Positions 1-64,000 of a stretch of 64,000 nucleotides of DNA are shown piece by piece. Position numbers and translations under genes: made by a program. The first letter of the stretch is position 1, and each line of letters opens with the position of its first letter. The stretch comes from an uncultured bacterium (lineage in GTDB: Bacteria > Zixibacteria > MSB-5A5 > JAABVY01 > JAHJOQ01), in the NCBI GenBank assembly GCA_965369655.1, contig CBDUQR010000003.1, forward strand, positions 1 through 64,000, written 5' to 3'. The notes beneath the pieces were generated by a model. The model saw only the letters and a list, made by a program, of their open reading frames with translations, had not been told where the DNA came from and did no database searches.

Positions 1-12
1 TCATCCCGATCC

Positions 13-702
13 TTAACCATTATAAACCAATACGAAGAGAATATACAAGGGCAGAGGCAGCCTTGATCTCATCGGCAATTCCGTGACGCCGGCCCAGCAC
101 AGGCCACCTGTGATGCCGATAACGCACGACAACAGACCATAGAGTATGTAGTTTGCGGCTCCGATTCCCATCCACTCCCTGACATTGTTGCCGCCCCGAT
201 CGGCACCCCAACGACACCACGGCTCAAGCTCAACCATGCTGAACGGATGCTCACCTGCCGATTCCAGCTTTGCGATACGGCCGAGCAGCCTCGAAAGGGC
301 GACCAGTTCCACCGGTCCGCCACTCCGTTGCGCCCCGGCATGCGCCACCTCATCCGCATCGGAAATCCTTTCCAGCTCGAGAAACGCCAGAGCGCCGAAG
401 TACTCCGCCCCCCAGACCTGAACCGGATCCTCACTGTAACATTGCGCAGCCTGCACGGTCAGATGCGCTGAACTGGTTGCGGCAATATCATAGAGTAGTC
501 CCATTTTGATGTGGTGACTGCCAAGATAATACAGATCCTTCGCAGTCGGATTCTCAGATGCTTCGAGTTCCGCGATACGATCCGCATGCAACCATCCTGG
601 CTTCGGATCTCCGCAGGTCGAGCCTCTCGCGACTCCGGATGCAAGTGCGATTGTCAGCGCCGCGGACACGGCTATTGCGTATGTTCGAAGGCTGTGTATC
701 AT
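13..702 (-). CDS. Secreted hypothetical protein (helical, possibly TPR-like)
   Basis: ATG at 702 overlaps the TGA of the upstream gene (ATGA). N-terminus is signal-peptide-like (RTYAIAVSAALTIALASGVARG). C-terminal frame uncertain. Confidence 0.5.
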   Translation of the reverse strand: MIHSLRTYAIAVSAALTIALASGVARGSTCGDPKPGWLHADRIAELEASENPTAKDLYYLGSHHIKMGLLYDIAATSSAHLTVQAAQCYSEDPVQVWGAEYFGALAFLELERISDADEVAHAGAQRSGGPVELVALSRLLGRIAKLESAGEHPFSMVELEPWCRWGADRGGNNVREWMGIGAANYILYGLLSCVIGITGGLCWAGVTELPMRSRLPLPLYILFVLVYNG

Positions 703-3700
703 TTTAGCAACAACAGCTTGATCGACGACGTATGTGTCTGCGTCGACAGCTTTGCGAAGTATATCCCACTGGTTACATGGTTGCCGGCGCGATCCCTGCC
801 GTCCCATTCGAAGCGGTAGCTCCCGGCATGCATAAATTCATCGACGATGGTCACCACTCGCTGTCCAAGAATGTTGAATATATCAATCCTCACCTGCCCG
901 TCCATGGGCGTGTCAAATGCTATCGTTGTCGACGGGTTGAATGGATTCGGGTAGTTCTGATACATACTGTAATGGATCGGCTTTGTCGAAGCCGGATTCC
1001 TGCTCGCAGCAGCCACATGTTCAATCCTGCCCAAATAAATGACAAACCTTCCCGGCGGAAGTTGCCCCGGGCTTGGAACGGTGTATCTCGACTCGACGGT
1101 CATGTTCGTAACTGAACCTGTCACCAGATCGCGCAGAATCATCGACATCCCCGGCTCCGGAAGAGGCCTGGGTTCCCAGGCAAATGTCAGGTCCGACACC
1201 GCCTCGGGCGCGATTTCCAGATTGAATGTCTGGAGATCGGGAGTCCGCCTGATGTCACTGATGAATTCGCCATGCTCTTCGCTCCTGAGTACTATCTTCG
1301 GACTTCCACCAAAGAATGTGATCGGTCGACAATCCCTGATATCCGGACCATCGCTACCATAGGGACAGAGGCCGACTCTGACCTTGCCCTGATACTCTCC
1401 TGCTTCGATGAGCGCGATTGGCATGCTCCAGTCATTCCGTGGCGATGGTGACGCTGGAGTGTCTGGCGTATAGTGAGGATACAAATACAACGTCACGTTC
1501 GATTCTTCGGCATGAATGGCATAGCCCTTCCAGGGCTGCAACGGCAACTGATCGAAATCATAATTCGAGTCGCTCGCCCAACTGTCCGAACCGCTCTCTC
1601 CGCCAGACTTCTGCTTAATAAATGAAGTGACGCTATCTTGATCGCCACCGAGGTACACATCGAAGAAGAATGGATTGCCGATGAGATTCCAGCCTTGCTC
1701 AAGTTCGATTGGGAATGGGTCGACAGTTTCCTGTGTCAACCCTGAGGGCAGCTCCAAAGTGAAATCAGGATCGATATGCTTGAACCAGTATGCGGCTCCC
1801 GGAGCTATAGTATCCGAATGGCGAGAAAGTTGAAAGAACCCGTTGTCATCATACTCATAGAGACGCCACCTGTCCTTATCTTTATCCCCAGTGCTGGAAT
1901 CGCCTGAAAGCGCGCTAAAGACACTGTCTCGCCTGTCGCTGCTCAGGTCGCCCGGGATCGAGATCAGGTGCCACAGCGTATCCCAATCAAGAAGGCTGTC
2001 GTCAATGATATACCAGATATCAGCATCGAATGAACCCTGAACACCGATCCACGGTGTGGTGGTTGGATTACCCGCGACATCCAATATCCTGACTTTGGCC
2101 TCCCAGCCATATGTTCTCAAATCAACGGGGGTGAGAGCGCCATCCGGCGGTTCGACCTTCCACACGCCAACGTCAATAGAATTCAGTTCGGCGGCATCCC
2201 CTTCCACTGAATTCCAATCACCGCGCCGCCAGAAAGCTGTAATACTGTCACTGTCAATGCCGCTCCCGGCATCGGTGGCGTACACAAATACGCTCGAACC
2301 GCTGTCGCCGGTGACGATAGGACCCACAACAGGTAGAGTCGTATCGATCCCAACGCCAGTCAGCGTGAACTGATATGTTCTGAATGTCCCACAGTCACTC
2401 TCGATATCGAACGGAGCAACATATCCGTCATGACTGATTGTCAGTTCGGCGTTAGAAGCCCCCAGCAAATCCGGCGAAAAGCGAACTCCGATCTGTTGTT
2501 CTGAGTTACCCTGCATCTCTGGCGGATAGACCGGGTCTATTAGAGTAAACCCGTCACCAGTGATATACATCTCATTGATGGTCAACAGGCATTCCCCTGA
2601 ATTACGGAGCGTGAAGGTAGCGTCATTTGAATCATTGACATCCACCGAGCCGAAATCAAGTGTGCCCAGCGATTCCGTGTCGAGCATACCTGCGCATCCC
2701 CTTGCTTTGACGAAATCGAACGACTGCTCGAGAGCACTGTCTGGATTATCACTTAGCGCGTAGAAGATTGTCATTCCGAACTCCGCATCATCCCCAGTAT
2801 CCTGCGGGACGAACCTGTAACTGAACTCTTCAGAATTAGTTGGCCCCACACTAACGTTCGACAATTCACTAAGTGGAGGAACGAAGACAAACCAATCCGC
2901 ACTATCAGGCACAAGACTGTCGATAGTTGCATTATGACCGGAGATATTAGTAAAGGTACGCGTATGCGAATCGGATGTATCGCAGAGAGTCACCGGATCC
3001 AACTTATCGATTACATACGTTTGCCAGTTATATATGATACCAAGTCCGTTAAGAAGGGTAGTATCGCACGTCTCGACCACCGAATCAAAGATAACCAGTG
3101 TATCTGTGTATAACAACGTATTGTCAGGTGTAAACTCTATCGATAACTCAGATACCTCTCCTGTAGGTATGTACAATTGGAAAGAGTCAGGGATTACCTG
3201 ATACATACTCACACTGCTCGTGTAACTCCCAGGGAACGCTATGATGCTGTCAATGACATGAGTTACGGACGAGTTATTCCTGATCCAGATCGGCCGAGAC
3301 TCTGTACTATCCACAGCCACGCTCCCAATATCAACAGTATCCGGGACTGTTTCGCCGTTTGCCTCTTCCAGCACCACACACATGGCTTCGACGCCTGTCG
3401 CAGAAAGCGTCATAAGACTATCCACATAGGACGAGGTTTTTTCACCGATGTCTACACTATAGTAAACCAGAACTTCAGCGGAGACCTCTACCGAATCTCT
3501 CGGATGAGCACGGACAGTCAGCGCTAACTCAGTAATTTCGTCGAGACTCAGCGGAAAATCCGGCTCAGTTACTGTGAAATGCTCGGATACCGAATCAGCA
3601 GCAGCAAGAGCTATCGCGCTGTTGATCGATCCTGATAAGCTTGCGTCCTTCACGATGTTGAATGTGCTTGTGATCTCCACAAACGCGCGGCTGTCCGACA

Positions 3701-5657
3701 TGTTCACGTTACCGAAATCATGTTCTATATGATCAGGATCAAAAGACATCGCCATGGAGCTGCCGGTAAGTCCGATTGTAAACTCACCGGGTACACCACC
3801 AGCAGTGATCACGATATTGCCCGGGTCCTGTCCCGATTCAGTCGGTGTCCAGGTGACGGAGAAGTCTGCCGATCCATTATTCGGCACCGTGCCGCCATTT
3901 GGCACTATTTCGATTTCATCTACGTGCTCGAATGGATCGAGTATTACCTGCGTGTGCCCCGGGTTGGTTATTGTGAACACCTCTGGAGCACTGGTCTCTT
4001 CCACAAGAACAATTTCGAAATCTATACTATCCTTGTCAACATCGAGCCTGATCATTCTAATGAGCAGACTGGGGTCCGATGACCGTGGCGGCGTGCCGCT
4101 ATCGGTGCAACTAAAGTGGCCGTCGACGTAGAATGATGAATTCGGGTTTGTCGCCTGAATCGTGAAGATTCGACTCTCTCCAGCATCAAGCGTATCGGAA
4201 ACAGGCTGTATCGAGACCTCCGATGGCCACTGATGTGTGAAAACATAAAGAGGATAATCCCCATCCGGGTCAAATGCCCATTTATCCAGACCCTGAGAGG
4301 TTCCAACGCTGATCCCGATCGGGTTGAAATCGCCACCACGCCAACTCCACTTGTCGACAAAACCCCTGCTCCATTCCGGCGCCTGATTGGAATCAGAAAC
4401 CGTAATCTTGACTTCCTGATAGTCGGAGTCGGCATAGTCGAATGCCCAGAATGTGACCCAATACGTACCTTTCTCACCGTTCCTGGGGTGCCATTTGAAC
4501 TCACCAATCCCGTCGCCGGTCTGCGTAAGACTGGATTCGAGAATAGGAGTGCCGGTGGTATCAAGCCAAAGCCACACATAGTCCCCGTCGGCATCGGTCG
4601 CAGTTATGCTCTGACTGACTTCCTGGAGTTCCTTTGTCGCCATGTTGTCGACATGGTCCAGGACGGGAATCTGATTCGTGTTCTCCACATGCACGTTGAC
4701 TGTGGAGCAGACAACTTCACCGCATGCGTCATGGGAGCAGAATTCGGGGTAGTATGATCCAGAATCAGTGAATGATGGTTTCCAGGAGAAGGTACCGGTA
4801 CCATCGCCATGATCCTCAAAGGTTGCTTCGGCAGGAAGATCATTTACGACTATGCTGTCGAGATTACCGTCGGGATCGCCAGCAATGACCTGGAACGTGG
4901 AATCGAAGTCCTCGCGGAATTCTTCAGTCGAATTGACAGTAACCGACGGTGGCTCATTGACACCGACATCTACATTGAACGATTTCGTGCAAGTGGCACC
5001 ACATGAATCTGTACACATGATCTCGACTGTAAATGAAGCATCCCCCGATGGTGTATATTGCCAACTGTACGACCCACTGCTGCCGGTGAGCCATCCGTGC
5101 TCAGACACCATCTCACATTTCCAAAGATTGCCATCGCCGTCTGTCGGTGATATTTGCTGGGATATCTCTGCTCCTGTACACTGGAAAGTATCTATGTCGT
5201 ACAGATCACTGCAAACTGGCGCGGTGTTTGCACAGATGTCGATCTCGTAAGGGTTGGTTTCCGGATCTGATGCCGGAGTCGACACAATATCAGTAGCGTC
5301 TTCAGCAACGACGTAGTAGTAGACACTGTCATTACAGGCTACGCTATCGCCCGGTATAGAACCACAAAAGTCACTGCTAACCTTATCCATCGTGACATCT
5401 GTAAATGACTCCGACGCAGACGAACGGTAGGAAAGCGTGGCGGTGGGATTGCTCATGTTCTGGACACTGACACAGATATAAAGCGCGGCTGACGGCGGCT
5501 GGCACGAATCGCTGAGCTCGATTGTTGCCTGAGTTCGCTCGACAGTAGGATCCTGCGCCACTGCACCAGATACAACAGCCAGGGACAAAAACCCCACCAG
5601 CCAGATGACCCGGAGACTGATGCTGTCACCTATGGGGAGTATATACAACAACTTCAT
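699..5657 (-). CDS. Large secreted/surface protein with tandem Ig/cadherin-like and choice-of-anchor-D-like repeats and a C-terminal FlgD-Ig/T9SS-type sorting domain
   Basis: 1652 aa, signal peptide, acidic repeats (DPDGD/DADGD, 'DFGSV..S....TLRNSG'), C-terminus YQNYPNPFNPSTTIAF...WDGRD..G..V.SGIYF...KLLLLK. Confidence 0.85.
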   Translation of the reverse strand: MKLLYILPIGDSISLRVIWLVGFLSLAVVSGAVAQDPTVERTQATIELSDSCQPPSAALYICVSVQNMSNPTATLSYRSSASESFTDVTMDKVSSDFCGSIPGDSVACNDSVYYYVVAEDATDIVSTPASDPETNPYEIDICANTAPVCSDLYDIDTFQCTGAEISQQISPTDGDGNLWKCEMVSEHGWLTGSSGSYSWQYTPSGDASFTVEIMCTDSCGATCTKSFNVDVGVNEPPSVTVNSTEEFREDFDSTFQVIAGDPDGNLDSIVVNDLPAEATFEDHGDGTGTFSWKPSFTDSGSYYPEFCSHDACGEVVCSTVNVHVENTNQIPVLDHVDNMATKELQEVSQSITATDADGDYVWLWLDTTGTPILESSLTQTGDGIGEFKWHPRNGEKGTYWVTFWAFDYADSDYQEVKITVSDSNQAPEWSRGFVDKWSWRGGDFNPIGISVGTSQGLDKWAFDPDGDYPLYVFTHQWPSEVSIQPVSDTLDAGESRIFTIQATNPNSSFYVDGHFSCTDSGTPPRSSDPSLLIRMIRLDVDKDSIDFEIVLVEETSAPEVFTITNPGHTQVILDPFEHVDEIEIVPNGGTVPNNGSADFSVTWTPTESGQDPGNIVITAGGVPGEFTIGLTGSSMAMSFDPDHIEHDFGNVNMSDSRAFVEITSTFNIVKDASLSGSINSAIALAAADSVSEHFTVTEPDFPLSLDEITELALTVRAHPRDSVEVSAEVLVYYSVDIGEKTSSYVDSLMTLSATGVEAMCVVLEEANGETVPDTVDIGSVAVDSTESRPIWIRNNSSVTHVIDSIIAFPGSYTSSVSMYQVIPDSFQLYIPTGEVSELSIEFTPDNTLLYTDTLVIFDSVVETCDTTLLNGLGIIYNWQTYVIDKLDPVTLCDTSDSHTRTFTNISGHNATIDSLVPDSADWFVFVPPLSELSNVSVGPTNSEEFSYRFVPQDTGDDAEFGMTIFYALSDNPDSALEQSFDFVKARGCAGMLDTESLGTLDFGSVDVNDSNDATFTLRNSGECLLTINEMYITGDGFTLIDPVYPPEMQGNSEQQIGVRFSPDLLGASNAELTISHDGYVAPFDIESDCGTFRTYQFTLTGVGIDTTLPVVGPIVTGDSGSSVFVYATDAGSGIDSDSITAFWRRGDWNSVEGDAAELNSIDVGVWKVEPPDGALTPVDLRTYGWEAKVRILDVAGNPTTTPWIGVQGSFDADIWYIIDDSLLDWDTLWHLISIPGDLSSDRRDSVFSALSGDSSTGDKDKDRWRLYEYDDNGFFQLSRHSDTIAPGAAYWFKHIDPDFTLELPSGLTQETVDPFPIELEQGWNLIGNPFFFDVYLGGDQDSVTSFIKQKSGGESGSDSWASDSNYDFDQLPLQPWKGYAIHAEESNVTLYLYPHYTPDTPASPSPRNDWSMPIALIEAGEYQGKVRVGLCPYGSDGPDIRDCRPITFFGGSPKIVLRSEEHGEFISDIRRTPDLQTFNLEIAPEAVSDLTFAWEPRPLPEPGMSMILRDLVTGSVTNMTVESRYTVPSPGQLPPGRFVIYLGRIEHVAAASRNPASTKPIHYSMYQNYPNPFNPSTTIAFDTPMDGQVRIDIFNILGQRVVTIVDEFMHAGSYRFEWDGRDRAGNHVTSGIYFAKLSTQTHTSSIKLLLLK

Positions 5658-5706
5658 GATCCATTACCTCGTGTGTATCTTCTATCCTCTCTGGATTCAT
5701 CATCGC

Positions 5707-7275
5707 TCAAAATCTCACACTAATTCCAATCCATCCGGCCTTTGTCAAGGGATCCGGGAAATCCGGAGGGTCCCAATTGCGGTGGCCAGGTGGGGGTGTG
5801 TCTTCGCCTCTGGTGGCAAGATACGCAATGAGTCCCGCGATGCTGGCCACCGGCACGACCCCCCGGTTGATTCCGATGTCAGATCCCGCGACCGGACGCA
5901 TGAGAAACCGCCACGTTTTGGCAAGGAAACCGGGTCTCTTATCTATAGCATAGTCTTTCCATTCAAGTTGCCGTTCTTTCCGGATGGGCAGGTAGTCCAA
6001 GGGTGTCTCGTATGACGCTTTCGGCTTGAGCCGCCCGAAAAGAAGCGTGCGCTTCTGACCCTGAGAATAGCTGAACACCACGCTTTGCTTCACTATGCCA
6101 ACATCGCGCGGGAACGCGAAATCTCCGTCCCCTACGAGACCGAGCCAGTCGCGCTTCGCCGAAGCGAGCATCCATTCATACGGGTAGACCGATCTGAGCG
6201 GGTTCTGCGTTCTCTCGTCATAGAGCGAAACCAGGAGCCTCCTTCCATCAGGCAGCCATGCCGGGCCAAGATAGCGATCGATATTGGGAGCCACATATTC
6301 GACCGTCCTGCTGAATCTTGCCCCGCCAACCTTCGGATCGATCACGAGCGAATCTCCCCTGGTATCGATGCTGGCCAATCCCAGCCCATACTTATCGCCT
6401 TTGGGCTCGTCATCTGCTGACACCAGTCCCCCGGAAACATCGTATAGATAAAATGCAATCTCGGTCCCATTCGGGTTCCATGTCGGCGCGAAGTAGCCTA
6501 TGTTGGGATAGCCTTCCTCGAAACCGTAAGATTTCCCTCTAATTGCATCGAAGGCCATCACCTCGCAGGTGTGCTGTCCTTCGGGCACGTTGTTGTAAAG
6601 AAAGTACCCGGAATTCGGCACAGGGCACCAGACAGCTCCGAACTGGTCCCCCTCACCTGTGACAATCCTGGAGTGGGATTTCGCCACATCGGGAGAGACC
6701 GGGTTCTTGAGCACTTCCGGCATATTCCTTATGATTGCGATATTCGCGTCTCCCGATGTCGTTACCGTGTAAGTCAGACAACTGCCATCTTCGGACCAGC
6801 TCGGCCCCGACTTGCGACTGATTCCGACGCTGTCGTAGGTAGGCTTAAGCATATAGTATTCGTCTGCGAGTGCCTCGTAAAGGTAAAGCTCGAGATTGCC
6901 GGTCTGATTGCTCACAAACGCCGCCCAGAGCTTCCCACCTCTGCCGAGAATGGGCATCCAGGCAAGATCGCGGTCAATCGGGGCCTGACCTATCGGACCA
7001 TCGTCGAATTCGCCGGAGGAAAGCGGCGGTGTTACCCGGCGCTTCTGGCGAGTCTGGAGATTGAGAACATAGAGCTGAACCTCGGCTTCGCTTCGGACCT
7101 CGAAGGAAATCCATGACGTGTCGGCGGGATTCATTATTGGACGAGCAATCTGGCCGGGCATTTCCTCGGTATCGGCAAGGAGCCTCCAGTCGGAACGGAT
7201 CTCGACGTCACTCGCTGCCACGCTTGTAACCGCCAACAGCAGGCAAACCTGTAATAATACTGACAGCTTACGCAT
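5707..7275 (-). CDS. TolB-like (PD40) beta-propeller protein with C-terminal hydrophobic segment
   Basis: Signal peptide MRKLSVLLQVCLLLAV after an AAGGAG RBS. Repeated PSWSEDG/PTWNPNG/PAWLPDG motifs. Confidence 0.75.
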   Translation of the reverse strand: MRKLSVLLQVCLLLAVTSVAASDVEIRSDWRLLADTEEMPGQIARPIMNPADTSWISFEVRSEAEVQLYVLNLQTRQKRRVTPPLSSGEFDDGPIGQAPIDRDLAWMPILGRGGKLWAAFVSNQTGNLELYLYEALADEYYMLKPTYDSVGISRKSGPSWSEDGSCLTYTVTTSGDANIAIIRNMPEVLKNPVSPDVAKSHSRIVTGEGDQFGAVWCPVPNSGYFLYNNVPEGQHTCEVMAFDAIRGKSYGFEEGYPNIGYFAPTWNPNGTEIAFYLYDVSGGLVSADDEPKGDKYGLGLASIDTRGDSLVIDPKVGGARFSRTVEYVAPNIDRYLGPAWLPDGRRLLVSLYDERTQNPLRSVYPYEWMLASAKRDWLGLVGDGDFAFPRDVGIVKQSVVFSYSQGQKRTLLFGRLKPKASYETPLDYLPIRKERQLEWKDYAIDKRPGFLAKTWRFLMRPVAGSDIGINRGVVPVASIAGLIAYLATRGEDTPPPGHRNWDPPDFPDPLTKAGWIGISVRF

Positions 7276-7307
7276 ACGCTGATCTCCTTCTGTGCCGGCG
7301 ACTGCAA

Positions 7308-10045
7308 TCATCCGGATCTGCCGTGACGTTCGATCATATCCAGATACTTCCGCGCCTCGTCCACATATCGCTGTGAGCCGGGCACCCTGTCCAGAATACT
7401 CTTCTCCTGCATATAATTGATGAAATCGTGAGCTTCGATCCTTGCCTGTTGTCTAAATCTGGTTTCAGTGGGATTCTCGCGCCAGACCCTGAAGGCGCAG
7501 CGCACCATGATCAACTTAGCTTTCCACCAGTATGGAACCGCCTGCACAGCCGGAGCAAGCCCGCGCGCTGTTTTGTAATAGTCTCTTGATGTGCGCACGT
7601 CGAGAGTGGTCGTGTCCCAGCCATACGCTATCACCATTGTCGTATAGGCTCGGGCGTTCATGTCGGTAATCGAAACATCGACGGAGGTTGACGTGTTGAT
7701 CGCATTCTTGAGCTTCTCCTGCCACTCAGGCGTCGATATGTTGACTCCACTCTCGCCAGCCGAGACAATGAAAATCTTCAACGCGTCATGATAGTTGGGG
7801 TCGGAAGAAGCGACCTTCTCGCATATTTGCCATGCCGCCGAGTTCCCGTTTTCGAACTCGCTCCTGCAATAGTCGAATGTGTATTCATCAGACTCACAGC
7901 TCCCCGCAGCCACCAGATTTTGCAGGGATGACTCGAGTTGATCGAGTTTGCTCCGAGCTTCTTCACAGTTTGACTGTTCGAGAAACTCATTGAGCCTCCC
8001 AACGCTATCCGAGAGTTTCTCCTCGCACAGTGGATACTGCGCAAGCTCGCTCAGGAAGTTGTCCGCATCACGCTTCACTTCAAGACACGGCGTTTCAGCC
8101 TTGCATTCGATCTCCGATAAATTGCTTATCGCATTCCTGGCATGCCATTCAGCTTGCGAACACTCGCCCTCCGTGAGATGGCGCACCGTCTTCTGTACGG
8201 ATTCATTCGCCTCCTTGAAATGCACGTTCTCCGAGAGCACCACACCGTATCGCTCGCATTCCTCTATGATCGACGCCAGCATTGACTGGGCTTCGTCGGC
8301 GAGTTCTCTTTCGCTAACGCATGGAATTCCCTTCGTGCAACCGGGGCGTTTCGCCGCCCATATCGATAGAAAGCGGCGGAGTCGTCGTTTTCACAGGCGG
8401 TCTCAGCCAGCTGGAAAAATGACCTGCCTTCTTCGCGACAATCCGCTTCGAGCCCGTCTCTCAGGCCGCGAAGTTCCTGCAGCTCTGTATCAGCCACACA
8501 TCTCCATCGATGCGGTTCCGAAAGAGCCGTCATTGCATCGAGATGCTGATTAGCGGCAATCAGATGAGATTCGGCCCTGCCGTAATCGGCCAAACAAAGA
8601 TTCTCCAGAGCCTGATCACTCTCCCCCTCGAACAGGTTCCACAGGGTGTCGAAGCCTCTCCAGTCCCCCTTGACGTCCTTGATCAATTGCGCGGAATCTC
8701 TCTGCTCACCAATCCTTTCGCAATAGGACTTAAGTGGCTACGAATCCGACTTAATCGCCTCGTATGCTGTTGATGCAGTCTGATAATCCTGTTTGTTTAT
8801 CAGTTGTTCCGCATCTGCGATGTCATTGTCGATCGAGCCGCGTTTCTCGGGGCCGACGCAATCCGATGATTTGAGATCGGGCCATGATTCGGCGATCTCC
8901 CCCTGAGCATTCTCTATTGAAGATTTGAATATCTCGGTACGTATGTAATCGTATAACAGCTTGCCGACCAAAATCATGGCTGCCATGAAAACCAGGATTG
9001 CGACCGTCAGGCCGATCTTCCGCCACGGCAATGCCGGGCCTCTGACCACATCAACCTCACCGCGCCGCTCGATGTAGTCTCTTATGATGATTGAAGAATC
9101 TTTCCCCTTGAGTGCGCGATCGATATCCTGCTTAAGCTCCTGAACAGAAGAGTACCGTTCGGTTTCGTTCCTGGTGAGGCAGCGCTGAATGATGTTCAGA
9201 GTTCTTGAACTCGCATCGGTCAATCTCAAGTCCCGAAGCAGACGTGGCAAATCGTGACGGATGTACTGCACGATCAGTCTGCGATTCAATTCAGATGGAA
9301 TCAGATCTTCGTTCTCGACGAGCTTAAAGAGCAACAAACCGCAACTGAATATGTCGGCGTCGAGACCGTAGTAGGTGCTGTCCTCCAGTACTCTCCGCGA
9401 ACTATAGTTGAGAGACGCCTTGACACCCGCCTCCTCCGCGAGAGGCGAAGCGGTGGCCGTAAGGAAATCGGTCACCTTGACCGTGTACTCGAAATTCCTC
9501 GGGTCCTGCCCGATCAGCACATTCTCTGGTTTGAGATTGAGATGCGGAATGCCGGAGAGAAGTCCCCCGTCCGGGCTCTTCAGATGAGCGCTGTGCATGG
9601 CCGACAGAGCGTCGGTGAGAAGACTCATCACGGCGAGCGCTACCGACTCATCCAGGCCTCTGCGTTTCTCCCTGCGACGAAATCTGCTGACAAACTGGTC
9701 GAGATTCCATGCCGGATGTTCTTCACTGCCGAAAAATGGCCTCTCGATCACACGTTCTTCACCCCGGACCGAAAACCACTTGCCATCGGGAGCTTGCAGG
9801 GGGCCGATAAGCGCGGGATGCCCAATTGATTCGGCTGCGCGTCCGGCCAGCGTCAGCGCGGCGGTATACCATCCGAAGAAAACCTGGTTCTGCACAAAGG
9901 CCGGTCGCAGTACTTTCAGGGCGCGACGCTCACCCGACTGTAAGTGTCTGCACTCCCTGAACTCTCCGATAGGGCTCGGTCTGACGACCTCATCGGCGTA
10001 CCGTTGGGAGCCTGGAGAAGTAGAATCCATTCCACTACCATTCAT
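7308..10045 (-). pseudogene. Membrane Ser/Thr (pseudo)kinase with Cys-rich helical extracytoplasmic domain, split into three ORFs (8738-10045, 8264-8686, 7308-8282)
   Basis: Kinase motifs ALKVL, HLNLKPEN, TDF and DIFSCG, then a TM helix. The frame continues past TAG at 8738-8740 into the 8686 ORF, and a 1-nt shift near 8370 joins the 7308 ORF. Confidence 0.65.
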
Positions 10046-10267
10046 GAATCATGCCTCGCAATCCTGCGTCTTAAAGATCGCTTATGACTTGGCCTTAATG
10101 CCAAAACAGCTTGTCGTCCATAAACAAAACCGCCGGATAACAAAAGGACTGTCAAGCGTCATTGCTGAACTGTTAACGTAAATTATGATATACCACACCC
10201 AAAAGCAAGTGCTCCCGCAAGAAAGTGGAACTGAGCTGCCGATCCCACCTACCGATCAAAAAGATGG

Positions 10268-10296
10268 TTGACAAGGAATTTCAATGGCTTTAACTT
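10268..10296 (+). promoter_or_regulatory. Sigma70-like promoter for the T6SS operon
   Basis: TTGACA-N17-TAACTT about 225 nt upstream of the ompA-like start. Confidence 0.55.
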
Positions 10297-10519
10297 GCTG
10301 ACCGATCTTAGGGCGGGCCTTATTATAGAAGACAGGCGCCGATACAGTTGCCGCTCCGTGAAATGCGCGCGGGAGTGTAGTGGATGATCGAGCATGGATT
10401 GGTGATCCACTGTGGATGCCAGGGATGCTCCCGGCTTCGTTTTCATAAGGGCATTCGGTTTCAAGGGAGGGAGACCTTTCAGGTTCCTGTTATTAGCTGA
10501 AACATTTATTGAGGGTAAT

Positions 10520-11176
10520 ATGGCACGTGTATTGTCACGCAGGTATCAGTTAGCCATTCTCATTGTTGCAGCGTGTTTGCTGCTTCTTTTGATGTCGCCT
10601 GGCTGCGGCGCTCATAAGGGAGCTCAAACTCAGATCAGTTCCGAACAGGAGATTGCACGTCAGGGCAAGATGAACGAACTGGAGAGGAAAATCGAGACCC
10701 AGACATCGAGGATCAACAAGCTCATCTCCGGCATTCAGGACAGCGTCGTGCAGTGGCGTGGAACAACGCAGGCAAACATGCCGGCGGCCTACCGGCTGGG
10801 CCAGGTCGACACCCTGTTCTCTGAAGAGATCTACTTTGATCTCAATAATTTCAGACTGGACAGCGGCGATCGGATGACTCTGGACGGGGCTGCTCTGCAG
10901 ATGGCCGAGACGCCGTCAAGCATCATTGAGATCACCGGGCACGCCGATAAGTCGGGAGCCACGTTCTACAACTACCAGTTGAGCCAGCAGCGCTCCGATG
11001 CGGCGCTCAGGTATCTTCTCGAGCAGTATGACATTCCGTTGCATCGAATGTACTCGCTCGGATTCGGAACCGAGAATCAGAAGTATCCAAATGACGTTGG
11101 AAACAAGCCCAACAAGAATCGCCGTATTGAGGTCAGGCTGTTGCAGTTGTCGCAAAGTCAGCCCGTCATTCCGTAA
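10520..11176 (+). CDS. OmpA-family peptidoglycan-binding lipoprotein (TagL-like T6SS accessory)
   Basis: Lipobox-like MSPGC, OmpA motifs IYFD, ITGHADKSG..YNYQLSQQR and NRRIEV. GAGG RBS before ATG 10520. Confidence 0.85.
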   Translation: MARVLSRRYQLAILIVAACLLLLLMSPGCGAHKGAQTQISSEQEIARQGKMNELERKIETQTSRINKLISGIQDSVVQWRGTTQANMPAAYRLGQVDTLFSEEIYFDLNNFRLDSGDRMTLDGAALQMAETPSSIIEITGHADKSGATFYNYQLSQQRSDAALRYLLEQYDIPLHRMYSLGFGTENQKYPNDVGNKPNKNRRIEVRLLQLSQSQPVIP

Positions 11177-11230
11177 GGGGATACTCACGCACAGACTAAC
11201 AGACGTCAGAAGCCGATCTGGAGCCAGGGT

Positions 11231-11755
11231 ATGCGCTCAGCAATAATTCGCTTGTCGAACTGTATTCGAGCACTGTTCATCCTTCTTATGTGCCTGGGTC
11301 TTACAGGATGCTGCTCGATCGTGCCGTTCATCAAGTGCGAATCCACAAGACAGGTGGTTCTCAAATGGACCGCTGACGCCGACAGCAATAATAAGAGATC
11401 GGTACAGGCCGTTCTGTTTGTCCTTACCGGACGTGAGACATTCATGAAATGCAGCAGCAAGGTGGTGTTCGATCCGAAATCCGATCCGACAACCTACAGC
11501 GAACTGGGGATCATTGACTCTACGTCGTTCACAATGTTGCCGGGAGAAGCGGGTTCGGTAGTGTTTAATGTTTCTGAGAGTGACGCTGATGAAATCGACA
11601 TGCCTGTTTATCTCGGGATCATAGCCAACTACGCGTCCCCTGACACGGATGACGCCGGTCGAGTCATTTTTCCACTCGGGAATGTCAAGTTCCCGCTGGA
11701 GGTAAGTCTGCGTTCGTCCCGAGACCGACTGTCGGGATGGATCGCAGGGAAGTAG
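11231..11755 (+). CDS. tssJ: T6SS lipoprotein TssJ-like
   Basis: Lipobox LTGC, 'YLGIIANY' motif, position directly before tssK. Confidence 0.65.
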   Translation: MRSAIIRLSNCIRALFILLMCLGLTGCCSIVPFIKCESTRQVVLKWTADADSNNKRSVQAVLFVLTGRETFMKCSSKVVFDPKSDPTTYSELGIIDSTSFTMLPGEAGSVVFNVSESDADEIDMPVYLGIIANYASPDTDDAGRVIFPLGNVKFPLEVSLRSSRDRLSGWIAGK

Positions 11756-11776
11756 TTCTTACGTGAGGCATCTGCT

Positions 11777-13147
11777 ATGAGTAAGGCCCGCAAAGTTCTC
11801 TGGAGAGAAGGACTGTTTCTGACTCCCCAGCATTTTCAGGCGCTGGATGGCAGAGTAGAGTGGCTGTCACAGTTTAACACAAAGTGTCTCAGCCAGTATT
11901 TCTGGGGACTCTATTCTCTCGATATCGACTTGGAATCGGTGTCGAACTGGCAGTTTACGGTGAAATCGGTCCAGGCGATAATGCGTGACGGAAGTGTGAT
12001 CGATTGTCCTGATATTGACGGGCTTCCACCGGCAAGATCTTTCGAGGACCTGCTGACGCCCGACAAGCAGTCATTGGCAGTCTACCTTGCGCTTCCACGC
12101 GAAGATGAAGGACGTCCTGCAGTGAAGCTGGCCGAGGATGGTCCCGGTGAACGGATCAGATACGAGAGAGTAATCCAGGAGGTCACGGACTACGTGACCG
12201 GATCGAAACCTCGTGAGATCGAATTCGTCATGAAACGTCCGGAGATAAGGTTTCAGGGAGAGCAATCGGATGCTTTCGACATCTTGCCGATTGCGCAGCT
12301 TCAGCTCGTTGGATCGGGACGGCCCTCCCTGGCAGCCGGCTTTCTCCCGCCCTGCCTGGCGTTGTCTGCCTCGCCCCTGTGGATGGATACAGTGAGATCC
12401 ATGTTTGGTCGTGTGAATGCACTCGCATCGGACCTCTGCGCGAAGCTCACCTACGGTTCGGATCGACGTTTGAACCTCACGATTCCGGACATTCCCGATT
12501 ACCTGCAGGCCAGAGAGCTTGCCACTATTGTGCCGATCCTGCAGCAGTATTATGAAGACCCTCTCGCCCATCCGTTCTCAGTCTACCAGACTCTGACCGC
12601 TCTTCTCGCCCGCCTCGGCGTGGTGTTTGGATTCTCGGACCCGAACTGTGCCGACAATTTCATGCCTTACGACCACGAGTCACCGAGCAAAGGCCTGGCT
12701 TCTCTTGTTCAGAATCTTGAGGAGATGTTCAACCTGATCAGGATGGCTCCACAGGATTCAATTCCGACCGAGCCTATGCCCGGACGTGAAGGGATGTGGA
12801 TCAGCGACCTGTCAGGCATACAGTTGACCGGGACCGAGGAGTTCTATGTCTGGGCGCGGGCAGAGATGGAAGACGACGAATTCATGCAGGATTTCAGTCA
12901 GAAGTTCCGTGTGGCTTCGCCGGAGCAGATCGACCAACTCATAACATTCGCTCTGCCCGGAGTTCCGCTGTCCAAAGTCATAAATCCCCCGGTCATGCTC
13001 AGAGCACCACAGAAGGGTCACTACTTCCTCATAGACACGCGCCATGAAATGTGGAGAAAGGTGCTCGACTCCAGGAAGCTTGTGCTGTCAGCCAGACAGG
13101 AGGATTTTCCAGATCTGCAGGTTCGCCTGCATGTCCTGAGGTCATGA
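11777..13147 (+). CDS. tssK: T6SS baseplate subunit TssK
   Basis: KVLWREGLFLTPQHFQ N-terminus, PPCL, ALPGVPL. Confidence 0.95.
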   Translation: MSKARKVLWREGLFLTPQHFQALDGRVEWLSQFNTKCLSQYFWGLYSLDIDLESVSNWQFTVKSVQAIMRDGSVIDCPDIDGLPPARSFEDLLTPDKQSLAVYLALPREDEGRPAVKLAEDGPGERIRYERVIQEVTDYVTGSKPREIEFVMKRPEIRFQGEQSDAFDILPIAQLQLVGSGRPSLAAGFLPPCLALSASPLWMDTVRSMFGRVNALASDLCAKLTYGSDRRLNLTIPDIPDYLQARELATIVPILQQYYEDPLAHPFSVYQTLTALLARLGVVFGFSDPNCADNFMPYDHESPSKGLASLVQNLEEMFNLIRMAPQDSIPTEPMPGREGMWISDLSGIQLTGTEEFYVWARAEMEDDEFMQDFSQKFRVASPEQIDQLITFALPGVPLSKVINPPVMLRAPQKGHYFLIDTRHEMWRKVLDSRKLVLSARQEDFPDLQVRLHVLRS

Positions 13148-13187
13148 TTGTCTGATAGGAATTGCGCCATTTGTCGATGTAGGTCAT

Positions 13188-13862
13188 ATGTTTGACGAAC
13201 CGGAAAGACGACAGACACTGCTCCAACTCTACACGCCTGTGTTCGCCCTGATCTCCGCCCTGGAAGTCAGCAGAGATTATGGGAATCCCAGGGATTTAGC
13301 CGAGAAAACGAAGAAGCTCCTCGATTCCGTGCGGGCAAACTCCCAAGTCACGGGAAAGAATATGGACTGGGTGGCTGATGCTCAATACGCCGTGGTGGCG
13401 TTCGTGGATGAGTCGATCAATCGCTCCGAATGGCATGGCAAGGAAGAATGGAAGCGGTTGCCGCTGAGTGCGATGTTGGGACTCCAATCGAACACAGGGG
13501 TCCTCTTCTTCCAAAAACTTGAAGCCTGGATGCAAAGCCCATCACCTCCAGCGGAGGTGCTCGAAGTATTCTATACGTGTATCGGGCTTGGCTTTCAGGG
13601 ACAGTATTTCACACAGCAGGATACGCTTGCACGGATCAAGAGAGAATTGTTCCAGGTACTTTCCGAAGGCGAAAGCCCTCCGGAAAGGCTCTCTCCAAAC
13701 GCCGATCGGAAGGCCAACGAGCGCATTGATCCCGGATCCGACTCGTTTCCCTGGATCTGGTTGGTTGGGATTGCAGTCGGTGCTCTACTGATAGTGTTCC
13801 TGGTTCTGAAATTCCTGAGCGTTAGTGAAATAAGCAAACTGGTCGACGCCCTGAAATCATGA
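13188..13862 (+). CDS. tssL: T6SS membrane protein TssL/DotU
   Basis: AQYAVVAFVDE, GLGFQGQY, C-terminal TM helix. Confidence 0.93.
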   Translation: MFDEPERRQTLLQLYTPVFALISALEVSRDYGNPRDLAEKTKKLLDSVRANSQVTGKNMDWVADAQYAVVAFVDESINRSEWHGKEEWKRLPLSAMLGLQSNTGVLFFQKLEAWMQSPSPPAEVLEVFYTCIGLGFQGQYFTQQDTLARIKRELFQVLSEGESPPERLSPNADRKANERIDPGSDSFPWIWLVGIAVGALLIVFLVLKFLSVSEISKLVDALKS

Positions 13863-13914
13863 CGGCGTCAGCGATGAATATATTGATTGTAGACGGAGAC
13901 CATCTGATAATAAC

Positions 13915-16900
13915 ATGGTTCAAATACTTCTAAAGCTGCTCGGATCCAAGTTCGGCAAGTTTGCAGGATTGCTGCTTCTGGTCTGCCTGTTGTTCATTGT
14001 CAGGGTGGTGGTTTACCCGCGAGACTGGCCGTTCTATAGTATTGTATACTGGGTTATATTTGCTGTCCTGATAATCGCCGTCTATCTGGCCTGGATCGCG
14101 TACTCCAATGTCCAAACGAAGAAGAAGAACAAGGCTCTCGAAGACTCACTCGTCGAAGATGCCAGGAGAGATGAGGCAAGCGCCCGCCCGGACAAACGAA
14201 AAGACTATAGTCATGTAAGGGCGAACCTCGAGTATGCCATCAGCTTGCTCGAAAAAAGCAGGCCGAAGGATTACAAGGGGGCCGCGCTCTATCGCCTTCC
14301 ATGGGTGATGGTTGTGGGTCCACCGGCGGACGGCAAGACGACCGCAATAATGAACGCCGGCATACGGTGGCCTCAGGACCCGAGACTCGACGAGGCAACC
14401 AGGGGAGCATTCGGCAAGAAAGTCGGAGGATCGGGCGGCACCAGAAGCTGCAACTGGTTCTTCTCATCCGATGCCATAATCCTCGATACAGCCGGCAGAT
14501 TTCAGGCGAGAGACCAGGGCGAGATCGATGAAAACGAGTGGCTCCAGTTCCTCAAGATGATTCAGAGATACCGTCCCCGGCGACCTGTGAATGGCGTCAT
14601 CGCTCTCTGCAGCGTCGAAAGGGTTCTCGGCGACAGTAAGGAAGCCGATGAGTGGGCAAAGAAAATCCGCAGACAGATCAACGAGATCATGGAACAGCTC
14701 GGCACGCATGTTCCCGTATACCTGATCTTCAATAAGTGCGATTTGATTCACGGGTTCATCGAGTACTTCCAGGACCTGAACAAGGAAGCCCGCAAGCAAG
14801 TCTGGGGATTCACGAGAAACTACAGACCCCAGATGCGAAAATCGGGTCAGGGTCTGGAGTCCGAGCTCGACTCCATCAAGACCGATCTCGATATCGAACT
14901 CGACAGCTTGTTCGAGGTTGTGGAAAAAAGAAGGCTGAATCGTCTGAATGATCCCGAACTATTTCCATCCGAGAAATCCGCCCTCTGCATCTTTCCCAGC
15001 GAATTCGGCGAGATACGTGAGCCCATCAAGAGATTCGTCAAGAACGTATTCTATGAGAATCCGTATGGTCACAACCCGGTCCTGCGTGGGATATACTTCA
15101 CGAGCGCCACACAGTATGAGGGAAACCCGATTGTCCAGTTGATGAATCAGGTGGCGGGTGAATATGACATTCCTCTCGACGCCCTGCCGGTCTCATCGAA
15201 ACAGACCGTCGATACGTATTTCCTGCACGACCTGATGACCGACGTCGTTTTCAAGGACGAGCATCTCGGCGGCAGATTCAAGCGATCGTTGTACGACAGG
15301 ACTCGTATGTTCGCTGCCGCAGGAGTTGTAGCTGCAACTCTGCTGATTGGGCTGTGGATGATCCTGTCCTACTCCATCAATTCGTCAAAGAATTCCGACA
15401 TCTTCAAGCTGGCCGAGCAGACTGAGTCGGTCAGATGGGCGCAGGATCTCGATGGTAGAGTCCAGGCGCTGACGACGCTCGACCAGCTCAGGGTGAAGCT
15501 CGACGACTACAGGTCTACAGGATCTGTTTTCGGCCTGTTTTACTGGCTATTCGGCAGAGGCAAGCGCGGAGAACTGACTCAGTCGATCGATGAAATGCTT
15601 GCCACAAAAACGAGAGAGATGTTCGTCGAGTATGCATATAACTCGAGCGCCAGGGTGCTCAAAACGACCATCAGGGATCACTCGGAATACATATCGAGTT
15701 TCAGGACTTATCGATACTTGACCGATCCGATGAAGTCCTCCGGCGTGAGAGCCGAAGCAGTTGCCAACTTCATAGTGAACCAGCGATTCAGGCAACTTAA
15801 AGATCCAGAGGATCGCTCAAGCTGCAGGCTCATGCTATCGAAGCTCATGAACTACTATGCCGAATCGACGTCTGCGGAACAGTATGAGCAAGATCAGAGA
15901 CTGATAGATCGGGCGATGAAACGAATAGAGGTCGAGTGGGACTGGCTGGCCTATCTCGGCGAGATTCTCGAAGACTACACGCGCAGCGACGATGGAGCGC
16001 TTACTACAGCCGAATTCGATCTGATCAAAGGCAGAGCCGTTGTGCCATACGTCTTCACCAAGTCCGGCTGGGAGGATTATACACAGGACATTCTTGACAG
16101 CGCTTACAGCAACATAACGGACGATCCAATTCTGGATTCATTGATAGGCGAAGCCGGACGCACACGAGACCGAAGTCCCCTGGAGGATGCTTTTGCTCTT
16201 CATTGCAAGCGAGTCTGGAAATCGTTCTTCGAGGATATCGAATTCGACTTGGAGGGCATGAGCAAGTTCACGTTGCTTCTGGAGCTTAGCGGCGGTCAAT
16301 CTCCACTGGAGGAACTCTTTGTCAGGGCCGCCGAAGAATCCGGCTTCCAGCAGCAGGAGTTGAAATCATTCTTCGCTGACCTGCACAGCTTCACCGGTAT
16401 TATGCCACAGACAGGGTATTTCGACTCGCTGCCCATCGGAGGGTCGAGCGACGAGGGTAAACCGCTGCCGATCGATGAATATATGCTTGCGATTGGCGAT
16501 CTGGAGAGGGCGGTCGATGCCTCAGATGCCAGCGAGCAGTGCGCTGAAGCCTACACCAGCGCTCGTGCACAGATTCGTCAGGCCAGGAACGATCTTGGCA
16601 TCGATCTGAAAGCGTCATCGCTGTCATCCGATCTCTCGAGGCTGCTGGAGAAGCCATTCGAACTCGCTACCTCGGCTGCGGCCGGTAATACGGTGAACTG
16701 TCTCAACTCCATCTGGGCAAGCGATGTGTATGGTCATTTCGAGGCCGAGTTCAGAGACCACTACCCGTTCTCGCCAACCGGTAGAGATGTCTCGCACGAG
16801 AGCATCAGCAGTTTCTTCAGCTATGACGGACCCCTCCGGACATTCGAACGAGACGAGGCTGCACCGGCAGAGAAAGCGGGTTTCGGATTGAGCAGCAGCT

Positions 16901-17349
16901 ACAAGAAATCTTTGTCACTGGGCAAGGGAATCTATGATCTTGTCGGCGAGTCTGGCAGCACAATAAAGCTCATGTTCAGAAACAACCTGGTGCATCCCAG
17001 GTGCGAGCGAATCACGATGTCGAAGGGTTCCGGCACGCAGTTTTTTTCCTATGCGAACGGTCCGGACGAGCAGGTCAGGATGAAGTTGCCATGGCAGTCC
17101 GAGTATCTTGAACTCCGAATGAGAATGAGCGACCGTACCAGTGTCGAGCCGTTTGTGTTTGAGGGAGTATGGGCTCCCCTGAAGCTTCTCGACAAAACGG
17201 AATTCGATAAGAACATGAATGGCAAACTCCACTCCGAGAGCAACAGGGATATGTACATAGGCTTCAAGCTTGTCGGAACGTCGGGTGAATCACCTGTCCG
17301 ATTGTTCAGAGATTTCAGATCAAAATTGCCGAAAAAGATAAGCAATTAG
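13915..17349 (+). CDS. tssM: T6SS membrane core TssM/IcmF
   Basis: N-terminal TMs, LYRLPW..VGPPADGKTT, GTRSCNWFF, LDTAGR, RGIYFTSATQ. Confidence 0.95.
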   Translation: MVQILLKLLGSKFGKFAGLLLLVCLLFIVRVVVYPRDWPFYSIVYWVIFAVLIIAVYLAWIAYSNVQTKKKNKALEDSLVEDARRDEASARPDKRKDYSHVRANLEYAISLLEKSRPKDYKGAALYRLPWVMVVGPPADGKTTAIMNAGIRWPQDPRLDEATRGAFGKKVGGSGGTRSCNWFFSSDAIILDTAGRFQARDQGEIDENEWLQFLKMIQRYRPRRPVNGVIALCSVERVLGDSKEADEWAKKIRRQINEIMEQLGTHVPVYLIFNKCDLIHGFIEYFQDLNKEARKQVWGFTRNYRPQMRKSGQGLESELDSIKTDLDIELDSLFEVVEKRRLNRLNDPELFPSEKSALCIFPSEFGEIREPIKRFVKNVFYENPYGHNPVLRGIYFTSATQYEGNPIVQLMNQVAGEYDIPLDALPVSSKQTVDTYFLHDLMTDVVFKDEHLGGRFKRSLYDRTRMFAAAGVVAATLLIGLWMILSYSINSSKNSDIFKLAEQTESVRWAQDLDGRVQALTTLDQLRVKLDDYRSTGSVFGLFYWLFGRGKRGELTQSIDEMLATKTREMFVEYAYNSSARVLKTTIRDHSEYISSFRTYRYLTDPMKSSGVRAEAVANFIVNQRFRQLKDPEDRSSCRLMLSKLMNYYAESTSAEQYEQDQRLIDRAMKRIEVEWDWLAYLGEILEDYTRSDDGALTTAEFDLIKGRAVVPYVFTKSGWEDYTQDILDSAYSNITDDPILDSLIGEAGRTRDRSPLEDAFALHCKRVWKSFFEDIEFDLEGMSKFTLLLELSGGQSPLEELFVRAAEESGFQQQELKSFFADLHSFTGIMPQTGYFDSLPIGGSSDEGKPLPIDEYMLAIGDLERAVDASDASEQCAEAYTSARAQIRQARNDLGIDLKASSLSSDLSRLLEKPFELATSAAAGNTVNCLNSIWASDVYGHFEAEFRDHYPFSPTGRDVSHESISSFFSYDGPLRTFERDEAAPAEKAGFGLSSSYKKSLSLGKGIYDLVGESGSTIKLMFRNNLVHPRCERITMSKGSGTQFFSYANGPDEQVRMKLPWQSEYLELRMRMSDRTSVEPFVFEGVWAPLKLLDKTEFDKNMNGKLHSESNRDMYIGFKLVGTSGESPVRLFRDFRSKLPKKISN

Positions 17350-17358
17350 AGTAGACGC

Positions 17359-18315
17359 ATGGCACTCGCAGTCGGATTCTACGGGAAACTACCTGCTTTC
17401 GAGGACTTTATCAAGTCGGATAGCTGGTCCGGATCGATCTCCGAGTATCGGGACTGGTTCGATGATGCATTCGATCATCTGGTCCGCAAGATGGGTGAAT
17501 CATTTTCCGAGGAATTCCCATCCCTCCCGAGACTCGGTAGCGTAGTGAAAGCTGGCGATGCTAAACGTCCCATCGTTTGTCTCAGCATGCCATCGAATGA
17601 TACTTCCGGGAGAATTGCCCCATTCAACCTGTTGGCGGAAGCACCGTCATCTATGCTCAAGAAAGCTCTACTGTTGATTCCGGACGCATACTGGATGTTC
17701 TGTCAGATCGGGATCAGAGCAATGGAGAACCCGGAGAATGCGTTCGGGTTCGACATGCAGAGGAACACAGTATGGAAGCTCCAGGAGGGAGTACCACTCA
17801 ACGAGAGCAGATCTGCAGGAAGATACTCTGCCTACCTGAAGAACACCGCGCTGGAGACTTTCCTCGAGTCTTACAACACTCTCTCGAGTAAGACCGATGG
17901 ACAACAGGTTTTCAGGACTGTTTTTTCCGCGCTGGCGCCGACCCGTGATTCGTTCTCCGAATCTTTCCAGGCTGTTCTTCGTTTCCCGCTCTTTTTCCCT
18001 GTCGATGATCGCGGTCTCGAGATGGCGTTCTGGACGAATTTCGCCCAGACAGTTCTCGGCGTGCGCTTGAAGAACCTGAGCCTGTTCTGGACAGAGGACC
18101 ATTTCGACATTGCCTTCAGGACTCCTGATGAACGACTGCTGGCTCTCGCCTGGCTCCCCGGGATAGAGGATGACAGCATATGGGATTTCTGCACGATGGA
18201 TCTGAGTTCTGACGAAGCGGAAGACAATCGCAGAATCCGGTTTGATGACCTCCTGCGGCAAAAAGAGCAGTCTCTGGAGTCATTCCTGAGCGGCACTGCC
18301 GATATAATGAAGTAG
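17359..18315 (+). CDS. tagF: T6SS-associated regulator TagF
   Basis: GFYGKLPAFEDF and PSNDTSGR..PF motifs, located after tssM. Confidence 0.8.
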   Translation: MALAVGFYGKLPAFEDFIKSDSWSGSISEYRDWFDDAFDHLVRKMGESFSEEFPSLPRLGSVVKAGDAKRPIVCLSMPSNDTSGRIAPFNLLAEAPSSMLKKALLLIPDAYWMFCQIGIRAMENPENAFGFDMQRNTVWKLQEGVPLNESRSAGRYSAYLKNTALETFLESYNTLSSKTDGQQVFRTVFSALAPTRDSFSESFQAVLRFPLFFPVDDRGLEMAFWTNFAQTVLGVRLKNLSLFWTEDHFDIAFRTPDERLLALAWLPGIEDDSIWDFCTMDLSSDEAEDNRRIRFDDLLRQKEQSLESFLSGTADIMK

Positions 18316-18334
18316 TAAGCTTAAGTGAGGATAG

Positions 18335-20065
18335 ATGCCCGATTCCGAATATGCCGACCTCGGATCAAACCCGATCAGTTCCGAGAACCCGGTCGGTGAG
18401 GATATCCGATACGAACCTGATTTCGAATGGGTTCAGGAGGAGATAGCCAAGCTGTCGAAGGCAGTGCTGGTGCGAACCGGCGAGGAGGAGGAAGACCAGC
18501 CGGGGAAACCTCATTTCGTCTACGAAGAAGTCGACTGGGATGAAATCGTCAGGCGATCGGAGACAATTCTGAGGGAGCGGTGCAAAGACCTGCGCATCGC
18601 AGCCTGGCTGACAAGGGGGCTGATCGAGCTACGTGCCTTCGAAGGAATGGTTGACGGTCTAACTGTCTTCACCAGGATGACAGGAGAATACTGGGACAAT
18701 GTCCACCCACAGAGGCCGAATGCGAGAGCAGCCGTGATCGAGCTGTTGCGTGACTATATCAAGGAGGCGTGTGAAGGTGGCCGCAACACAAAAGCACTAA
18801 GTGTTTCAGCAGGCGATGAACCGGTGGTGACGAGAGTATCGAAACTTGTCAGCAAACTGAACTCTATTGTAACCGAAAAACTCCCTGATTCATCCATAAG
18901 CTTCAACTTGGTCGAATCCGCTTTGGAAAAGAAGATTGCAGAGGCGAGAGCCAGGGCTGAACAGCAGAATCACGCCGTAGAAGATTCCGCGACTGAGACA
19001 GCACAGGCTGAGGCTCCGCAGCAGCAAGTCCATATGCAGTCTCAACCTGTCGCACCACCGCCGGCGACCGGGCCGGCACATCAGGCTCCGGGAGAGGCCG
19101 CACGACAGGAAGATCGACAGCCCGGATTGGATTTCTCGAAGAGCGCCGACAGACAGAAGTACTTCACCGATCTTCAGAAACTCGCTATAGAATACCACAG
19201 CCATGGAATTAAGCAAAACCCTCGTGATCCGGTTCCGTATGTGTGGATCAGATCGGTCTTCTGGTTCCCATTGGGATTCACCGAGAACACGCCTTTCATC
19301 CCGATGCAAAGCCCAAATGAGACCCTGCGGAAGAGCTTGTCAGATATGTATGATTCGGGTGAATGGGGCGATCTGCTGTCTGCGTCCGAACGTCAGTTCC
19401 CGAGCTTCTGGTTCTGGCTGGACCTCCAGAGGTATACTGTTGAGGCGCTCGAGGCGCTCGGCAGCGATTACGACGAAGCGCGTCAGGCGGTTGTATCCCA
19501 GAACATTTTTCTCTTGCGGCGCATGCCCTTTTTTGTTAATTTTAATACTCAGGACGGTGTCTCGGTAGCTTCTGCTGAGACCCAGGAATGGTTACAGGAA
19601 ACAGCATCGAGAAAGCATGCGGAGGCGGAAGCTCCTCCAGTTGCTGCTGACATCAGGAACCTGACATCGGGAGAGAGCAGGGATACGCTTTCCTACGATG
19701 CTAAGGGATCGGTACAGGAGAATCTGGAAAAGGCTCGGGAATATCTCCAATCTTCAAGGAGCGAGCGCGACAGTTTCATAGCTCAATTGAAGCTCTCCGA
19801 GCTTCTGCTCCACAAGAAGGAGATTGTCCTTGCCTACAGCTATCTCGACAGGCTCTCCAGCCTGATCGGGCAGCACCAACTGGAGGTGTGGGAACCCGAA
19901 CTTGCCGTAGACGCGCTCAAGGTCCTGCACGCGTGCTGCCTGAGAATGAGTCGAGTTAGAAAGGATGAGAAGCGGTTCTTTATCGAGCAGGCCAGAGCCA
20001 TAGTCCAGAGAATCGCGGCTCTCGATCCGGTCGTAGCCGCGGAAGCGGTCAAGAGAGGTTCATAG
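18335..20065 (+). CDS. tssA: T6SS TssA (ImpA_N plus VasJ-like C-terminus)
   Basis: PIS..NPVGEDIRYEPDF, KDLRIAAWL, YWDNVHPQR, FWLDLQRY, WEPEL. Confidence 0.92.
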   Translation: MPDSEYADLGSNPISSENPVGEDIRYEPDFEWVQEEIAKLSKAVLVRTGEEEEDQPGKPHFVYEEVDWDEIVRRSETILRERCKDLRIAAWLTRGLIELRAFEGMVDGLTVFTRMTGEYWDNVHPQRPNARAAVIELLRDYIKEACEGGRNTKALSVSAGDEPVVTRVSKLVSKLNSIVTEKLPDSSISFNLVESALEKKIAEARARAEQQNHAVEDSATETAQAEAPQQQVHMQSQPVAPPPATGPAHQAPGEAARQEDRQPGLDFSKSADRQKYFTDLQKLAIEYHSHGIKQNPRDPVPYVWIRSVFWFPLGFTENTPFIPMQSPNETLRKSLSDMYDSGEWGDLLSASERQFPSFWFWLDLQRYTVEALEALGSDYDEARQAVVSQNIFLLRRMPFFVNFNTQDGVSVASAETQEWLQETASRKHAEAEAPPVAADIRNLTSGESRDTLSYDAKGSVQENLEKAREYLQSSRSERDSFIAQLKLSELLLHKKEIVLAYSYLDRLSSLIGQHQLEVWEPELAVDALKVLHACCLRMSRVRKDEKRFFIEQARAIVQRIAALDPVVAAEAVKRGS

Positions 20066-20166
20066 GAGACGGACAACGTGGAGATTCAGGATGGCTGTCG
20101 TTTCCAGCAGTTGTGTAAACAAGTAATTTGATATAACAAGATTCCGGCATAGTAAAGGAGATTGTT

Positions 20167-20640
20167 ATGCCCAAAGACGAATCAAGCGTGGCACCGAAGG
20201 AAATGGTGAACATACGCCTTCCCGCTCCGTCGCCCGGTGCGGAGGGTGAGGAGTTACCACTGCGCCTCGCGGTGATCGGAGACTTCACAGGCGAAAAGGA
20301 CGACACTGCCGTCGCAAAACGCAAACTTCGTAACATCAACCAGAAGAATTTTAACGAGATCATGGCCTCTATGAACATCAAGACGTCCTTCTCGGTAAAG
20401 AATAAGGTTGGTGGCCGCGAAGACGAAGAGATTCCGGTCGATTTGAAGATCGACAGTATGAAGTCGTTCAGACCGGAGCAGATCGCCAAGCAGGTGCCGC
20501 AAGTACGGGATCTGGTTGAGTTCAGGAAGAAACTGATAGACTTGCGTGCGGAAGCAGTAAGAGACCCAGATAAGCTCAAGGAACTCAACGACGTTCTGGC
20601 ACGACTTGGAATGGACAAATCCGGGGAGAAGGCGGAATAG
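20167..20640 (+). CDS. tssB: T6SS sheath small subunit TssB
   Basis: SVAPKE.VNI, ELPLRLAVIGDFTG, FRPEQIAKQVP. Confidence 0.95.
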   Translation: MPKDESSVAPKEMVNIRLPAPSPGAEGEELPLRLAVIGDFTGEKDDTAVAKRKLRNINQKNFNEIMASMNIKTSFSVKNKVGGREDEEIPVDLKIDSMKSFRPEQIAKQVPQVRDLVEFRKKLIDLRAEAVRDPDKLKELNDVLARLGMDKSGEKAE

Positions 20641-20687
20641 TAAGGAAGCACGCCTGAAAGACGGGAAATCTATAGCAGGAGGCGGAT

Positions 20688-22184
20688 ATGCCCGACGCTG
20701 ACAAGAAACAGGAAGAAACACAACAGGAGGCGCAGGCCGAAGATAGCAGTCTCGTCCAGGAAATGACGACCCTGTGGGAAGAGGAGGCTACATCCCTCGC
20801 GCCGGACCAACAGGAGATCGGGCGAGATCTCATACAGTTCTTCAAGGACAGAATCAAGGGCGTCAGAATCGACAAGGTCTTCTTCGATTCAGCCCTGAAC
20901 GAGATCGATGCACTTATCGGCGTCCAGCTCGATGAGGTTTTGCATCACGATGATTTCAAGAAGCTCGAATCGGCCTGGCGGGGACTCGAGTGGATGGTGG
21001 AACGCACAGATTTTCGTGAAAACATCCGCATAGAGTTACTGAATGTGTCCAAGGAAGACCTGCTGCAGGATTTCGAGGACACGGTCGGTGACATCACGAC
21101 GACAGGACTCTACGAGCATATCTATAGCAGTCAGTACGGCGCTCCGAACGGAAAGCCATACGGCGGCATGATTCTCAACTACGAGTTTTCACACAAAGCG
21201 CCGGATGTCGCCCTGATGAGTAAGGTCGCTGAGATTTCGAATATGGCACATGCACCGATGATCGGCGGCATTTCGCCGGAACTGTTTGGCCCCAAGGGCT
21301 TCGAGCACCTGACCGACAACAAGTTCAATGTCCAGGAGGCGCTGGCAGGCAAGGAATACGTCAAGTGGAACGGCTTCCGCGAGGATGAGAACGCGCGATA
21401 TGTCGGTCTGGCACTGCCGCATTTCCTTCTTCGACTGCCATACAGCGAGAAGGACAACCCGACCAAGGAGTTCAACTATACCGAGAACGTCAAGGGCGAA
21501 AGCTCGAAGTACCTTTGGGGGAATGCAGCCTTTACGCTGGCCAACAGGCTTACCGATGCGTTCAGGAAATACCGTTGGTGCTGGCGAATTGCCGGTGAAG
21601 AAAGCGGGGGTGCGCTGACTGACCTGAATGTCCACGTCTACGACGAGCATGGCGAGAAAGTCCAGAAGCCGCCGACAGATGTCGGGTTGACCTTCGCCAA
21701 GGAAGAGGAACTCAACAACGCCGGACTGATTCCCGTGCTGTGGTTGCGGGAGAAGGACATAAGCGTCATCTACAGAGCGCCGTCGTTCAAGTTGCCACTC
21801 AGGTACCCTGACACCGAAGAAGGCAACAAAAAGGAACGCGACGACAAGATTCGCACCAGATTCCCATATGTGTTCATCCTGACTCGCTTTGCGCACTATC
21901 TCAAGCGACTCCAGACGAAGTATATCGGCAAGCCGCTTACGAGAGCTCGCGCAGAGCAGGAACTCAACGAGTGGATAAGGCAGTATGTTAATCAGGTCAA
22001 GAGTCCGCAGGAAGGTGAACTCGGCAAACGACCGCTCTATGCCGCCAGCGTGACGGTCGAGGAAGACCCCAAGAATCCGGGAGTGTTCCTCTGCGACGTC
22101 AGAATCACTCCGCATACCATGACGGAGGGTTTCACCACTACGCTGAGCCTTGTCACGAGACAGGACTTCGGAGGTGAAGGCTGA
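20688..22184 (+). CDS. tssC: T6SS sheath large subunit TssC
   Basis: FKKLESAWRGL, AHAP, FLLRLPY, YLWGNAAF, RFAHYLK. Confidence 0.95.
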   Translation: MPDADKKQEETQQEAQAEDSSLVQEMTTLWEEEATSLAPDQQEIGRDLIQFFKDRIKGVRIDKVFFDSALNEIDALIGVQLDEVLHHDDFKKLESAWRGLEWMVERTDFRENIRIELLNVSKEDLLQDFEDTVGDITTTGLYEHIYSSQYGAPNGKPYGGMILNYEFSHKAPDVALMSKVAEISNMAHAPMIGGISPELFGPKGFEHLTDNKFNVQEALAGKEYVKWNGFREDENARYVGLALPHFLLRLPYSEKDNPTKEFNYTENVKGESSKYLWGNAAFTLANRLTDAFRKYRWCWRIAGEESGGALTDLNVHVYDEHGEKVQKPPTDVGLTFAKEEELNNAGLIPVLWLREKDISVIYRAPSFKLPLRYPDTEEGNKKERDDKIRTRFPYVFILTRFAHYLKRLQTKYIGKPLTRARAEQELNEWIRQYVNQVKSPQEGELGKRPLYAASVTVEEDPKNPGVFLCDVRITPHTMTEGFTTTLSLVTRQDFGGEG

Positions 22185-22259
22185 TTGGCTGGCTTCGGCA
22201 GGAAAGAGAGCCAAGTGAATCATTAAGTCAAACGTACTACACGGTGAAAGGAGCAGGAA

Positions 22260-22748
22260 ATGGCTTTACCGTTCTACATGACGCTCACAGGTGAGACGCA
22301 GGGCAGCATTCAGGGTTGGTGCCCAGCGATGGGGCACGAGAACGAAGTGCAATGCCACGCTCTTGATCAGAGCATACGCATTCCCTACAACGACAAGACC
22401 GGTCAACCGCAGGGACTGCGCATCCACGGCCCGATCAAGATCACGAAGTCGTTCGACAAGGCGTCTCCTCTGCTCTATCAGGGGCTGGTGACAGGCGAGC
22501 GTATGAGCGAAGTGGCATTCAAGTTTTTCCGCATCGCGAAGATGGGTGAAGAGGAGCATTACTTCTCGATCACTCTGAAGAATGCAACTATCGTTGATAT
22601 CCATCCGACCATGTTGAACCACTTCGACGAGAAGCTGGCCAAACATGATCACACGGAGGAAGTCTCGTTCACCTACGAACAGATTGAATGGCGCTGGGAG
22701 CCGGACGGCATTGCCGCAATGGATCAGGCCGTCAGCACCGGCGCGTAG
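22260..22748 (+). CDS. hcp: T6SS tube protein Hcp/TssD
   Basis: GETQGSIQG, RIHGPIKITKSFDKASPLL, EEVSFTYEQIEW. Confidence 0.95.
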   Translation: MALPFYMTLTGETQGSIQGWCPAMGHENEVQCHALDQSIRIPYNDKTGQPQGLRIHGPIKITKSFDKASPLLYQGLVTGERMSEVAFKFFRIAKMGEEEHYFSITLKNATIVDIHPTMLNHFDEKLAKHDHTEEVSFTYEQIEWRWEPDGIAAMDQAVSTGA

Positions 22749-22767
22749 TCTGTCCTGAGCTGGCGAC

Positions 22768-23196
22768 ATGAACTACAGTTCGGGAGTTCGACTCTGGACA
22801 AGGCTTGGACAGGCGACAGAGGGCGACTACCGCACCGATGACTATCGTGAGAACTTGCGTGAGGTGCTCGACTCGGTTCGTGAGCACCTCACCTGGCTGT
22901 TGAATACCCGTCAGGGCGATGCCCCCGCATGCGCTTCCTATGGATTGCCCGACCTGGCTGGCGTGGTGGCCGGTCTGCCCAAGCTCGAGAACAAGTTCTG
23001 CAAAGCCCTCGAGGCGAGCATTCGTGAGCACGAGCCAAGAATATCCTGGGTTCGTGTCCGACTGAACGACAGCGCGCCGAGCGACAGTATACGGATTGAC
23101 TTCACTGTCGAACTGATGCTCAAGTCCCAGCAGGATTCCGAAAAGCGACGCCTTACCGGAGCCGTCGATATCGACACCGTGTTTAAGCTGTCTTAA
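22768..23196 (+). CDS. tssE: T6SS baseplate TssE (gp25-like)
   Basis: LLNTRQG, YGLPDL, HEPRI. Confidence 0.92.
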   Translation: MNYSSGVRLWTRLGQATEGDYRTDDYRENLREVLDSVREHLTWLLNTRQGDAPACASYGLPDLAGVVAGLPKLENKFCKALEASIREHEPRISWVRVRLNDSAPSDSIRIDFTVELMLKSQQDSEKRRLTGAVDIDTVFKLS

Positions 23197-23199
23197 AGT

Positions 23200-24984
23200 A
23201 TGAGCTATAAGTATTACCAAAACGAACTGAATTATCTCCGGGCGCTCGGAGCGGAATTCGCACAGCGTTACCCTGAAAGCGCGAGTCTGCTCGGTGCGGG
23301 AGCGAGAGATCCCGATGTGGAGCGTCTGCTTCAGGGCTTCGCATTCCTCACAGCGAGAATCCACGAACGGCTTGACGATCAGTTCAGCCAGGTTGCGGAA
23401 GGATTCCTGTCTGTCTTGTGGCCGCAGGTGCTCAAGCCAATCCCTTCGATCACGATGGTTCAGTTCTATCCGGACCGGCAACTGCTGAAAAAAGACATCA
23501 CGCTGCCCAGGCAGATTGAGCTCAAGTCGAAACGTTACTCGTGGGGACAGTACAGATTTCAAACATGCCGCCCGGTAACCATGTATCCATTCTCGCTGTC
23601 GAATGCATCCCTGGAGGAACGCGACGATTCATCATTCCTGAGGCTCACATTCGAGGTCTTCCCCGGAGCCACCCTCAGCGATTCGGATCTGGGTTCTCTG
23701 CTGATCCATATCTCCGGTGATGATCCACGATTCACATACGGTTGGCTGCAGTGGCTGACACAGCACGCCCGTAGCGCTGTCCTGATATCCGACTCCGGCG
23801 ATCGATCGGTCGAGGTGAAACTCCACCCGGTTGGATTCTCAGATGATATCGAGAATGAAGTCCTGTTTCCGGACGCATACGACGAGGTGCCTGGACACAG
23901 GACTCTTAGCGAATTCTTTTCATTCCCCGAGCATTTTCATTTCATCAGGGTCGATAGTCTCGAGCCGCTGAGATTGATGGAAATCGAATCTCGTTTTGAG
24001 CTGTTGATCGATTTCGGGCATGAGAGATCGTTGTCGGGTGCGATCCGAAATGTTTCGAGGGACTCTTTCAAGCTCTACTGCACACCGGCTGTCAACCTGT
24101 TCGAGTCATTCGCGAGAATATCGCTCGACCACACGAGAAGTGAGTATGTGGCGAGATCGGACGAGATAGACATCGAGCACCATGAAGTCTATTCGATACT
24201 GGATGTCACCGGCATAGAGAAAGGCATCGAAGGAAAGCGCGTCACACACAGGCCGTATTACTCGCAGCTCCTGTCCGGCGATGGTTCTGCTGAGCAGATG
24301 CGATACCGTGTTCGCTTCGACGACATCCACGTCAAGCGCGGCAACAGGTCCCTGCCGGGTCGGGAGTGCTTCATTTCTTTCGACCAGAGTGAACCGACGC
24401 GCGATATGGCGATACAGTCGGTGTCCATCGAAATGCTGTGCACCAACAGAGGCGGGGCGACATCGATGCGACGCGGTGATCTGAACCAGCCGAGCGAGAT
24501 GGTACCTGCCAATGTCACCTTCGCCAACATCAGCGAACCGACGCAGCTCAGACCCGCGCCCGGCTCACCGGCGAATCTGTGGCTGCTGATCTCGGGTTTT
24601 GCCATGTCGCACAGAACAGTATTGCCTCGAATGGGCGCCGCAAGCATCGAGAATCTCAAAGCAATTCTTCAATTTCACGGTCGCGACGGTTCCGGGCAGC
24701 ATTCTGCAGCCGACAGATGGCTGACAGGTCTGGAGGGGGTCTCTATAGAACCGGGAATCACCGCCGAAGACGGCGCGCCACTCAGGATACTCAATACCTG
24801 CATCGACTTCCACTGCGAATATGACAGGATTCCGGAATTCTACCTTTTCGGGCTGGTGCTGAGCGAATTCATGAGAAGGACGGCAACAATCAACACGAGA
24901 ATGGGATTCCGGTATCGATTCAACGGTGACGACCGGCAGGCGCTCGTGTGGCCGCAAAGGACCGGCACGTGTACGATTCTGTAA
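23200..24984 (+). CDS. tssF: T6SS baseplate TssF
   Basis: YYQNELNYLR.LGAEFAQRYP, DPDVERLLQGFAFL, LYCTPAVNLF. Confidence 0.95.
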   Translation: MSYKYYQNELNYLRALGAEFAQRYPESASLLGAGARDPDVERLLQGFAFLTARIHERLDDQFSQVAEGFLSVLWPQVLKPIPSITMVQFYPDRQLLKKDITLPRQIELKSKRYSWGQYRFQTCRPVTMYPFSLSNASLEERDDSSFLRLTFEVFPGATLSDSDLGSLLIHISGDDPRFTYGWLQWLTQHARSAVLISDSGDRSVEVKLHPVGFSDDIENEVLFPDAYDEVPGHRTLSEFFSFPEHFHFIRVDSLEPLRLMEIESRFELLIDFGHERSLSGAIRNVSRDSFKLYCTPAVNLFESFARISLDHTRSEYVARSDEIDIEHHEVYSILDVTGIEKGIEGKRVTHRPYYSQLLSGDGSAEQMRYRVRFDDIHVKRGNRSLPGRECFISFDQSEPTRDMAIQSVSIEMLCTNRGGATSMRRGDLNQPSEMVPANVTFANISEPTQLRPAPGSPANLWLLISGFAMSHRTVLPRMGAASIENLKAILQFHGRDGSGQHSAADRWLTGLEGVSIEPGITAEDGAPLRILNTCIDFHCEYDRIPEFYLFGLVLSEFMRRTATINTRMGFRYRFNGDDRQALVWPQRTGTCTIL

Positions 24985-26075
24985 TCGACAAGCTCGTTGA
25001 GGAGCCATATAGCTTCTCGCTCTTCCAGGCGATTTACCTTGTGGAGGAGACCGCCGGTGTCTCCGACCGGGTCGGCCATTTCGGAAACCCTGAACACGAA
25101 GTGATCAGGATCCGAAATGTCGCTGCGCTCACTTTTCCAGCAAGCCAGATCAACTCGGTCGAAGTGATCGAGGATGGTGACAAAAAGCGATACTGTCTGT
25201 CGACTCCGATCATGGGACTGTATGGAATCCTGTCTCCCCTCCCGACTATGTACACATCCTCGCTCATAGGCGAGCAGGAAGATGGTGAGAGGGATCGAGC
25301 ACGACTGATGGCCTTCCTCGACATTTTCAACCATCGTCTTCTATCGCTTGCATACCGGGCAGACGGCTATCGTCACATCCATCGAAGCGACCGGAAAAGC
25401 GACGGACAGGATGATCGGGGAAATTCATTTGAATCGTCTATTTTCTCGCTGACCGGAGTATTGAATCAGACTGCGCGTGTACAACTCGGCGACTGGATAT
25501 TTTCATATTTGCCATCTAACCGGATGCTTGCTTTCGGCGCAAGATCCGCCGCCGGCCTCAAGGCATGGCTCAGGTTCTATTATCCGGACTACTGCGTCAC
25601 GATCGAGGAATTCACACCGCACTGGACGAGGATTCCTGTGGACGAGCTTGCCATGCTGGGCACCACAAACTGCAGACTTGCGGGTGACGACGGAGACTCC
25701 GGTCATGGAACCACTATCGGAGAATGGATTCTCGACCGCGAAACCAGGTTCAGGGTAACTCTCGGTCCACTTGACTGGGACGAGTTTCTTGCACTGTTGC
25801 CCGGCAGCAAAGACCACAATAGCATGCTGGAGCTCATTCTACTATTCACACCGGACATGCTTGAGTTCGATTTCAAGTTGAGGTTGATCGCCGACGAATG
25901 TCATCATCTTCGCGTCTGTCTCGATGGTGAAACATCGAGGCTGGGCCTGACCACAGGGCTGTTTTCCGAACATGGATCAGATACGGAATTGCAATTAGTT
26001 CTTGATATCTGCCACGCTGATCCAATGAGTGAACACCCTTCATTGAAGGAGCATGCAAATGGCAGAGCCGCTTAA
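24948..26075 (+). CDS. tssG: T6SS baseplate TssG
   Basis: FSLFQAI, GLYGILSPLP..YT, FLDIFNHRLL, LGLTT. Confidence 0.93.
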   Translation: MAAKDRHVYDSVIDKLVEEPYSFSLFQAIYLVEETAGVSDRVGHFGNPEHEVIRIRNVAALTFPASQINSVEVIEDGDKKRYCLSTPIMGLYGILSPLPTMYTSSLIGEQEDGERDRARLMAFLDIFNHRLLSLAYRADGYRHIHRSDRKSDGQDDRGNSFESSIFSLTGVLNQTARVQLGDWIFSYLPSNRMLAFGARSAAGLKAWLRFYYPDYCVTIEEFTPHWTRIPVDELAMLGTTNCRLAGDDGDSGHGTTIGEWILDRETRFRVTLGPLDWDEFLALLPGSKDHNSMLELILLFTPDMLEFDFKLRLIADECHHLRVCLDGETSRLGLTTGLFSEHGSDTELQLVLDICHADPMSEHPSLKEHANGRAA

Positions 26076-28107
26076 AGCCAACGAGCCGCATTTCATAGTC
26101 GAAGTGGAAGGCGTCGGAGCACCTCTCCGCGTCATCCAGTTCAAGGGTGAGGAAGGCCTGTCGCAGCTCTTCCATTTCGAAGTACAGATCGAGTCGGATC
26201 AGATGGATATCATGCCGGAAGATGTCGTAGGACAGAAGGCAAGCCTGACTATTTCGACCCAGGGGAATTTCAGGAAGATATCAGGCCTGATAAGTCGCTT
26301 CGAGTTCACCGGAATCGAGCGAGATGTCGGCGTCTACGTCGCCGATTTGAGCCCGGAACTCTATCGACTCGGGCAGATTCGTCAATCGAGAATGTTCCAG
26401 GAGATGACTGTCACGGACATCCTGAAAGACGTACTCGAAACAGCGGGGCTTCCGAGCGACACATTCAGAATGTCCTGCAATGTCAGTTACGAGCCGTGGG
26501 AATATTGTGTCCAGTACCGCGAGTCTGATCTCGATTTCTTCAATCGTATCGCTGAGAAGGCCGGGATATTCTACTTCTTCGAGCACACCGAGGACGGCTC
26601 AGTGCTTGTCATAGGCGATTCGTCGGGTGTACATCCGCCGATCACTGGTGACGACTCGGTGCGATTTCATGCTCCGGGAGGTCCGGTCGACTACGCGGAT
26701 TTCATGTACGACTTCAGAATGACTCACGCGCTGAGATCGACGAAGCACACGATACGCGACTACAATTTCAAGTCGCCGCAACTCGACCTCACGTCGGAGG
26801 CGACAGGTGAGCTCTCCAACGACCTCGAGGACTACGATTACCCCGGCGAATTCGTGAGTCAGGATTCGGGCGCTTTGTTCGCTCAAGTCAGGATGGAGCG
26901 GCAGGAATGCTCGAGATTCAACGGGTCAGGCCAGACCAACAGCGTTCGGTTCGCCCCCGGATCGACTTTCAATCTGATCAATCACGTCGTCGATGGCTAC
27001 AACGAGACATATCTCATAACCGGCGCTTCTCACACCGGTGCACAGCCGACGCCCGACAATGTCGACTACGGCGGCATCGGCTATGGCTGCGAATTTCGAT
27101 TTCAACCGGCCCGCCTGTCGTTTCGTCCGCCCGCACGAACACGCAAACCGATTGTCGAAGGCAGCCAAACCGCGACCGTGAGCGGTCCCGACGGCGACGA
27201 AATATTCAGCGACGAATTTTGCAGGATCAAGGTCAGGTTTCACTGGGATCGATCTGATTCTCCAAACCACCAGAGCTCATGCTGGATAAGGGTGGCGCAG
27301 ACATGGGCAGGCAAGGGCTGGGGAGCTGCAGTAATCCCCCGCATCGGCCAGGAAGTTGTCGTGGATTTCCTCGAAGGCGATCCAGACCGCCCCATAATCA
27401 CCGGAAGCGTCTACAACGGACTGAACATGCCGCCGTACGCCCTTCCCGACAAGCAGACTGTTGCGACGTTCAAGTCCGACAGTTCGCTGGGGGGTGGAGG
27501 ATACAACGAGATCAGATTCGAGGACGAGAAAGGCTCCGAAGAGATTTTCCAGCACGCGCAGAAGGACCTGAAAATAATCACCGAGAACGACAAGAATCAG
27601 ACGACCGGCAACAATGAGACCTTGCGTATCAAAAGCAACCGCACCAAAACCGTCGACAAGAACGAACAGACTTCTATCGGAGGTAACCGATCCGAATCGG
27701 TGAAGGGCAACGAATCGATTTCTATCGATGGTAGCCGTTCAGTCACCATAAAAAAGAACGAGACATTCTCTGTCGATCAGTCTCGAACGCTCACGGTCAG
27801 TAAGAATCAATCACTCGATGTTGGGAACAACGCAACAGTCAATATTGGCAAGAACTCTTCCGTTTCAGTTGGAGATAATGAGGAGATTCAGATCGGCAAG
27901 GATCTCAAGGTCTCCATCGGCAAGAAATATGGTTGCTCTGCCGGCGACAGCATCCTGATATCGAGCGACAAGGAGATTACACTCAAGAGCGGCAGCGCCT
28001 CGATTGTCTTGAAGAAGAATGGAGATATCACGATCAAGGGCAAGAATATAAACGTCAAGGGCTCCGGCAAGGTAGTCCTCAAAGGTTCGAAAGTAACTCA
28101 CAATTGA
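26059..28107 (+). CDS. vgrG: T6SS spike VgrG/TssI with gp5-like C-terminal beta repeats
   Basis: GEEGLSQLF, YCVQYRESD, VRFHWDR, PRIGQEVVVDFLEGDPDRP, NEIRFED..G.EE. No obvious toxic extension. Confidence 0.97.
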   Translation: MAEPLKANEPHFIVEVEGVGAPLRVIQFKGEEGLSQLFHFEVQIESDQMDIMPEDVVGQKASLTISTQGNFRKISGLISRFEFTGIERDVGVYVADLSPELYRLGQIRQSRMFQEMTVTDILKDVLETAGLPSDTFRMSCNVSYEPWEYCVQYRESDLDFFNRIAEKAGIFYFFEHTEDGSVLVIGDSSGVHPPITGDDSVRFHAPGGPVDYADFMYDFRMTHALRSTKHTIRDYNFKSPQLDLTSEATGELSNDLEDYDYPGEFVSQDSGALFAQVRMERQECSRFNGSGQTNSVRFAPGSTFNLINHVVDGYNETYLITGASHTGAQPTPDNVDYGGIGYGCEFRFQPARLSFRPPARTRKPIVEGSQTATVSGPDGDEIFSDEFCRIKVRFHWDRSDSPNHQSSCWIRVAQTWAGKGWGAAVIPRIGQEVVVDFLEGDPDRPIITGSVYNGLNMPPYALPDKQTVATFKSDSSLGGGGYNEIRFEDEKGSEEIFQHAQKDLKIITENDKNQTTGNNETLRIKSNRTKTVDKNEQTSIGGNRSESVKGNESISIDGSRSVTIKKNETFSVDQSRTLTVSKNQSLDVGNNATVNIGKNSSVSVGDNEEIQIGKDLKVSIGKKYGCSAGDSILISSDKEITLKSGSASIVLKKNGDITIKGKNINVKGSGKVVLKGSKVTHN

Positions 28108-28121
28108 CCGAGGATATAAGC

Positions 28122-28589
28122 ATGCCAATAGATTCAATCCTGGCGTCAGAGCCAACAACACAGCAGTATGTCAGCCGAGGTGTCCTGCGGCAGATCCGGG
28201 AGGACGGCCGACTCATGGTCGAGATTGAGAACCACGGAACGGGCCCTGTCGCGTGCGATTTCCTGACCACCGGTTCGAACTCTCGGCTCAGACTCGAACC
28301 GGGAGATCATGTTCTCATAGCGCCTCCCGCTTCTGAGACGGGACGTTGGTGTGTGCTCGGAAGGATTGGGACCTATTGTCCGCCTGATGATGATTTATCT
28401 GACGAGAGCACCCGCACGATCCGGAAGAAGAACATCGAGATTGTTGCCGACTCGAAGCTGGTCTTGCGGTGCGGCGAGGGATCGCTCACTGTGCGCGAAG
28501 ACGGCACTGTCATCGTCAAGGGGAGCAGAATTCTGAGTCGATCAAAAGGTGTCAACAAAATCAAGGGTGCGTCGGTACAACTGAACTAA
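28122..28589 (+). CDS. VgrG-associated protein (DUF6484-like)
   Basis: LVLRCGEGSLTV..DG.VIVKG..ILSRSKGVNKIKGASVQLN C-terminus, typical of genes between vgrG and DUF2169. Confidence 0.7.
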   Translation: MPIDSILASEPTTQQYVSRGVLRQIREDGRLMVEIENHGTGPVACDFLTTGSNSRLRLEPGDHVLIAPPASETGRWCVLGRIGTYCPPDDDLSDESTRTIRKKNIEIVADSKLVLRCGEGSLTVREDGTVIVKGSRILSRSKGVNKIKGASVQLN

Positions 28590-28600
28590 GTCGTGTCGCC

Positions 28601-29626
28601 ATGCTGCAAGTAGAGAATACAACTCCGTTCAAGACAGCGTTTGCGCTGTTTACTGACCAGGAGGGCGTCGATACTGTTTACCCGATCATCAAGGGTACGT
28701 TTGACATATCGAGTGAGTTGAAACCGTCGAATTCCCAGCTTCCCCTGGTCGAAGCCGACGAGTATACCGGAGAGCCGGGCGAATCGAGCATAGTTCGGGC
28801 CGCCGAGTTCGCTCCGATGAAGCCTGCGACAGACCTGCTCCTGACAGGACACGCGTATCCTCCGGGCGGCAGACCGGCTCAACGGGTTGATGTCACACTG
28901 TCGGTGGCGGGCAGAGTTCGGACGGTCAGAGTCGTCGGTGACAGAACGTGGAAGAACGGATTCTTCGGCCCATCGATATCAGACCCGGAGCCGTTCGAGA
29001 AAATCCCACTGATCTATGAAAGAGCTTTCGGCGGCACTGATGTCATTGCAAAGAGCGGTGCACTGGCAGCACACGAACAGAACCCGGTCGGCACAGGATA
29101 CCTTCATCCGAAGGGATCAAAGAACTTCGAGGGAGCACCGCTGCCCAACCTTGAGGACCCTCAGCATCCGATTCAACGCCCGAAGAACTCGCCCCCGACT
29201 GCATGTTTTGGCCCAGTCTGTGCGAGTTGGCTTCCGAGACGACAGTATGCAGGGACCTACGACGAGAAATGGCAGAAAGAGCGCGCTCCGTTTCTGCCTG
29301 ATGATTTCGACCCGCGTTTCCTGAATGTTGCACCCGAAAGTCAGGTGTTTAGTCCCTACCTGTCCGGTGGTGAGGAAGTGACGGTCATCAACGCGTCTCC
29401 AGATGGCAGGCTATCCTTCACACTTCCTCTGATCGAATTCAACGTAACGATAGTGATTGAGGGTCATGATGAGCAGGTCGAAGTCAATCTCGATACTGTA
29501 TGCATCGAACCCGACGACTCGCTTCTGACAATGATCTGGCGGGGCAGGCACAGCATCGACAAGAAGATGCTCAAGATCGAGAAGGCTGTGTTCTGTATCA
29601 AAAGCTCAGGCATAAAGGATTTGTGA
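28601..29626 (+). CDS. DUF2169 T6SS effector adaptor
   Basis: IKGTF, KPATD..L.GHAY, V.GDR.W, YERAFGG, NPVG.G, R..YAGTYD. Confidence 0.9.
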   Translation: MLQVENTTPFKTAFALFTDQEGVDTVYPIIKGTFDISSELKPSNSQLPLVEADEYTGEPGESSIVRAAEFAPMKPATDLLLTGHAYPPGGRPAQRVDVTLSVAGRVRTVRVVGDRTWKNGFFGPSISDPEPFEKIPLIYERAFGGTDVIAKSGALAAHEQNPVGTGYLHPKGSKNFEGAPLPNLEDPQHPIQRPKNSPPTACFGPVCASWLPRRQYAGTYDEKWQKERAPFLPDDFDPRFLNVAPESQVFSPYLSGGEEVTVINASPDGRLSFTLPLIEFNVTIVIEGHDEQVEVNLDTVCIEPDDSLLTMIWRGRHSIDKKMLKIEKAVFCIKSSGIKDL

Positions 29627-30687
29627 TGAATAGCGCCGCGATCATAGGAATCGGCATGATCACACCGCTCGGCCTGAGCGCGGAGCAGACCGCAGCAAGT
29701 ATACACGCCGGACTCTCCGCATTCGACGAGAGCTCAATCATGGATGCAGCTTTTGATCCCATCGTACTCGCATCTCTTCCGGACGATGTGCTTGGAAATA
29801 TGAATCCTGAACTCGCCAAAGAGGAATTCCTGACGCAAAGAGAATCACGATTGCTCAGACTGGCTGCACAAGCCATTGAAAGCGCACTTGCCCCTCTGAG
29901 TGACCCAGGTGTCATGCCATCGCTCTATATCGGGTTGCCTACTATGAATGGCCAGATCGCGTTCGACCCGGATCGGTTTCTCAGGAGACTGCATATACAG
30001 TCTGGAGAGGCATTCGATGTTTCTCGCAGTTCCGTCACGGCAAGGGGTCGCGCCTCGGGACTGAACGCTGTCCATGACGCCGTCGTCGCGATCGCACAGG
30101 GAAAAGAAGAGATCGTTCTGGCGGGAGGTGCGGACACATTCATCGATCTCTACACTCTGGCGACTATGGATCACGAGAAAAGAATATCATCGGATCGTTC
30201 GATGGACGGGTTCATTCCGGGCGAAGGCGCTGCGTTCCTGCTGCTGGCTGCGGAGGATCACATCGGATCAGGCGCTCAGGTGCTGGGCAGAATTCTGTCC
30301 ACGTCCACAGGCGAAGAGCCGGGACACATGTACAGCGATGAGCCATACAAAGGTGAGGGACTTTCCGGAACGCTGGCGAAGCTGTTCGAGCAACTCGGCG
30401 ACCTGGGGACGCCTATTCCGACCGTCTTCTCCAGCATGAACGGCGAGAGCCATTTCGGCAAGGAATGGGGCGTATCGTACATCCGGTTCAGCGACAAAAT
30501 CGAGAATGACTATCGAATCGAACATCCTGCTGACTGCATCGGCGATACCGGTGCAGCATGCGGCCCGATCATGATCGGGCTTGCACTTGCCGGATTCAAC
30601 AATGACTACCTGAACAACCCGGCGCTGGTGTATGCCTCATCGGATCGCGAAAGCCGGGCGGCATGCGTGGTCGATAAAATAGAGTAG
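29626..30687 (+). CDS. Thiolase/beta-ketoacyl-synthase-like T6SS accessory (PRK06147-like)
   Basis: G.ITPLG, LAGGAD, FIPGEGAA, MNGE, HPADCIGDTGAA. Lies between DUF2169 and PAAR. Confidence 0.85.
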   Translation: MNSAAIIGIGMITPLGLSAEQTAASIHAGLSAFDESSIMDAAFDPIVLASLPDDVLGNMNPELAKEEFLTQRESRLLRLAAQAIESALAPLSDPGVMPSLYIGLPTMNGQIAFDPDRFLRRLHIQSGEAFDVSRSSVTARGRASGLNAVHDAVVAIAQGKEEIVLAGGADTFIDLYTLATMDHEKRISSDRSMDGFIPGEGAAFLLLAAEDHIGSGAQVLGRILSTSTGEEPGHMYSDEPYKGEGLSGTLAKLFEQLGDLGTPIPTVFSSMNGESHFGKEWGVSYIRFSDKIENDYRIEHPADCIGDTGAACGPIMIGLALAGFNNDYLNNPALVYASSDRESRAACVVDKIE

Positions 30688-30694
30688 GATAAAC

Positions 30695-31075
30695 ATGTCA
30701 CAGACAACATTCGCAAATATGCGCGGAATTACCCACAAGGGAAGTGGCGGAATGAGCACCGTTTTCCCGGACATATGCAAGACTCCAACACCCGGCGGAC
30801 CGGTGCCAATCCCGTATCCGAACATAGGCAAAGCATCCGATACCACGAAAGGTCCGAAGAAGGTCACGACCGACGGTCAGATGCCGATGGTCAAGGGGGC
30901 CACGTACATGATGAGTACGGGCGACGAAGCAGGGACTGTCGGTGGAGTGATCAGCAGCAAATTCAAGGGCGAATGCGAATTCATGCTATACTCGATGGAC
31001 GTCAAGTTCGAGGGTAAGAATGTCTGCCGAATGGGTGACATGCTGTTCCACAACAAGAAAAATATAATGGGGTAG
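30695..31075 (+). CDS. PAAR-like (DUF4150) spike-tip protein
   Basis: FPDICKTPTPGGPVPIPYPN, STGDEAGT.GG, V.FEGKNVCR. Confidence 0.93.
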   Translation: MSQTTFANMRGITHKGSGGMSTVFPDICKTPTPGGPVPIPYPNIGKASDTTKGPKKVTTDGQMPMVKGATYMMSTGDEAGTVGGVISSKFKGECEFMLYSMDVKFEGKNVCRMGDMLFHNKKNIMG

Positions 31076-31078
31076 GAT

Positions 31079-32038
31079 ATGCCACAGGTCGGGGAATCAG
31101 TTGCAGTAGTAGCGTTCGGAGACGAAAAATGGAAATGTCCGTTTTCACATGACGATGAACAGAAGGACTATCGAAACATCTTTATCGGGCGCGGGACTAC
31201 TCTGGGCAAGTACATGGCGAAAGGCAAGCCCACGAGCAACAATCCCAACTATGGCAAGAATGAACGAATGGTAGCGGAGCCAGACCCCAGAGAGCAAAAG
31301 GGACACGCTCTCAATCAGAAAGATCACCCCAGACCGGTGCGGATCTGGCATGACGGTGAACTGACAGAATGGCCTGTGACAAGTGCCGCTCATCATCTCA
31401 TCCCTGCTCAGGAGTCGCTCGCGAGATCCGACCTGCTAAAATGGATGATCAACAAGGATAAGCCCGGCAAGATAAAGAAGGGCAAGTCGACCGAGACCAA
31501 GAATGGCACAGTAGAAAACGACATTGGATATAACGTGAACGGTGCACAAAACGGGGTGTGGCTGCCCGGACCATACGCCATGCAGGGGATTTGGGCTTCT
31601 TTCCTGTCTTTCACCGACAAAGAAGATGAGCACCCACCACGATCCGGTGTACAACCGAAAGATAGAACGGCGCTGCTGGATAATTCCGACAACCAATTCG
31701 ATTACGCCGTAGCTGCGATGCGCATCGCATTCGCTCAGTTCCACGATCGACACGTGAAGTATAGTAAGTTTGTTCTGCTTGCTCTGAATCGACTCGCCGC
31801 CAAACTTGCGACAACCGTGACAGAGATCGGAGGATTCTGTAAGGAATGCGAGGAAAAAGTAAATGACGGCAAGATTCCTCCCCCTTATTCGTTGATACCA
31901 CGTCTAAATGGCGTATCGAGTCGTCTTCGCGGTCGCCTTGAGGGCGGGCCAGGTGGCTGGAGACTGAACATCTTCACGTCCAACAGGGCATTTCTGTTCA
32001 TGAAGAAACCGAACTGCGACCCGTCAAGGAAACCGTAG
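31079..32038 (+). CDS. AHH-family (HNH/EndoVII) nuclease toxin, putative T6SS effector
   Basis: AAHHLIP, YNVNG.QNGVWLP and QFH..H..Y motifs, immediately after PAAR. Confidence 0.82.
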   Translation: MPQVGESVAVVAFGDEKWKCPFSHDDEQKDYRNIFIGRGTTLGKYMAKGKPTSNNPNYGKNERMVAEPDPREQKGHALNQKDHPRPVRIWHDGELTEWPVTSAAHHLIPAQESLARSDLLKWMINKDKPGKIKKGKSTETKNGTVENDIGYNVNGAQNGVWLPGPYAMQGIWASFLSFTDKEDEHPPRSGVQPKDRTALLDNSDNQFDYAVAAMRIAFAQFHDRHVKYSKFVLLALNRLAAKLATTVTEIGGFCKECEEKVNDGKIPPPYSLIPRLNGVSSRLRGRLEGGPGGWRLNIFTSNRAFLFMKKPNCDPSRKP

Positions 32039-32062
32039 AATAGAAGCAGATGGAGAGAAGTC

Positions 32063-32629
32063 ATGTACTACATGCTGGAGGAACAACCTCTGGAAGACCT
32101 GGAAGAACTGGCGGTAATTGACAGATATCCTGATGTCGAGGAAGTGCTGTCATGGCTTACCGGCAAGAAGTTCGACATAGAGGTCCGCGAGCCTCTTGAG
32201 TTCATACTTGATGACGATAGCGAAGGCAGGCTGTCAGACTACTTCAACGGGAGTCCGCCCCTGATGAGCAATAGACTCATTGCGGCACTACGGGAAGCCG
32301 GTGTAGACAATATCGACACGTACCCGGCTGTTCTCAAAGATGGTTCAGGTGGGATCGTGTCTGATGACTACGTGGCGATCAACGTTGTCGGGGTAATCAG
32401 AGCGGCAGACATGTCCGCCTCTGTGCCGGCACCGGAGATTCCTGCTGAGCTAATGGATACAAGTTTTGACTCTCTCGTGATTGACGAATCGAAAACCGGT
32501 GGTAAACTCCTGTTCAGGCTGGCTGAATGCGTGACCGGTATTGTGATACACGAAAAGGTGAAAAACCATCTCATAGAGAAAGGTCTCGATTCACTCGGAT
32601 TTATCGAACCCGAAAACTGGATGTCTTAG
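32063..32629 (+). CDS. Putative immunity protein (Imm11/DUF1629-like)
   Basis: Acidic 188 aa directly after the toxin, LMS.RL..AL, LFRLAE...IVI.EKVK. Confidence 0.7.
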   Translation: MYYMLEEQPLEDLEELAVIDRYPDVEEVLSWLTGKKFDIEVREPLEFILDDDSEGRLSDYFNGSPPLMSNRLIAALREAGVDNIDTYPAVLKDGSGGIVSDDYVAINVVGVIRAADMSASVPAPEIPAELMDTSFDSLVIDESKTGGKLLFRLAECVTGIVIHEKVKNHLIEKGLDSLGFIEPENWMS

Positions 32630-32689
32630 ATGCGTTGCTCAACCTGATACTGTGTATAGTTCAGTTGAGCCAATCAAGATATTGATCCA

Positions 32690-33955
32690 ATGAACTTACC
32701 CGCTGAGAATACCGCGTTCGCTCGTCGTCTCTACGGCGATCATATCGAGGAGATCGAATTTCTCCTCGCGCAGAGGATTGGTCTGTTCCATGATCCTGAA
32801 ATCATGTGGCCGGATATCGCCGAGTTCGAAGAACGACTCATGGCTCATGTCGACGGCATGGTGTTAGGCGGCGAAGCAGCCGACGAGATTGCAATCGGGC
32901 TGCTCGACGATGACGACATCGACATTGTGCGCGGTTCGGCATTCACACTCGCATACTCCGAACAAACATCCGCGCTGGAAGCGGTCATCGACAGAATGAT
33001 TCATGCGAGTGACGAAACGCTGCCCGCTTATGTCGATGCCCTGAAACACCCACCGAGCAATCTAATCGCGACTCTGCTTTCTCATCTATTAGAACATGAC
33101 CGCCCGGAAGTGCGGGCTGCGGCAGTGGAAATTCTCGGCTATCGCCGCGAAGGAGATCCGGAACACATCGCCGCAATGCTCGACGACAGTGATAACCACG
33201 TTGCCCGGCAGGCCGCTATTGCGATCCGCCGTCTTCGATATGAGAAAGCCACGGACAGACTGGTTGCGATACTCGACTCGGCAGACACATCCGTAGCTAT
33301 CGAAGCCGGTTTTGCGCTGATGACGTTCCAATCGCCCGCAGGCATCGATTGGTTGCGTGCAACCTGCTCGGCTGCTCACCAGGATTCAGGCAAGGCAGCC
33401 ATATACCTTGCACTCGCCGGCAACCTGAGAGATGCCGAGAGCATCGTTGGAACCGATTCCGGAATGACGTCGGATGGTCTCGGGGCACTCGGAATTATCG
33501 GTAATCCATCCTCCTTTGACAATCTGATTCAGGCAATGAATTCCGACGACGATTCCATCCGCCTCGCAGCCGCCGAGGCGATATATCTGATCACTGGTGC
33601 CGGATTGATCGAGGAGTATACTCATGTCGAAGAGTGGATCGGCCCCGATGAATCCGAGATCGAGACGGATGAGACGACATTGACCAGAGTCTCCACTTCG
33701 CCTGACGCATGGTCAGCCTGGCTCAGCGAAAACGGCGAGAATTTCACACGTGGGCAGAGATGGCGAAACGGCAAACCCTTTGCAGAGTCACTTCTCGTAT
33801 ACGAGATTGCCGATCCCAGGTCGCGCTGCGATCGACGACAGCATGCGTATCTCGAACTGCTCGTGCGAGGAACATGCGATGAGCCATTTGAGGCCGACTG
33901 GTTCATCTCGTCACAGAACATAGCGATTGCGCGGATTAGAGACATTCACGGCTGA
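32690..33955 (+). CDS. HEAT-repeat protein (TIGR02270-like)
   Basis: H.EE..FL..QR, EERL.AHVDG, HEAT repeats, RWRNGKP. Usual member of DUF2169/PAAR modules. Confidence 0.8.
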   Translation: MNLPAENTAFARRLYGDHIEEIEFLLAQRIGLFHDPEIMWPDIAEFEERLMAHVDGMVLGGEAADEIAIGLLDDDDIDIVRGSAFTLAYSEQTSALEAVIDRMIHASDETLPAYVDALKHPPSNLIATLLSHLLEHDRPEVRAAAVEILGYRREGDPEHIAAMLDDSDNHVARQAAIAIRRLRYEKATDRLVAILDSADTSVAIEAGFALMTFQSPAGIDWLRATCSAAHQDSGKAAIYLALAGNLRDAESIVGTDSGMTSDGLGALGIIGNPSSFDNLIQAMNSDDDSIRLAAAEAIYLITGAGLIEEYTHVEEWIGPDESEIETDETTLTRVSTSPDAWSAWLSENGENFTRGQRWRNGKPFAESLLVYEIADPRSRCDRRQHAYLELLVRGTCDEPFEADWFISSQNIAIARIRDIHG

Positions 33956-34011
33956 ATCAGGACACCGGCTATCAGATTGAATTCGTTGATACGCCATATC
34001 GATAGTAGTTC

Positions 34012-35001
34012 TCAACTTATGTGATCGGGTGACTCTCGCCCCAGATACTTCACTCGCGCATCTGTCATGTTGCCGCCCTGAGCGGTCCAGTTCGCAATCG
34101 CTCTCTCTCCGCCACCCATGAAAATATCGATGTGATAGTCATTGATCCCGCCGCCGGTGTCGTCAGCTCTCCTCACGCCAACCCGCTCGATGTTGACCCA
34201 GTGACCTGATGGAATTATCTTCGGATCCACAGCAATCGAGACTCCCTCCACAACAGGCCGAAACGCGCCGCCCAAACCGTAGTCAAATTTGGCATTCTCC
34301 TGTTTGGTTATGCGGCGGAAACCATCCTCCCATGCGAGGTCACGCGGATTGATGATCCTGATGTATTGACCGTCTGATGTCTGCCCCGATCCCTGCATAC
34401 AGACGCCTTTTCCGGAAAAGAGAAAGTCATCCTTGTGCCGCTCATGAAGCCCGCGTGCATCGACCAGCTCGCCTCGAAAGTCATCCTCATGGCAGACATT
34501 GTAGGCTGTGACATAAAACGCACTCTCATACCAGGCTTTGTCGAAATCGACCTGCAGTGGGCTGTGTTTGAATTCTGCGTACGGTGCAGTCAGTCGGAAC
34601 TCATGGATGCCACCTTCGCGTGACTCGACCCTGAACGATGTCTTTCCTGTTGAGTCTGACGATTCGGGCTGTGTGATGCTGTCGGATGCGACATTCGACA
34701 GAGCCGACACCTGAACACCCTGCATCGGGGAGCCGTTTCGGGTAATGGTCACCGCAATATCGATGCGTCTGAGCAGACTGTGACTTTCCACTCTCGAATC
34801 GGCCGGAATCAGCGGCAGACCTTCTCGATACGATTTATCCACTGCCATACGAGCGAGAACTGCTACCGATTGCTCATCACTCGATTCTTTCGATGGACCA
34901 CCGAGCAGACGAGCAATCAGCTCGATGATCGGCTTCAAGACAACCCACAGGCAGCGATCAACCGTCTCACCAGCGGCACGCAATATTCTCAACCTCGCCA
35001 A
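34012..35001 (-). CDS. Ig-like plus 3D-domain protein (putative peptidoglycan-active)
   Basis: VTAY, SIAVDPKIIP.G, RADDTGGGI...HIDIFMG match the 3D (three-Asp) domain. Confidence 0.8.
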   Translation of the reverse strand: MARLRILRAAGETVDRCLWVVLKPIIELIARLLGGPSKESSDEQSVAVLARMAVDKSYREGLPLIPADSRVESHSLLRRIDIAVTITRNGSPMQGVQVSALSNVASDSITQPESSDSTGKTSFRVESREGGIHEFRLTAPYAEFKHSPLQVDFDKAWYESAFYVTAYNVCHEDDFRGELVDARGLHERHKDDFLFSGKGVCMQGSGQTSDGQYIRIINPRDLAWEDGFRRITKQENAKFDYGLGGAFRPVVEGVSIAVDPKIIPSGHWVNIERVGVRRADDTGGGINDYHIDIFMGGGERAIANWTAQGGNMTDARVKYLGRESPDHIS

Positions 35002-35075
35002 TTTCCATCATCTTTCCCCCAGACCGAAATATGATACCTCAACTTCCGGATTCCAAACCGCATAAGAAATGACAC

Positions 35076-35104
35076 TTGACACCGCATTCGGTTAAGGTTA
35101 TAAT
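35076..35104 (+). promoter_or_regulatory. Perfect-consensus sigma70 promoter for oadGAB
   Basis: TTGACA-N17-TATAAT. Confidence 0.85.
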
Positions 35105-35211
35105 TCAGCCTTTGTTGACCGAGTTCATGCACTGAAATACAGAAGATGCGTGCCTACATTCGAGGCACCTGTCACAACCACAAGACCAAATAGCTGCGGG
35201 AGTGTTTCCTT

Positions 35212-35424
35212 ATGGACATCACTGAGCTTCTCTTAGTCTGCGTATCAGCATTCGCCGCAGTTTTTGTACTGCTTTCGATACTTGCGGTACTCATGCGACT
35301 GATACTGGTCGTATTCCCCGCGAGAGAACAGCAGGGAGATGCGGCAGTGATTGCGGCTGTTTCGACGACAATGGCCGCGCTTTATCCCGGAACACGGATA
35401 ACCAGGATCGAGGAGATCAAATGA
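35212..35424 (+). CDS. oadG: Na+-translocating decarboxylase gamma/delta subunit
   Basis: Single TM helix plus DAAVIAAVS, overlaps the alpha-subunit start. Confidence 0.75.
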   Translation: MDITELLLVCVSAFAAVFVLLSILAVLMRLILVVFPAREQQGDAAVIAAVSTTMAALYPGTRITRIEEIK

Positions 35425-37283
35425 TTTTCACCGAGCAGAAAAAGACAATCCGCGTAATGTTCACCCCGTTTCGGGATGGGCTGCAAAGCTCATTTGGCGG
35501 AAAAGTTCGCCTGCAGGATTTCCTGCCTGCGATGGTTTACGCCGCCAAAGAAACGGGAATCCATCACTTCGAATTCGGAGGCGGCGCTCGCTACCAGGCT
35601 CCGTTTTTCTATCTCGGAGAGGATCCGTTCGAGACGATGCAGAAGATCAGGGATGCGGTTGGCCCGGAGCCCGATCTGCAGATTCTCACTCGTTCAGTCT
35701 CAGGTGTAACCCTTACGACCCAGTCAATCGAAGCACTGACTCTCCAGGCCCAGCTGATGAAAAAGTATGGCACGACCTGGGATCGCAATTTCGATTACAT
35801 GAACGATACCGACAACCTGATCAACACCGGCAGGCCGATAGTCGATTCCGGCATGCACCACCAGGCCTGCATCGCCATGATGGGTCTGCCGTTCCATTCA
35901 GACAAAGTCCATACTGCAGAATTTTATGTGAACATCGCGAAGAAGCTTCTCGAAAGCGATATTCAGATCGACAGTATCTGCATGAAAGATGCGAGTGGTA
36001 CGACCGATCCCAAAACATGCTATGACACCGCGGTCGGCCTGAGAAAGATCATGCCTCCCGAAATGCCGCTCTGGATGCACACTCACGACACTGCCAGCAT
36101 GGCGGTCGCCTGCTATATGGCGGGCATCGCGGGCGGCGTCGATGGAATCGATCTGTCGGTGAGACCTCTCGCAAGCGGCACTGTCCAGCCGGATGTCCGG
36201 TCAATGGCGCACGCTCTCAAGGGTACCGGCTACGATCTCGATCTCGATCCCGACAAGATGCAGACGATCGAAGATATGCTCAACGAGTCGATGAAAGATT
36301 ACGCATTCAACCCGGCCACGACCACTCCCGATGCGCGTGTAGTTGGATTCCCGATGCCGGGCGGCGCGATCGGTCCAAATGTACACATGATGGTGAAATC
36401 GGGCGTGATACATAAGTACGGCGATGTGCTCGCTGAGTTCCCCGTTGTCGTGGAGGCCGGAGGCGCATGGACATCGGTGACGCCCGGAAGCCAGCAGTAC
36501 TGGCTGCAGGCGTTCAACAATGTTCTCTACGGGCGCTGGGATAAAATTGAAGCGGGCTATGGCCGAGCGGTGCTCGGCTATTTCGGCAAGACGCCATTGC
36601 CGCCTGATCCTGAAGTCGTTAAAATGGCGTCGAAACAGCTTGGACTCGAGCCGTTCGACGGTGATCCGCTCGAAGCAGCCCCCAGGAATATCGAACCAGC
36701 GAAGAAGGCGCTCGAAGAGCGCGGATTGTCCACTGACGAGAAGAATATCTTCCTGGTGGTCAGCGCGATGGTGCCCGGAAAGAAAATGGAAACCAACGAA
36801 GGCATCAGACTCCTGACAGGCAAACCGAAAATCGACGTACCCCTGAAGAAGAAAGAAGAACCAAAACCGGCTTCGGTAGCTGCAGCGGCAGTGAATCCCG
36901 GACAGGCGGCCGCAATCACAGGACCTGTCACATCACGATGCGTTGTCGATGAAGGCGGCTCGATCAGAACATTCACAGTTACAATTGAACCGACTGGCGC
37001 AGTCGCTTCGGCAACCGCTACGCAGACAATCGCCGCCGCCCCCGCTGCTCCGCCTGTTTCCGGCGGCACAAAAGTCATGTCGAGTTTTGCCGGTTTGGTT
37101 GAGGTTGTCGATATCCTCGTCAAAGTCGGAGATACTGTCAGCAAAGGCCATGTCATCGCGGCAGTCGAGGCGATGAAAGCGAAGCATGATATCAAGTCGC
37201 CATGTGACGGCAAGGTGACATCTATTGATGTCGCGATAGGCGACGAGATTGATTCAACCAAACCGATCATGACCATCGCTTAG
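35421..37283 (+). CDS. oadA: Oxaloacetate-decarboxylase alpha-like subunit (carboxyltransferase plus biotinyl domain)
   Basis: FRDGLQS, MKD, HTHDT, PGG, SVTPGSQ, Ala/Pro linker, EAMK biotin site. Confidence 0.88.
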   Translation: MIFTEQKKTIRVMFTPFRDGLQSSFGGKVRLQDFLPAMVYAAKETGIHHFEFGGGARYQAPFFYLGEDPFETMQKIRDAVGPEPDLQILTRSVSGVTLTTQSIEALTLQAQLMKKYGTTWDRNFDYMNDTDNLINTGRPIVDSGMHHQACIAMMGLPFHSDKVHTAEFYVNIAKKLLESDIQIDSICMKDASGTTDPKTCYDTAVGLRKIMPPEMPLWMHTHDTASMAVACYMAGIAGGVDGIDLSVRPLASGTVQPDVRSMAHALKGTGYDLDLDPDKMQTIEDMLNESMKDYAFNPATTTPDARVVGFPMPGGAIGPNVHMMVKSGVIHKYGDVLAEFPVVVEAGGAWTSVTPGSQQYWLQAFNNVLYGRWDKIEAGYGRAVLGYFGKTPLPPDPEVVKMASKQLGLEPFDGDPLEAAPRNIEPAKKALEERGLSTDEKNIFLVVSAMVPGKKMETNEGIRLLTGKPKIDVPLKKKEEPKPASVAAAAVNPGQAAAITGPVTSRCVVDEGGSIRTFTVTIEPTGAVASATATQTIAAAPAAPPVSGGTKVMSSFAGLVEVVDILVKVGDTVSKGHVIAAVEAMKAKHDIKSPCDGKVTSIDVAIGDEIDSTKPIMTIA

Positions 37284-37295
37284 GCGCTGCAGCAC

Positions 37296-38423
37296 ATGGA
37301 TACAATAATAGAGCTACTCAGGCAGTCCGGCTTTTCCAACATATCGTTTGGGAATCTGGCGATGTTTGCCATTGCCGGAACTCTCATCTATCTTGCGATA
37401 GCGAAGAATTATGAGCCAATGCTTCTGATACCGATCGGATTCGGCGCGATGCTCGCGAACCTCCCTATGGCCGACATGGGATCTTACGGCCAGGGCCTGA
37501 TGGGGCTGATATATAAGACGGGAATCAAGACTGAGCTTCTCCCGCCGATTGTATTCCTCGGTATAGGAGCCCTGATCGATTTCCGTCCGCTCCTTGGGCG
37601 TCCTCTCACGTTCCTGCTTGGCGCAGCAGCTCAACTCGGTATTTTTATCGCGGCGATAGGAGCCGCATGGCTGCTCGGATTCTCATTGAAGGAAGCAGCC
37701 AGTATCGGCATTATTGGAGGCGCCGACGGTCCGACCTCGATATTCCTTGCGTCGCAACTCGCACCGCACCTTCTCGGACCGATAGCGGTTGCAGCATACA
37801 GTTATATGTCACTCGTACCGATTATCCAGCCGCCGATAATGCGTATGCTGACATCTAAGAAAGAACGTGCGATAGACATGCCACAGGCCAGGCCTGTCTC
37901 AAGGACGGCGGTAATCCTGTTTCCGATCGTTACCGGTATTGTGGCTTGTCTCGGTATTCCGTCGAGTGCTCCACTCATCGGGATGCTTATGTTTGGCAAC
38001 CTACTGCGCGAATGCGGTGTGACAGAGCGCCTGCGCAAAACTGCGGGCGGCTCATTGATAGATATCGTTACGTTATTTCTCTGTCTTGTGGTCGGAGCCA
38101 CAATGGATGCCGTGCATTTCCTGAACCTCGCAACAATCAAGATACTCCTGCTCGGAGCAGTTGCATTCTCGTTCAGCACTGCGGGCGGAATTATGCTCGC
38201 GAAAATCCTGAACATCTTTCTCGCAAAAGGAAAAAAGATCAATCCTTGCATCGGCGCGGCGGGTGTGTCAGCTGTACCGATGGCGGCGCGCGTCGTACAG
38301 AGATTCGTTTCGGATGAGACTGACGGCAGAGTCAATCCGCTGATGCCTGCTATGGGACCGAATGTCGCAGGCGTAATCGGATCGGCCGTAGCGGCGGGAG
38401 TATTCCTGACGCTGCTGTCATAG
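37296..38423 (+). CDS. oadB: Na+-translocating decarboxylase beta subunit
   Basis: EPMLLIPIGFG, IIGGADGPTSI, AYSYMSLVPIIQPP, SAVPMAAR, MGPNVAGVIGSA. Confidence 0.95.
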   Translation: MDTIIELLRQSGFSNISFGNLAMFAIAGTLIYLAIAKNYEPMLLIPIGFGAMLANLPMADMGSYGQGLMGLIYKTGIKTELLPPIVFLGIGALIDFRPLLGRPLTFLLGAAAQLGIFIAAIGAAWLLGFSLKEAASIGIIGGADGPTSIFLASQLAPHLLGPIAVAAYSYMSLVPIIQPPIMRMLTSKKERAIDMPQARPVSRTAVILFPIVTGIVACLGIPSSAPLIGMLMFGNLLRECGVTERLRKTAGGSLIDIVTLFLCLVVGATMDAVHFLNLATIKILLLGAVAFSFSTAGGIMLAKILNIFLAKGKKINPCIGAAGVSAVPMAARVVQRFVSDETDGRVNPLMPAMGPNVAGVIGSAVAAGVFLTLLS

Positions 38424-38500
38424 CTGAGATGCACAGATAACACAATCGAAAGGCAACAGTCGAGTAGAGCCCTTTAGCGGTTCTGCCGCTCTTCCTGAAT

Positions 38501-38558
38501 GGCAGAATCACTCCGTTTCGCTTCCCTTCGCAGGGCTCAGGACTTCGCGGATTCTGCC
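38501..38558. repeat. Palindromic intergenic element (REP-like, possible terminator)
   Basis: GGCAGAATC...GATTCTGCC arms enclosing CCCTTCGcagGgCTCAGGA, a motif also at 53482-53500 and, inverted, inside 54440-54535. Confidence 0.5.
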
Positions 38559-38641
38559 CGTCTGCTACCCTCTCCCAGTTTTCAAGATGTCGAGACCGCG
38601 CGGGTTTCAACATGCTCGACTCAACTCTGTTTCATTCCGAA

Positions 38642-38668
38642 TAATGTAATCGCGCAATAGTCCGATAA
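38642..38668 (+). promoter_or_regulatory. Sigma28-like promoter candidate
   Basis: TAAT-N15-TCCGATAA upstream of the pilus ATPase. Confidence 0.4.
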
Positions 38669-38754
38669 GATATTTAGTGCCAAAGGGGGAGGGCAAGTAC
38701 GTCCGACAAGAAGCATCTGCCGGGCGGACAGCGAATTATGCTATTCGGGAGCGA

Positions 38755-40485
38755 ATGATGAACCGTCGCATCGGCGATATTCTGATCGACAAAGGATTGA
38801 TCACCGACGAAACCCTCCAGCAAACTCTCGAAATCCAGAAACAGACCGGCAAGAAACTCGGTCAGGTCCTGGTAGATGAGCGATATATCACCGAGAATGA
38901 TCTTGCCGAAGCGATCTCCGAGCGGCTGGACATCCCGAAGATGTCGCTCGAAAACATCGTCATCGATCCGGAGTTGATGCAACTTGTCGGCTGCGATCTG
39001 GCGAAGCGTCATCAACTCGTCCCGGTGTTCAGGCTCGGCAACACTCTGACCGTAGCTATGTCGGACCCGATCAATGTCATTGCGGTAGATGAACTCAGAT
39101 TCCTTACCAAGCACAAGATAAACAGGGTAGTTGCAACACATTCCGATATCAGCTCAGCGATCGAGGAGCATTACTCGGTCAGAGATTCACTCGACCAGGC
39201 ACTCGAGGATGCTACCCGACAGAAAGAATCTGAGCTGCTGGACATGGCTGGCGGTGATGTTCGCGACGAAACGCTCGCAGGTGAGGCGCCTGTAATCAAG
39301 TATGTCAATCTTCTCATAGCACAGGCGGTTAGTAACCGGGCGTCCGACATCCATATCGAGCCGGACGAGAAGAGCGTCAGGATACGGTATCGAGTCAACG
39401 GATTGCTTCAGAAGGAAGGTAGCCCGCCGAAAGCGATTCAGTCGGCATTGATTACGAGACTTAAGATCATGGCTGAGATCGACGTCTCAGAGAAACGGGT
39501 ACCACAGGACGGCAGATTCACATTCAACTGGGGAAGCCGGACTGTCGATGTTCGACTCTCGACACTGCCGACTATTCATGGCGAGAAAATCGTCATGCGT
39601 CTGCTCGATCGAAGGAACCTGCTGCTTGGATTGGAGAATCTCGGATTCAGCGATAATGTACTCCGGGGATTCCAGAGCATAACTCGCAAGCCTGAAGGGT
39701 TGATCCTGATTTCGGGTCCGACCGGATCGGGCAAAACGTCAACACTTTATGCCGTGCTTGACGAAATCAACTCCATCGAGAAAAACGTGATTACCGTTGA
39801 AGATCCGGTCGAGTATAACCTGCCCGGCATCAATCAGGTGCAGACCAACGAGAAAGCCGGTCTGACATTTGCGAGTTGCCTGAGGTCTATCCTGCGGCAG
39901 AATCCGGATGTGATAATGGTCGGCGAGATCCGCGACGCCGAGACTGCGGCAATGGCTATCCGATCTGCAATGACGGGACACCTGGTCTTATCGACGATAC
40001 ACACTAACGACGCTGCCGGAGCTGTTACTCGCCTCAACGACATGGGTATCGAAAGCTTCCTTCTGGCATCGAGTCTGTTAGGAGTTCTTGCGCAGAGACT
40101 GGTTCGCGCGGTCTGCCCATCTTGCAAGACTGAGGATACTGTTCCGTCTGCTCTGCTGAATGACCTCGACATCCGTGAGGGTAAAGACGCAACGTTCTAT
40201 CAGGGTGTCGGGTGCGATGAGTGCCACATGACTGGCTATCGGGGCAGAATGGGTGTATTTGAGTTCCTGCCTGTAACTAACAAGATCAAGGATCTCATAC
40301 TGGCTGATAGTTCGTCCGGTCAGATCATGACTGCTGCAGTGGCCGAAGGCATGGTGACGCTGTACCGTGATGCCCTGAGCAAGGCGTTCGATGGCAAGAC
40401 AACCTACCGAGAAGTACTCCGGGTCAGCCAGCGTGGCGAAAAACCAGTACGGAGCAGAGTGAATGCCGCAACAGTACAAGTATAA
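38755..40485 (+). CDS. pilB: Type IV pilus/T2SS assembly ATPase (PilB/MshE/GspE) with MshEN domain
   Basis: RIGDILIDKGLI..KLGQVLV, ASDIHIEP, GPTGSGKTST, VGEIRD, CPSC..CDEC. Confidence 0.92.
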   Translation: MMNRRIGDILIDKGLITDETLQQTLEIQKQTGKKLGQVLVDERYITENDLAEAISERLDIPKMSLENIVIDPELMQLVGCDLAKRHQLVPVFRLGNTLTVAMSDPINVIAVDELRFLTKHKINRVVATHSDISSAIEEHYSVRDSLDQALEDATRQKESELLDMAGGDVRDETLAGEAPVIKYVNLLIAQAVSNRASDIHIEPDEKSVRIRYRVNGLLQKEGSPPKAIQSALITRLKIMAEIDVSEKRVPQDGRFTFNWGSRTVDVRLSTLPTIHGEKIVMRLLDRRNLLLGLENLGFSDNVLRGFQSITRKPEGLILISGPTGSGKTSTLYAVLDEINSIEKNVITVEDPVEYNLPGINQVQTNEKAGLTFASCLRSILRQNPDVIMVGEIRDAETAAMAIRSAMTGHLVLSTIHTNDAAGAVTRLNDMGIESFLLASSLLGVLAQRLVRAVCPSCKTEDTVPSALLNDLDIREGKDATFYQGVGCDECHMTGYRGRMGVFEFLPVTNKIKDLILADSSSGQIMTAAVAEGMVTLYRDALSKAFDGKTTYREVLRVSQRGEKPVRSRVNAATVQV

Positions 40486-41680
40486 GGTCAGGGACAAGTC
40501 GGGCGCGCTGATCACCGGTACGGTGAGAGGCGAAGACACAGCCTCGGTAGAGACTTATCTCGAATCGCTCGATCTGATTCCGATCAAGATAACACCTCAG
40601 CGCGATTTCTCGATACGCAAGATCCTCCTTATCGGCGGATCGAAGCCACGGATTGATGATATTGTGCTCATTACGAGAAAAATGTCGACACTCTACCGTG
40701 CCGGCATTCCGATCCTGAAATCCCTCGAGATAATTGCCGAGCAATACGAAGAAGTCATGCTTGGCACTATCCTCCTGTCAATTAGGGATGATCTGGAGCG
40801 TGGAGAGCACCTGTCTGACTGCATGGCAAAATACCCTAAAGTGTTTTCGCGCATCTACGTGTCGAGCGTCAGGGCGGCTGAGGCGTCTGGAAAACTCGAC
40901 ATCGTTCTCGACAGTCTTGCCGAATCTATGGAGCAGGACCTCGTCACGCGTGAAGAGGTCAGGAAAGCCCTGAGATATCCTGTTACAGTTATGATAGCCA
41001 TCTCGATCGCGTTTATTGTATTGACCACGTTCGTTGTTCCGAAATTCACCCAGTTTTACGGCTCCTACAATACCGAATTACCCGCACCGACACGGATCAT
41101 TATCGTCATCAGCGACGTATTGAGAAATCTCTGGTATATGCTCCTTCCGGGCGCCGTCTTTGGCATCTTCGGCCTGAGGAAATTAGTAAAACAACCCGCA
41201 ATGAGACCCTATGTGGATTCGTTCCTGCTGAAACTTCCGGTTGTCGGAAACCTGCTGGTCAAGACTGCGCTGTCACGGTTTTCGCATATCCTGTCGGTGC
41301 TGGTGGCATCGGGGACCCCTCTTATCCAAAGTCTGGAGATAGTCAGGGACGCAGTCGGGAACCATGTGATCAGCAGCGAAATAGGCAGGATGAGTAACGG
41401 AATGCGAGAGGGACGCAGTCTGGCCGAATGCAGGCATCACATGAAACATTTCCCCAAGCTTGCCATTTCTCTGATGCATGTCGGTCTCGAATCGGGTTCG
41501 CTCGAAATGACCCTGAAAGAAATCAGCAGATTTTTCGATCGAGAGGTCCACTATACGTCGAGCCGACTCACCAGCATGTTGGAGCCATTTGTCCTGATCA
41601 TTGTGGCTGGTATGGTCCTGGTTCTCGCTCTTGCCATATTCCTGCCAATGTGGAATTTAATATCCGTGTTCAAGGCGTGA
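40463..41680 (+). CDS. pilC: PilC/GspF inner-membrane platform protein
   Basis: AGIPI, AEASGKLD, ALRYP, VVPKF, GLESGSL, LEP, IFLPMW. Confidence 0.92.
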   Translation: MPQQYKYKVRDKSGALITGTVRGEDTASVETYLESLDLIPIKITPQRDFSIRKILLIGGSKPRIDDIVLITRKMSTLYRAGIPILKSLEIIAEQYEEVMLGTILLSIRDDLERGEHLSDCMAKYPKVFSRIYVSSVRAAEASGKLDIVLDSLAESMEQDLVTREEVRKALRYPVTVMIAISIAFIVLTTFVVPKFTQFYGSYNTELPAPTRIIIVISDVLRNLWYMLLPGAVFGIFGLRKLVKQPAMRPYVDSFLLKLPVVGNLLVKTALSRFSHILSVLVASGTPLIQSLEIVRDAVGNHVISSEIGRMSNGMREGRSLAECRHHMKHFPKLAISLMHVGLESGSLEMTLKEISRFFDREVHYTSSRLTSMLEPFVLIIVAGMVLVLALAIFLPMWNLISVFKA

Positions 41681-41684
41681 TCGT

Positions 41685-41711
41685 TCAACTCCAAGTCCAA
41701 TATGCCGATAT
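41685..41711 (+). promoter_or_regulatory. Sigma28-like promoter candidate for the major pilin
   Basis: TCAA-N15-GCCGATAT, followed by an AAGGAG RBS. Confidence 0.5.
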
Positions 41712-41755
41712 GCTGAGTGTAAGAATGGCTGCATGTGAAAAAAGGAGTAACTACT

Positions 41756-42185
41756 ATGAAGAACTTCAGGAAGAAGCTTGACGCAAAGGGCTTCACCCTC
41801 ATCGAGTTGGTAATCATCATCGTGGTTCTCGGCATTCTCGCCGCAGTGGCCATTCCCGAAGTATCAAAACATTGCGTCCGAAGCGAGGGAATCATCCTGC
41901 AAGGGTTCGCTTGGCTCGCTCCGCAGCGCAGTATCGATCTGGTATGCCAAAGAAGCCGCCAGTGGTGTTGCCAATCCGACCTATCCACCAATCGATTCGC
42001 TGAGAAAGATCGGAGTCGTGATGGACAAGAGCATACCATCGAATCCTTATCAGACGAATGCCGGAGACTATATCGTGGTCGGTAAGACCAAGGGTAAGAT
42101 CGTTGGAAAGAAAGGCGGCTGGGCCTACAAAGAGAGTACTGGTGAAATCTGGCCCAATACCAGCGGCTCCGGAGAGAACAATTAG
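41756..42185 (+). pseudogene. Major type IV pilin (MshA-like) with a +1 frameshift at ~41855
   Basis: KGFTLIELVIIIVVLGILAAVAIP, then the +1 frame reads KYQNIASEARESSCKGSLGSLRSAVSIWY...GGWAY..TGEIWPNT..GENN*. Confidence 0.85.
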
Positions 42186-42210
42186 TAAGTCAAACTCGAG
42201 GATTTTCAAT

Positions 42211-42651
42211 ATGTTTCGGCAGTGCAGCGGTTTCACGCTAATAGAGTTGGTTATTATTATCGTGGTGCTTGCTATTCTGGCTGCAGTTGGAATACCAAGC
42301 ATCGGCGGGATGATTGCCGCATCTAAGGTGAACGCGACGAAGTCCGAGATGTTGGAACTGAAAAAAGCTATTGTCGGGAGCCCAAGTATGGTCGCCGGTG
42401 GGACCATCACCAGCAAAGGCTTCGAGTATGATGTGGGTTTCGCCCCATCCAGGCTCGAGGATCTCGTGTCGAAACCGGGCTCCGTCCAGGTCTGGAATCG
42501 AATCACCGAGATCGGCTGGCATGGACCCTATATCGATGCATCAGACGGCGACTATATCACCGACGCGTGGGGATCGACCTACGCTTACAGCAATGTTTCC
42601 AGGACGATAATGAGTGTCAACTCAGACGACACCATATCCGTGAGTTTCTAG
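42211..42651 (+). CDS. Minor pilin / GspG-like pseudopilin
   Basis: GFTLIEL prepilin motif, PSRLEDL, W.GPY, DAWG..Y.Y. Confidence 0.88.
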   Translation: MFRQCSGFTLIELVIIIVVLAILAAVGIPSIGGMIAASKVNATKSEMLELKKAIVGSPSMVAGGTITSKGFEYDVGFAPSRLEDLVSKPGSVQVWNRITEIGWHGPYIDASDGDYITDAWGSTYAYSNVSRTIMSVNSDDTISVSF

Positions 42652-42785
42652 TGTCCCAGGAATCCATTCACAATAAAAAGCGGCAAATTAAATCGTGGCA
42701 TGGGCATCTTGCCCATGATTCACGGGCAGGATGCCCGTGCTACTACAAAAGAATATATGAACATATATCCAGGACACGACACTAG
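42648..42785. repeat. REP/MITE-like element, copy 1
   Basis: CTAGTGTCCCAGGA...TCCAGGACACGACACTAG ends, internal GGCATGGGCATCTTGCCCATG / CACGGGCAGGATGCCCGTGCTAC palindromes, near-identical to 43939-44080. Confidence 0.9.
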
Positions 42786-42786
42786 T

Positions 42787-43941
42787 ATGTTAAGAAAATT
42801 GTCCGGCGGTAGCGGCTTCACGCTGATGGAACTCGTGGCTGTGATCGTTATAATGGGCATCATCGCGGCAGTTGCCATGCGTTCGATCGGCAGCACACTG
42901 GAAACGGCGCGGGTCAATAATACGAAGCGGGAAATGGAGCAACTCCTCTTCGCGATATCGGGTAACCCGGGGCTTTACTCCAATGGCATGAGAACCGACT
43001 TTGGCTATGTAGGCGATGTAGGCTCATTGCCGTCGAGTCTCACAGATCTTGTAACGGATCCGGGCTATTCGACGTGGAACGGACCGTATGTTTCAAGCGA
43101 TTTCAGCGAAGCGGGCGATGAATACAAACGCGATGCCTGGGACGACCTGTACACGTACAATAGCACATCGATTCAATCTAACGGCGGGGGCGGAGGAACG
43201 CTGACAAGGCCGATATGCTCCTCCACATCCGAGTTGACATCGAACAGCGTATCGGGCGCTGTCACTGATGCTGCCGGCAATCCGCCGGGCGACAGTTCGT
43301 CGGCTGTATCAGTAATACTCACGTTCCCGGACGGGTCAGGCGGCACCACTAATTCTTCAATCACTGTTTCGTCGGGAGGATCGTTTTCGTTTTCGAATAG
43401 CATTCCCATCGGGAATCATATGATCCGGTCGGTCTACTCCGCTACAAGTGATACTGTTACAGCATATGTGTCTGTAATGCCTAACAGCGAATCATTTGCC
43501 AGCATGAGGTTCCCAGGCGCGCTCTGGGCGGCCTCAGGTGGTGGCGGTGGAAGCGGGGGGCTCGAATATGTTACCGGCTCGGCATCATGTCCCGGAGCTC
43601 AGAACGATGAAGTTCAATTCAACATCCGCAACAGCGGCTCGACCAGTATAAGCGTGAGTTGGCTTGTTGCAACATACAGTCACACTCCCACATCCTATTT
43701 TCAGAAAGTGTGGTGGGGAAGCGATCAGGTATTCAATTCTCCAAATCCGAGAGCCGCATCCGGAGATATGATCTCCTTCAATTCCAATAAATCAATCGGA
43801 GCATCGTCGACTGAGACAATCAGGCTTGAGATGTTCAGGGATTCCCAATCCGGCGGAGGATCCTCAGTCGACATGACGAATACCGACTTCACGATTACAT
43901 TCAGCGACGGCTCTGTCATAACATTCAACTCCGGAACATAG
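42787..43941 (+). CDS. Large minor pilin/pseudopilin with Ser/Gly-rich beta domains
   Basis: GFTLMEL, WNGPY, DAW, followed by Ig-like extensions. Confidence 0.85.
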   Translation: MLRKLSGGSGFTLMELVAVIVIMGIIAAVAMRSIGSTLETARVNNTKREMEQLLFAISGNPGLYSNGMRTDFGYVGDVGSLPSSLTDLVTDPGYSTWNGPYVSSDFSEAGDEYKRDAWDDLYTYNSTSIQSNGGGGGTLTRPICSSTSELTSNSVSGAVTDAAGNPPGDSSSAVSVILTFPDGSGGTTNSSITVSSGGSFSFSNSIPIGNHMIRSVYSATSDTVTAYVSVMPNSESFASMRFPGALWAASGGGGGSGGLEYVTGSASCPGAQNDEVQFNIRNSGSTSISVSWLVATYSHTPTSYFQKVWWGSDQVFNSPNPRAASGDMISFNSNKSIGASSTETIRLEMFRDSQSGGGSSVDMTNTDFTITFSDGSVITFNSGT

Positions 43942-44080
43942 TATCATGTCCCAGGAATCCATTCACAATAAAAAGCGGCATATTAAATCGTGGCATGGGC
44001 ATCTTGCCCATGATTCACGGGCAGGATGCCCATGCTACTATAAAAGAATATATGAACATATATCCGGGACACGACAATAG
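43939..44080. repeat. REP/MITE-like element, copy 2 (direct orientation)
   Basis: Near-identical to 42648-42785. Confidence 0.9.
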
Positions 44081-44081
44081 G

Positions 44082-45707
44082 ATGCATCCCGAAATAGCGC
44101 CATCGAATCCTGTCGAAGCAGAGATCCAGCGGAACGACGACCTTACCGGTATGCCCAAAGCTGATTGTCCCATGCTTTTCGTTATTGAACTCGGCGAGGA
44201 GAGTCTCTCGTGGACAATCGTCTCGCGCAGCAGGAAAAAGAACCGACCGATGCATCGGGGAGGGGTCGAACTCGGGTACGGTGATATCGATAGCCTCAGC
44301 CAATGGTTCGAGCATTTCTGGGATGCTGCGGGAGACTACGACCACGAAATACATCTGGTAGTGACAGGACCAGAGACACTCGAACGTACTTTTGTAATCC
44401 CTGCCGTCCCGAAATCCGAGTTGGCCGTAGTCGTGAAGAGTCAGGCTAAGAAGGTTTATCCGCTAAATATCGAAAAAGGCCTTTTCGGGTGGAAGGTAAT
44501 AGGCAAAGTAGAGAGAGCTACCGGAGAGAAATACCAGATATATTCGCTGCTGCTGGGCGACCACTGGTATGACTGGCTGAAGAAGATTTTTGGAACATGC
44601 ATGAACTGCGTAACTCTTATCACATCAAGCGGCCAGCAGTTCGAGACTCTTCTGAACGAGACCGAATCGAAGTTCAAATCAGAGGATTCTTATCTGATCA
44701 GACTGAAATCCAATGTTGTAGAGACAGGATTCTTCCATAACGGATATCTCGAATTCTTCCGTGAGGTCCCGGTTGACAGCCTTTCAGACGACGGAACGGT
44801 AGCCGAACTCAGGCGAATCGTAGGAATCGAAGAACAGGCGGCGGAAGATTCTGAGCCGGATCGCGACCTGGTAGTGAACGAACTGAGATCGATTATTGTT
44901 GATGCACTCGACTACTACCAGGGTCAGTTCGGACAACGCAGAATCAACTCGGCGTATCTCTGTATGCCGGGCATATTCTCCGATCCTGTGACAGATTTTG
45001 TGCAGTCGACGTTCGGAACAGATGTGGTCAACCTGTGCGACAAAGAGAGGGTGGCTGCCCACTGTAAGCTGGCTGGAGTAGAGACGGCATCTTATTCATA
45101 TTCGTCGTGGGCAACGACGTTTCCGAAAAGAAAGATCGGCCGCAACCTGCTGAATCTCGTTCCGGAAACAATCAAGAGCAGAAAGAAAGAGATCGGCCGT
45201 TTTCGCTGTAGTTGGATGGGACTCGCACTGGTACTGATTACGATCTCCGTGCTTTCCGGTGTGAAGATGGTCACGACTAATTCTATCAACGAGAGGTTGC
45301 TTGAATACCGAGCAATGATCGCCGACGTGGAGTCGTCACCAACTCTCTCCACGCTGACAGAACGCAAGATGTGGATCGACGAACTGACGGAGAGTTATTC
45401 ACAGATTTACAGCGAATCCCGTTCGAGTTTCAAAGCTCCGCTTCAAATTCTTTCGCATCAAAGCGCTGATGTCGTGCGATTGAACTCAGTGACTATTGAT
45501 TACGGTTCCTCCGGTGAATCTACGGTGGAAATCGAGGGCGAGGTGATCGGCGCTGTTGATCGTCAGGAAGCGGTTCTCTACATGTACTTGTCAAATATCG
45601 AGAACCATCCGGCGGTACGGGAGTTCGAGTTGACGAGCAAGGGGACTTCCACCCAGTTTGGAGTGAAAAAGACGAGTTTCAGTCTCAGATTGGTGGTACG
45701 GTCTTGA
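44082..45707 (+). CDS. PilM/PilN-like fusion (alignment complex)
   Basis: Actin-like N-terminus (ALDYY..QF), LNLVP motif, TM helix, PilN-like C-terminus. Position before pilO. Start uncertain (44082 or 44151). Confidence 0.65.
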   Translation: MHPEIAPSNPVEAEIQRNDDLTGMPKADCPMLFVIELGEESLSWTIVSRSRKKNRPMHRGGVELGYGDIDSLSQWFEHFWDAAGDYDHEIHLVVTGPETLERTFVIPAVPKSELAVVVKSQAKKVYPLNIEKGLFGWKVIGKVERATGEKYQIYSLLLGDHWYDWLKKIFGTCMNCVTLITSSGQQFETLLNETESKFKSEDSYLIRLKSNVVETGFFHNGYLEFFREVPVDSLSDDGTVAELRRIVGIEEQAAEDSEPDRDLVVNELRSIIVDALDYYQGQFGQRRINSAYLCMPGIFSDPVTDFVQSTFGTDVVNLCDKERVAAHCKLAGVETASYSYSSWATTFPKRKIGRNLLNLVPETIKSRKKEIGRFRCSWMGLALVLITISVLSGVKMVTTNSINERLLEYRAMIADVESSPTLSTLTERKMWIDELTESYSQIYSESRSSFKAPLQILSHQSADVVRLNSVTIDYGSSGESTVEIEGEVIGAVDRQEAVLYMYLSNIENHPAVREFELTSKGTSTQFGVKKTSFSLRLVVRS

Positions 45708-46285
45708 TCCAACAGATAGTTAAACACAGGGTTGTGCTGACGATAGCTTTGTCGGTCGCTGTTGTCGTAACGTGGTTTTTCCTATTGTATTATCCTCAGA
45801 CAGGCAGAGAATGTGCGCTGATCGAAGAACGTGAGTCGATTATCAGGAAGCTCGACCTGGCGAGCATGCGACTTCATGAAGCCCGGACGGTGACGTCTAG
45901 TCTAAGCGATATTGAATCCAAGTGGGACCAGTTGCGATCCAGCCTCGTTCATCCAGACAGCGTGGAAACAATCATAAAGAAAATCCGGACTATCGCCTCC
46001 AAACAGAACCTGAAGTTGCTATCCGTTGACCTCAATTTTGATCCGCTCCTAGATAAGATTGGGGGCGAGGACCTGATGCTTTCTATCAACAGGGTGCGGC
46101 TCGATGTGGAAGGCAAGGGCCGCTTTTTCGATATTGGCGATTTCATTGGAGTCCTCGAAGAGGAAGTGCTGGTCGCGGGCATAGACAAGCTGGAGCTCGC
46201 TTATCAGGAACTGATCAATCCCAGGATATATTTCTCGCTCGAACTCGAGGTCTTCATATTGTCGGAAGAAGGAGAAACGAATTGA
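45704..46285 (+). CDS. PilO/GspM-like protein
   Basis: N-terminal TM helix, coiled coil, G.F.DIG.FI..LE motif. Confidence 0.75.
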   Translation: MIQQIVKHRVVLTIALSVAVVVTWFFLLYYPQTGRECALIEERESIIRKLDLASMRLHEARTVTSSLSDIESKWDQLRSSLVHPDSVETIIKKIRTIASKQNLKLLSVDLNFDPLLDKIGGEDLMLSINRVRLDVEGKGRFFDIGDFIGVLEEEVLVAGIDKLELAYQELINPRIYFSLELEVFILSEEGETN

Positions 46286-46752
46286 TGTCTGATAAGCGCA
46301 GAAAAATCATTGTATTCTCGATCCTGGCCATTGCCATAGTCTGGGGAATCTGGAACAACCCGCTGTCGTCGAAAAAAGAGACGAGGCAGTCGGAGGAGCA
46401 GCCTGCGGTTCGGGGTGAAGCGGACATACCGGATGCCAGTGAACCGGCCATGAATGCGGCGGCTGCGCCTGACAGGTCGGAAGAGAGCATGCTTGACGGA
46501 TGGAAAGGCGATCCATTCAGGAGAAAGATCGTCTCTCGGACGGTTGCTGCGCCTGCACGGATTAACAAAGATGAGACATTGAAGCTGTCGGCAATATCAA
46601 CTCAGGGGAGCAATTCGATGGCGATAATAAACGGCAAGGTCCTGAGCAGGGACGGCGTTATCGATGGCTGGGCGGTAGCTGAGATCGACGCCGAGTCTGT
46701 GCTGCTCGTGAAAGGATCGAGGAATCTCAAGTTGAATCTGAAGCGGAGATGA
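46285..46752 (+). CDS. PilP/MshK-like accessory protein
   Basis: TM helix, W..DPF, LKLSAI....AIING. Confidence 0.6.
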   Translation: MSDKRRKIIVFSILAIAIVWGIWNNPLSSKKETRQSEEQPAVRGEADIPDASEPAMNAAAAPDRSEESMLDGWKGDPFRRKIVSRTVAAPARINKDETLKLSAISTQGSNSMAIINGKVLSRDGVIDGWAVAEIDAESVLLVKGSRNLKLNLKRR

Positions 46753-48032
46753 ATATGAAACAGTTTGGATTGTGGAATATACTTGTGCCAGCCACCCTGA
46801 TCTTGATCTATTCCTGGGCCGGTGTTGCCTTGGGCATCGATCGGGCCGAGATGGATCAGACGCGAGTCAGCGTGACGATTGAGGAAGGGGCTGTCGTCGA
46901 CATTCTGAAATTGCTTGCTATGCAAAACAATTTCAATCTGTCGGTTTCGAGTCAGGTCGAGGACTTTGTGACAATTTCGCTAACCGATGTATCTCTGACG
47001 GATGCGCTGGATGTCATCACTTCGGCAGTTGCGGCGTCATGGTATATCGCAGGCAGCGTAGTTGTCGTGAAGCCTCTGGGACAGATGGACCTGCGCGAGT
47101 TCGAGACAAAAATCATCAGGCTGCAACACATACCGGCTGACGCGGCAAAGACAATTATCACTCCAGTGATTCCCCAGGGTGGGGCGGTGGAGGTCCTGTC
47201 TCGCCGAGGTGAGTCCAGTTCGCGCGGCTGGGACGAGTTTATCGAGATTCGCACGTATGCGGCAGCGATGGAAGAAGCTGAACGACTCATTGAGCAGATC
47301 GATGTAGAGAGGCCTATGGTCGAAATCGAAGTCAGGATCATCGAGACCACAGTGCGTGACGAGAGCAAACTCGGTCTCGATTTCCCGGAGAACTACTCGG
47401 TCAGGTTTGGTGACCTCGATGATGACGAACTCGAACTGGAGGGTCTTGTCACGCGATCCTTCGAGACCGGAAGTGTGACGTGGGGGCGCATGACAGCTCA
47501 GGACGTGACGCTGTATCTCGACCTGCTCATCAGAAATGGCAACTCGAAACTGATCTCGAATCCGAGGGTGACTACACTGTCGAACCAGGAGGCGGAGATC
47601 GAGGTCTCTACCACGATTCCGGTCGAGACCCTGAACAGATTCTCAGAAGCGGGCGTCGTGCAGGATATCGTGTCGTTCCAGGATCTCGATGTCAGCATCA
47701 AACTCAAGGTTACGCCGCGCGTCAGCGATGATTCAACCATTACGCTCGATGTGGCATCGGTGGTTGAAGAAATAGCGGGCTACACCGGTCCTGCAGACAA
47801 TCAGCGCCCGATAACATCGCGAAGATCGGTGACATCGTCCGTGACAATTAAGTCTGGCGAATCGCTCGGGCTTGGTGGTCTAATGAAAGAGGTTGAACAC
47901 AAAACAATAAGTAAGATTCCGATCCTTGGATCGATTCCGGTTATCGGCAGGATTTTCCAGCATCACAGCACGACAACAGAGAAGACCGACCTGACGATAC
48001 TGATCACACCGCGCATTTTGGGCGAAAGCTAA
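46749..48032 (+). CDS. Secretin (PilQ/GspD family)
   Basis: V.IEVRIIE, SNPRVTTLSNQEA.I, L.VTPR, LGGL, KIPILGSIPVIGRIF, ILITPRI. Confidence 0.92.
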   Translation: MNMKQFGLWNILVPATLILIYSWAGVALGIDRAEMDQTRVSVTIEEGAVVDILKLLAMQNNFNLSVSSQVEDFVTISLTDVSLTDALDVITSAVAASWYIAGSVVVVKPLGQMDLREFETKIIRLQHIPADAAKTIITPVIPQGGAVEVLSRRGESSSRGWDEFIEIRTYAAAMEEAERLIEQIDVERPMVEIEVRIIETTVRDESKLGLDFPENYSVRFGDLDDDELELEGLVTRSFETGSVTWGRMTAQDVTLYLDLLIRNGNSKLISNPRVTTLSNQEAEIEVSTTIPVETLNRFSEAGVVQDIVSFQDLDVSIKLKVTPRVSDDSTITLDVASVVEEIAGYTGPADNQRPITSRRSVTSSVTIKSGESLGLGGLMKEVEHKTISKIPILGSIPVIGRIFQHHSTTTEKTDLTILITPRILGES

Positions 48033-48086
48033 GTACTATTGTATGTCACGCTTGATGGGGCGTGACGCCTCAAACTCGTCTGGCTC

Positions 48087-48118
48087 GTGCGCGGCAGATG
48101 TGGACATCTGCCGCGCAC
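48087..48118. terminator. Perfect 15-bp inverted repeat between convergent genes (terminator/REP)
   Basis: GTGCGCGGCAGATGT-GG-ACATCTGCCGCGCAC. Arm resembles GTGGGCGGCAGAC at 53391 and 54375. Confidence 0.65.
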
Positions 48119-48165
48119 AAACAACCGCTGAGTCGCTCAAGTTATGTTTGTCCTGGGATTGTAGC

Positions 48166-49140
48166 TCACTTATTGTACCTGCGGAATATAGGCGAATCGT
48201 CAGACCAGCCTTTCCATTTGAAAAAGGGTCCCGCCAAGTAGGTCAACGACTCGAGTTCACCTGATTTGAGAAACACAAGCTGCCACTTTGCTACCTCTAT
48301 ATGCTCGACGTAGGTACATATTGTTACAGTGTCTCTCGTATCACCAATGGCGATGATAGGAGCATGAAAAGACATACTGTCTCTAAGTTGAGATCGGTCA
48401 AGCGCCCTCTTGAGGTAGTCATCACCTAATGCTCTGATATCTCCAACCAACGCTGAATCAAATGAAGCATTTGATACTAAGAGACGATGGTTGTAGATGT
48501 CATCTTTCTCCTGCCCCATTGCCCTGAGCCTCCGCCATGTGGGTGCATATGCAAGATCATCATATGAATGCAATATGTGCAGGGGGGATGTTCGATACTT
48601 GGCAACAAGAATGACCACTGAACGACATAACATGGAAATACCAGTAAGTGAATCAGAACTGGCAGCAACAAGCAGGTTGAAACTCTTTTCGGTGGTTGAT
48701 CCAATCTCGTCCGACAAGCAACATACATACTCTGATTCAGGCAAATATCCTACGAGTAAATGGCCTAACTCCCGGACTCGGTACCTTAGCAAACGAAAAG
48801 AGTTCTGTCCAAAACTATAAATCGACATAAGCCTGAATGATTCTTCGCTAAAGCCATTGTCTGCCAATATTGATCCTGAGTACTTCTCAGCGTAGGCAGA
48901 GATGCACGGAAAAAGTTGTTGAATGAACTCACTCCTAACACAGAGAGAAGATATTGAATGTTCGAGATCTAAGGAGTCGGGATGTGTGAAGTCAACTATC
49001 TTAGCCGTATCATCATAGCTGGGCCAGAACACTTGGATATCAATATCACAGGTCTGTGTTCCAGCACTCAAATGAAGCTCATCGCCTTGTCCACTCGAAA
49101 CAGCAATCAAACACATTAGAAAAACCAGTGTGTAAATCAT
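48166..49140 (-). CDS. Secreted hypothetical protein, AT-richer than neighbours
   Basis: 324-aa ORF with signal peptide and AAGGA RBS. No family recognised. Confidence 0.6.
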   Translation of the reverse strand: MIYTLVFLMCLIAVSSGQGDELHLSAGTQTCDIDIQVFWPSYDDTAKIVDFTHPDSLDLEHSISSLCVRSEFIQQLFPCISAYAEKYSGSILADNGFSEESFRLMSIYSFGQNSFRLLRYRVRELGHLLVGYLPESEYVCCLSDEIGSTTEKSFNLLVAASSDSLTGISMLCRSVVILVAKYRTSPLHILHSYDDLAYAPTWRRLRAMGQEKDDIYNHRLLVSNASFDSALVGDIRALGDDYLKRALDRSQLRDSMSFHAPIIAIGDTRDTVTICTYVEHIEVAKWQLVFLKSGELESLTYLAGPFFKWKGWSDDSPIFRRYNK

Positions 49141-49194
49141 AACATTCCTTCAAACGCCAAGGCGTTTGACCTACAAGAAAATGCCAATGTCAGC

Positions 49195-51180
49195 CTACTT
49201 CTTCCCTTTCAGATACTTATCAAACCATTTCAATATCCACTCAAGCCGAGCGATTCGTCTGTCTGGGCGGCCACCGCGTGAGAGGCCGTGCGGTTCGCCC
49301 GGGAATCGTACCATCTCGACCGGTCGTTTCAACATCTTGAGTGCGATGAACATCTGCTCACCCTGCTCGATCGGGCAGCGCAGGTCCTGTTCGGAGTGGA
49401 TCACAAGAAGCGGCGTCCTGCAGTTGCGGACATGTTTGATTGGCGACATCTCCCACCAGTCGTCCGTATCCGTGTATGGCGATCCTTTGATTTCGCGCGC
49501 AATATTGAAACCTATGTCGGATGATCCGTAGAATGAAATGAAATTCGACAACGATCTCTGTGTTACTGCCGCGCTGAAAAACTGCGTGTGAGTGACAATC
49601 CAGTTGGTCATGTAGCCGCCGTAACTTCCGCCCGTCACACCCATTTTCTTTGGGTCGATATATTTCATGTCAGCCATATATCGTGCCATCGACATGCAAT
49701 CCTCGTAATCGAGGCTGCCCCATTTGCTGACAATACACTCCGCGTGCTCCCGCCCGTAGCCCTGCCCGCCGCGCGGATTGCAGTAATATACGACATAGCC
49801 CTGAGCCGCAAGGTACTGCATCTCATGGAAAAAGCTGTAGCCGTACTGCACTCTCGGCCCGCCATGAATCTGCATGATCGACGGGTATTTTCTCTTCGGA
49901 TTGAAATTCGGCGGCATGAGTATCCATCCATGTATCGGGTAACCGTCGTGCCCGCGCACGATGATCTCTTTCGGCCTCCTGACATCGAGTTTTCTGAGAA
50001 TATCACGATTCAGACTGGTCAATTGCTTCGGCCTCGAACCGGCGGCGACTCCCGATACACAGACTTCCGCAGGCGCAGTCGGAGTCGCAATCACGGCTGC
50101 AATCGAATTCCCTCTGCCCGCCATCGATGCAGACTTGACATGGAGCTTGCCAGAGATCACTGTAGTGAAGTTCCGACCGCCCGCCGTCACCGAGCAGACA
50201 TGCGTCGCGCCGGAAGTTGAGATCATAAAGTACAACCGCTTGCCATCGGGTGACCAGTGCGGGCGCATCATGCCGAAACCCTCGCCGCTGTCGGAGATGG
50301 TCAAGTCAAAAGTCATTCGGTCGAGTTTCGGAGTCAGATCGGTTGCCGTTCCAACCGCAACGGGGACTTTCCAAACATGGTAGTTCGTCACTCCCCACGC
50401 ATCGTTCGGCTCATCGTGACCCACAAATGCTATGAACCTGGCGTCAGGTGAAACCGAGAGCGCCCAGGATGGTCCGTCAGGCTTGTTCAGTCTGCGTGGC
50501 TTCCCACCGCTGGTCGAGACGATAAAGATGTCGTCCTTCAGGCTGTCGCGATCAGAATCTCTCTGAGTGTTCGATATGAATGCGATGCGTCTACTGTCCG
50601 GGAACCACACCGGCGACCGCTCGCCGTTCCGCATGTTAACTATCCGTTTGCCTTTGCCGGTGTCGATGTCATAGAGATAGATATGCCCACGATCCTTAGG
50701 AAGGAATCCTGCGCCATCGAACTTGTAGAAAAGGCGCGTAATATGCCTGTAAACCGGCTCCTCTTTCTTGCCCTTCTTGTCTTTCGGCAGTTTATCCGCT
50801 TTGGCAAACACACAGAGGATTTTCCTGCTGTCAGGCGAAACAGAGATGTCCGAAAATGATCCGTCCGACTCGACAAGAAGCTTCGCTTCGCCCCCTGATG
50901 TCGGCATTCGATATATGCCCTTTTTCTCTCCTCGTTTTGAGAGGAACACTATCCATTCGCCGTCCGGTGAAAATACCGGCGCACTGTCGGACACTTCACC
51001 AAACGTGTATTGTTTCAGATCAGAGCCGTCGGTGTTGACAATGTAGATATGCGAGAAGTATTTCTTTTCGGACACAGTCGAAGCCGTAAACATGATCCTC
51101 GACTCATCCGGGGACATTGCAACACAGGTTACGAACTTGAGCTTTCGCAGGTCCTCTGCAGTGATCTTACTCTTTTTCAT
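49195..51180 (-). CDS. S9 family peptidase (acylaminoacyl/dipeptidyl peptidase)
   Basis: Beta-propeller (SPDG repeats), IHGGP, GGSYGG, DLRCP, GEPHG. Confidence 0.95.
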   Translation of the reverse strand: MKKSKITAEDLRKLKFVTCVAMSPDESRIMFTASTVSEKKYFSHIYIVNTDGSDLKQYTFGEVSDSAPVFSPDGEWIVFLSKRGEKKGIYRMPTSGGEAKLLVESDGSFSDISVSPDSRKILCVFAKADKLPKDKKGKKEEPVYRHITRLFYKFDGAGFLPKDRGHIYLYDIDTGKGKRIVNMRNGERSPVWFPDSRRIAFISNTQRDSDRDSLKDDIFIVSTSGGKPRRLNKPDGPSWALSVSPDARFIAFVGHDEPNDAWGVTNYHVWKVPVAVGTATDLTPKLDRMTFDLTISDSGEGFGMMRPHWSPDGKRLYFMISTSGATHVCSVTAGGRNFTTVISGKLHVKSASMAGRGNSIAAVIATPTAPAEVCVSGVAAGSRPKQLTSLNRDILRKLDVRRPKEIIVRGHDGYPIHGWILMPPNFNPKRKYPSIMQIHGGPRVQYGYSFFHEMQYLAAQGYVVYYCNPRGGQGYGREHAECIVSKWGSLDYEDCMSMARYMADMKYIDPKKMGVTGGSYGGYMTNWIVTHTQFFSAAVTQRSLSNFISFYGSSDIGFNIAREIKGSPYTDTDDWWEMSPIKHVRNCRTPLLVIHSEQDLRCPIEQGEQMFIALKMLKRPVEMVRFPGEPHGLSRGGRPDRRIARLEWILKWFDKYLKGKK

Positions 51181-51283
51181 CGGAGGACGCTCCTTGTGAG
51201 TTCGGGCTTAGGCATATCTTACAAACCTGCAGTGACAAAAGCAACGCTTGAACATTCATTCGTCTAAGCTCCGAGGCTGCTTT

Positions 51284-52516
51284 TCATTGACTTGACAGGT
51301 GCCGGGAGCTGTGCGTTGCGGCCACACGCATGGCAGTGCCGAGTCCTATGCCGACGAGTAGGTTTGTCAGATTGAATATCTCCTCGTCCGAGAAATGGCA
51401 TTCCAGCACCGACGAGATGCACAGGAAGATCAGCGAGTAGAATGCTCCCGCTACGAAAGGATCCGCCAGCCTTTCCCCCGTCCAGGCGATGGACGAAAGC
51501 AGCCGCCGGAAGATGATAACGAGTATTGCGATGAAAGCAGTGAAACCGAGGATGCCGGTCGTCGAGAGAACCTCCAGATACTGGTTGTGCGCATGAGCGG
51601 CAGGGGCAAGGTCCGGCGATGATTTCCACAGCTCGAACGCAGCCGTGAATGCTCCCGGTCCGATCCCGAGAATCGGGTTCTGCAGGAAGAAATCGACAGC
51701 CGCTTTGACAAAAGTGAACCTGAGAGAAAATGTACTCATGATCACGGTGTCTTTGAAAGCGTGACTTATGAGAGAGACAAGCTCAGGAAGAAAGAGCAGA
51801 GTTGCCACAACGACCAGGACAAAAATCGATATCAGGTGAATGATATATTTCCGCTGGCGCAGGACAAACAGGGCGCCGGTAAGAGCGGCTGCAACAAGTC
51901 CTCCGCGAGCATGAGTCAGGACAAGCGCAACAACCAGCAAGAGCAAGACCAGCAAAAGAGCGGAACGGAACCGTTTTGTCTTTTCCGACAGGAACGGCAG
52001 GAGAAAGAACAAAGCCATGCCGTAGAAGCCGGAATATGTCAGGCTGTTGGAAAATGTACCCTTGATGCGAGGAGGAACTCCCGGCTTATGCATTGCCTGT
52101 CTGCCCAGAATTCCGTAATCATTGAAGTATTGCACTATCCCATTGATTGCGCCGAAAGCCACAGCAGCCATAAACAGATAGAGGTGGCCCTTTGTGAACA
52201 TCCCTCTTCGACCCATGTAGATACCAGCGAACAGGAATATGTATAACAACAAATGCCCGACTTCATTGATCGATTTCGGGTTGATCTCGCAGAGGAGCGC
52301 GGATACGAGCGAGATCAGAATATAGGCGACTACAGCATATAGAAGTGACGACTTGAACTCAGCAAATGCCCCGCAGACAGCCACATGAGCAAGCACGCCG
52401 AGTAGCAGTATCATGATGAATATCTCGGAGAAGGCAATCGAAAACGGAAGGAACAACACGACGCCGTACAGCGCGGGTCCGATCCAGTATTTCGATATGT
52501 TGTCAGCCGATACCAT
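51284..52516 (-). CDS. O-antigen ligase-family membrane protein
   Basis: Multi-TM, RIKGTFSN, LT.ARGG, PILGIGPG.F, HAHNQYL...GILG. Start taken at ATG 52516. Confidence 0.85.
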   Translation of the reverse strand: MVSADNISKYWIGPALYGVVLFLPFSIAFSEIFIMILLLGVLAHVAVCGAFAEFKSSLLYAVVAYILISLVSALLCEINPKSINEVGHLLLYIFLFAGIYMGRRGMFTKGHLYLFMAAVAFGAINGIVQYFNDYGILGRQAMHKPGVPPRIKGTFSNSLTYSGFYGMALFFLLPFLSEKTKRFRSALLLVLLLLVVALVLTHARGGLVAAALTGALFVLRQRKYIIHLISIFVLVVVATLLFLPELVSLISHAFKDTVIMSTFSLRFTFVKAAVDFFLQNPILGIGPGAFTAAFELWKSSPDLAPAAHAHNQYLEVLSTTGILGFTAFIAILVIIFRRLLSSIAWTGERLADPFVAGAFYSLIFLCISSVLECHFSDEEIFNLTNLLVGIGLGTAMRVAATHSSRHLSSQ

Positions 52517-52745
52517 CAGCCGCTTGTCCTCTCTTTTGGCAGAACCCTTCGCGGAACGCCATCCTCGCTTCGAATCCGAGCTTCGTATAGACACGAACGG
52601 CCTGTTCGTTATCTTTTTCCACATTTAGTCCTGCAAGATCATGGCTTCTCAGGAGCGCCACAACCGCCTCCGAAGTGACCCGGCAGGCCAGTCCCCTCTT
52701 CCTGTATTTTCTAAGCGACTTGTCGGTTACTCTTCGGAGTCGCAT
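52503..52745 (-). pseudogene. C-terminal remnant of a GNAT (FR47-like) acetyltransferase
   Basis: YRKRGLA and LNVEKDNEQAVRVYTKLGF motifs. No room for the N-terminal part before gmhA. Confidence 0.6.
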
Positions 52746-52771
52746 CGCTCGAATATCCCCGGTATCTGTCG

Positions 52772-53365
52772 CTATGCCTCGGGTGAGAGCGACGACTGGA
52801 CCAGTTCGACGACCTGGTGGAGTATGAATAGGTGTTCTTCCTGAATCCTCGTGACCGACTGCGATGGCACAACAATGCTGAAGTTGGCGATTTCAGCCAG
52901 TTCTCCACCACCCTTGCCGAGAAGCGCAGCTGTCTCGATCTGAATATCTTTCGCAGTCTTGACGGCATTGACGACATTGTCTGAATTGCCCGATGTGGAC
53001 AGCGCAAGGAGCAGATCGCCCTTTCTTCCGATCGCCTCAACCTGTCTCGCGAATACTCTTTCGAAACCGTAGTCGTTGGAGCAGGCGGTGATAACCGATG
53101 TGTCGGAGGTCAGCGAGATCGCCGGAAGTGCGGATCGCTCGACCTTGGCGGTGAGCCTGACCACCATCTCAGCCGCGAAATGCTGACTCTCGGCAGCTGA
53201 ACCACCGTTGCCGCAGATAAGAATCTTGCCACCGCCGCTGATAGTCGACGATATCATCTGGGCCAGGAACACGATTTTCTCCGGGTAATCGTTCTTGCCG
53301 GCCAGCAACAGTCGTTCTTTCTCGGCTAATGCTTCTAACGTCGATTCACGCTCAGTCTCTGTCAC
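52772..53365 (-). CDS. gmhA: D-sedoheptulose-7-phosphate isomerase
   Basis: CGNGGSAAESQHFAAE, NDYG, STSGNS, RIQEEH. Confidence 0.95.
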   Translation of the reverse strand: MTETERESTLEALAEKERLLLAGKNDYPEKIVFLAQMISSTISGGGKILICGNGGSAAESQHFAAEMVVRLTAKVERSALPAISLTSDTSVITACSNDYGFERVFARQVEAIGRKGDLLLALSTSGNSDNVVNAVKTAKDIQIETAALLGKGGGELAEIANFSIVVPSQSVTRIQEEHLFILHQVVELVQSSLSPEA

Positions 53366-53388
53366 GGTTCTACCTCCTTGTCATTGCA

Positions 53389-53561
53389 CCGTGGGCGGCA
53401 GACGTCCCTTAGGTTGTACCACAAGACGCGAAAAGCAGGTAGTCACACCTGCGAAAGCAAATAGTGTCATTCCCGCGAAGGCCCTTCGCTGTGCTCAGGA
53501 TATTACGGGAATCTATTGAATGCGTTATAGTTAAATGGACTCCCGCCTTCGCGGGAGTGAC
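53389..53561. repeat. Composite REP element (left copy)
   Basis: 53389-53426 is a direct repeat of 54373-54407. 53466-53561 (GTCATTCCCGCG...CGCGGGAGTGAC) is an inverted copy of 54440-54535. Confidence 0.9.
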
Positions 53562-53587
53562 ATAGGCCGCTTGACCTACATAGACCA

Positions 53588-54352
53588 TCACTGTTCCACC
53601 CCCATTGAAGATCGAACATGCACTGCGTCGGCGAATTCAGAAAGCATATCCCAAGACGATTCTTTCTCGAAGTGATTTCCGATCACGACAAACGATGCAC
53701 CTGAAATAACCTTGCTGTGAGCTTCCTCCGGACATTCGATACCGCCACCGACGATCACCGGGCGAGAGATGTACTCGGTCACTTCCTCGACCATCTCGTC
53801 GGGGACAGACTCTTTCGCGCCCGACCCAGCCTCGAGATAGATCAGCTTCATCCCGAGATATTCACCAGCAAGAGCATGGACCTTCGCTATGTCCGGTTTG
53901 TCTCGCGGGATCGGTAGTGTGTTCGACATGAATTCCACCGAAGTGCGATTTCCCGAATCGACGAGTATATACCCAGTCGGTATCGCCTCGATGCCGCACG
54001 CTTTGACAGCAGGCGCGCCCTTGACCTGCTCGGAAATCAAATAGTCGGGATTTCTCCCTGATATCAGCGATAAATACAGTATCGCGTCGGCTTCCGGCGC
54101 GATTTGTCTCCAGCTGCCGGGAAAGATAATCGCCGGAATTTCGGATACTCTCTTGATCGTTTTGATAATCTCGGATGCGTTCGCATCAGTCAGAAGTGAT
54201 GTTCCCACGAGAAAGGCATCGACACCCGCATCGACAGATTGCTCGACGAACGAAGGCAGACGATCCGCATTGACCCTATCCGGGTCGATCAATACGAGAA
54301 AACCAGCACCCTTCAGATTCCTGGTTTTCAACAGATGATCATAAACAATCAT
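53588..54352 (-). CDS. Geranylgeranylglyceryl/heptaprenylglyceryl phosphate synthase (group II-like)
   Basis: LIDPD, D..LVG.S, FPG, SLISGRNP.YLI, PTGYILVD.G, YLEAGSGA, VGGGI. Confidence 0.93.
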   Translation of the reverse strand: MIVYDHLLKTRNLKGAGFLVLIDPDRVNADRLPSFVEQSVDAGVDAFLVGTSLLTDANASEIIKTIKRVSEIPAIIFPGSWRQIAPEADAILYLSLISGRNPDYLISEQVKGAPAVKACGIEAIPTGYILVDSGNRTSVEFMSNTLPIPRDKPDIAKVHALAGEYLGMKLIYLEAGSGAKESVPDEMVEEVTEYISRPVIVGGGIECPEEAHSKVISGASFVVIGNHFEKESSWDMLSEFADAVHVRSSMGVEQ

Positions 54353-54372
54353 GTGACGTCCTCTTCTCTACG

Positions 54373-54535
54373 CCGTGGGCGGCAGACATCCCGAGGTTGT
54401 CCCAAGAGTGATGGTTGACTCAAGTGAGAAGCCAAGTCCGTCACTCCCGCGGAGGCGGGAGTCCATTTAACAAAAACGCATTCAATAGATTCCCGTAATA
54501 TCCTGAGCACAGCGAAGAGCCTTCGCGGGAATGAC
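54373..54535. repeat. Composite REP element (right copy)
   Basis: Partner of 53389-53561. Confidence 0.9.
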
Positions 54536-54558
54536 CGTATTTTCTCTTTCAAGCATAA

Positions 54559-57144
54559 TCACCTACTTTTCGGGTCTTTTAGGACAACCTCTTTCAAAAT
54601 CTGTTCCAGATCATCCAGACTGAAACTCTTTTTCGAGCCTCCCTGTGCAAACGTATCTTTTCCACCGCCCCTGCCGTCGAGCTTTTCGTTCACGCTCTTT
54701 ATGATCGACATCGCCGATACTCCGTCATCGGTAGCTGCTTTCGACACAGCGATGAAGTAATTGGAATCCTGCTTCATGCAAACGATGATCTTCCTCGAAT
54801 CATTCTTAACATTATCGAGATACTGCTGCGCCTCTTTTCTGCCATCGATCTCGGCAGTCATGAAGTAATAATCGCCGGCCTGAGTCAGGTTGCCAAGATT
54901 CGATTTGATCTTCTGGTCACCGTCAGCCTGCTTGAACTTGTCGATCTCTTTCTGCTGTTCTTTGACCCTGCTGACTAAGTTCTCCACTCGATCCGTCAAC
55001 TCAGACTGCGTCGATTTCAACAGAGCCGATATTCGCTGCACGCTGTCCCGATAATTCGACATGAGATGATACGCGCCCTCGCCCGTGACAGCCTCCATCC
55101 TGCGCATCCCCGCAGCGATAGCGGTCTCCTGAGTGATCGCAAACAACCCAATCTCGCCGGTCGATTTTACATGCGTGCCGCCGCACAACTCGCGGGAGTA
55201 GTCATCTATTTCCACCATCCTGACTCGCTCGCCATATTTCTCGCCGAACAGCGCCATCGCGCCGGCAGCCTTCGCATTTTCGAGCGACGTTACTTTCCAT
55301 GTCACAGGATAATTGGCCATGATTGATTCGTTTACGCGCTGTTCTATCCGCTTCAGTTCATCCGGCGTCACCGCCTTGAAATGCGTGAAATCAAAGCGCA
55401 GTCTTTCGGGATCGACATGCGATCCAGACTGCTCGACATGCTCGCCGAGGACCTCACGCAGTGCCTTGTGAACAAGATGCGTCGCGGTGTGGTTGCGGGC
55501 AATCGCCTTCCTGCGTTTCACATCAATCTCTGCACAAACTTTCTCAGTCTCCAATGCACGGATGTCGCCCTGCAGATTCTTCCCGATGTGAAGTATTGCC
55601 TCACCACTTTTCAGAGTATCAAGTACTTCAAAAATAAGCCCATCAGCTACTAATCTGCCTGTATCGCCAACCTGTCCTCCCGACTCGCCGTAGAATGGCG
55701 TCTTGTCCAGCAGCACTTCCAGCCTGCTATCCTCCCGCTCCTTCACCTTTAGCACGGTGACCTCACTGCATTGCACTGAAGAATAGCCGGCAAATTCGCT
55801 CTCTTCCTTATACGAACTAACAATGAAACCTACTGAACCGCGCGCTTCTCTGCTTCGGCGTTTTTGTTCGGCCATGTACTTCTCAAAACCCGGCATATCG
55901 ATTTTCAAATCGTTCTCGCGAGCCATGACCTCAGTCAGATCAGGAGGAAATCCATAAGTATCGCACAGTTTGAACACATCGTTTCCCGGAATGGTGTCGC
56001 TTCCCTCAGACTTCACTTTCTTCGCGACCTTGTCGAACAGCGCGAGACCGTTGTCGAGCGTCTCATTGAATCGTTCCTCTTCTCCCCGTATCAACTCGGT
56101 AACGTGCTTAGCTTTCGATTCGAGTTCCGGATAGGCGCCACCCATTATTTCTCGAACGACAGGCGTCAATTTATACACAAACGGTTCCTGAACACCGAGC
56201 AGTCTCCCGTGACGCGCAGCTCTTCTGAGAATGCGGCGCAACACATATCCCCTGCCCTCGTTGGATGGCACTGCGCCATCGGAGAACGCAAATGTCAATG
56301 CCCTGAGATGATCGGCGACCACTCGGAACGATGTCCCTTCTGGACCCGCTTCATATTTCCTGCCGCAGCGACTTTCCAGCGCACCGATAATCGGCATGAA
56401 CAGATCGGTATCGAAATTTGTCTCTGCATCCTGCAGTATACAAACAATTCTTTCGAGACCCGCGCCCGTGTCTATCGACGGCCTCGGCAATGGCGTGACG
56501 TTGCCGGCGGCGTCTTTGTCGAACTGCATGAACACGAGGTTCCATATCTCCACGAATCGATCTGTCTCGCCATTCACGACATCATTCGGACCGTTTCCGT
56601 AACCCTCACCCCTGTCGAAATGAATCTCGGCGCACGGTCCGCACGGCCCGGCGTCACCCATCGACCAGTAATTCTCTTTCTCATCGAATCTGAGAATCCG
56701 ACCTTTCAGCTCAGGAACGATCTTCTCCCACAGCTCATACGCCTCGTCATCGTCCTGAAACACGGTCGCCCAGAGGCGGTCTTTCGGCAGTTCGACAACT
56801 TTTGTCATGAATTCCCATGCGAATTCGATTGCCTCAGCCTTGAAATAGTCGCCGAAAGAAAAATTGCCGAGCATCTCGAAAAACGTATGGTGTCGCGGTG
56901 TCTCACCCACATTTTCGAGATCATTGTGTTTGCCGCCGGCGCGAATACATTTCTGACTCGATGCAGCCCGCTTATACGGCCTCTTTTCATCGCCGGTGAA
57001 AACCAGCTTGAACTGATTCATACCGGCATTGGTGAACAGGAGCGTCGGATCATCGACAGGAATCAGCGATGACGACGGGATTACCTTGTGATCGTGCCTC
57101 TCAAAATAATCGAGAAAAGACTGTCTGACTTCCGAACTCTTCAT
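54559..57144 (-). CDS. alaS: Alanine-tRNA ligase
   Basis: DPTLLFTNAGMNQFK, HHTFFEMLGNFSFGDYFK, NHTATH, ELCGGTH. Confidence 0.98.
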   Translation of the reverse strand: MKSSEVRQSFLDYFERHDHKVIPSSSLIPVDDPTLLFTNAGMNQFKLVFTGDEKRPYKRAASSQKCIRAGGKHNDLENVGETPRHHTFFEMLGNFSFGDYFKAEAIEFAWEFMTKVVELPKDRLWATVFQDDDEAYELWEKIVPELKGRILRFDEKENYWSMGDAGPCGPCAEIHFDRGEGYGNGPNDVVNGETDRFVEIWNLVFMQFDKDAAGNVTPLPRPSIDTGAGLERIVCILQDAETNFDTDLFMPIIGALESRCGRKYEAGPEGTSFRVVADHLRALTFAFSDGAVPSNEGRGYVLRRILRRAARHGRLLGVQEPFVYKLTPVVREIMGGAYPELESKAKHVTELIRGEEERFNETLDNGLALFDKVAKKVKSEGSDTIPGNDVFKLCDTYGFPPDLTEVMARENDLKIDMPGFEKYMAEQKRRSREARGSVGFIVSSYKEESEFAGYSSVQCSEVTVLKVKEREDSRLEVLLDKTPFYGESGGQVGDTGRLVADGLIFEVLDTLKSGEAILHIGKNLQGDIRALETEKVCAEIDVKRRKAIARNHTATHLVHKALREVLGEHVEQSGSHVDPERLRFDFTHFKAVTPDELKRIEQRVNESIMANYPVTWKVTSLENAKAAGAMALFGEKYGERVRMVEIDDYSRELCGGTHVKSTGEIGLFAITQETAIAAGMRRMEAVTGEGAYHLMSNYRDSVQRISALLKSTQSELTDRVENLVSRVKEQQKEIDKFKQADGDQKIKSNLGNLTQAGDYYFMTAEIDGRKEAQQYLDNVKNDSRKIIVCMKQDSNYFIAVSKAATDDGVSAMSIIKSVNEKLDGRGGGKDTFAQGGSKKSFSLDDLEQILKEVVLKDPKSR

Positions 57145-57195
57145 GATTCAACAAACTTCCCGACATCCCCTCCAGACACAGGTCTTAAGAGAGAT

Positions 57196-57855
57196 TCACT
57201 GATCGTTGTCCGGGCAGAATTCCCTGAGAAATCTCGCGGATGCGCCCATAATCGTCTCCGAACTGAACCCGCGATACCGCAGAAAATTGTTTATTTTTCG
57301 CTTTGTGTCAACCGAATTGTCCCGAAGGAATCTACTCGGTCGTCTTTCGAGAAGCTCAAACGCAAGATTTGTCTCATCCGTTCCCGACAGCTTCTCGTCC
57401 AGCACGTGGGCGATCACCGACCTGGACACTCCTTTAGCGGCAAGCTCAGCCTCGAGCATTCGTCTGCTTCTCGGCTTTAGCGCCATTCTGCTGCTTATCC
57501 AATCCTCGGCAAATTTCTCGTCGGATACATAACCATTCTTCCTGAATTCCGCGATCAGGGAATCGATACGCTCATGGTCGTATCCTCTCTGCCTGAGTTT
57601 CTGGATCAACTCTTTCTCGGAATGTGATCGGCGGGAGAGAATCCGGTATGCTGTATCTCGAAGCTTCTGATCGGTCAGCGATTCTTTGAGTTGATTGAGT
57701 TCCGATGATGAGAGGGTTCTTCCATCCCTGAGCCCAAGTTGAGCCAGCATGCTGCTGTCGACAGAGGCGAAGAACTCCCCATCAATATAGACTGAAAACC
57801 TGCCCGATACTCTCTTTGAAGGAATAATCGCTGTTACGGCAGTTCGGCTTCTCAA
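57196..57855 (-). CDS. recX: Regulatory protein RecX
   Basis: [22 protein letters not shown], directly after recA. Confidence 0.92.
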
Positions 57856-58895
57856 GTCTTGCTTTCGTCGTCCTTCTTATCGGGCTCTGTCTTTGTGCCA
57901 AACAGGGCATCTCTGACACGACTGGCTAACTCGTCTCGCAATTCCTTGTTCTCGTCAAGGAATGCTTTGACATTCTCACGACCCTGGCCGAGCCTGTCGC
58001 CACCGTACGAGTACCATGCGCCCGATTTGTCCACAATGCCATGCTCGGCGGCGATATCGACTATCTCGCCTTCGAGAGATATTCCCTTGCCGTAGATTAT
58101 GTCGAATTCCGCCTGCTTGAACGGGGACGCGACTTTGTTCTTGACCACTCGCACCCGCGTGCGAGAGCCTATGATACTCTCGCCATCCTTGAGCGCCGAG
58201 ATCCTCCGGATGTCCAACCTGACTGTCGAATAGAATTTGAGGGCATTGCCGCCAGTCGTCGTCTCGGGGTTCCCGAACATAACTCCGATCTTCATGCGAA
58301 TCTGATTTATGAAAAGCAGGCTTGTTTTCGATTTCGAGACAGTCCCGGTCAGCTTCCTGAGCGCCTGAGACATCAGTCTCGCCTGGAGCCCCATGTGCGC
58401 ATCGCCCATCTCGCCCTCGATCTCGGCACGCGGAACCAGCGCGGCGACAGAGTCAATCACCACAATATCGACAGCGCCGGACCTTATCAGTGTGTCGGTG
58501 ATCTCGAGCGCCTGTTCGCCATGATCCGGCTGCGAGATCAGCAGATTGTCAGTATCTACGCCAAGAGCCTTTGCGTATAATGCATCGAGAGCATGCTCTG
58601 CATCGATGAATGCAGCGATCCCGCCCTGTTTCTGAGCTTCGGCGATAATATGCAGGGCGAGTGTGGTCTTGCCCGACGCCTCGGGACCATAGATTTCTGT
58701 GACACGTCCGCGCGGGATACCGCCGACGCCGAGCGCATAATCCAATCCGAGCGATCCGGTCGGGATTATCTGCAGACCCTCTACCCGCTGGTCTGATCCG
58801 AGCCTCATTATCGAGCCTTTTCCGAACTGGCGCTCGATCTGGACTACAGCCTGGTCCAGCGCTTTCTTCTTGTCGGGTACAGCCTGATTACCCAT
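57852..58895 (-). CDS. recA: Recombinase RecA
   Basis: [38 protein letters not shown]. Confidence 0.99.
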
Positions 58896-58897
58896 TA

Positions 58898-59476
58898 TCA
58901 GTCTCCTTGTGTATTTAGCAGATCAAATGTTTTCAATGGCGTATATATCGGTCCCTCGGGACGCAACGTGCTCCGATATAAGACGACTTCGGTAACTAAT
59001 GAACTCTCCGATACAAAGTCAATCACGGATAGCTCGTTCATTAAGATATCTATATTCCTGTTGTCCTTGACCCTGCCAATCGTCAGATGCGCGGAGAACC
59101 TGCGCTTCTCCGGTTTGAATCCGAACGGCCTGACCGCTTGATCTATCCTGCTCGACAATGCCCTCAGGCTCTCGTATCCTTCTTTAATGCCCGCCCAGAT
59201 AACCCGAGGATTTCGAGCATTTGGAAACTGCCCAACCCCTTCGAGTGAGAAATCGAAAGAGAGGCTGTCTCCGATGGCATTCTCGATAGACTCATATATC
59301 TGTGGAAAGATATCTTCGTCGGTATCCCCGAGAAACTTCAGGGTGATATGAAGGTTCTCCGGTTTGACCCACTTGACGCGAACATCGAGTTTTTTGAATC
59401 TTTCAAGAATACCTGCGACTGCTTGTCTCTGCTGGTCGGAAATATTCACTGCCACGAATGCACGCACCATAGTCAC
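58898..59476 (-). CDS. thpR: RNA 2',3'-cyclic phosphodiesterase
   Basis: Two 2H motifs HITL and HLTI, GPIY. Confidence 0.93.
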
Positions 59477-60711
59477 ACCCCCAGAATTCGCTTCCTGAGC
59501 AGATTCAGGAGAGTATATGCGGACCTGATACGGATAACATCGCGGTCGCCGGAGAATGATCGTTTCGTCACACTGACTCCTCCGCTGTCAGCCACACCGA
59601 GATAGACAAGGCCAATCGGTTTTTCGTCGGTCCCGCCCCCCGGTCCAGCGATTCCAGTCGACGCGAGAGCGTAGTCAGTACCGGCAGTATGTCTCATGCC
59701 TTCCACCATCTGGCGGCAAACCTCTTCTGAGACAGCGCCGCACGATTCAATAGTTTTGGGATTGACCTCAAGCCGGTCTATCTTCGCCTCGTTGGCGTAT
59801 GCTACCACACCCTGTATGAAATACTCCGAACTTCCGGGAATATCGGTCAGCAGCTTCGCAATGATTCCGCCGGTACATGACTCTGCAACGGAAACAGTGG
59901 CACTATTCTCTCTAAGCAGACCCGCGACTTTTTCCACAAGATTCTCGGAATCGGTCGAGAAAACAAATTCTTTGACAATCTCGCATACTCTTGAGACGTT
60001 TTTGTTCAGTATCTCGCGAATTTCTTCTTCGTTCTCGCCTTCGGCGCGCAATCGAATCAGAATACCAGAATATGACGGCAGAAACGCGAGCCTGATTCCA
60101 TCGGGTCGATATCCCGCTTCCTTCAGCCTTGCGGCGAGCTTGGATTCAGGCATACCGAATGTCGAAATATCCTGATAGACTATGACATTGCCTGTTCCTC
60201 TTCTCTTGAGAAACGGAATTAGTCCATGATCCACGAGTGCTCGCATCTCTGATGGCACCCCCGGCAGCGAACAGAAGAGGGTCTCCTTGCGCTCAAATAC
60301 TATACCCGGTGCGGTCCCGAGGGGATTGGTCAACAGGTGTGCGCCTTCAGGCTGAAGCGACATCTCTCTTGCAATATCTGACATGGTCATACCGAGCTGC
60401 CTGTAACGGGCCTTGAGTACTTCGAGGGTCTCCTCATGCTCTACAAGACGAGTGTCAAATGCCTCGCAGATGACTTCTTTTGTGATGTCATCGTCGGTAG
60501 GCCCGAGACCGCCTGTGACTACTACAAGATCATATTCCTCAAGCGCCAGATTGATCTCGCGCAGCATATCTTCGCGGATGTCGCCAACCGATGATAGCTT
60601 CCTGACATCGACGCCGATTGCTATCAGCGCCTTTGCAATATACGTGGCATTTGTGTCGACAGTGGCGCCGGAGAGTATCTCGTCACCGATTGTTATGATT
60701 ATTGCGTCCAT
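59473..60711 (-). CDS. cinA: CinA (molybdopterin-binding domain plus NMN deamidase)
   Basis: IGDEIL.G..DTN, GGLGPT.DD.T, AESCTGG, TGIAGPGG. Confidence 0.95.
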   Translation of the reverse strand: MDAIIITIGDEILSGATVDTNATYIAKALIAIGVDVRKLSSVGDIREDMLREINLALEEYDLVVVTGGLGPTDDDITKEVICEAFDTRLVEHEETLEVLKARYRQLGMTMSDIAREMSLQPEGAHLLTNPLGTAPGIVFERKETLFCSLPGVPSEMRALVDHGLIPFLKRRGTGNVIVYQDISTFGMPESKLAARLKEAGYRPDGIRLAFLPSYSGILIRLRAEGENEEEIREILNKNVSRVCEIVKEFVFSTDSENLVEKVAGLLRENSATVSVAESCTGGIIAKLLTDIPGSSEYFIQGVVAYANEAKIDRLEVNPKTIESCGAVSEEVCRQMVEGMRHTAGTDYALASTGIAGPGGGTDEKPIGLVYLGVADSGGVSVTKRSFSGDRDVIRIRSAYTLLNLLRKRILGV

Positions 60712-60717
60712 GCCAGC

Positions 60718-61161
60718 CTAAGTCAGATAGATCACAACCTGCAGGAGCAGGTTCGCGTAAATACCGGCAACAATATCGTCGATTGTCACGCCCCAGCCTG
60801 ATGGCAGGGATTCAGCCTGTCGCGCAGGAAACGGTTTCAGTACGTCCATTGCGCGAAAGAACACAAACCCCACCAAGTAATAATACCATACTCGCGGTAC
60901 GAACACAAGGGTTACAAGCATCCCGGCGATTTCGTCTATTACTATCGGCTTGGCGTCATGCCCGAAGTCTTTCTCCGCGAATGAAGCGAGCACGATCGAG
61001 AGTATTGTCGCCACGACAGCCATCAGCGCCTGATAAATGACCGGCACATCGAAGAAAAATATGCAGATTATCAGGCCGGGAAGCGTTCCCCATGTCCCCG
61101 GAATGATCGGGAATTCACCGGTGTAGAATCCTGTAACAAGCAGTCGCACAACAGATTTCAT
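60718..61161 (-). CDS. pgpA: Phosphatidylglycerophosphatase A
   Basis: PGTWGT, IVIDE, FR..DVLKP, DDIVAG. Confidence 0.95.
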   Translation of the reverse strand: MKSVVRLLVTGFYTGEFPIIPGTWGTLPGLIICIFFFDVPVIYQALMAVVATILSIVLASFAEKDFGHDAKPIVIDEIAGMLVTLVFVPRVWYYYLVGFVFFRAMDVLKPFPARQAESLPSGWGVTIDDIVAGIYANLLLQVVIYLT

Positions 61162-61749
61162 CTACGACAGCGTACCTTTCAGCAAGTAGAAGTTCTTCAC
61201 GACATAATCGATACCGGACCATACAGTCACGACCATCGTGACGAACAGCATGATGTCAAATGTAGTAATCACTCTGGGGTCCGTGAATATCCCCCAGTTG
61301 ATATCCCAAACCGGCAGGAAAGTCTTGAGGTTAATATAGACGAGAATCACCCCGACAACTGTCATCTGAAGGAATGTCTTCACCTTCGCGAAACCGCTGG
61401 TCATGATTACCACTCCTTTGTATGCAGCGAGCGATCTCAGGCCGGTAATGAAAAAATCGCGCGCGATGATTGGCACCACCATCCATGTGCGGGCGTAACC
61501 GAGAGCGATAAACGCGATCAGGGCGGACGATACGAGTATCTTATCCGCCAGCGGGTCCATGAACTTGCCAAACCCTGTGGTAATGTTATATTTGCGTGCG
61601 AGCCAGCCATCGACGAGATCGGTCAGCGCCGCAATCGCGAATATGATCAGCGCCGCGAGCCGTGCATAGACATTGTCGATGAGAAACAGGAACACAAACA
61701 GCGGGGCAAGGAATATCCTGGTGAGTGTGAGACGGTTCGGCCAGTTCAT
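61162..61749 (-). CDS. pgsA: CDP-diacylglycerol--glycerol-3-phosphate 3-phosphatidyltransferase
   Basis: PN.LT..R, TDLVDGWLARK...T.FGKFMDPLADK. Confidence 0.96.
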   Translation of the reverse strand: MNWPNRLTLTRIFLAPLFVFLFLIDNVYARLAALIIFAIAALTDLVDGWLARKYNITTGFGKFMDPLADKILVSSALIAFIALGYARTWMVVPIIARDFFITGLRSLAAYKGVVIMTSGFAKVKTFLQMTVVGVILVYINLKTFLPVWDINWGIFTDPRVITTFDIMLFVTMVVTVWSGIDYVVKNFYLLKGTLS

Positions 61750-61770
61750 ATACGGCTTCTCAAATGCGGT

Positions 61771-61799
61771 AAGCTATCGGATATAGGAGTACGTGTCAA
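61771..61799 (-). promoter_or_regulatory. Sigma70-like promoter for the pgsA-recA-alaS operon
   Basis: Minus-strand TTGACA-N17-TAGCTT. Confidence 0.6.
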
Positions 61800-61865
61800 G
61801 TTCATAGACTCTTGGGTTTTAGGAAAAGCATCTTACTTGTAAGCACCCATCCGTTCACCACTCTC

Positions 61866-63014
61866 TTAAGCTTCCTCGAGTACTTCGAAAATGTCCGGCG
61901 CCACGTATTTCTTGGGACGTACACTCTTTTGGGATTCTTGGAGAATGCCAACCTCAACAAGCTTGGAGACCGCTGTCTTGACAGTTGGATAACTAACATT
62001 CCAATGGTGGCTAAGCTCTGATATCGACACTACAGGATTAAGAAAAAGTTCTTCCATGGCTCGTATAGTATTTTTCGGCAACCTGCTTCCCTCGAGCTTT
62101 TCTAAATAGTCTAAACGTAACTTAATCAACTTGTCCGACAAGTCGGTGGCATGATCTGCTTGAGTAATGATTGCCCTGAGAAAAAACTCAATCCACTCTC
62201 GCCATCGGCCCTCCCTGCTGACCGAAAGGAGATGGCTGTAATACTCATTGCGATGCCTTTCAAAAAACGCACTCAAATAAAGCAATGGCTGTGAAAGGTA
62301 TCCCCGTGAGCATAGGAATAATGCAATCAACAGTCGTCCAATACGTCCATTCCCATCAATAAAAGGATGAATCGCTTCGAATTGATAATGCATGAGAGCG
62401 CATTTGATCAACGGGGATTCATCTGATACGTCGTTCATGTACTTCTCCCAGTCTGAGATAGCATCTTTCATCTCAGCAACTGGTGGAGGAACATACGTGG
62501 CATCTTTCAGCAAACAGCCGGGTGATCCAATCCAGTTCTGTGTGGTTCGGAATTCGCCGGGATATACTTCACAGCCCCGCACGCCTTGAGTCAGGATTTC
62601 GTGTATGTCCCGAATCAAGCGACCACATATTGGGAGCTCTTTGATTCCTTCCAACCCTGCTTCCATTGCCCGAATGTAGTTCCTGACCTCCTTCACATCA
62701 CTGTTTACTCCAGAGACTCGAGAAGTTGCCTCGTCGAAGTATACATCGCTCAGCGTAGCCTCAGTACCTTCAATGCGCGAACTGAGCACCGCTTCGATTC
62801 TTAAGAATGGTCCTATGAGAAGATATGGGTTGGGTAAATGCTTTCCCACACCTGAGAGCAATCCTAACTTACGATCCGCCTCAGAGAGAAGAGCGACAAG
62901 ATCGCTGTCATAGTCAAGCTTGGGAGGCAGGGGATTAGGAATGAATGCCCAATATTTAGCAGGTGTTTTTACAACTCTACCTGCTCCGCTTGCTTTGAAA
63001 TCCTCAGGGTTCAT
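61866..63014 (-). CDS. Fic-family AMPylase with N-terminal inhibitory helix and C-terminal winged HTH
   Basis: HPFIDGNGRIGR catalytic motif, SSRIEG inhibitory motif, C-terminal SISEL...NVSYPTV..AV.KLVEVGIL. Confidence 0.95.
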   Translation of the reverse strand: MNPEDFKASGAGRVVKTPAKYWAFIPNPLPPKLDYDSDLVALLSEADRKLGLLSGVGKHLPNPYLLIGPFLRIEAVLSSRIEGTEATLSDVYFDEATSRVSGVNSDVKEVRNYIRAMEAGLEGIKELPICGRLIRDIHEILTQGVRGCEVYPGEFRTTQNWIGSPGCLLKDATYVPPPVAEMKDAISDWEKYMNDVSDESPLIKCALMHYQFEAIHPFIDGNGRIGRLLIALFLCSRGYLSQPLLYLSAFFERHRNEYYSHLLSVSREGRWREWIEFFLRAIITQADHATDLSDKLIKLRLDYLEKLEGSRLPKNTIRAMEELFLNPVVSISELSHHWNVSYPTVKTAVSKLVEVGILQESQKSVRPKKYVAPDIFEVLEEA

Positions 63015-63098
63015 CGGTAATTCCCCTCATTCAGATCTGACTCTGTTTCAAGAGCACTCTCAGACCTGATTCTATTCAGCAAAATTTGAAATGCTGCC

Positions 63099-63352
63099 AC
63101 CTTTAATCCATATTAATTGGATTAAAGAAAAATACTATTACCTTTAATACAAACTAATTGGATTAAAGAAAAATGTCAAAACCTTTAATATGAATTGGTT
63201 GAATTAAAGAAAAACGCCGGAATCTTTAATTCAAATCAAACCAATTAAAGAAAAAAATGTAACCTTTTATTCAAGAAAATTAAATTAAAGAAAAGTGCTA
63301 AAACCTTTAATTCAAATCAACTGAATTAAAGGGAACTGCAATAACCTTTAAT
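63099..63352. repeat. Tandem array of six ~41-bp palindromic units plus one extra half-site
   Basis: Units start at 63099, 63140, 63181, 63222, 63262, 63303 and (partial) 63344. Each reads aCCTTTAAT-N13-ATTAAAGaaaa. Confidence 0.95.
63151..63179 (-). promoter_or_regulatory. Sigma70-like promoter for fic inside array unit 2
   Basis: Minus-strand TTGACA-N17-TAGTTT. Confidence 0.6.
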
Positions 63353-63518
63353 TGAGAAATAACCTGTTGTATTACTCAATAGACTGCCTAATATCATATA
63401 TAACAGACAATTACGACATCATCACTTGCATGCAGATTGCCAGGAATCACCCGCCAGCAACTGCAAATCCATAACCAACTGCACCACAATATGATATGGC
63501 CAGATTGTTCGCCGCTCT

Positions 63519-64000
63519 TTACTTTCCCGCTAACTCCACAAACGGCTCGACATCCGCCAGCATGCGGTCGACTGCTGCTGTCCAGAAATCATCTTTGGTC
63601 AGGTCGACTCCGAGATGTTTCTGTGCAAGGTCTTCGGTCGTCATCGAACCGGTATCATGCAACAGCGCGTGGTACTTCTCGAAGAACCCTTTGCCTTCAG
63701 TCTTTGCCCGATCATAGACTCCGCCCGCAAACAGAAATCCGAACGTATACGGGAAGTTGTAGAACGGCAGTCCGGTCAGGAAGAAATGCAGCTTCGATGC
63801 CCAGAAGAGTGGATGATATCCACTTTCGTCGAGCGTATTTCCAAACGCTTTCTTCTGCGCATCGACCATGATCTCATCGAGCCGTTTTCGAGACACAATG
63901 CCATTCTTCCGCTCTGAATAGAAAGCCTTATCGAAGATAAACCTCGCCTGCAGATTGCAGAACATCACATGAGTCCGCTGCAGCTTCTGATCGAGCAGCA
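63519..64000 (-). CDS. M3 family oligoendopeptidase (PepF-like), 3' part only
   Basis: WASKLHFF...FYNFPYTFG.LF, LL.DTG, LG.DLT..DFW. Runs off the window end. Confidence 0.88.
   Translation of the reverse strand, partial: LLDQKLQRTHVMFCNLQARFIFDKAFYSERKNGIVSRKRLDEIMVDAQKKAFGNTLDESGYHPLFWASKLHFFLTGLPFYNFPYTFGFLFAGGVYDRAKTEGKGFFEKYHALLHDTGSMTTEDLAQKHLGVDLTKDDFWTAAVDRMLADVEPFVELAGK

Follow-up and report, generated by a model that had tools for sequence, protein, structure and literature searches.

A phased array of 13 short half-sites precedes a fic gene in the window, the 64-kb stretch of DNA from an uncultured bacterium that was analyzed here. Its sequence, together with what has been reported for related proteins, makes it highly probable that the array is the auto-operator of the downstream protein, a Fic enzyme with a C-terminal wHTH domain, and that it represents an expanded form of a lattice found across the protein family. 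The 7-mers CTTTAAT and ATTAAAG alternate over positions 63101..63352 (no strand assigned) in steps of 20 and 21 bp. Half-sites of the CTTTAAT type start at 63101, 63142, 63183, 63224, 63264, 63305, and 63346, and ATTAAAG half-sites start at 63121, 63162, 63203, 63244, 63284, and 63325; successive 7-mers are separated by 13 and 14 nt, the inner spacer being constant at 13 nt. These coordinates bear out the six units, with periods of 41, 41, 41, 40, 41, and 41 bp and a fixed inner spacer, that a sequence-only reading of this DNA had described. The alternation every 20 to 21 bp holds as well, but the 7-mers are not all conserved, since the half-site at 63264 is CTTTTAT, with one mismatch; the remaining 12 of 13 are perfect, and the letters of the spacers have diverged. 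The array does lie upstream of the fic start, at a distance from the ATG at 63014 of 86 nt rather than the 85 nt previously given. Tandem Repeats Finder assigned it a period of 41, 6.2 copies, and 72% matches.

The array is indeed far more AT-rich than the DNA around it, with a GC content of 23% versus 52% for the window, the lowest value among 253-nt stretches sampled every 50 nt. Five exact units occur in the window and none in any of 100 shuffles. As the exact unit is found only at this locus in the 2.99-Mb genome, where 13 nt was the sole spacer found among those tested (5 to 25 nt), the array does not recur beside unrelated genes; the one other locus with any lattice is a degenerate version preceding a second SoFic paralogue. 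A genome-wide repeat was rejected on this ground, and an assembly artifact was rejected because the letters of the array are identical in contigs from three runs of one study (X1, X2, and X3, of which X1 may be the source). Guide arrays of the CRISPR or TIGR kind combine information-rich variable spacers with an adjacent effector gene. Such an array was likewise rejected, as the spacers here are only 13 to 14 nt long, AT-rich, and mutually related, and the neighbors are fic, pgsA, and a peptidase gene. Other repeats were noted along the way. The leader between the array and fic holds an imperfect repeat (63031-63069), made up of the palindrome TCAGATCTGA at 63031 and, 29 bp away, TCAGACCTGA at 63060, which could be another protein's site or an older operator. 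REP-like palindromic repeats are present at 53380-53590 and 54350-54550, where short ORFs read TPAKAG-like peptides, and another genome, G042, has a tandem set of REP-like repeats ahead of its fic lattice (L082, 1660-2045).

The gene that follows the array (61866..63014, minus strand) encodes P0001, a SoFic-type class II Fic protein of 382 amino acids with Fic_N, Fic, and C-terminal wHTH domains, as judged from Pfam, PADLOC, an AlphaFold2 model, and fold matches. P0001 matches PF13784, PF02661, and, weakly, a TrmB HTH. Against the PADLOC SoFic profile PDLC03963, this stand-alone gene scored 392.6 bits (E value of 5e-118, residues 20 to 380); against the NCBIfam ProtAdlyltaseSoFic family NF046030, it scored 188.6 bits, under the 550-bit cutoff, and is thus a relative of that family rather than an equivalog in it. 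The model has a pLDDT of 93.8, and its nearest folds are Shewanella SoFic (3zec/3eqx; TM score of 0.79) and Mycobacterium marinum Fic (TM score of 0.83). The catalytic motif HPFIDGNGRIGR (residues 216 to 227; 62334..62369, minus strand) fits HxFx(D/E)GNGRxxR. N-terminal to the Fic core on the same chain, SSRIEG (residues 78 to 83; 62766..62783, minus strand) fits the (S/T)xxxE(G/N) inhibitory helix of class II Fic proteins, and S78, S79, and E82 are invariant among 69 homologues. With both motifs intact, P0001 is a predicted class II Fic AMPylase. In the model, the wHTH comprises helices 314-322, 331-338, and 342-354 and a wing, the C-terminal wHTH being backed by the fold matches; residues 342 to 354 (YPTVKTAVSKLVE; 61953..61991, minus strand) form the predicted recognition helix, as assigned from the model and from the covariation described below.

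The array and fic form an accessory insertion in a variable slot, at approximately 61800..63500 (no strand assigned), between a peptidase gene and pgsA. In a genome of the same family, G005, the two flanking genes are adjacent, with neither array nor fic between them, and in G001, from the same genus, a different gene lies upstream of pgsA. The gene upstream of the slot, which we take to resemble an M3 oligoendopeptidase, is truncated here, and its remaining portion gave no Pfam match. By its profile match and its position in an accessory slot, P0001 would be a SoFic-type defense gene with a putative anti-phage role. The second SoFic paralogue of the genome (L324; contig C72, ~7590-7680 of G000) is 43% identical to P0001, has TNPT in its recognition helix with Pro at the position of residue 343, and is preceded by the degenerate TTTAA lattice mentioned above. 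Because of this related lattice and the Pro at the equivalent place, the two proteins may share sites, and such cross-talk could favor a longer array. A third, longer Fic protein is encoded on contig C23 and has an AT-rich repeated upstream region.

Phased lattices are common to most of the SoFic-type homologues that we examined; of 584 relatives detected in species genomes, the best 80 were used, and related genomes contributed 20 more. The sequence-only reading had proposed a search upstream of homologues for periodic inverted repeats, and this search found them: a score of at least 22 for three half-sites was reached by 74 of 93 homologues, compared to 6 of 558 shuffles and none of 89 downstream stretches. 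Of the 95 homologues with enough upstream DNA, 53 repeat some 6-mer exactly, at a distance of 41 bp, in the 200 nt preceding the start (shuffles, mean of 3.5 and maximum of 10; downstream, 2 of 89), and smaller peaks were seen at 40, 30/31, and 72 bp, all of them whole helical turns. The geometry spans distant clades. Its usual extent is short, with three to four half-sites in 85 of 98 loci and odd counts common; the 13 half-sites of our array are the most, the next longest chain having 7. The earlier argument that 13 half-sites exceed what autorepression needs does not extend to the family, and the length of the array is better regarded as a local expansion than as a family requirement, since three or four half-sites are the rule. 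Another route to extra sites is seen in L004, L007, L040, L046, and L068, where the DNA upstream of fic contains duplications of entire promoter-lattice blocks.

Searches that started from the DNA pattern alone also led to fic genes. Matches were obtained in 2 of 61 related genomes, both preceding a fic gene, and among at least 122 metagenome matches listed, 48 sit just upstream of fic and at least 8 more are, by eye, fic genes cut off at their starts; 71 of those listed have no Fic match nearby, some of them being such cut-off starts. Four bacterial-looking contigs (L096, L115, L122, and L150) carry an ATTAAAG lattice between non-Fic genes, in one case preceding a gene that resembles a specificity subunit of type I restriction; these contigs may reflect a SoFic regulon. 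Two further arrangements were observed at individual loci. A plasmid-borne Fic gene with SAPT in its helix (L460, 270-365) is accompanied by three TTAATTAA palindromes, a self-complementary version of the half-site, at steps of ~31 and 22 bp, and in L716 (1490-1760), an orphan lattice of the CGACAT class is situated ~200 nt ahead of a Fic gene whose own promoter carries a different repeat, GACTATA.

The letters of the half-site change together with the first residues of the recognition helix. The half-site TTATTAAAG goes with a helix 342-354 that opens with S/T-x-P-T, TTATTGCAG goes with xFNS, TTATTTC(C/A) goes with AYNT, and CTATTTTCG goes with AFTT. Covariation was counted over 97 loci, namely 67 of 93 selected by protein, which passed the score and a prior, and 30 selected by DNA; the half-site register was set with a TTATT prior, and the other 26 of the protein-selected loci were removed beforehand. 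Among 382 alignment columns, residue 343 was the best predictor of an AAA core, with Pro in 38 of 39 AAA-core loci versus 9 of 58 others. Fic proteins selected by DNA had Pro343 in 28 of 30 cases, versus 25 of 93 selected by protein. Close relatives switch jointly, as in L001 (SFPS with TTATTAAAG) versus L002-L009 (xFNS with TTATTGCAG) and in L306 versus L015; in trees from which the wHTH was left out, 7 to 11 changes of the trait are counted, and sister rows switch together. The predicted covariation was thus strong across loci but did not reach significance after correction for the tree: 98 rows yielded two independent pairs on well-supported (starred) branches, and 45 hand-picked rows yielded four pairs, 3.9 of them changing the same way (p = 0.125). 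It is likely, from these alignments, that the opening residues of the recognition helix determine the half-site, with Pro343 specifying ATTAAAG.

A candidate sigma-70 promoter, TTGACA-N17-TAGTTT, faces fic from within the array (63151..63179, minus strand). The promoter noted earlier is present, but its strength is doubtful: while the -35 hexamer (63179-63174) is perfect, the -10 hexamer (63156-63151) matches the consensus at 3 of 6 positions, and a consensus scan did not call it. TTGACA lies in the linker between units 2 and 3. A likely ribosome-binding site, GAGGGG (63023..63028, minus strand), can be read 8 nt before the ATG. In Yersinia pseudotuberculosis, a dimer of the Fic protein CccR is reported to repress its own promoter through an HTH, with recognition helices 70.2 Å apart (PMC9755527), which by arithmetic corresponds to about 20.6 bp, the step of our array. 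Dimeric SoFic is described as binding the 100 bp before its own gene and as modifying EF-Tu (10.64898/2026.07.09.737422). Because the CccR helix distance equals the array step and a SoFic dimer binds upstream DNA, each P0001 dimer would probably set its pair of recognition helices onto half-sites separated by two turns of the DNA, and neighboring dimers would tile the 41-bp period and cover the promoter; both dyads may be usable, given how common odd half-site counts are. Bound dimers would keep expression of a potentially toxic AMPylase low. By analogy with these relatives, P0001 would then act as a dimeric, DNA-binding repressor. That the Fic-wHTH protein itself binds the half-sites, as the sequence-only reading supposed, seems most likely in view of the lattice in homologues, its tracking of the helix, and the lack of copies beside unrelated genes in this genome. 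Against the auto-operator explanation stand the 19 of 93 homologues that fall under the score threshold, the weak promoter, a distance from array to start of 86 nt here versus a median of 20 nt, and the published CccR operator, which differs in geometry (10-bp arms and a 26-bp spacer), together with the nonsignificant tree-corrected covariation and the metagenome and viral matches that have no Fic nearby.

The ATTAAAG lattice is also found, alone, in viruses. A scan of viral sequences returned 90 loci, 89 of them with no Fic match nearby, which collapse to 33 distinct sequences. When both spacers were left free (5 to 25), the 13/14 combination accounted for 20 of 120 viral loci among 441 possible combinations, and the flanking bases that the pattern left free agreed with the fic-operator profile in 79% of half-sites from viruses versus 11% of controls, the controls being drawn from more AT-rich DNA. 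Fic is encoded in only 1 of 50 lattice-bearing records searched whole (1 of 11 that were near complete), and the SoFic wHTH profile was found in 2 of the 50; no cyanophage was among 56 GenBank phage records matching P0001. Named carriers are S-CAM9, S-RIM12 isolates, ACG-2014b, and S-CBP1, whose lattice has two changed half-site bases. In podoviruses, the lattice is a discrete ~56-bp insertion before a head gene and is absent from S-CBP4, and in eight related podovirus copies, a small set, half-sites vary less than the 13-nt spacer at all but one position. After psbD, the length of the lattice varies in exact 41-bp steps, between a single half-site and at least five, and the stop codon of psbD itself is part of the first half-site in S-RIM12_RW28 and ACG-2014b. 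Further copies lie beside terminase, Hsp20, and HslV-like genes (8 of 14 neighbors have a family match), several are just before promoter-like sequence or head, terminase, or Hsp20 genes, and partial and decayed copies are present. The lattice is a minority trait, present at 14 of 63 loci in one set and 3 of 120 in another, both sets having been chosen through a neighboring gene. A run of three half-sites puts a TAA into each of the six reading frames, both in the window (63101-63148) and in every viral match, and the avoidance of open frames by viral lattices (0 of 79) was discarded as a test because the motif itself produces it.

The slot of the cyanopodoviruses, from a small gene to the head gene (L598-L661), accommodates further short palindromic modules, in combinations that can be exchanged, and is possibly a rack of different decoy sites. 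On the host side, a search for a cyanophage host with the exact cognate SoFic named no cyanobacterium among the 120 matches listed. Near-cognate genes do occur on plasmids, in Picosynechococcus PCC 7003 and Synechocystis PCC 6803, and the two cyanobacterial SoFic genes examined have not TATTAAAG but TATTAACG sites, which resemble the cyanophage copies without matching them exactly. A distant, canonical SoFic clade (L111, L727, L728, and L736) keeps the geometry with another half-site, CGACAT/ATGTCG in L111. A viral scan for the CGACAT class at nine spacings gave 65 loci, of which 41 were at 11/17 and 10 were at 12/17, with a fic gene near only 1; SoFic-clade promoters of hosts examined afterwards (L727, L728, and Martelella L736) have the same 11/17 spacing. 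Of nine SoFic-clade loci, two have a clear CGACA lattice, one has a partial lattice, and six have other sites or none, and 18 of the 41 viral matches at 11/17 lie in open frames of at least 100 codons. The CTGCAAT class gave two viral matches, both apparently by chance in coding DNA, with no orphan copies, and the TKGAAATA class gave none.

Two groups of explanations for the phage copies, neither of which conflicts with the auto-operator explanation, deserve weight. The copies could be relics of fic promoters, sites through which host SoFic controls phage promoters, or marks that SoFic senses, the host array being a plain autorepression site lengthened through tandem duplication; this is an account to which we give somewhat less than even chances. 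It fits the variable slots that copies share with other swappable palindromes, the positions before promoter-like sequence or before head, terminase, and Hsp20 genes, the partial and decayed copies, and the changes in copy number by exact 41-bp units, which slippage is expected to produce. However, 33 distinct contexts, with a second class at its exact spacing, are not what one would expect of relics, which do not readily explain the lower variation of half-sites than of spacer in the podovirus copies either. A mark sensed by SoFic would be expected to be lost rather than duplicated, and in the window array the spacers have diverged while 12 of 13 half-sites are perfect, which also counts against this account.

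More tentatively, the lattice may act as a DNA antitoxin, an idea of the sequence-only reading that gains indirect support from the lone phage copies; this role would add to repression rather than replace it. Bound dimers would be nontoxic, loss of host DNA upon infection would free them, and operator copies in the phage would be decoys that recapture the enzyme. The number of distinct lattices without a fic gene nearby, the preference for 13/14 spacing, the agreement of flanking bases, the scarcity of Fic in the same viral records and of cyanophages among phages matching P0001, the way in which cyanophages gain or lose the lattice as a discrete piece and vary its copies by 41 bp, and the 11/17 peak of the second class (41 of 65), later seen in host SoFic promoters, all point in this direction. 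So do published data on relatives, as far as the available texts go: DNA shifts CbFic2 towards a dimer and towards deAMPylation (PMC10628234), and the C-terminal domain controls the toxicity of EcSofic (PMC12249575). A decoy that simply titrated an autorepressor would raise SoFic levels, harm the phage, and be selected against, so the model needs a hypothetical allosteric step in SoFic; retention and duplication of the copies fit better if bound SoFic is harmless. By contrast, SoFic is reported to require the dimer for both AMPylation and DNA binding, and the accessible text of that report describes no effect of DNA on catalysis (10.64898/2026.07.09.737422). The near-cognate sites of the two cyanobacterial SoFic genes, the minority status of the copies, the altered half-sites of S-CBP1, the two other classes without orphan copies, and the second-class matches within long frames weigh against decoys as well. 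The fullest version of this idea, in which SoFic is restrained by operator DNA through a helix-to-base code, unrelated lytic phages have repeatedly captured the lattice as a decoy, and the 13-site array is the host side of an arms race, is offered as a conjecture that may well prove wrong.

It is improbable that another protein (a host regulator or a nucleoid or phage protein) binds the lattice, or that the lattice forms a mobile-element end, its link with fic being one of shared location. Most viral matches and over half of the at least 122 metagenome matches listed have no Fic nearby, and the array and fic do form an accessory insertion. In the viral record L264 (519-1848), a lattice lies directly upstream of a gene for a 421-amino-acid non-Fic protein with a C-terminal HTH (SYGTAKK) that weakly matches the SoFic wHTH profile (E value of 5e-5). 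Against this, half-sites vary from clade to clade along with the recognition helix of Fic, the genome has no other lattice save for the degenerate one at the second SoFic paralogue, the viral records rarely encode a wHTH that fits the profile, and the ORF list of the window has no recombinase or transposase beside the array. Least probable is the alternative, raised in the sequence-only reading, that the units form RNA hairpins in a leader transcript, as an attenuator or antitoxin RNA: the minus-strand array folds at -89.9 kcal/mol (z = -5.4), but alternating inverted-repeat arrays of any kind fold well, all eight Rfam matches to the array are far under the gathering threshold (best E value of 0.19), the half-site letters and helical phase (30/31, 40/41, and 72 bp) are conserved beyond pairing alone, as suits double-stranded DNA, and the lattice here, like those of several homologues judged by eye, encloses promoter-like hexamers, so that much of it would not be transcribed.

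An auto-operator for P0001 has precedents, since autoregulation by Fic-wHTH proteins is already known. CccR (PDB 7xux) shares the combination of Fic and a C-terminal HTH and is described as binding, as a dimer, to inverted repeats near the -35 and -10 elements of its own promoter (PMC9755527); inverted repeats are present upstream of the P0001 gene, where the promoter is a weak candidate. The CccR operator, however, is a single site of 46 nt with 10-bp arms and a 26-bp spacer, as opposed to 13 half-sites at 20/21-bp steps, and CccR is a type VI secretion effector (PMC9755527), to which P0001 is only 24% identical (TM score of 0.55). No operator of that type is present in our array, where 7-mer spacers other than 13 and 14 are absent over the range of 5 to 25. 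Closer in architecture and fold (TM score of 0.79) are SoFic of Shewanella oneidensis (10.64898/2026.07.09.737422) and Sofic of E. coli (PMC12249575). SoFic is listed as a single-gene anti-phage system (10.1101/2022.05.11.491447), a grouping that P0001 shares by its PADLOC profile, although it is about 30% identical to SoFic and under the NF046030 equivalog cutoff; the available text on the Shewanella protein leaves the binding site unmapped and describes no lattice, recognition code, or phage copy (10.64898/2026.07.09.737422). CbFic2 of Coxiella burnetii (PDB 8cil) is a Fic-wHTH protein whose dimer state and (de)AMPylation are altered by DNA of at least 20 bp, but it is reported to have no specific DNA site and a eukaryotic target (PMC10628234), and P0001 is 22% identical to it. 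The antitoxins AbiEi and Rv2827c are wHTH defense proteins that repress their own promoters via several inverted repeats; these belong to two-gene type IV toxin-antitoxin systems, and, in the text available, their repeats apparently do not form a two-turn alternating lattice (PMC3985639, PMC7319586).

Among open-license papers, we came across none that describes the phased lattice, its association with the helix, or SoFic operators borne by phages. The work yields a likely SoFic operator, a geometry common to distant clades, and a candidate one-residue specificity rule, and with named cyanophages that do and do not carry lone copies, and short oligonucleotides, the question of SoFic activation becomes testable. 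Should the copies be decoys, they would constitute a counterdefense made of noncoding DNA against one of the commonest anti-phage systems, invisible to gene-based searches; should they not be, the family-wide definition of the operator remains. Lone noncoding parts of host defense systems are carried by phages in other cases, such as the pseudo-ToxI of phage PhiTE and RNA anti-CRISPRs. Those parts act as RNA, whereas the part copied here would be a double-stranded DNA operator.
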